Origin: Candidatus Heimdallarchaeota archaeon
Lineage (GTDB): Archaea; Asgardarchaeota; Heimdallarchaeia; Heimdallarchaeales; Heimdallarchaeaceae
Length of the DNA: 15,564 bases
NCBI GenBank assembly: GCA_021399395.1
Contig: JAAFKJ010000045.1
Span: 1 to 15,564, forward strand
Direction: 5' to 3'
Numbering within the stretch: position 1 is the stretch's first letter; every line of letters starts with the position of its first letter. The notes under the pieces are model-generated. The model did no database searches. It was not told the origin of the DNA and was given only the letters and a program-made list of their open reading frames with translations. The translations under genes were made by a program, and so were the position numbers. Below are positions 1 to 15,564 of this stretch, piece by piece.

Positions 1-1388
1 GATGAGAACAAATCATCTGTTAAATATCCTTCATCTATCTTTCGTAAAATCAATCGGAAAGACTTTCTCACTTCATCAACTGTCATCTCATTTTTCTTAG
101 CAAATTGATATTTTGCCTCGGTAGAAATCCAAGGGAGAATTGAAGCTTCTTTGCTATAGATCAGTAGAGCAAAAGTTCTAGCAGTTTCTTGCTCTATTCT
201 TGAAATATCAATCTCATTTAAGGTAAGTTCAGCTTTACTTAGAAGGTCTTCAAGCATCTCTTTGGAACGAATAGGGACTTTCTTTGTATCTAAGATAAGA
301 AGAGCTTGAACTTTATTCTTAATTGTGTCAACTTCTTCTACGATTTCAAGCTTAAAATCCTGATACGTTTCAGCTGATATCGGCGGCGCATCGAAGAAAC
401 TGAAAGATGATTTAGCAGCATGATAGGGTAATGAGAAAAAATTTTCTAAACTTTGATATATTTTGGCCCATCTATAACCGCCATATCTCATCAGAATCAC
501 ACTGCAGTTATGAAAGACTGCATAAATTGGTCCAAAAATTGTAGCAATCCAACTTGCAAGGAGTAATCCAGTACCAAACAGTGCCATTGAATAAATCGGA
601 CCTAATCCAGTAAGGTCCTCAATTAGTCTAAGTAAATCAAGATATTGAAGATAATTTGGTGATCCTAGAGGACCAATTGTTGGTAATAAGTCAAAAGTAT
701 AGAATATGGTTGCATACCCAATTCTAAAGATTCTAACAATCAATGTGGGTATTGCAATAAATACAAGAGGTGTTACAGCTAGATTGATTACTTCCCCTAC
801 TCCTCTCCTAATAGGATAGTTTTTGATCATTTTTTGTTCTTTTAACATTAATTCATCTAGTTCTTCAGAAACTTCCATAATTTCTTGGGATTTTTCCCCA
901 GAAAGGATGTTTGAGGCTACTAAAACATATTTGCGGTAAAGCTGCAATAGAGGGACAAGTTCCCTTAATCCTGTTGGTACTAAAATATCATAAATGACTA
1001 ATAATATCTTGCCAATTACTGATACAAAAGTAAAAAATCCAGCTAATACAATTAGAGAAATCTTTGTAATAAACCTTCTAACTTTTGGTGGTAATAATGT
1101 CTTATACAACCATGAGAACAGCTTAACAAATGGAAAAATAACGATATAATATGCAAGCAAAAAAATGAATGCCACGGGAGCGAAATAAGGAATGATATTC
1201 TCTCTAGTAAAAAACCATGTTTTATCTATCCCTTGTTTAATTGCTTCACTGCTTTCACTACCTTTTCTTTTGAGAAACAATTTTGTATTTTCATAGGAAA
1301 TCTGTAGCTTGGGATGATTCTGCATGAATTTGTGGAATCTGCTTATCTCTTCTTCCTCTTGAATTTGTTTGACCATTTCCTCAACCAT
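1..1388 (-). CDS. Hypothetical multi-pass membrane protein (>460 aa), C-terminus beyond the window's left edge; absent from the ORF track
   Basis: Manual translation from ATG at 1388 (MVEEMVKQIQEEEEISRFHK...) stays open to position 1 (...RKSFRLILRKIDEGYLTDDLFS), with an in-frame TAG just upstream. It has about four hydrophobic segments (e.g. FAPVAFIFLLAYYIVIFPFV, ISLIVLAGFFTFVSVIGKILLVIY, MALFGTGLLLASWIATIFGPIYAVF) followed by a charged helical region. Alternative start at ATG 1376. Confidence 0.85.
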   Translation of the reverse strand, partial: MVEEMVKQIQEEEEISRFHKFMQNHPKLQISYENTKLFLKRKGSESSEAIKQGIDKTWFFTRENIIPYFAPVAFIFLLAYYIVIFPFVKLFSWLYKTLLPPKVRRFITKISLIVLAGFFTFVSVIGKILLVIYDILVPTGLRELVPLLQLYRKYVLVASNILSGEKSQEIMEVSEELDELMLKEQKMIKNYPIRRGVGEVINLAVTPLVFIAIPTLIVRIFRIGYATIFYTFDLLPTIGPLGSPNYLQYLDLLRLIEDLTGLGPIYSMALFGTGLLLASWIATIFGPIYAVFHNCSVILMRYGGYRWAKIYQSLENFFSLPYHAAKSSFSFFDAPPISAETYQDFKLEIVEEVDTIKNKVQALLILDTKKVPIRSKEMLEDLLSKAELTLNEIDISRIEQETARTFALLIYSKEASILPWISTEAKYQFAKKNEMTVDEVRKSFRLILRKIDEGYLTDDLFS

Positions 1389-1436
1389 TGTGATTAGCTA
1401 TTTGTTATTTAATCTCCCATGAGGTACTTACTAATC

Positions 1437-3395
1437 TTACTTCACTAAGTATTCTCTTATATGTGTTTTTGCTAGTTCTATCTCTTCTTCATTGCATTCA
1501 TATAACTCGTATATTTTCTTATCTATAATTTCATCAATTGAAGTAAACTCGTTAGTTTGCTCAAGTAAACGCTTATTTGTTTGTTCTTCAAGAAAATCTA
1601 TTTCCATCCCATTTGGCATTACAACAGGTAGATCGTGTAAATACATGGGAAGATAATGCAGATACTTTCCCATTATTTCAGTACTTGAATACATATTTGA
1701 ATAGAGATGGCTATACAATTCTGAATTGAGTAGAGCTAATATGTATTCTAGACTTATTCCTAGATCCAAAGCTCTCTCCTTAAGATGACCAATTAGAAAA
1801 ATATCTTTACAAGCATAACCTTCAGAATCAATTGTTGCTCTAATTCGAAGAGCATGCTGGCATACTATGATCTTCTTATCTCCAAAGTATTTGTAATTTG
1901 GAAAATTATTTTCCACACTTTTTGCTTTTTTGTGGTCGTAATTTATCCAGTACCCTCTCCAATTTATGTTATAGCGATTAATCTCTCTATTTCCACCATA
2001 AGCTTTACCACCAATAAACTTGATAGGATTTTCTCCAAGTGGATTTTCAGATACGAATAATTCTCTTAAACCACTTTTATGAAATGAAATTGCCCATCTG
2101 AACCGAATAAGGTCACCTAAAGTTAGAGAACTGAGAGAGAATATTCTATTTATCATATCGAGTATAGAGTTTTCGAGTAGATAGATTGTGCTATTTTTTG
2201 TTTTCAAGAAATTATCTACTTCAACAGTTCTCAATCTCTTAGAGAAATTACTATCCACTAGTTCATCATAATCGTTGACTCTAGTAACCCTAGTCTGCTT
2301 TTTTAATGGATTTTGCTTATCCAAAATAATGATGATTGGGTAAACAGCTGGTTGAAATACATTGTTATGAGATAAATCGACAATCTGAGAGATTTGATTT
2401 TCTCTAAGAAATTTTTCTCTCAATTTTCTAGCGTATCTAGAACTGAGAAATTTGTTTGGAATAATATATCCCAACTTTCCATCAGAAGTTAGAAGATTGT
2501 AACCTAAAGAAAGAAAACATGAGTAGATATCAAAATGACCGGTGGCAGCATCAGGAAAGTGGTCTAAACAGATTTGTTTTGTTTCAGAGTCCATTATTTT
2601 TGATTCTATATATGGTGGATTTCCTACAACATACTTGAACTTTGAATTTTTCAGTTCTTTAATTTTCATAACATCATTTTTGTCATTTTTTATAAGCGAA
2701 TTTGTTTGGTAAATACTAGGTTCAAAAATCGTTTCTAAAGAATAATCCTTCCCCAACTGAGAAATAATTTGATTAGCAAGACTAATTTGAGAAATAAATA
2801 CGGCTTCAGGATCGATATCGAAACCGATTATGTTATTACAAACATAATTCTGGATATAATTGGATTCTAAGTTTTGATTTTGTGCAGTCTCAATCACTTT
2901 TTCTGCACTTCTACGCAAAAACAAACCAGAACCACATGATAGATCTATAATCTGTTCTTCATGTTGAAAAATACTAGATTGAAACCCCACTTGTGCTATT
3001 AGATAATCGACTATTTGTAACGGTGTGAATACTATCCCTTTATCTTGAATGTAAGACGTTGTGAGAATATTCTGATATAGGGACCCCAAGATATCTTGAT
3101 GTGAATGTTGTTTGTGTTGAGTCCTCAAATTGAATAAATCGATGTAAATTGAATTAAATGAATTATCTAATGAACCTGATAGAATGGTTGGAAATGATTG
3201 TGATATTCGTTCTTGTTTCTGAAGTAATGTTTCCTCAGGTTTTAGATGGTTATTTATTTCAAGACTAGTGAGAAGGAATAGCTCACCAAGAATACGAAAA
3301 CCTTCTTGATGTACAGTATCTTCTTTGAAACCTTGTTTTAACAACATTCTATCTATTTTTGATAAAATTCTTTCAAGGTGAATCTGAAATCCCAT
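1437..3395 (-). CDS. Amino-DNA (probably N6-adenine) methyltransferase, gamma class, TaqI/Eco57I-like, with C-terminal target-recognition region
   Basis: Motif X GIVFTP, motif I DLSCGSGLFL, GFDID and catalytic motif IV VGNPPY occur in gamma order. The C-terminal KIIV...YILALLNS...LPV segment resembles TaqI-like C-terminal domains. Confidence 0.9.
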   Translation of the reverse strand: MGFQIHLERILSKIDRMLLKQGFKEDTVHQEGFRILGELFLLTSLEINNHLKPEETLLQKQERISQSFPTILSGSLDNSFNSIYIDLFNLRTQHKQHSHQDILGSLYQNILTTSYIQDKGIVFTPLQIVDYLIAQVGFQSSIFQHEEQIIDLSCGSGLFLRRSAEKVIETAQNQNLESNYIQNYVCNNIIGFDIDPEAVFISQISLANQIISQLGKDYSLETIFEPSIYQTNSLIKNDKNDVMKIKELKNSKFKYVVGNPPYIESKIMDSETKQICLDHFPDAATGHFDIYSCFLSLGYNLLTSDGKLGYIIPNKFLSSRYARKLREKFLRENQISQIVDLSHNNVFQPAVYPIIIILDKQNPLKKQTRVTRVNDYDELVDSNFSKRLRTVEVDNFLKTKNSTIYLLENSILDMINRIFSLSSLTLGDLIRFRWAISFHKSGLRELFVSENPLGENPIKFIGGKAYGGNREINRYNINWRGYWINYDHKKAKSVENNFPNYKYFGDKKIIVCQHALRIRATIDSEGYACKDIFLIGHLKERALDLGISLEYILALLNSELYSHLYSNMYSSTEIMGKYLHYLPMYLHDLPVVMPNGMEIDFLEEQTNKRLLEQTNEFTSIDEIIDKKIYELYECNEEEIELAKTHIREYLVK

Positions 3396-3471
3396 TTCAC
3401 TCGCCTGAAATACGCTGAATCGAGAATATATTAATTATTCAAAAACTTTAGTATGTCAGAATTGCAAAATT

Positions 3472-3963
3472 CTACAAATATCTGAATTTTAACTTCTGAA
3501 ATCTTATTTTACAGGAATTACACAGAACCGAAGGTTTCTGGACTAATTTCTCAAAACTATCTGTTTCATTCATCACACAATCGTTTGTGCATTTTACTAA
3601 CCCCAGTACAATCCCAACGAAATAAATTACTTCTTTAGCTACCAAAGTTCTTGTTGCCATCTTTGTGGTGGAAATTATAGCTCCTTTCAGTGGTTCAGCA
3701 TATCCATAAACTGACTGACTATCTACAGCAATAGGATAAGAAATTAGCCACATACAGAAAGTTATACTATCAGAATTGAGATTTCGGACTAATCCTATGG
3801 CATCAAATGAGTTACTTGCAGAATCCCACGCTGTTTTACTTGGTAGTCTCAATCCAACAGATCGAAAACTAATGCCAAAAACATCATTGAGGTGCCTTTC
3901 AACATGTTCTGAAATCTCATCAGGCACTTTTTCTCCATAAAATATCTTAAAATCTCTTGGCAA
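3472..3963 (-). CDS. Archaemetzincin (peptidase M54)-like protein, predicted catalytically inactive
   Basis: Matches the family scaffold (VYGYA, GAIIST, KE...G.VLGL..C-x3-CVM...LCxxC), but HExxHxxGxxH reads YFVGIVLGLVK. TTG start. Confidence 0.8.
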   Translation of the reverse strand: MPRDFKIFYGEKVPDEISEHVERHLNDVFGISFRSVGLRLPSKTAWDSASNSFDAIGLVRNLNSDSITFCMWLISYPIAVDSQSVYGYAEPLKGAIISTTKMATRTLVAKEVIYFVGIVLGLVKCTNDCVMNETDSFEKLVQKPSVLCNSCKIRFQKLKFRYL

Positions 3964-4056
3964 GTTTACTCAAGTGTATTATTGTCAATCAACGCTAATA
4001 ATCTTTATGATTCTCTCAATGGTTTCAGACCTTTTCATGAATCTATTTAAAAGGTG

Positions 4057-4509
4057 TTAAAACCTAGAAAAAGCTAACTTTGAAGATAACACTATTCTTT
4101 CATTTTTACCCATTTTTACTGCATAATTCACTAGTTTAGGATCTTTCCTGAACTCCCATTTTTTGCTTATTTTCATGTTAGGTGGTAAGTTAAAACCAGA
4201 ATTGAAAGTACTGGTTATAATAGTTCGTTTGTTCTTGTGTACGATTGATATATCTGCAATCTCAATATAGCCTTCTTGATTAACTGAAAAAACTTTGACT
4301 AATTCATGAATTTTATCATAGAAAAAAATATTTTTTTCAGATTGGATTTTTGACTTTCCTTTAATTATTGTCGAATTAAATTCTATTATTTCAGAACCTA
4401 TTGATTTTATTGTTAAAGAAGTCTTGAATTCTCCTTCTTCATTCTCCAAATTTCCTTCCCATTCACCATATAGCCATTCTAATTCTGTTATTGGATTATA
4501 GAATTCCAT
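4057..4509 (-). CDS. FABP/nitrobindin (THAP4-like, DUF1794)-type beta-barrel protein
   Basis: N-terminal LEWLYGEWEG fits the calycin GxW motif typical of nitrobindin-like proteins. It is 150 aa with alternating beta-strand patterns and an internal EGYIE motif. Confidence 0.55.
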   Translation of the reverse strand: MEFYNPITELEWLYGEWEGNLENEEGEFKTSLTIKSIGSEIIEFNSTIIKGKSKIQSEKNIFFYDKIHELVKVFSVNQEGYIEIADISIVHKNKRTIITSTFNSGFNLPPNMKISKKWEFRKDPKLVNYAVKMGKNERIVLSSKLAFSRF

Positions 4510-4532
4510 CTCATTTACTACTAATGAATGAA

Positions 4533-4540
4533 TTTAAAAA
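4533..4540. promoter_or_regulatory. Candidate bidirectional TATA box (TTTAAAAA) shared by divergent genes
   Basis: Sits 25-32 bp before ATG 4565 (+) and 24-31 bp before ATG 4509 (-), in the centre of a 55-bp spacer. Confidence 0.5.
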
Positions 4541-4564
4541 GTCTAGCATAGATAATTTTTCAAC

Positions 4565-5293
4565 ATGTCTAAGACTAAGAAGATCGATCTTGAAACTGGA
4601 CAAGTTCTAGATTGGAAAATTGACATAGAACTGTTAACTGAAGCGTTTACACATCCAAATTACATCTCAGAAAATCCTAATGCTAAGGATTTTGAAAGAC
4701 TCGAATTTCTAGGTGATGCTGTATTAGACTTAATGTCAGCTGAATGGTTATTCGGAGAAACTAATGAAGAAGTAGGAATAATGTCACAACTTCGATCGCT
4801 TTTAGTAAGAACAAATGCCCTCGCTGAAGTTGGCAAAAATCTCGGTATAGCAAAACATGTTCGAACAGAGTCAAAGTATCAAGTTGTGGAAACAGATTTG
4901 GAAGATGTAGTAGAAGCTTTATTTGGTGCTTTTTACCTCTCTGAAGGGAGAGATGTTACCCGTGAGTTTTTCAAGAAATTATTCATGAAAAATTTGAAGA
5001 GCTTCAAGAAAGATTTAGAAAATGATGAAGGGCGAGAAAAGATCCTTAGATTGACTGTATGTGAGAATAATCCAATAAATATCTTACAAGAATTCTTCCA
5101 AAAAAGAGACTTAGATCTTCCAGAGTATAATATGATCACAAGAAAGGGGAGTGATCATGAACCAACTTTTCATATGGAATGCAAGGTCGTAATAGAAAAT
5201 CAAATGATCTCAACAGTTGGCAAAGGTCAGAACAGAAAAGCTGCGAAAAAGGAAGCAGCAGATAAGATGCTAAAGAAACTTAAAATTGATTGA
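4565..5293 (+). CDS. rnc: Ribonuclease III (class 1: RNase III domain + dsRBD)
   Basis: Signature ERLEFLGDAVL, AFTHP, second catalytic motif EDVVEALFGA (D114/E117), and C-terminal dsRBD NPINILQE...GSDHEPTF...GKGQNRKAAKKEAA. Confidence 0.96.
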   Translation: MSKTKKIDLETGQVLDWKIDIELLTEAFTHPNYISENPNAKDFERLEFLGDAVLDLMSAEWLFGETNEEVGIMSQLRSLLVRTNALAEVGKNLGIAKHVRTESKYQVVETDLEDVVEALFGAFYLSEGRDVTREFFKKLFMKNLKSFKKDLENDEGREKILRLTVCENNPINILQEFFQKRDLDLPEYNMITRKGSDHEPTFHMECKVVIENQMISTVGKGQNRKAAKKEAADKMLKKLKID

Positions 5294-5342
5294 TTAATTT
5301 TCTTTTCACATTAGGTTTAAGAAGTATAGAGTTCTCTCATTT

Positions 5343-6173
5343 ATGATGAAAGAAGTTTCTATTGATGTTGAAAAAGCTATTAATTTCATCAGAGATAAGG
5401 GAAAAAACATTGATAAGTTGAAACTATGTTTAATGCTAGATGAAAACTCTGACACAATGGATAAACTTTCCAATTATCTAACTTTGCAAAATCCTGACGG
5501 TGGAATACCTTTTCGAATGAGAAAAGATTGTATTAGTACAATAGGTCCAACGATCACATTCTTCAAGGATTTCTTGATACTTGATAAGAAAGATATTGTA
5601 AGTGAATTTCTAGATAACGCAGTAAATTTTATATTAGAAAATCAGCACGAAGATGGGTTTTTTGAAGAACCAATAAGCATAAAAAATTTTGACTACTCTC
5701 CATGGGAAACACCTGGGACTGTACCAAATAGGATTTACTGCACATCGATAGTTCTAAACTTCTTATTAGGGTTGAGAGATACTAGATATGGTAAGATGAT
5801 TCAAAAATGTATAATGTACTTATCACGCAACTGGAGAGATGATACTGGTTTTAAGAGTTATCCACATGCTTTGTGGAATGCAATCCCATCATTCATTAAA
5901 ATCAAGGGTATGGAAGATAGTATCTCACTTCGAGGTCTTGAAATGCTTCAAACCTTTCAACTAAACAGCTACCCTTCTTCCTCATTAGTTTGGATGATTG
6001 AAAGTTTTATCAATACCGATTTAGAAAAACATGATTGTGTATCAACTATTGTTGAGCTATTAGAACAGCGACAATTATCAGATGGACGATGGGCTTCGGA
6101 AGATGGTGAAGAGTATGACCCTTCCACAACTTTAACTGTACTTCTAGTACTTAATAGATTAAACTACATTTGA
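5343..6173 (+). CDS. Prenyltransferase/squalene-oxidase (QW) repeat protein, alpha/alpha-barrel
   Basis: QxxDG repeats LQNPDGG, NQHEDGFF and RQLSDGRW, plus degenerate WRDDTGF, each preceded by an amphipathic helix. Start may be ATG 5346. Confidence 0.75.
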   Translation: MMKEVSIDVEKAINFIRDKGKNIDKLKLCLMLDENSDTMDKLSNYLTLQNPDGGIPFRMRKDCISTIGPTITFFKDFLILDKKDIVSEFLDNAVNFILENQHEDGFFEEPISIKNFDYSPWETPGTVPNRIYCTSIVLNFLLGLRDTRYGKMIQKCIMYLSRNWRDDTGFKSYPHALWNAIPSFIKIKGMEDSISLRGLEMLQTFQLNSYPSSSLVWMIESFINTDLEKHDCVSTIVELLEQRQLSDGRWASEDGEEYDPSTTLTVLLVLNRLNYI

Positions 6174-6225
6174 ATACCCGTGTCCTCAAGAAAGTTTTTA
6201 ATTATCATGTGAAATTCTATTCAGA

Positions 6226-7176
6226 ATGATTATTGATGGACATACAGATGTTTTATGGGCCTTAAAAAGAGAAATGAGACCTTTTAGTGAAGAGTCAGAA
6301 ATAGGTCATGTTGATTTACCTAGATTAAGGAAAGGTGGTGTGGGAGCAGCCTTTTTTGCAATCTTTCCCTCGTGGAGTGATTTTGATATTTATCGAGGAG
6401 TTGACCAATGGTTCAAGTTGATAGAAGATCCCAATAATCAGCTGATGCAGATCAAAAGAGTTGAAGATTTAGAGAAGTGTCGATTGGAGAATAAAGTAGG
6501 TGCAATACTTCACTTTGAGGGAAGCGGTGGTTTAGATTCAGACTTGATGAATCTCAGAAATTATTACAGATTGGGATTAAGGAGTATTGGTTTAAGCTGG
6601 TCAAATGTAAATAAATTCGCAACTGGTGTGTCTTATAATCCACAGACAGGAGAGGGGCTAGAAATAGATAGAGGATTAACTAGTGAAGGACGAGAATTAG
6701 TTAAAGAAATGAATGATTTGGGTATAATTGTAGATGTAAGTCATCTGAATGAAAAATCTTTTTGGGACGTTATCGAAGTTACGACTAAACCGCTAATAGC
6801 CTCTCATAGTAACGCTTATTCTGTATGTGGACATTTTCGAAATCTAAAGGATGATCAGATAAAAGCTGTTGCTGAAAAGAATGGCACTATAGGTCTGAAT
6901 TTCTGTGTGGCTTTCCTTCATTCTGAGAAAAAGAAAGAGGTAATACTACTGGAAGATATGAGAAAACATATAGATTACATCGTTGATTTAGTTGGGATCG
7001 AACATATTAGTTTTGGTTCAGACTATGATGGGGCAACTGTACCTGATGTTGTCAAAGATGTTAGCTATTTCCCAATCTTAGTTAAACATCTAGAAGACAA
7101 TGGATATAGTGAAGAGGATATCGAAAAAATAAGTAGTAAGAATTTCATAAGAGTGATGAAAGACGTCTGGAATTAG
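6226..7176 (+). CDS. Membrane/renal dipeptidase family (peptidase M19)
   Basis: IIDGHTD (HxD), HVDLPRLRKGG, HFEG, VDVSH, ASHSN, RNLKDDQI and FGSDYDG motifs. Confidence 0.95.
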   Translation: MIIDGHTDVLWALKREMRPFSEESEIGHVDLPRLRKGGVGAAFFAIFPSWSDFDIYRGVDQWFKLIEDPNNQLMQIKRVEDLEKCRLENKVGAILHFEGSGGLDSDLMNLRNYYRLGLRSIGLSWSNVNKFATGVSYNPQTGEGLEIDRGLTSEGRELVKEMNDLGIIVDVSHLNEKSFWDVIEVTTKPLIASHSNAYSVCGHFRNLKDDQIKAVAEKNGTIGLNFCVAFLHSEKKKEVILLEDMRKHIDYIVDLVGIEHISFGSDYDGATVPDVVKDVSYFPILVKHLEDNGYSEEDIEKISSKNFIRVMKDVWN

Positions 7177-7177
7177 A

Positions 7178-7648
7178 TTATTCATCCTCTAGATCATCTA
7201 ATTTAGCTAGTTCGAGTTGTCTACCATAGCCTTCGTCAACTTCAAAGATTAAGCCTTTTTCAATTAGCTTATCTACTCTCTCTCTAACAATCCTTCGCGA
7301 AGCTGAACCTCGTTCTTTTCTAACTTCATCCGTAAGTTGAGAGATGTTTAACCTGCCTTTTCGTTCGAGAGAACTAATTACAGATTCAGATATGGTGTCG
7401 TATTTCAAATCAGGAAATCTCATCAATATTTGATCTTTCATGGAAAGAGTTTGAGAAATTAAGGAAAAGGGTGCTTTAGAAATTTGTAAAGCTGAAGTCA
7501 AAACCTGTAATAACCCCATCATCTGTTTAAGTTCTGGATTGCTATCTGAAACTTTATTCTGAAGGGTATTAATTTGAAGAATAACATAATTAATTTTATT
7601 TTCTAATTCTTTCATTCTACCTTCAAGATTTTGTTCTTCTTCAGACAT
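7178..7648 (-). CDS. Coiled-coil plus C-terminal winged-helix (ArsR/MarR-like) transcription regulator
   Basis: N-terminal heptads (LEGRMKELENKINYVILQINTLQNKV) and C-terminal wHTH LNISQLTDEVRKERGSASRRIVRERVDKLIEKGLI. ATG 7648 is preferred over the track's GTG at 7657, which lies in an SD-like GTGAT. Confidence 0.8.
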   Translation of the reverse strand: MSEEEQNLEGRMKELENKINYVILQINTLQNKVSDSNPELKQMMGLLQVLTSALQISKAPFSLISQTLSMKDQILMRFPDLKYDTISESVISSLERKGRLNISQLTDEVRKERGSASRRIVRERVDKLIEKGLIFEVDEGYGRQLELAKLDDLEDE

Positions 7649-7681
7649 TTTAATCACTAAATGCTTTGAAATTTGATAATA

Positions 7682-7972
7682 TTAAATGGCGATTTTTTCA
7701 CTAACTTTTTCCTTTGAATCACTAAATAGATTCTGACTAATGATTTTGCGAATACTAAAGATTTTCATTGACCGCTTATAGGATTGAGTTACTTCTTTTC
7801 TTAATTCCTTAGGCATACTACTATTTCTAATGATTCTTCTAACTTTTCTCTTATTTCTACTTCTCTTATAAGAGTTAGAACCTGTTATAAAGATAAGAAG
7901 TAGAGGAAGAAATAGAAGTAAATATGATACATAATAGATTGAAACTAAGACGTACCAGATTTTGTTCATCAT
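7682..7972 (-). CDS. Small single-pass membrane protein with a highly basic soluble domain
   Basis: Hydrophobic N-terminus WYVLVSIYYVSYLLLFLPLLLIFI followed by KRSRNKRKVRRIIR...MPKELRKEV. Spaced 18 bp and about 33 bp from its co-directional neighbours. Confidence 0.75.
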   Translation of the reverse strand: MMNKIWYVLVSIYYVSYLLLFLPLLLIFITGSNSYKRSRNKRKVRRIIRNSSMPKELRKEVTQSYKRSMKIFSIRKIISQNLFSDSKEKVSEKIAI

Positions 7973-7990
7973 TTTCTACTCAACTACCTT

Positions 7991-8335
7991 TTAGTCGTCT
8001 CTATCGGTTCTAATATTTGCGCTCTTTAAAGCGTTTCCAACAAGATTGAAGCTATTTGAGAAATTCATAACGATTTCTCTAACCATATCCTCTGGTAATC
8101 CTTTTCCTTTCAATTCATCATATAATGCAGCGATTCCTTTTCCAAAATTGGTAGCAATATCTGGATCATAAATTGCAGAAAAGACGTTTCTTATCAAGGA
8201 AGGAACTTCAGAAGAAACTGCGCTTAGAATTTCTTTAATTTCTTCAGCATCCATTTCTACGTTTTTGCTCTTGGTTTTCTTCACTTTTTTCTCGATTTCT
8301 TCACCGAGTTTTTCTCCGAGTTCATCATAATTCAT
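7991..8335 (-). CDS. Hypothetical alpha-helical protein, first gene of a three-gene operon
   Basis: Amphipathic helical sequence (ILSAVSSEVPSLIRNVFSAIYD...LYDELKGKGLPEDMVREIV). ATG 8335 is preferred because SD-like GAGGT (8344-8348) precedes it; the track start is GTG 8350. Confidence 0.8.
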   Translation of the reverse strand: MNYDELGEKLGEEIEKKVKKTKSKNVEMDAEEIKEILSAVSSEVPSLIRNVFSAIYDPDIATNFGKGIAALYDELKGKGLPEDMVREIVMNFSNSFNLVGNALKSANIRTDRDD

Positions 8336-8374
8336 TTTTTTATACCTCACGTTTTATTCTATAATACTCTTGAT

Positions 8375-8412
8375 TGGTCACATATTTTTAAGATGCTGGT
8401 CACTAATGACCA
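8375..8412. promoter_or_regulatory. Putative operator: TGGTCA-CTAA-TGACCA inverted repeat (8397-8412) plus an extra TGGTCAC half-site (8375-8381)
   Basis: Seen directly in the AT-rich spacer upstream of the operon that encodes the wHTH protein. The two TGGTCAC copies are 22 bp apart. Confidence 0.7.
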
Positions 8413-8439
8413 CTATTTTAAATGATTCTTAAACTTTTT

Positions 8440-9795
8440 TCAGAATAAAGCCTTTTTCTTCATCATATATATGAACAAAGCTACAGACAGTACTAATGGA
8501 AAAATAGATGTTATCACTGCAAAGACAGGCATAACCATAATTCCCTGAGGAAGTCTGTCGGCTGTTAAACCCATGAGAAGCACAATCGAAATTGAACCTG
8601 AAATTCCAATAGTATTGTTAATTCCATATGCAGTAGATCTTCTCAGTTTATTCGAAAAAGAACCAACTAAGCTATAGAGACTAATACTTGAGGTAACATA
8701 CATTGGAAAACTATAGGCTATCAATCCTACTGTTGAGTTGGTCGGAAAAAGAGCTATGATCGTATAGATTACTACCTGAACAAATGTACAAGCTATAATA
8801 CTAATAAGAACACCTTTTGTTTTAACGATTCTTCCTAATCCAAGTGCAAGAACCACTCCTATTGCAGTCGTAGCAATTAAAAAGTAGCCAAAGTGCGTTG
8901 CAGGTGTCTGTAATGTGTCTATGTAATATAGAGAAGCGTAAGCCCAAAACCCACCTGACGTTGCTTGTTGAAAGAAAGAAATAATCATTAAAACGGAAAA
9001 AATGACTGTAAAATCAGTAAGTTTTCCTCTTGGGATATTTTCATCTTGAACATCTGTTCTTTTTTTAACAGGTTTTTTGTCTTTTGTAAATAAGACTATA
9101 CTAAAGGCAATGAAACAGCCGATTACAGCAATAAATAGTTGAACTCCTTGTGCAGGATTTTTTGCAATCTCTGGTGAAAAGAATTTTGATAATGCAGCTG
9201 CAAAGGTGGCAATTGCATTTGTAGGATTTAAAGAATCATGTATAATTAGTTTATCAAATCCAATACTAGCATACCAGTCCAAACTGAATGTAAATGCATT
9301 GTCGTGAATAAATGCAGCTAAGGGACTGGAAATTAACCAAGATAAACTGAAAGTAGCAGTAATCTCACCTAAAATTACTTCCTTTTTCTTCGAAGAGTTA
9401 ATAGTTGTAAAAGAATAGATATTAGCGGTTTGAGCAGAAATTAGGATATTTCCAAGTAATAACACAACAAGAAAAATCACTGCATTATTGATGAAAAGGA
9501 GCGTAAAATACATTAATCCTGATCCTAACATTCCAATAAGTACAAATGGCTTATTACCAAATTTATCAGCAGCTAGTCCCCAAACAGTTGTTCCTATTAC
9601 TATTACGAAACTTGGAATTATAGCTACAAATCCAAGAATGAAATATGAATCAACTTCAAAAATTCTGGCTAGCCAAATAGGTGCGTAAGGTGCAAACATT
9701 GCAGTTGAAAAACCAAGAAAGAAAATACCAAGAAGCGAAAGAATCTCATTTCTTTCAAAGAAAAATCTCTTCTTCTTATTTTCTTGGCTATTCAT
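8440..9795 (-). CDS. Major facilitator superfamily transporter
   Basis: About 12 hydrophobic helices, MFS motif A WGLAADKFGNK and a central hydrophilic loop (KDKKPVKKRTDVQDE). Confidence 0.9.
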   Translation of the reverse strand: MNSQENKKKRFFFERNEILSLLGIFFLGFSTAMFAPYAPIWLARIFEVDSYFILGFVAIIPSFVIVIGTTVWGLAADKFGNKPFVLIGMLGSGLMYFTLLFINNAVIFLVVLLLGNILISAQTANIYSFTTINSSKKKEVILGEITATFSLSWLISSPLAAFIHDNAFTFSLDWYASIGFDKLIIHDSLNPTNAIATFAAALSKFFSPEIAKNPAQGVQLFIAVIGCFIAFSIVLFTKDKKPVKKRTDVQDENIPRGKLTDFTVIFSVLMIISFFQQATSGGFWAYASLYYIDTLQTPATHFGYFLIATTAIGVVLALGLGRIVKTKGVLISIIACTFVQVVIYTIIALFPTNSTVGLIAYSFPMYVTSSISLYSLVGSFSNKLRRSTAYGINNTIGISGSISIVLLMGLTADRLPQGIMVMPVFAVITSIFPLVLSVALFIYMMKKKALF

Positions 9796-9913
9796 ATTCC
9801 TTCTAATTTGCTCGAATTAAAAAGCTTTATACTATAGTCTTTGAATGTCATTTGAAGCGAAAACTTGATATTATATCAATTTAATAATTCAATGAAAGAG
9901 TGTTCGATCAGCA

Positions 9914-11086
9914 ATGAGTGATAATGAACCAACAAGTGTAAAAGAAATTTTAATTGAGATGAAAACGCTCTCCGAAATATGTGTAGATTTAGCTTTTGCT
10001 TCGCTTCTCTATTCGGATAAGCTTGTTGCAACACAAGTATTAGTTTTGGAAGAAAAAATTGATAGTTTGTACAAAAATCTACTTGATCGACTCTCTGTTT
10101 CAATCAAGAGCTTAAGTCAAGCTGAAGAGCTCAGAATTTACTATATTATTGGTGAAGCTAATAATCTTATTTCTGATAGTGCTGCTGATATGGCTTCGCT
10201 AGTTTTAATGAACATTGATATTGAAGATGAAATCAAATTAGTTCAGCAACATATGGATCAACTAGTTGATGTAGTCGAACTGAAAGAGATTTCCCCTCTG
10301 TGTGGAACATCCGAACTTACATCTGATTTGCATGATATGATTGGTATTGATGTTGCTGCCATCATACGACCAGAAGAAGGTCTCTTGATAGATTATGATG
10401 AAATTATGAAATGTGGTGATCTTCTTGTTTTTCGAGGTCCTCTCGAGAATGTTAACCAATTCATTGAGTTGGCAAATGGAAGAGTAGAATCTGTTGAAAA
10501 AGCAAGAGAGATAATAATTAGAGATGCTGAGGTTTATGAAAAAGAGAAACTCAAGTACCATCAGGATCTCCTCGTAACTATGAAAGAATCCGCTGAACTC
10601 ATTGTAGATTTAGCTTATCTTTTTGCATTAGAAGATTTGCCAAATGTAAAAAATCTGATTATACAAACAGAAGAACGAGTAGATAAACTGCAATTCGAAA
10701 TCATACAGGAAGTATTGAGACTCTACAAACAAGAGCTAATAGGAGAAAAGACCTTGATGGCTTACCTTAGAATGGCAGATTCATTTGAAGAAATTGCAGA
10801 TGCTGCAACTAAAATTGCATTTGGAGTAACTATGAGACATAAACCATATGAGATTCTTGAAGAAGTTATAGATGATTCTTCAGAATCACTTGATTTCATA
10901 CACGTGAGTAAGGATTCTCCATATGTAGGTATGACTGTCAAAAAAGCTGAATATACAGACGATTTCTTCCAAATTCTAGCAGTTAGGAAAAAAGGTAAAT
11001 ATTTCTTTTTCCCCCAAGATGACGCAAAAATAGATGCAGGAGATGGTCTCCTGATAAAAGAATACTCAAGTCCAGAAGATGAGTAA
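9914..11086 (+). CDS. Tandem-duplicated PhoU + TrkA-C (RCK_C) protein (archaeal COG3273-like)
   Basis: Two homologous halves, KEILIEMKTLSEICVDLAF and (from about 10559) QDLLVTMKESAELIVDLAY. Each is followed by an ISDSAADMA/IADAATKIA helix and an RCK_C motif (SPLCG...GDLLVFRG; SPYVG...GDGLLI). Confidence 0.85.
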   Translation: MSDNEPTSVKEILIEMKTLSEICVDLAFASLLYSDKLVATQVLVLEEKIDSLYKNLLDRLSVSIKSLSQAEELRIYYIIGEANNLISDSAADMASLVLMNIDIEDEIKLVQQHMDQLVDVVELKEISPLCGTSELTSDLHDMIGIDVAAIIRPEEGLLIDYDEIMKCGDLLVFRGPLENVNQFIELANGRVESVEKAREIIIRDAEVYEKEKLKYHQDLLVTMKESAELIVDLAYLFALEDLPNVKNLIIQTEERVDKLQFEIIQEVLRLYKQELIGEKTLMAYLRMADSFEEIADAATKIAFGVTMRHKPYEILEEVIDDSSESLDFIHVSKDSPYVGMTVKKAEYTDDFFQILAVRKKGKYFFFPQDDAKIDAGDGLLIKEYSSPEDE

Positions 11087-11091
11087 AAGAA

Positions 11092-11922
11092 TTAAAGATA
11101 GGCATTAAGCCATTTTACAAGATCCGCAAAAGCTTCTTCTCGCTTCTCTTTAATTTCTGTATACATCTCGTGCTTTCCATTTTTGTAGATTATTACAGTA
11201 AGGTCAGTGTTTTTCAGATCTTCAGTCAACTCATCTAAATTTATGATCATAGTGTCTAACTCACCTTTCTGAATAAGAATAGGGATTTTTATTGTAGAAA
11301 TCTTTTCTTTTACATCTTTATAGTGATCAATTAGATTCAATCCGTATCTAACAGTAGCTTGTTTGTAATTAATTAAAGGATCAGTAACGTAATCTTCTAC
11401 AGATTCAGGATCAGAAGAGAGTTCTTCAGGAATAATACCTGCAGGTCCTTTGAACGTTGGAAGGACTTTCACAATTATCCGAGCAAATATATTTAGAAAC
11501 GTTGGTAAAGGAGGAACTTGTGTACCAGTCCCTGATAGAATTAATCCCTTCATTTCCTTTTGGTGTTTGATAGCGAATCTTTGTGCCAATAAAGAACCCA
11601 TAGAGTGTCCCACAATAAAAATCGGAATATCTTTGTTTTCTTTCTGGATGATTTGAGTTAGTTTATTGCAATCATCAACCATATCCTCTAAACTTTTACT
11701 GTGATTTCTTCTACCTTCACTCTTACCATGACCTCGATGGTCATTACCATACACTGCAAAATTCTTAGTAACCAGATAATCAACTAGGTGCTTGTATCTC
11801 CCAACATGTTCAACACCACCGTGAATGATTTGTACAATAGCTTTTGGTTTATCAGGAATCCAACTCTGATAGTAAATTTGATGATTTTCACCACCAGTAA
11901 AAAAATCATCTGTATATTTCAT
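11092..11922 (-). CDS. Alpha/beta hydrolase, lysophospholipase/monoacylglycerol-lipase family
   Basis: HGGVEH, DHRGHGKSEG, nucleophile GHSMG, QKGELD and GKHE motifs. ATG 11922 is preferred (TTTATA lies 26-31 bp upstream on the minus strand) over the track's TTG 11964, which overlaps the upstream gene. Confidence 0.92.
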   Translation of the reverse strand: MKYTDDFFTGGENHQIYYQSWIPDKPKAIVQIIHGGVEHVGRYKHLVDYLVTKNFAVYGNDHRGHGKSEGRRNHSKSLEDMVDDCNKLTQIIQKENKDIPIFIVGHSMGSLLAQRFAIKHQKEMKGLILSGTGTQVPPLPTFLNIFARIIVKVLPTFKGPAGIIPEELSSDPESVEDYVTDPLINYKQATVRYGLNLIDHYKDVKEKISTIKIPILIQKGELDTMIINLDELTEDLKNTDLTVIIYKNGKHEMYTEIKEKREEAFADLVKWLNAYL

Positions 11923-11953
11923 AAAAGAAAAAATATTTTGGTAACCTATAAAT

Positions 11954-12853
11954 CTAATTGTCAAACCTAAATTTTTCCATAATTAGGTTACCAAATCCCT
12001 TAATCATATCTTGAATAGCTAGAACATTCTTGTCTTCTGAAACCATTTCCATGATTGATTTCTTTTCTAGCATAGCTTTAACAAAAATAGGATTGTAAGG
12101 GATTTTGCCTATAACTGGGAAAGAATCATGAAAGTCTTCTTGTATTTTCTGAGAAAACTCTTCATTTATATCAGATCTATTAATAATAATTAACCCGGGG
12201 ATTTTAAACTCCTTCAGCAGCTGTAATATCCTATCCAAATCATGATATCCTGAGATTGTTGGTTCAGCAACAACAATAGCAAAATTTGTTCCAATTAGTG
12301 AACTAATTACAGGACAGCCAATACCTGGAGATCCATCAATTATAACTAACTTCTTGTCATTTTTTGCTGCTACTGTTTTAGCAATTTTTCTCACTTCAGC
12401 TACTAGCAATCCTGAGCTTTCTTCACCAGGACTTAATCGTGCATGAACCATCTCACCTATTCTTGTCTTTGAGACAAAATATTGTCCTGATACAACGTCA
12501 TTCATTGTAATTGCTGAAACAGGACAAGCATGATAACAGAGCGAACATCCTTCACACTTTGTAGGATCTATGGTATGCTCTTCAGTAACTGCACCAAAAC
12601 GACATCTTGCTCTACATTCCCCACAATCTGTACATATTTCTTTGTCAACATATGCTTTTTTTAGTCCATGGTAATCAAAACTTTCTGTTTCCTCTGGAGT
12701 AAATATGAGATAGAGATCAGCTGCATCTACATCAGCATCTGCAAGTATAATGTGTTCCTTGAGATAACTAGCAAGAGCAGCAATTATTGTACTCTTACCA
12801 GTTCCGCCTTTTCCTGAGATTACAGTTACTTGTTTTACATCTTCCTCTTTCAT
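11954..12853 (-). CDS. MinD-superfamily P-loop ATPase with inserted 2x[4Fe-4S] ferredoxin domain (COG1149), paralog 2
   Basis: Deviant Walker A SGKGGTGKS, DADVDAADL, CTDCGECRARC, CEGCSLCYHACP and DGSPGIGCP. Confidence 0.93.
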   Translation of the reverse strand: MKEEDVKQVTVISGKGGTGKSTIIAALASYLKEHIILADADVDAADLYLIFTPEETESFDYHGLKKAYVDKEICTDCGECRARCRFGAVTEEHTIDPTKCEGCSLCYHACPVSAITMNDVVSGQYFVSKTRIGEMVHARLSPGEESSGLLVAEVRKIAKTVAAKNDKKLVIIDGSPGIGCPVISSLIGTNFAIVVAEPTISGYHDLDRILQLLKEFKIPGLIIINRSDINEEFSQKIQEDFHDSFPVIGKIPYNPIFVKAMLEKKSIMEMVSEDKNVLAIQDMIKGFGNLIMEKFRFDN

Positions 12854-13692
12854 TATATCATCTCCTGAATTCTTACAAGTACATCTCGAAATTCCTCTTT
12901 GAATTTCGGATATAGATCTATCAAAGTTTTACCAGTTGAATAATTTCTAGCAATTTCCAAATCAAAAGGAATCTTCATAAGAATGGGTATATTTTCCTTT
13001 ACACAATATTTCTCCAATTCCTCATCACCTACTCCATCCTTGTTAATTATGACGCCAAATTTCCTGTTCATTATTCTTAGAGTTTCTACAACTATTTTCA
13101 TATCAGATAAACCAAAAGGCGTGGGCTCACTTACAACCACGATGTAATCGCAATCAGAAATGGTTTCAACCATAGGACATGCTGAACCGGGGGGAGAATC
13201 AATTATAACTACTTCCTCATCACCTTTGATTTCTTCTTTCAATCTGCTAATAACAGGTGTGGAGAGTTCTTCACCAACGATTATTTCACCAAAATGAAAT
13301 AATAGATCATCATTTTTGCCTTCAAGGATGCTACCAATAACTCTTGGTTTCTCAGTGATTGCGTCTTCGGGACACACATAAGTACAAACACCACATCCAT
13401 GACACATTTTATCAAAAAGTAAAATCTCATCTGGCATTTTTATAAGAGCATTATATTGGCAACTTTCATTACATTTCCCACACAAGGTACATTTCTCTTT
13501 ATCAATAACAGGTATTAGTACGTCACTTGTTCCAATTATTTTAGTCTCCAGTCCAAGGAAAAGAGAACAATTAGGTTCGTCTACATCTGCATCTAGAAGA
13601 TGAGCTCCTTTCGATGAGAGTGCAAGACCAACAGCTACAGTGGTTTTTCCAGTTCCGCCTTTACCTGATACTATTGCTATTTCCATAACCAA
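12853..13692 (-). CDS. MinD-superfamily P-loop ATPase with inserted 2x[4Fe-4S] ferredoxin domain (COG1149), paralog 1
   Basis: SGKGGTGKTT, DADVDEPN, CTLCGKCNESC, CHGCGVCTYVCP, DSPPGSACP and EPTPFGLSD. Its stop overlaps the next start (TAATG). Confidence 0.93.
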   Translation of the reverse strand: MVMEIAIVSGKGGTGKTTVAVGLALSSKGAHLLDADVDEPNCSLFLGLETKIIGTSDVLIPVIDKEKCTLCGKCNESCQYNALIKMPDEILLFDKMCHGCGVCTYVCPEDAITEKPRVIGSILEGKNDDLLFHFGEIIVGEELSTPVISRLKEEIKGDEEVVIIDSPPGSACPMVETISDCDYIVVVSEPTPFGLSDMKIVVETLRIMNRKFGVIINKDGVGDEELEKYCVKENIPILMKIPFDLEIARNYSTGKTLIDLYPKFKEEFRDVLVRIQEMI

Positions 13693-13700
13693 GCCTTCAA

Positions 13701-14048
13701 TTAGTGACTACAACCATCATCTTTGGTTGCTAGATGTAAAGTTCCATCTTTGAAGCGTTGGATAGTATCCTTAAGTGTGCCATCTGCACCCATGTATATA
13801 GCTAAACCTAATTCTTGACCTATCATTACTGCTCTGGCTCCTGCACCTTTAAGCAAAACTCCATTGCAATGATTGGCAAGAAACTCCATGGGGAGACCTG
13901 ATCCACCTTTGTGATCGCTTTTATTATCAATTATATCTATTTCATCATTTTCGTCATTCCAAATAGCATAAAATGGAACATGTCCAAAATGCATGCCTAC
14001 TATGGAATTTATATCATCTTTTGTATCTAATGGTACTGCATATTTCAT
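13701..14048 (-). CDS. NifB/NifX family (dinitrogenase FeMo-cofactor/orange-protein-like, COG1433) protein
   Basis: MKYAVP...HFGHVPFYAIW...GAGARA pattern, 115 aa, supported by operon context. Confidence 0.88.
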   Translation of the reverse strand: MKYAVPLDTKDDINSIVGMHFGHVPFYAIWNDENDEIDIIDNKSDHKGGSGLPMEFLANHCNGVLLKGAGARAVMIGQELGLAIYMGADGTLKDTIQRFKDGTLHLATKDDGCSH

Positions 14049-14056
14049 TTTATCAC

Positions 14057-14386
14057 CTATATTTTTGAAAGTGCATTATTCTTCCACTTATCTATTAACT
14101 CTTTAACAGCAATATTCTCGCCTTGGAATATCTCTATGTTACCACGTCTCAAAACGCTATCAGCGTTGGGTCCTAAACGAGGAACAATAACAACATTGAC
14201 TTCATTATTGATAAGGAATTCAACTGCTTGAAATCCTGCTCCTCCTCGTGCATTTACAGCTGGATTGCTGACAAAATCAAATGTATCTTTTTCTGAATCA
14301 TAAAAACAGAAATAATTACATCTACCAAATCGTTCATACATTTTAGCGTCTTCTTGATTAGAAGAACTGGGGATTGCTACTTTCAT
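14057..14386 (-). CDS. NifB/NifX family (orange-protein-like, COG1433) protein
   Basis: MKVAIP...RFGRCNYF...NPA...GGAG.QAVEFL...GPNA. The true start is probably ATG 14386, 1 bp after the DUF134 stop; the track's extension to 14440 overlaps DUF134. Confidence 0.9.
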   Translation of the reverse strand: MKVAIPSSSNQEDAKMYERFGRCNYFCFYDSEKDTFDFVSNPAVNARGGAGFQAVEFLINNEVNVVIVPRLGPNADSVLRRGNIEIFQGENIAVKELIDKWKNNALSKI

Positions 14387-14387
14387 T

Positions 14388-14684
14388 TTATTTGCCTTCT
14401 TGATCAGATGGTTCTTCGAATAGAATAGCTTTAACATCAAAGAATGCTTGAGCTACTTTATGATGAGCAGAAGCAAGATCTCGACTAAAAGAAGCCTGAG
14501 AAATACCCATTTTTTCTGCAGCTTCTTGTTGCTTCAAACCTAGAAAATCTGCATAATGGAGTGCGGTAATCTCTTCTTTAGTTAATTTAACCTGCTCCAA
14601 ATCTTTTATAGGTATAGAAACAGGTTTGAATATGTGCCCTTCATAATTAATGCAATTTCTGGGTATCTTTCTCTGTTGAACCAT
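14388..14684 (-). CDS. DUF134 (UPF0251, COG1342) HTH DNA-binding protein
   Basis: FKPVSIP...LEQVKLTKEE.TAL.YADFLGLKQQEAAEKMGISQASFSRDL.SA..KVA.A...KAI matches the family pattern. It is in the typical position at the head of NifX/MinD-ferredoxin operons. Confidence 0.9.
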   Translation of the reverse strand: MVQQRKIPRNCINYEGHIFKPVSIPIKDLEQVKLTKEEITALHYADFLGLKQQEAAEKMGISQASFSRDLASAHHKVAQAFFDVKAILFEEPSDQEGK

Positions 14685-14707
14685 CAAAATGAATTTATCT
14701 AATTGAA

Positions 14708-14715
14708 TTAATAAA
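14708..14715 (-). promoter_or_regulatory. Candidate TATA box (TTTATTAA) with purine-rich BRE-like AAAGA for a leaderless DUF134 operon transcript
   Basis: Lies 24-31 bp upstream of ATG 14684 on the minus strand. Confidence 0.6.
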
Positions 14716-14723
14716 TCTTTAGG

Positions 14724-14741
14724 TATGAATAATTATTCATA
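14724..14741. promoter_or_regulatory. Perfect 18-bp palindrome TATGAATAATTATTCATA, putative DUF134 operator
   Basis: Exact self-reverse-complement, located just upstream of the BRE/TATA candidate of the DUF134 operon. Confidence 0.75.
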
Positions 14742-14830
14742 ACTCCGTAACGAAAAAAAATGTTTTCTACACATAGAAAGAGACATAAAGGTAAGGAAAT
14801 GTTGTAACGTGTAACGGTCAGAGTGATAGA

Positions 14831-15564
14831 TTGTCATTAAGAGGTTTCATTATTAGAAGAGTGTTGTATATCGTTCCAGTAATGCTAGGAATAACACTAA
14901 TGAATTTCACATTGATCAATATTAGTCCAGGAGATCCCGTAATAGTAAGAATAGGTTTGATACACTGTGAAACGAATGAATGTTATAATACAGCGTATAA
15001 TAGGGAGGCAATAGAGATGGGATTGCTAGATAATGATTTGTATACAGTACCGTGGTTTACAAGATATATAGACTATGTAAACGATTTATTACATTTTGAT
15101 TTTGGAACTAGTTGGTATTATACGCAAGCGGGGCAAGGGGTACCAATAGCGGATTTAATAAGCGACCGTGCGCCATACACGCTAATACTAAATATAATAT
15201 CGTTCGTTATATCGTTACTGTTGTCTACTGCCATAGGGGTGGTAACGGCAACAAGAAGAAATTCGATCTGGGACAGATCATTAACAGTAGCAATGTTGCT
15301 AGGATATTCTATGCCATTATTCTGGATAGCTAAACTACTGATGTATTTATCATTTGAATTATTTAATTTTACAGGAGTAACAAACAAAGATGCTTTCATT
15401 AAACCATTGATATTGAATGGGGCGTTCTACAAATATCTGATATTACCAACATTAGCGTTAACATTAGGACATCTAGTGTTTCTAGCAAGGTTGATAAGAT
15501 CACAATTACTAGAAATATTAAGGCAAGATTATGTTACGACAGCGAAAGCAAAAGGAGTATCGAA
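14831..15564 (+). CDS. dppB: ABC peptide/nickel transporter permease (DppB/OppB family), truncated at the right edge; absent from the ORF track
   Basis: Manual translation from TTG 14831 (SD-like GAGTGA at 14821): MSLRGFIIRRVLYIVPVMLG...SPGDP...FDFGTSW...SMPLFW...LILPTLAL...LIRSQLLEILRQDYVTTAKAKGVS (EAA loop). Confidence 0.93.
   Translation, partial: MSLRGFIIRRVLYIVPVMLGITLMNFTLINISPGDPVIVRIGLIHCETNECYNTAYNREAIEMGLLDNDLYTVPWFTRYIDYVNDLLHFDFGTSWYYTQAGQGVPIADLISDRAPYTLILNIISFVISLLLSTAIGVVTATRRNSIWDRSLTVAMLLGYSMPLFWIAKLLMYLSFELFNFTGVTNKDAFIKPLILNGAFYKYLILPTLALTLGHLVFLARLIRSQLLEILRQDYVTTAKAKGVS

Follow-up and report, generated by a model that had tools for sequence, protein, structure and literature searches.

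The window, a 15,564-nucleotide stretch of contig JAAFKJ010000045.1 from a Candidatus Heimdallarchaeota archaeon, carries three ORFs on the minus strand, called at 7178-7657, 7682-7972 and 7991-8350. Database orthologues use internal ATG starts, which shorten the first ORF to 7178-7648 (gene C, 156 aa) and the last to 7991-8335 (gene A, 114 aa). Gene B (7682-7972, 96 aa) is separated from A by 18 nt and from C by 33 nt. A GAGGT ribosome-binding site (8344-8348, minus strand) is located 8 nt 5' of the ATG of A, and either GAGGT or AGGTG is retained in orthologous loci. The upstream gene (8440-9795, minus strand) encodes an MFS transporter (Pfam MFS_1, 2.9e-19). It lies outside the conserved core, being a neighbour of the trio in the Heimdall lineage only (17 Heimdall loci), and its own promoter (9796-9913) contains no TGACCA box.

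The initial annotation described three tightly spaced minus-strand genes without enzymatic motifs and of no described function, and this description holds. The ORFs are real, A, B and C match no enzyme family and fit no described family, and none of the three reaches the cut-offs of Pfam, NCBIfam or PADLOC. The trio is an uncharacterised system.

Proteins encoded by the three genes

Gene C encodes a putative regulator with a helical, coiled-coil-like domain on the N-terminal side and a winged helix-turn-helix (wHTH) on the C-terminal side, as had been anticipated from the sequence. In the AF2 model (mean pLDDT 73), residues 80-150 form a winged helix (pLDDT 79-91), in which a bundle of three helices (85-97, 102-113 and 118-130) is followed by a beta-hairpin wing (strands 134-137 and 144-147), placing C in the wHTH fold at the superfamily level. 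The long N-terminal helices (residues 3-36 and 38-57) belong to a domain modelled at pLDDT 56-73 only. A Foldseek search of the model against the PDB returned nothing at E<=0.001; the best matches were generic winged helices, namely Fur/PerR, MarR and cullin WHB domains (TM to query 0.35-0.45, E>=2.6e-3).

Assignment to a named family fails at the sequence level as well, since C scores 14.0 bits with HTH_24 (cut-off 21.9) and 12.1 with MarR (cut-off 24.6). Its nearest sequence matches are Lrp/AsnC-type HTH domains (E 0.0026-0.004), of which the HTH alone aligns. C has no C-terminal RAM (AsnC_trans_reg) domain: it ends about 10 residues past the wing, its extra domain is N-terminal, and a 5-residue insertion relative to Lrp-type HTHs is found in the turn before the recognition helix. 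Only unnamed or automatically "ArsR"-named archaeal clusters were found in the ESM Atlas. Other source names of C and A homologues ("hypothetical protein", "ArsR family", "coiled-coil protein SlyX") are likewise automatic labels, and no function, operator or partner is attached to these homologues in the sources shown. The motif LNIS..T..VR..RG.ASRRI.R.R is invariant across the Heimdall, Thor and Bathy proteins. The invariant residues fall in RG.ASRRI.R.R despite an overall identity of about 30% between lineages, and this segment is the presumed recognition helix, constant in all three.

Protein B features an N-terminal hydrophobic anchor, a 25-residue stretch with a Kyte-Doolittle 19-residue mean of up to 2.29, followed by a basic cytoplasmic tail (20 K+R vs 5 D+E in 66 residues). 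The tail carries the motif F..L...G.P.E.A.....Y, which is common to A. The shared motif spans 37 columns (hhalign 95.6%), residues 61-97 of A being paralogous to residues 32-70 of B. Protein A is a soluble all-helical protein (modelled at pLDDT 57 only) from a family of 359 sequence clusters, all without annotation. In 10 of these clusters, source names are all "hypothetical" or blank, and the comparison of 44 members with Pfam and NCBIfam gave coiled-coil noise only, each family being hit by no more than 3 members.

Conservation of the module

All three genes were found together in 69 of 80 loci from archaeal genomes (HMMs, E<=1e-5), distributed among Heimdall (21/23), Bathy (24/29), Thor (18/19), unlabelled (5/7) and Promethearchaeota (1/2) loci. 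At least 6 of the 11 loci lacking the full trio are cut by contig ends. As related genomes are not independent, the independent support amounts to about three deep lineages. Heimdall loci show the order A-B-C; in Thor, Bathy, unlabelled and Promethearchaeota loci, it is C-A-B. Every other neighbouring gene is lineage-specific, and none is common across lineages. The trio thus behaves as the self-contained module that had been proposed, with all three homologues co-localised in a lineage-dependent order. A proposed occurrence in Thermococcales was not seen among the best 80 of 201 matches; these 80 come from Heimdall, Thor, Bathy or unlabelled archaea.

In a set of 301 Asgard genomes, C was found in families f1 (22/28), f6 (11/11), f11 (54/76), f17 (10/19) and f28 (1/1). 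Gene A was found in the same five families (28/28, 11/11, 52/76, 11/19 and 1/1, respectively) and in no genome of the remaining 25 families.

A bipartite operator and the genes behind it

The promoter of A contains a bipartite operator, TGGTCAT-N24-GTGACCA (8375-8412, unstranded), identified by its N24 geometry and its conservation. The left arm (8406-8412) and the right arm (8375-8381) bracket a TATA-like TTAAAAATAT (8382-8391), and an extra GTGACCA box is present internally (8397-8403). The conserved form of the element is TGGTCAC-N24-GTGACCA, again bracketing a TATA-like box. The region also contains a 16-bp palindrome, TGGTCA (8407-8412) N4 TGACCA (8397-8402), and a third copy of the hexamer, TGACCA, at 8375-8380. 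By itself, the hexamer shows no enrichment in the window (8 copies vs 6.3 expected; 62 of 200 shuffles reach 8), and what exceeds chance is the arrangement TGGTCA-N26-TGACCA, together with its conservation. The heptamer GTGACCA is not enriched genome-wide (138 found vs 173 expected), and 15 of the 138 copies are intergenic, compared with a non-coding share of about 8.5%. It is the N24 pairing alone, not the heptamer, that is special. The initial annotation was right in assigning the trio its own operator, in the sense that a conserved site lies in the A-B promoter (which in Heimdall also serves C), but this site is the 38-bp split palindrome and not the 16-bp one.

Scans of this genome returned the same spacing throughout. 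Exact 7-mer arms at gaps of 0-60 gave matches at gap 24 only (2); 6-mer arms gave 3 matches at gap 24 and 0-1 at any other gap; and with up to one mismatch at gaps of 14-34, only gap 24 was recovered (3). One of the three sites lies at the promoter of the trio itself and the other two at genes for an MFS transporter and a GNAT-domain protein; all bracket a TATA-like box located 33-39 nt before the start codon.

The operator is present in all 31 Heimdallarchaeaceae genomes, with 1-7 sites each; the reversed pattern used as a control occurs 0 times in 29 of these genomes and once in 2. Class-wide, sites were found in f1 (30/30) and in f6 (11/12, with 2-9 sites in the 11 matching genomes and 0 in the control). 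Families in which C is absent or weakly matched are at control level (f2 0/1, f3 2/12, f4 0/3, f5 5/22, f7 0/2). Within the class, only the two C-carrying families show enrichment of the operator.

A similar picture emerged from 10-kb loci around C, where the operator (up to one mismatch) was found in 18/19 Thor, 14/23 Heimdall, 2/2 Promethearchaeota, 5/7 unlabelled and 6/29 Bathy loci, and the reversed control in none of 80. A degenerate pattern raised the Bathy count to 14/29; the right arm of the Bathyarchaeia sites is degenerate, despite an unaltered recognition helix in C. Wherever an A gene was called, the operator is located just upstream of it. In Thor and Bathy, the operator lies downstream of C and before A, and no boxes were found upstream of C in either lineage. 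An extra box overlaps the stop codon of C in Bathy, and one Bathy locus (L062) has the operator and an MFS gene in succession after C. In four Heimdall loci, three direct GTGACCA boxes replace the inverted left arm. Half-site orientation is therefore not fixed, which is unexpected for a rigid symmetric dimer. The site beside C is, overall, a repeated promoter site that is conserved in orthologous loci and rarer elsewhere.

Other genes recur 3' of the operator. An MFS gene was found at no fewer than 13 of the 48 Heimdall-family sites examined and at 2 Thor sites, and a gene for a GNAT-domain protein at no fewer than 3 Heimdall-family and 2 Thor sites. In Heimdall genomes, the operator also precedes genes for a TldD/PmbA peptidase and a tocopherol-cyclase-like protein.

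This set of genes bears on whether the trio might be a cassette (mobile, toxin-antitoxin-like or for defence against viruses) equipped with a repressor of its own. Small, unannotated, tightly packed genes with a wHTH regulator would suit such a cassette, and a type II restriction-modification methylase gene is located 4 kb away. However, the operator serves transporter and enzyme genes elsewhere in the genome, and the module occurs as a single copy, surrounded by neighbours of a housekeeping type in a synteny that is stable and specific to each lineage. PADLOC returned nothing better than E 0.006, for C (AbiEi HTH part, REase_II), and no match for A or B. We consider a defence role highly improbable.

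Sites without a detectable C gene raise a different question. No C gene was detected in 6 of 30 operator-carrying Heimdallarchaeaceae genomes. Four of the six are 76-86% complete, and in one of these four (G010) the contig breaks off at the A gene. The 5 operator sites of G232 (91% complete, 710 contigs), 4 of them exact, are accompanied by no C, and only the A' gene was found there; in G043 (95% complete, 50 contigs), a single A gene follows a site with two mismatches, and both B and C are missing. In such genomes, either the locus is unassembled or the site is read by another factor. If the latter applied generally, the split palindrome would be read by a different factor, or would be a promoter architecture typical of the lineage, and C would be a wHTH protein with another role, such as a protein scaffold or a general nucleic-acid binder. 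G232 is in line with this possibility, as are the sub-threshold Pfam HTH scores of C. Moreover, a specificity helix seldom stays unchanged at phylum-level distances, as RG.ASRRI.R.R does, and such constancy would also be compatible with a universal target. In contrast, the restriction of operator enrichment to the C-carrying families, with control levels in the other five families of the class, ties the site to C, as does its position next to the C gene in three lineages, including the Bathy box at the C stop codon. No other regulator gene is consistently found near the sites, and a different reader seems rather unlikely to us.

C as a candidate regulator of A and B

The reading that we favour, and consider reasonably probable from sequence comparisons, is that C would be the transcription factor for the operator, probably a repressor, with A-B as its conserved primary target and a small regulon common to Heimdall and Thor. 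C may act as a sequence-specific winged-helix factor whose target would be the two 7-bp half-sites TGGTCAC and GTGACCA. Their centres are 31 bp apart, or about three helical turns, and the half-sites thus face the same side of the DNA. The invariance of RG.ASRRI.R.R matches the cross-lineage constancy of the half-site. One half-site is located upstream of the BRE/TATA region and the other past the TATA box, ahead of the point where transcription is expected to start. C may bind as a dimer or higher oligomer, joined through the long N-terminal helices; repression would probably come from occupancy of the DNA on either side of the TBP/TFB site.

The A-B transcription unit would be the conserved primary target. 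As C would be co-transcribed behind A-B in Heimdallarchaeaceae, the loop there would be autoregulatory. In Thor and Bathy, where the operator is located between C and A, C would control A-B and not itself. Autoregulation, which had been proposed for the trio, consequently fits only the Heimdall arrangement. The regulon would further include, in both Heimdall and Thor, an MFS_1/MFS_3 transporter and a large GNAT-domain protein, and, in Heimdall genomes, the TldD/PmbA peptidase and the tocopherol-cyclase-like protein. Soluble A and membrane-anchored B, with one helical motif in common, may act as a pair at the membrane, and feedback of A-B onto C is possible.

A bolder version of this model extends both the mechanism and its ancestry. 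C would act as a "molecular ruler", its long N-terminal helices keeping a pair of winged-helix heads at a distance of about three DNA turns; a dimer would thereby clamp both flanks of a TBP/TFB-bound, TBP-bent TATA box. The regulon would be ancient and common to Asgard archaea and Bathyarchaeia, and A-B would be a new family of small membrane-homeostasis proteins with a housekeeping copy in a phospholipid-synthesis operon. We regard this version as speculative and, taken as a whole, unlikely. If true, it would add a form of promoter control in archaea that is not known for MarR- or Lrp-type factors.

The housekeeping copy refers to a second pair, A'-B', found in Heimdallarchaeaceae directly behind a CDP-alcohol phosphatidyltransferase gene (6/6 genomes inspected, from 4 genera). 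The ORF lists for the inspected 2-3 kb stretches include no C gene, and in G000 no operator was found within 4 kb at up to three mismatches. The position of A'-B' beside a lipid-synthesis gene, with neither C nor operator in the inspected stretch, argues that A-B may have a membrane role of its own that does not require C.

This pair is one objection to the signalling switch suggested in the initial annotation. In the form considered here, A and B would bind the helical N-terminal domain of C and sequester or release it, as in a Psp-like or anti-repressor system, with induction of A-B by C closing a feedback loop. The A-B pair of Thor genome G135, which is 30 kb from C yet has kept its operator, is a further objection. 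Such a switch would nevertheless account for a trio that stays together in three lineages despite changes in order, and the choice of A-B as first conserved target of C is a wiring typical of regulator-modulator loops. Furthermore, the common motif could allow A and B to compete for one surface, and C has no recognisable ligand-binding domain, so that its helices could take a protein partner. A complex prediction of A, B (residues 31-96) and C, with C as the partner, gave a score of 0.02 (mark 0.32) and is counted neither for nor against the switch. We view sequestration as conceivable but somewhat doubtful.

Known systems resemble the trio in part. One-domain wHTH repressors of the MarR, Lrp-HTH (HTH_24) and ArsR kind, for instance LrpA, MDR1 and Phr, share with the proposed system a wHTH DNA-binding domain, a site that overlaps the core promoter immediately 3' of the TATA box, and control of their own operon and of an efflux-type MFS transporter. 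Unlike these repressors, C scores below every family cut-off, has the 5-residue insertion before the recognition helix that sets it apart from Lrp-type HTHs, and carries an N-terminal helical domain rather than a C-terminal ligand or RAM domain; its presumed half-sites lie 31 bp apart around the TATA box, whereas theirs make up a compact palindrome of 16-20 bp. In the phage-shock response (PspF-PspABC), the controlled operon lies next to the gene of its regulator and codes for a soluble helical protein together with a small membrane protein. The architecture is alike, but the regulator of the trio is a small wHTH protein at an archaeal TATA promoter, and no PspA/IM30, PspB, PspC or AAA+ enhancer-binding domain was found in A, B or C at E<=1 (Pfam, NCBIfam). 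PadR-like wHTH proteins paired with a membrane-anchored HAAS (DUF1700) partner similarly couple a small regulator genetically to a membrane-anchored alpha-helical protein. The trio differs in its third, soluble paralogous partner, its defined split operator and its archaeal host, and neither PadR nor DUF1700 was matched at E<=1 (Pfam).

A full-text literature search, whose coverage excludes subscription journals, returned nothing on the C family or the operator site, and within the same scope no regulon defined in Asgard archaea or Bathyarchaeia surfaced. Few members of these groups are known to be in culture and genetically tractable. The analysis provides a regulator family with an invariant, presumed DNA-reading helix, an exact 38-bp site amenable to synthesis, and a short list of putative targets common to Heimdall and Thor (the A-B pair, an MFS transporter and a GNAT-domain protein). 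Together, these bring one part of Asgard gene regulation within reach of in vitro tests on recombinant protein. Half-sites placed 31 bp apart around a TATA box raise the question of how a small wHTH protein deals with the eukaryote-like archaeal pre-initiation complex. The A and B families, in turn, gain a first functional context, as a putatively membrane-associated, operator-controlled, paralogous pair found beside a lipid head-group transferase.

Conservation of the three-gene unit

The three genes are closely packed on the minus strand: A (7991-8335, 114 aa) and C (7178-7648, 156 aa), the starts of which were set by orthologues and database entries, and B (7682-7972, 96 aa). No match above threshold was obtained for any of the three in Pfam, NCBIfam or PADLOC. 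Upstream lies an MFS transporter gene of the same strand (8440-9795), and downstream a convergent M19 dipeptidase gene (6226-7176). The source genome is a 2.8-Mb MAG that is 82% complete; G+C content along the 15.6-kb window is approximately 31-38%, and the best-matching database proteins carry the labels Candidatus Heimdallarchaeaceae or Heimdallarchaeota.

Within the genus, A and C are present in all 11 fetched loci, which come from genomes other than that of the window. B was detected by tblastn in 10, the eleventh featuring an ORF of the right kind. The MFS gene is found in 10/11 loci (one locus is cut), the M19 gene in only 5/11. Among close relatives, C is about 72% identical, A 62% and B 38%. 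A single-protein search with C gave matches in 20 of the 24 further genomes of the genus and in none of 16 from other genera of the order.

A pattern-seeded search with the C alignment (one genome per species, 185,579 species) yielded 201 relatives, and the best 80 of these 201 loci were analysed (23 Heimdall, 19 Thor, 29 Bathy, 2 Promethearchaeota and 7 unlabelled). The initial annotation had mentioned similar trios in Thermococcales, none of which were seen among these 80. The full trio (three family HMMs, E<=1e-5) is present in 69/80 loci, and at least 6 of the remaining 11 end at a contig edge. Gene order is A-B-C in Heimdall loci (21/23 with the full trio) and C-A-B in Bathy (24/29), Thor (18/19), unlabelled (5/7) and Promethearchaeota (1/2) loci. 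In all-against-all neighbour clustering, C and A alone are common to the lineages, B being too divergent for BLAST clustering. Other companions are lineage-specific: MFS, M19 and PhoU/TrkA-C genes in Heimdall loci, a ClC-like channel, Usp genes and a 460-aa membrane protein in Thor loci, and a radical-SAM-like gene in Bathy loci. In Bathy loci such as L036, L039, L043 and L044, a further ORF of 70-80 aa that has a GAGGTG site of its own lies between operator and A; in this lineage, it may encode a fourth component of the unit.

Across one sample of 301 Asgard genomes, the family distributions of C and A almost coincide: f1 (C 22/28, A 28/28), f6 (both 11/11), f11 (54/76 and 52/76), f17 (10/19 and 11/19) and f28 (both 1/1). 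The other 25 families gave no A match. In the single f22 genome, C was matched (E 1.9e-35) within a 717-aa open frame, and weak C matches occurred in f5 (2/21) and f14 (1/68). Where present, C is single-copy.

Two other genes of the window also recur in Heimdall loci. A bacterial-type RNase III gene (4565-5293, plus strand; Ribonuclease_3 and dsRNA-binding motif, E 1e-14 to 3e-23), uncommon among archaea, has orthologues near the trio in 12 of them. A plus-strand gene for a 276-aa alpha/alpha-toroid-like protein (5343-6173; matching, below threshold, the alpha-macroglobulin TED domain and squalene-hopene cyclase repeats) is kept beside the M19 peptidase gene in 13. The minus-strand gene at 1437-3395 is type IIG/IIL restriction-modification-like, encoding a 652-aa Eco57I/MmeI-like N6-adenine methylase with a TaqI-like specificity domain.

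The split operator

The initial annotation had placed the palindrome TGGTCA-N4-TGACCA upstream of the trio. This sequence is present (8397-8412), but the unique arrangement is the split one, TGGTCAC-N24-GTGACCA (8375-8412). Exact arms, searched with gaps of 0-60 in the 2.8-Mb genome, gave only two matches, both with a gap of 24. With 6-mer arms, gap 24 gave three matches (the window site, C71:5164 and C189:15395, the latter two on other contigs of the genome) and each other gap 0-1; with up to one mismatch and gaps of 14-34, gap 24 alone scored. The heptamer itself shows no genome-wide excess (138 copies vs 173 expected); of the 138 copies, 15 are intergenic. Each of the three sites encloses a TATA-like box at a distance of 2-4 nt from the right arm, and a start codon follows 33-39 nt after the end of the site. 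From centre to centre, the half-sites are separated by 31 bp, about three turns. In an alignment of the MFS-to-A spacer across the genus, an A/T-rich TATA-like box is surrounded by three conserved heptamers, the first of which is inverted in some species and direct in others.

With up to one mismatch, the operator occurs in 31/31 Heimdallarchaeaceae genomes, at 1-7 sites each; the reversed-pattern control gave no match in 29 and one in 2. Among 83 genomes of the class, it is enriched in f1 (30/30) and f6 (11/12; 2-9 sites in the 11 matching genomes, control 0), which are the two class families with C. In contrast, it is at control level in f2, f3, f4, f5 and f7 (7/40 genomes, 1-2 sites each). 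Genomes within a lineage are not independent, and support amounts to about three deep lineages plus the contrast between f1/f6 and the five C-less families.

In the 10-kb loci (up to one mismatch, best 80 of 201), the operator was found in 18/19 Thor (all exact), 2/2 Promethearchaeota, 5/7 unlabelled, 14/23 Heimdall and 6/29 Bathy loci; the control gave 0/80. Most Bathyarchaeia have the diverged form TGACCAC-N24-GTGCCCA, found by a degenerate pattern in 14/29 loci (control 0), and an additional GTGACCA box overlaps the stop codon of C. In four Heimdall loci, three direct GTGACCA boxes with 11- and 22-nt spacing take the place of the split palindrome. The degenerate right arm in Bathyarchaeia and the varying half-site orientation both count against C as the reader of this operator. 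The constancy of the half-site across lineages parallels the invariance of the segment RG.ASRRI.R.R of C in proteins that are otherwise about 30% identical.

In Thor and Bathy loci the site lies between C and A, and no operator boxes were found upstream of C. The Thor genome G135 keeps an exact operator at an A-B pair located 30 kb from C, and in the Bathy locus L062, which has no A-B, C is followed by the operator and then by an MFS gene. Upstream of C, Thor loci (among L053, L059, L072-L074 and L087-L090) feature the conserved block GTCA[AG]ACTTATCACTTTCT.CTATTGA, replaced in several Bathy loci by CTTCGAA-N-CTTCGAAA ahead of a TTTATCAA box. These blocks probably include the promoter of C itself, and perhaps also the site of another regulator.

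Also counting against C as the reader of the operator, 6 of 30 family genomes with operator sites gave no C match. Four of the six are 76-86% complete; in G232 (710 contigs, 91% complete), which has five sites, the search for C came up empty even at E<=0.1. A lone A, with neither B nor C, stands behind a 2-mismatch site in G043 (95% complete).

The proteins and the genes behind the sites

An AlphaFold2 model of C from a 23-sequence alignment (mean pLDDT 73) features two long N-terminal helices (residues 3-36 and 38-57) and shorter ones, all at pLDDT 56-73, followed by a confident winged helix-turn-helix at residues ~80-150 (pLDDT 79-91). A profile search of PDB sequences retrieved only Lrp/AsnC-type HTH domains (E 0.0026-0.004), relative to which the turn preceding the recognition helix is five residues longer. 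Foldseek returned generic winged helices only (PerR/Fur, MarR, cullin WHB), with nothing at E<=0.001. By its fold, C belongs to the winged-helix proteins; it falls below the Pfam cut-offs of HTH_24 and MarR and lacks the RAM domain of Lrp. Another Heimdall MAG contains a 711-aa ORF (L034:3195-5327) that ends in a winged helix like that of C (55% identity, residues 45-152). The N-terminal part of this ORF consists of TPR repeats (TPR_12 8e-30, MalT-like TPR 7e-14), and the whole looks like a sensor-fused paralogue. A similar 717-aa frame is present in G064.

In B, a hydrophobic N-terminus of 25 residues precedes a tail that is strongly basic (20 K+R and 5 D+E in 66 residues); by the well-established positive-inside rule, this arrangement fits a predicted N-out, C-in anchor. 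In Thorarchaeia, to judge from the sequences, the N-terminus of B has lower hydrophobicity and resembles an amphipathic segment more than a clear transmembrane one. A is predicted to be all-helical, with low confidence (pLDDT 57). Profile-profile comparison of B (45 sequences) with the A family (44 sequences) gave 95.6% probability (E 1.3e-8) over 37 columns, residues 61-97 of A matching residues 32-70 of B in a helix-G.P-helix motif, F(Y)..L...G.P.E.A.....Y. Because of this match, A and B are classed as partial paralogues, A predicted to be soluble and B anchored. Taken alone, the A family comprises 359 clusters at 50% identity (E<=1e-3), among which no names were found. One close member, P0100 (E 4e-27), is deposited under a Bacteroidota MAG, which points to either faulty binning or the presence of the family in a bacterium.

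At the other two sites of the genome, the genes behind the operator encode a 485-aa MFS_1/MFS_3 transporter and a protein of 1084 aa that starts with a GNAT domain. Among 48 fetched Heimdallarchaeaceae sites, at least 13 (from at least four genera) are followed by the orthologous MFS gene, at least 5 by the A-B-C operon, at least 3 by the gene of the GNAT protein, and 3 each by genes for a PmbA/TldD peptidase, a tocopherol-cyclase-like protein and a secreted protein; several have no clear ORF inside 300 nt. In several genomes (L137, L141 and C189:13267-15048 of the window's genome), the MFS operator lies in a divergent spacer shared with a ~590-aa gene whose YPRPQ...LNGLWDY motif suggests a family-2 glycoside hydrolase and which may be co-regulated. 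A higher background was seen in five Thor genomes (1-4 sites vs 1-2 control matches). Of nine sites there, 3 precede A-B, 2 a GNAT-protein orthologue, 2 an MFS-like 479-aa membrane protein and 1 a hydrolase-like protein (the last two labels read from sequence); the ninth lies in a G+C-rich stretch and looks like a chance match.

A second, diverged pair, A'-B' (112 and 91 aa; C183:7374-8941 in the window's genome, other copies in L152-L155 and L157), lies directly behind a CDP-alcohol phosphatidyltransferase gene in 6/6 Heimdallarchaeaceae genomes inspected, from four genera. The transferase was identified by Pfam in one genome (PF01066, 1.8e-16) and by eye from the aligned motif in the others. 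No C gene was found among the ORFs of the 2-3-kb stretches inspected and, in the window's genome, no operator within 4 kb at up to 3 mismatches.

A putative promoter-occluding regulator

We read the system as a promoter-occluding winged-helix regulator with partner proteins; its components are three families without annotation and a split operator that, unusually, brackets the TATA box. Its gene architecture recalls the Psp response and PadR-HAAS pairs, but the defining families of both are absent from the trio. In the portions of the literature open to full-text search, nothing was found on the C regulator family or on the operator site.

C is predicted to be a sequence-specific regulator that recognises the operator arms, and its effect on expression is likewise a prediction. 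Archaeal repressors bound between the TATA box and the start block polymerase recruitment. Since the right arm sits between the TATA box and the expected start, and the left arm upstream of the BRE position, we lean somewhat towards repression rather than activation. As the two half-sites are single, asymmetric and separated by 31 bp, one winged helix would be expected on each arm, and the long N-terminal helices of C are a candidate oligomerisation domain that may set this distance. A-B would be the conserved output. In Heimdallarchaeaceae the loop would be autoregulatory, as C rides behind A-B. The earlier idea of an autoregulated signalling or membrane-stress switch, in which A-B might feed back on C, is a speculation compatible with this wiring. 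Given the location of A'-B' beside the transferase gene, the predicted anchor of B and the transporter in the regulon, the most economical guess is that A-B serve in membrane or envelope homeostasis or in an export response.
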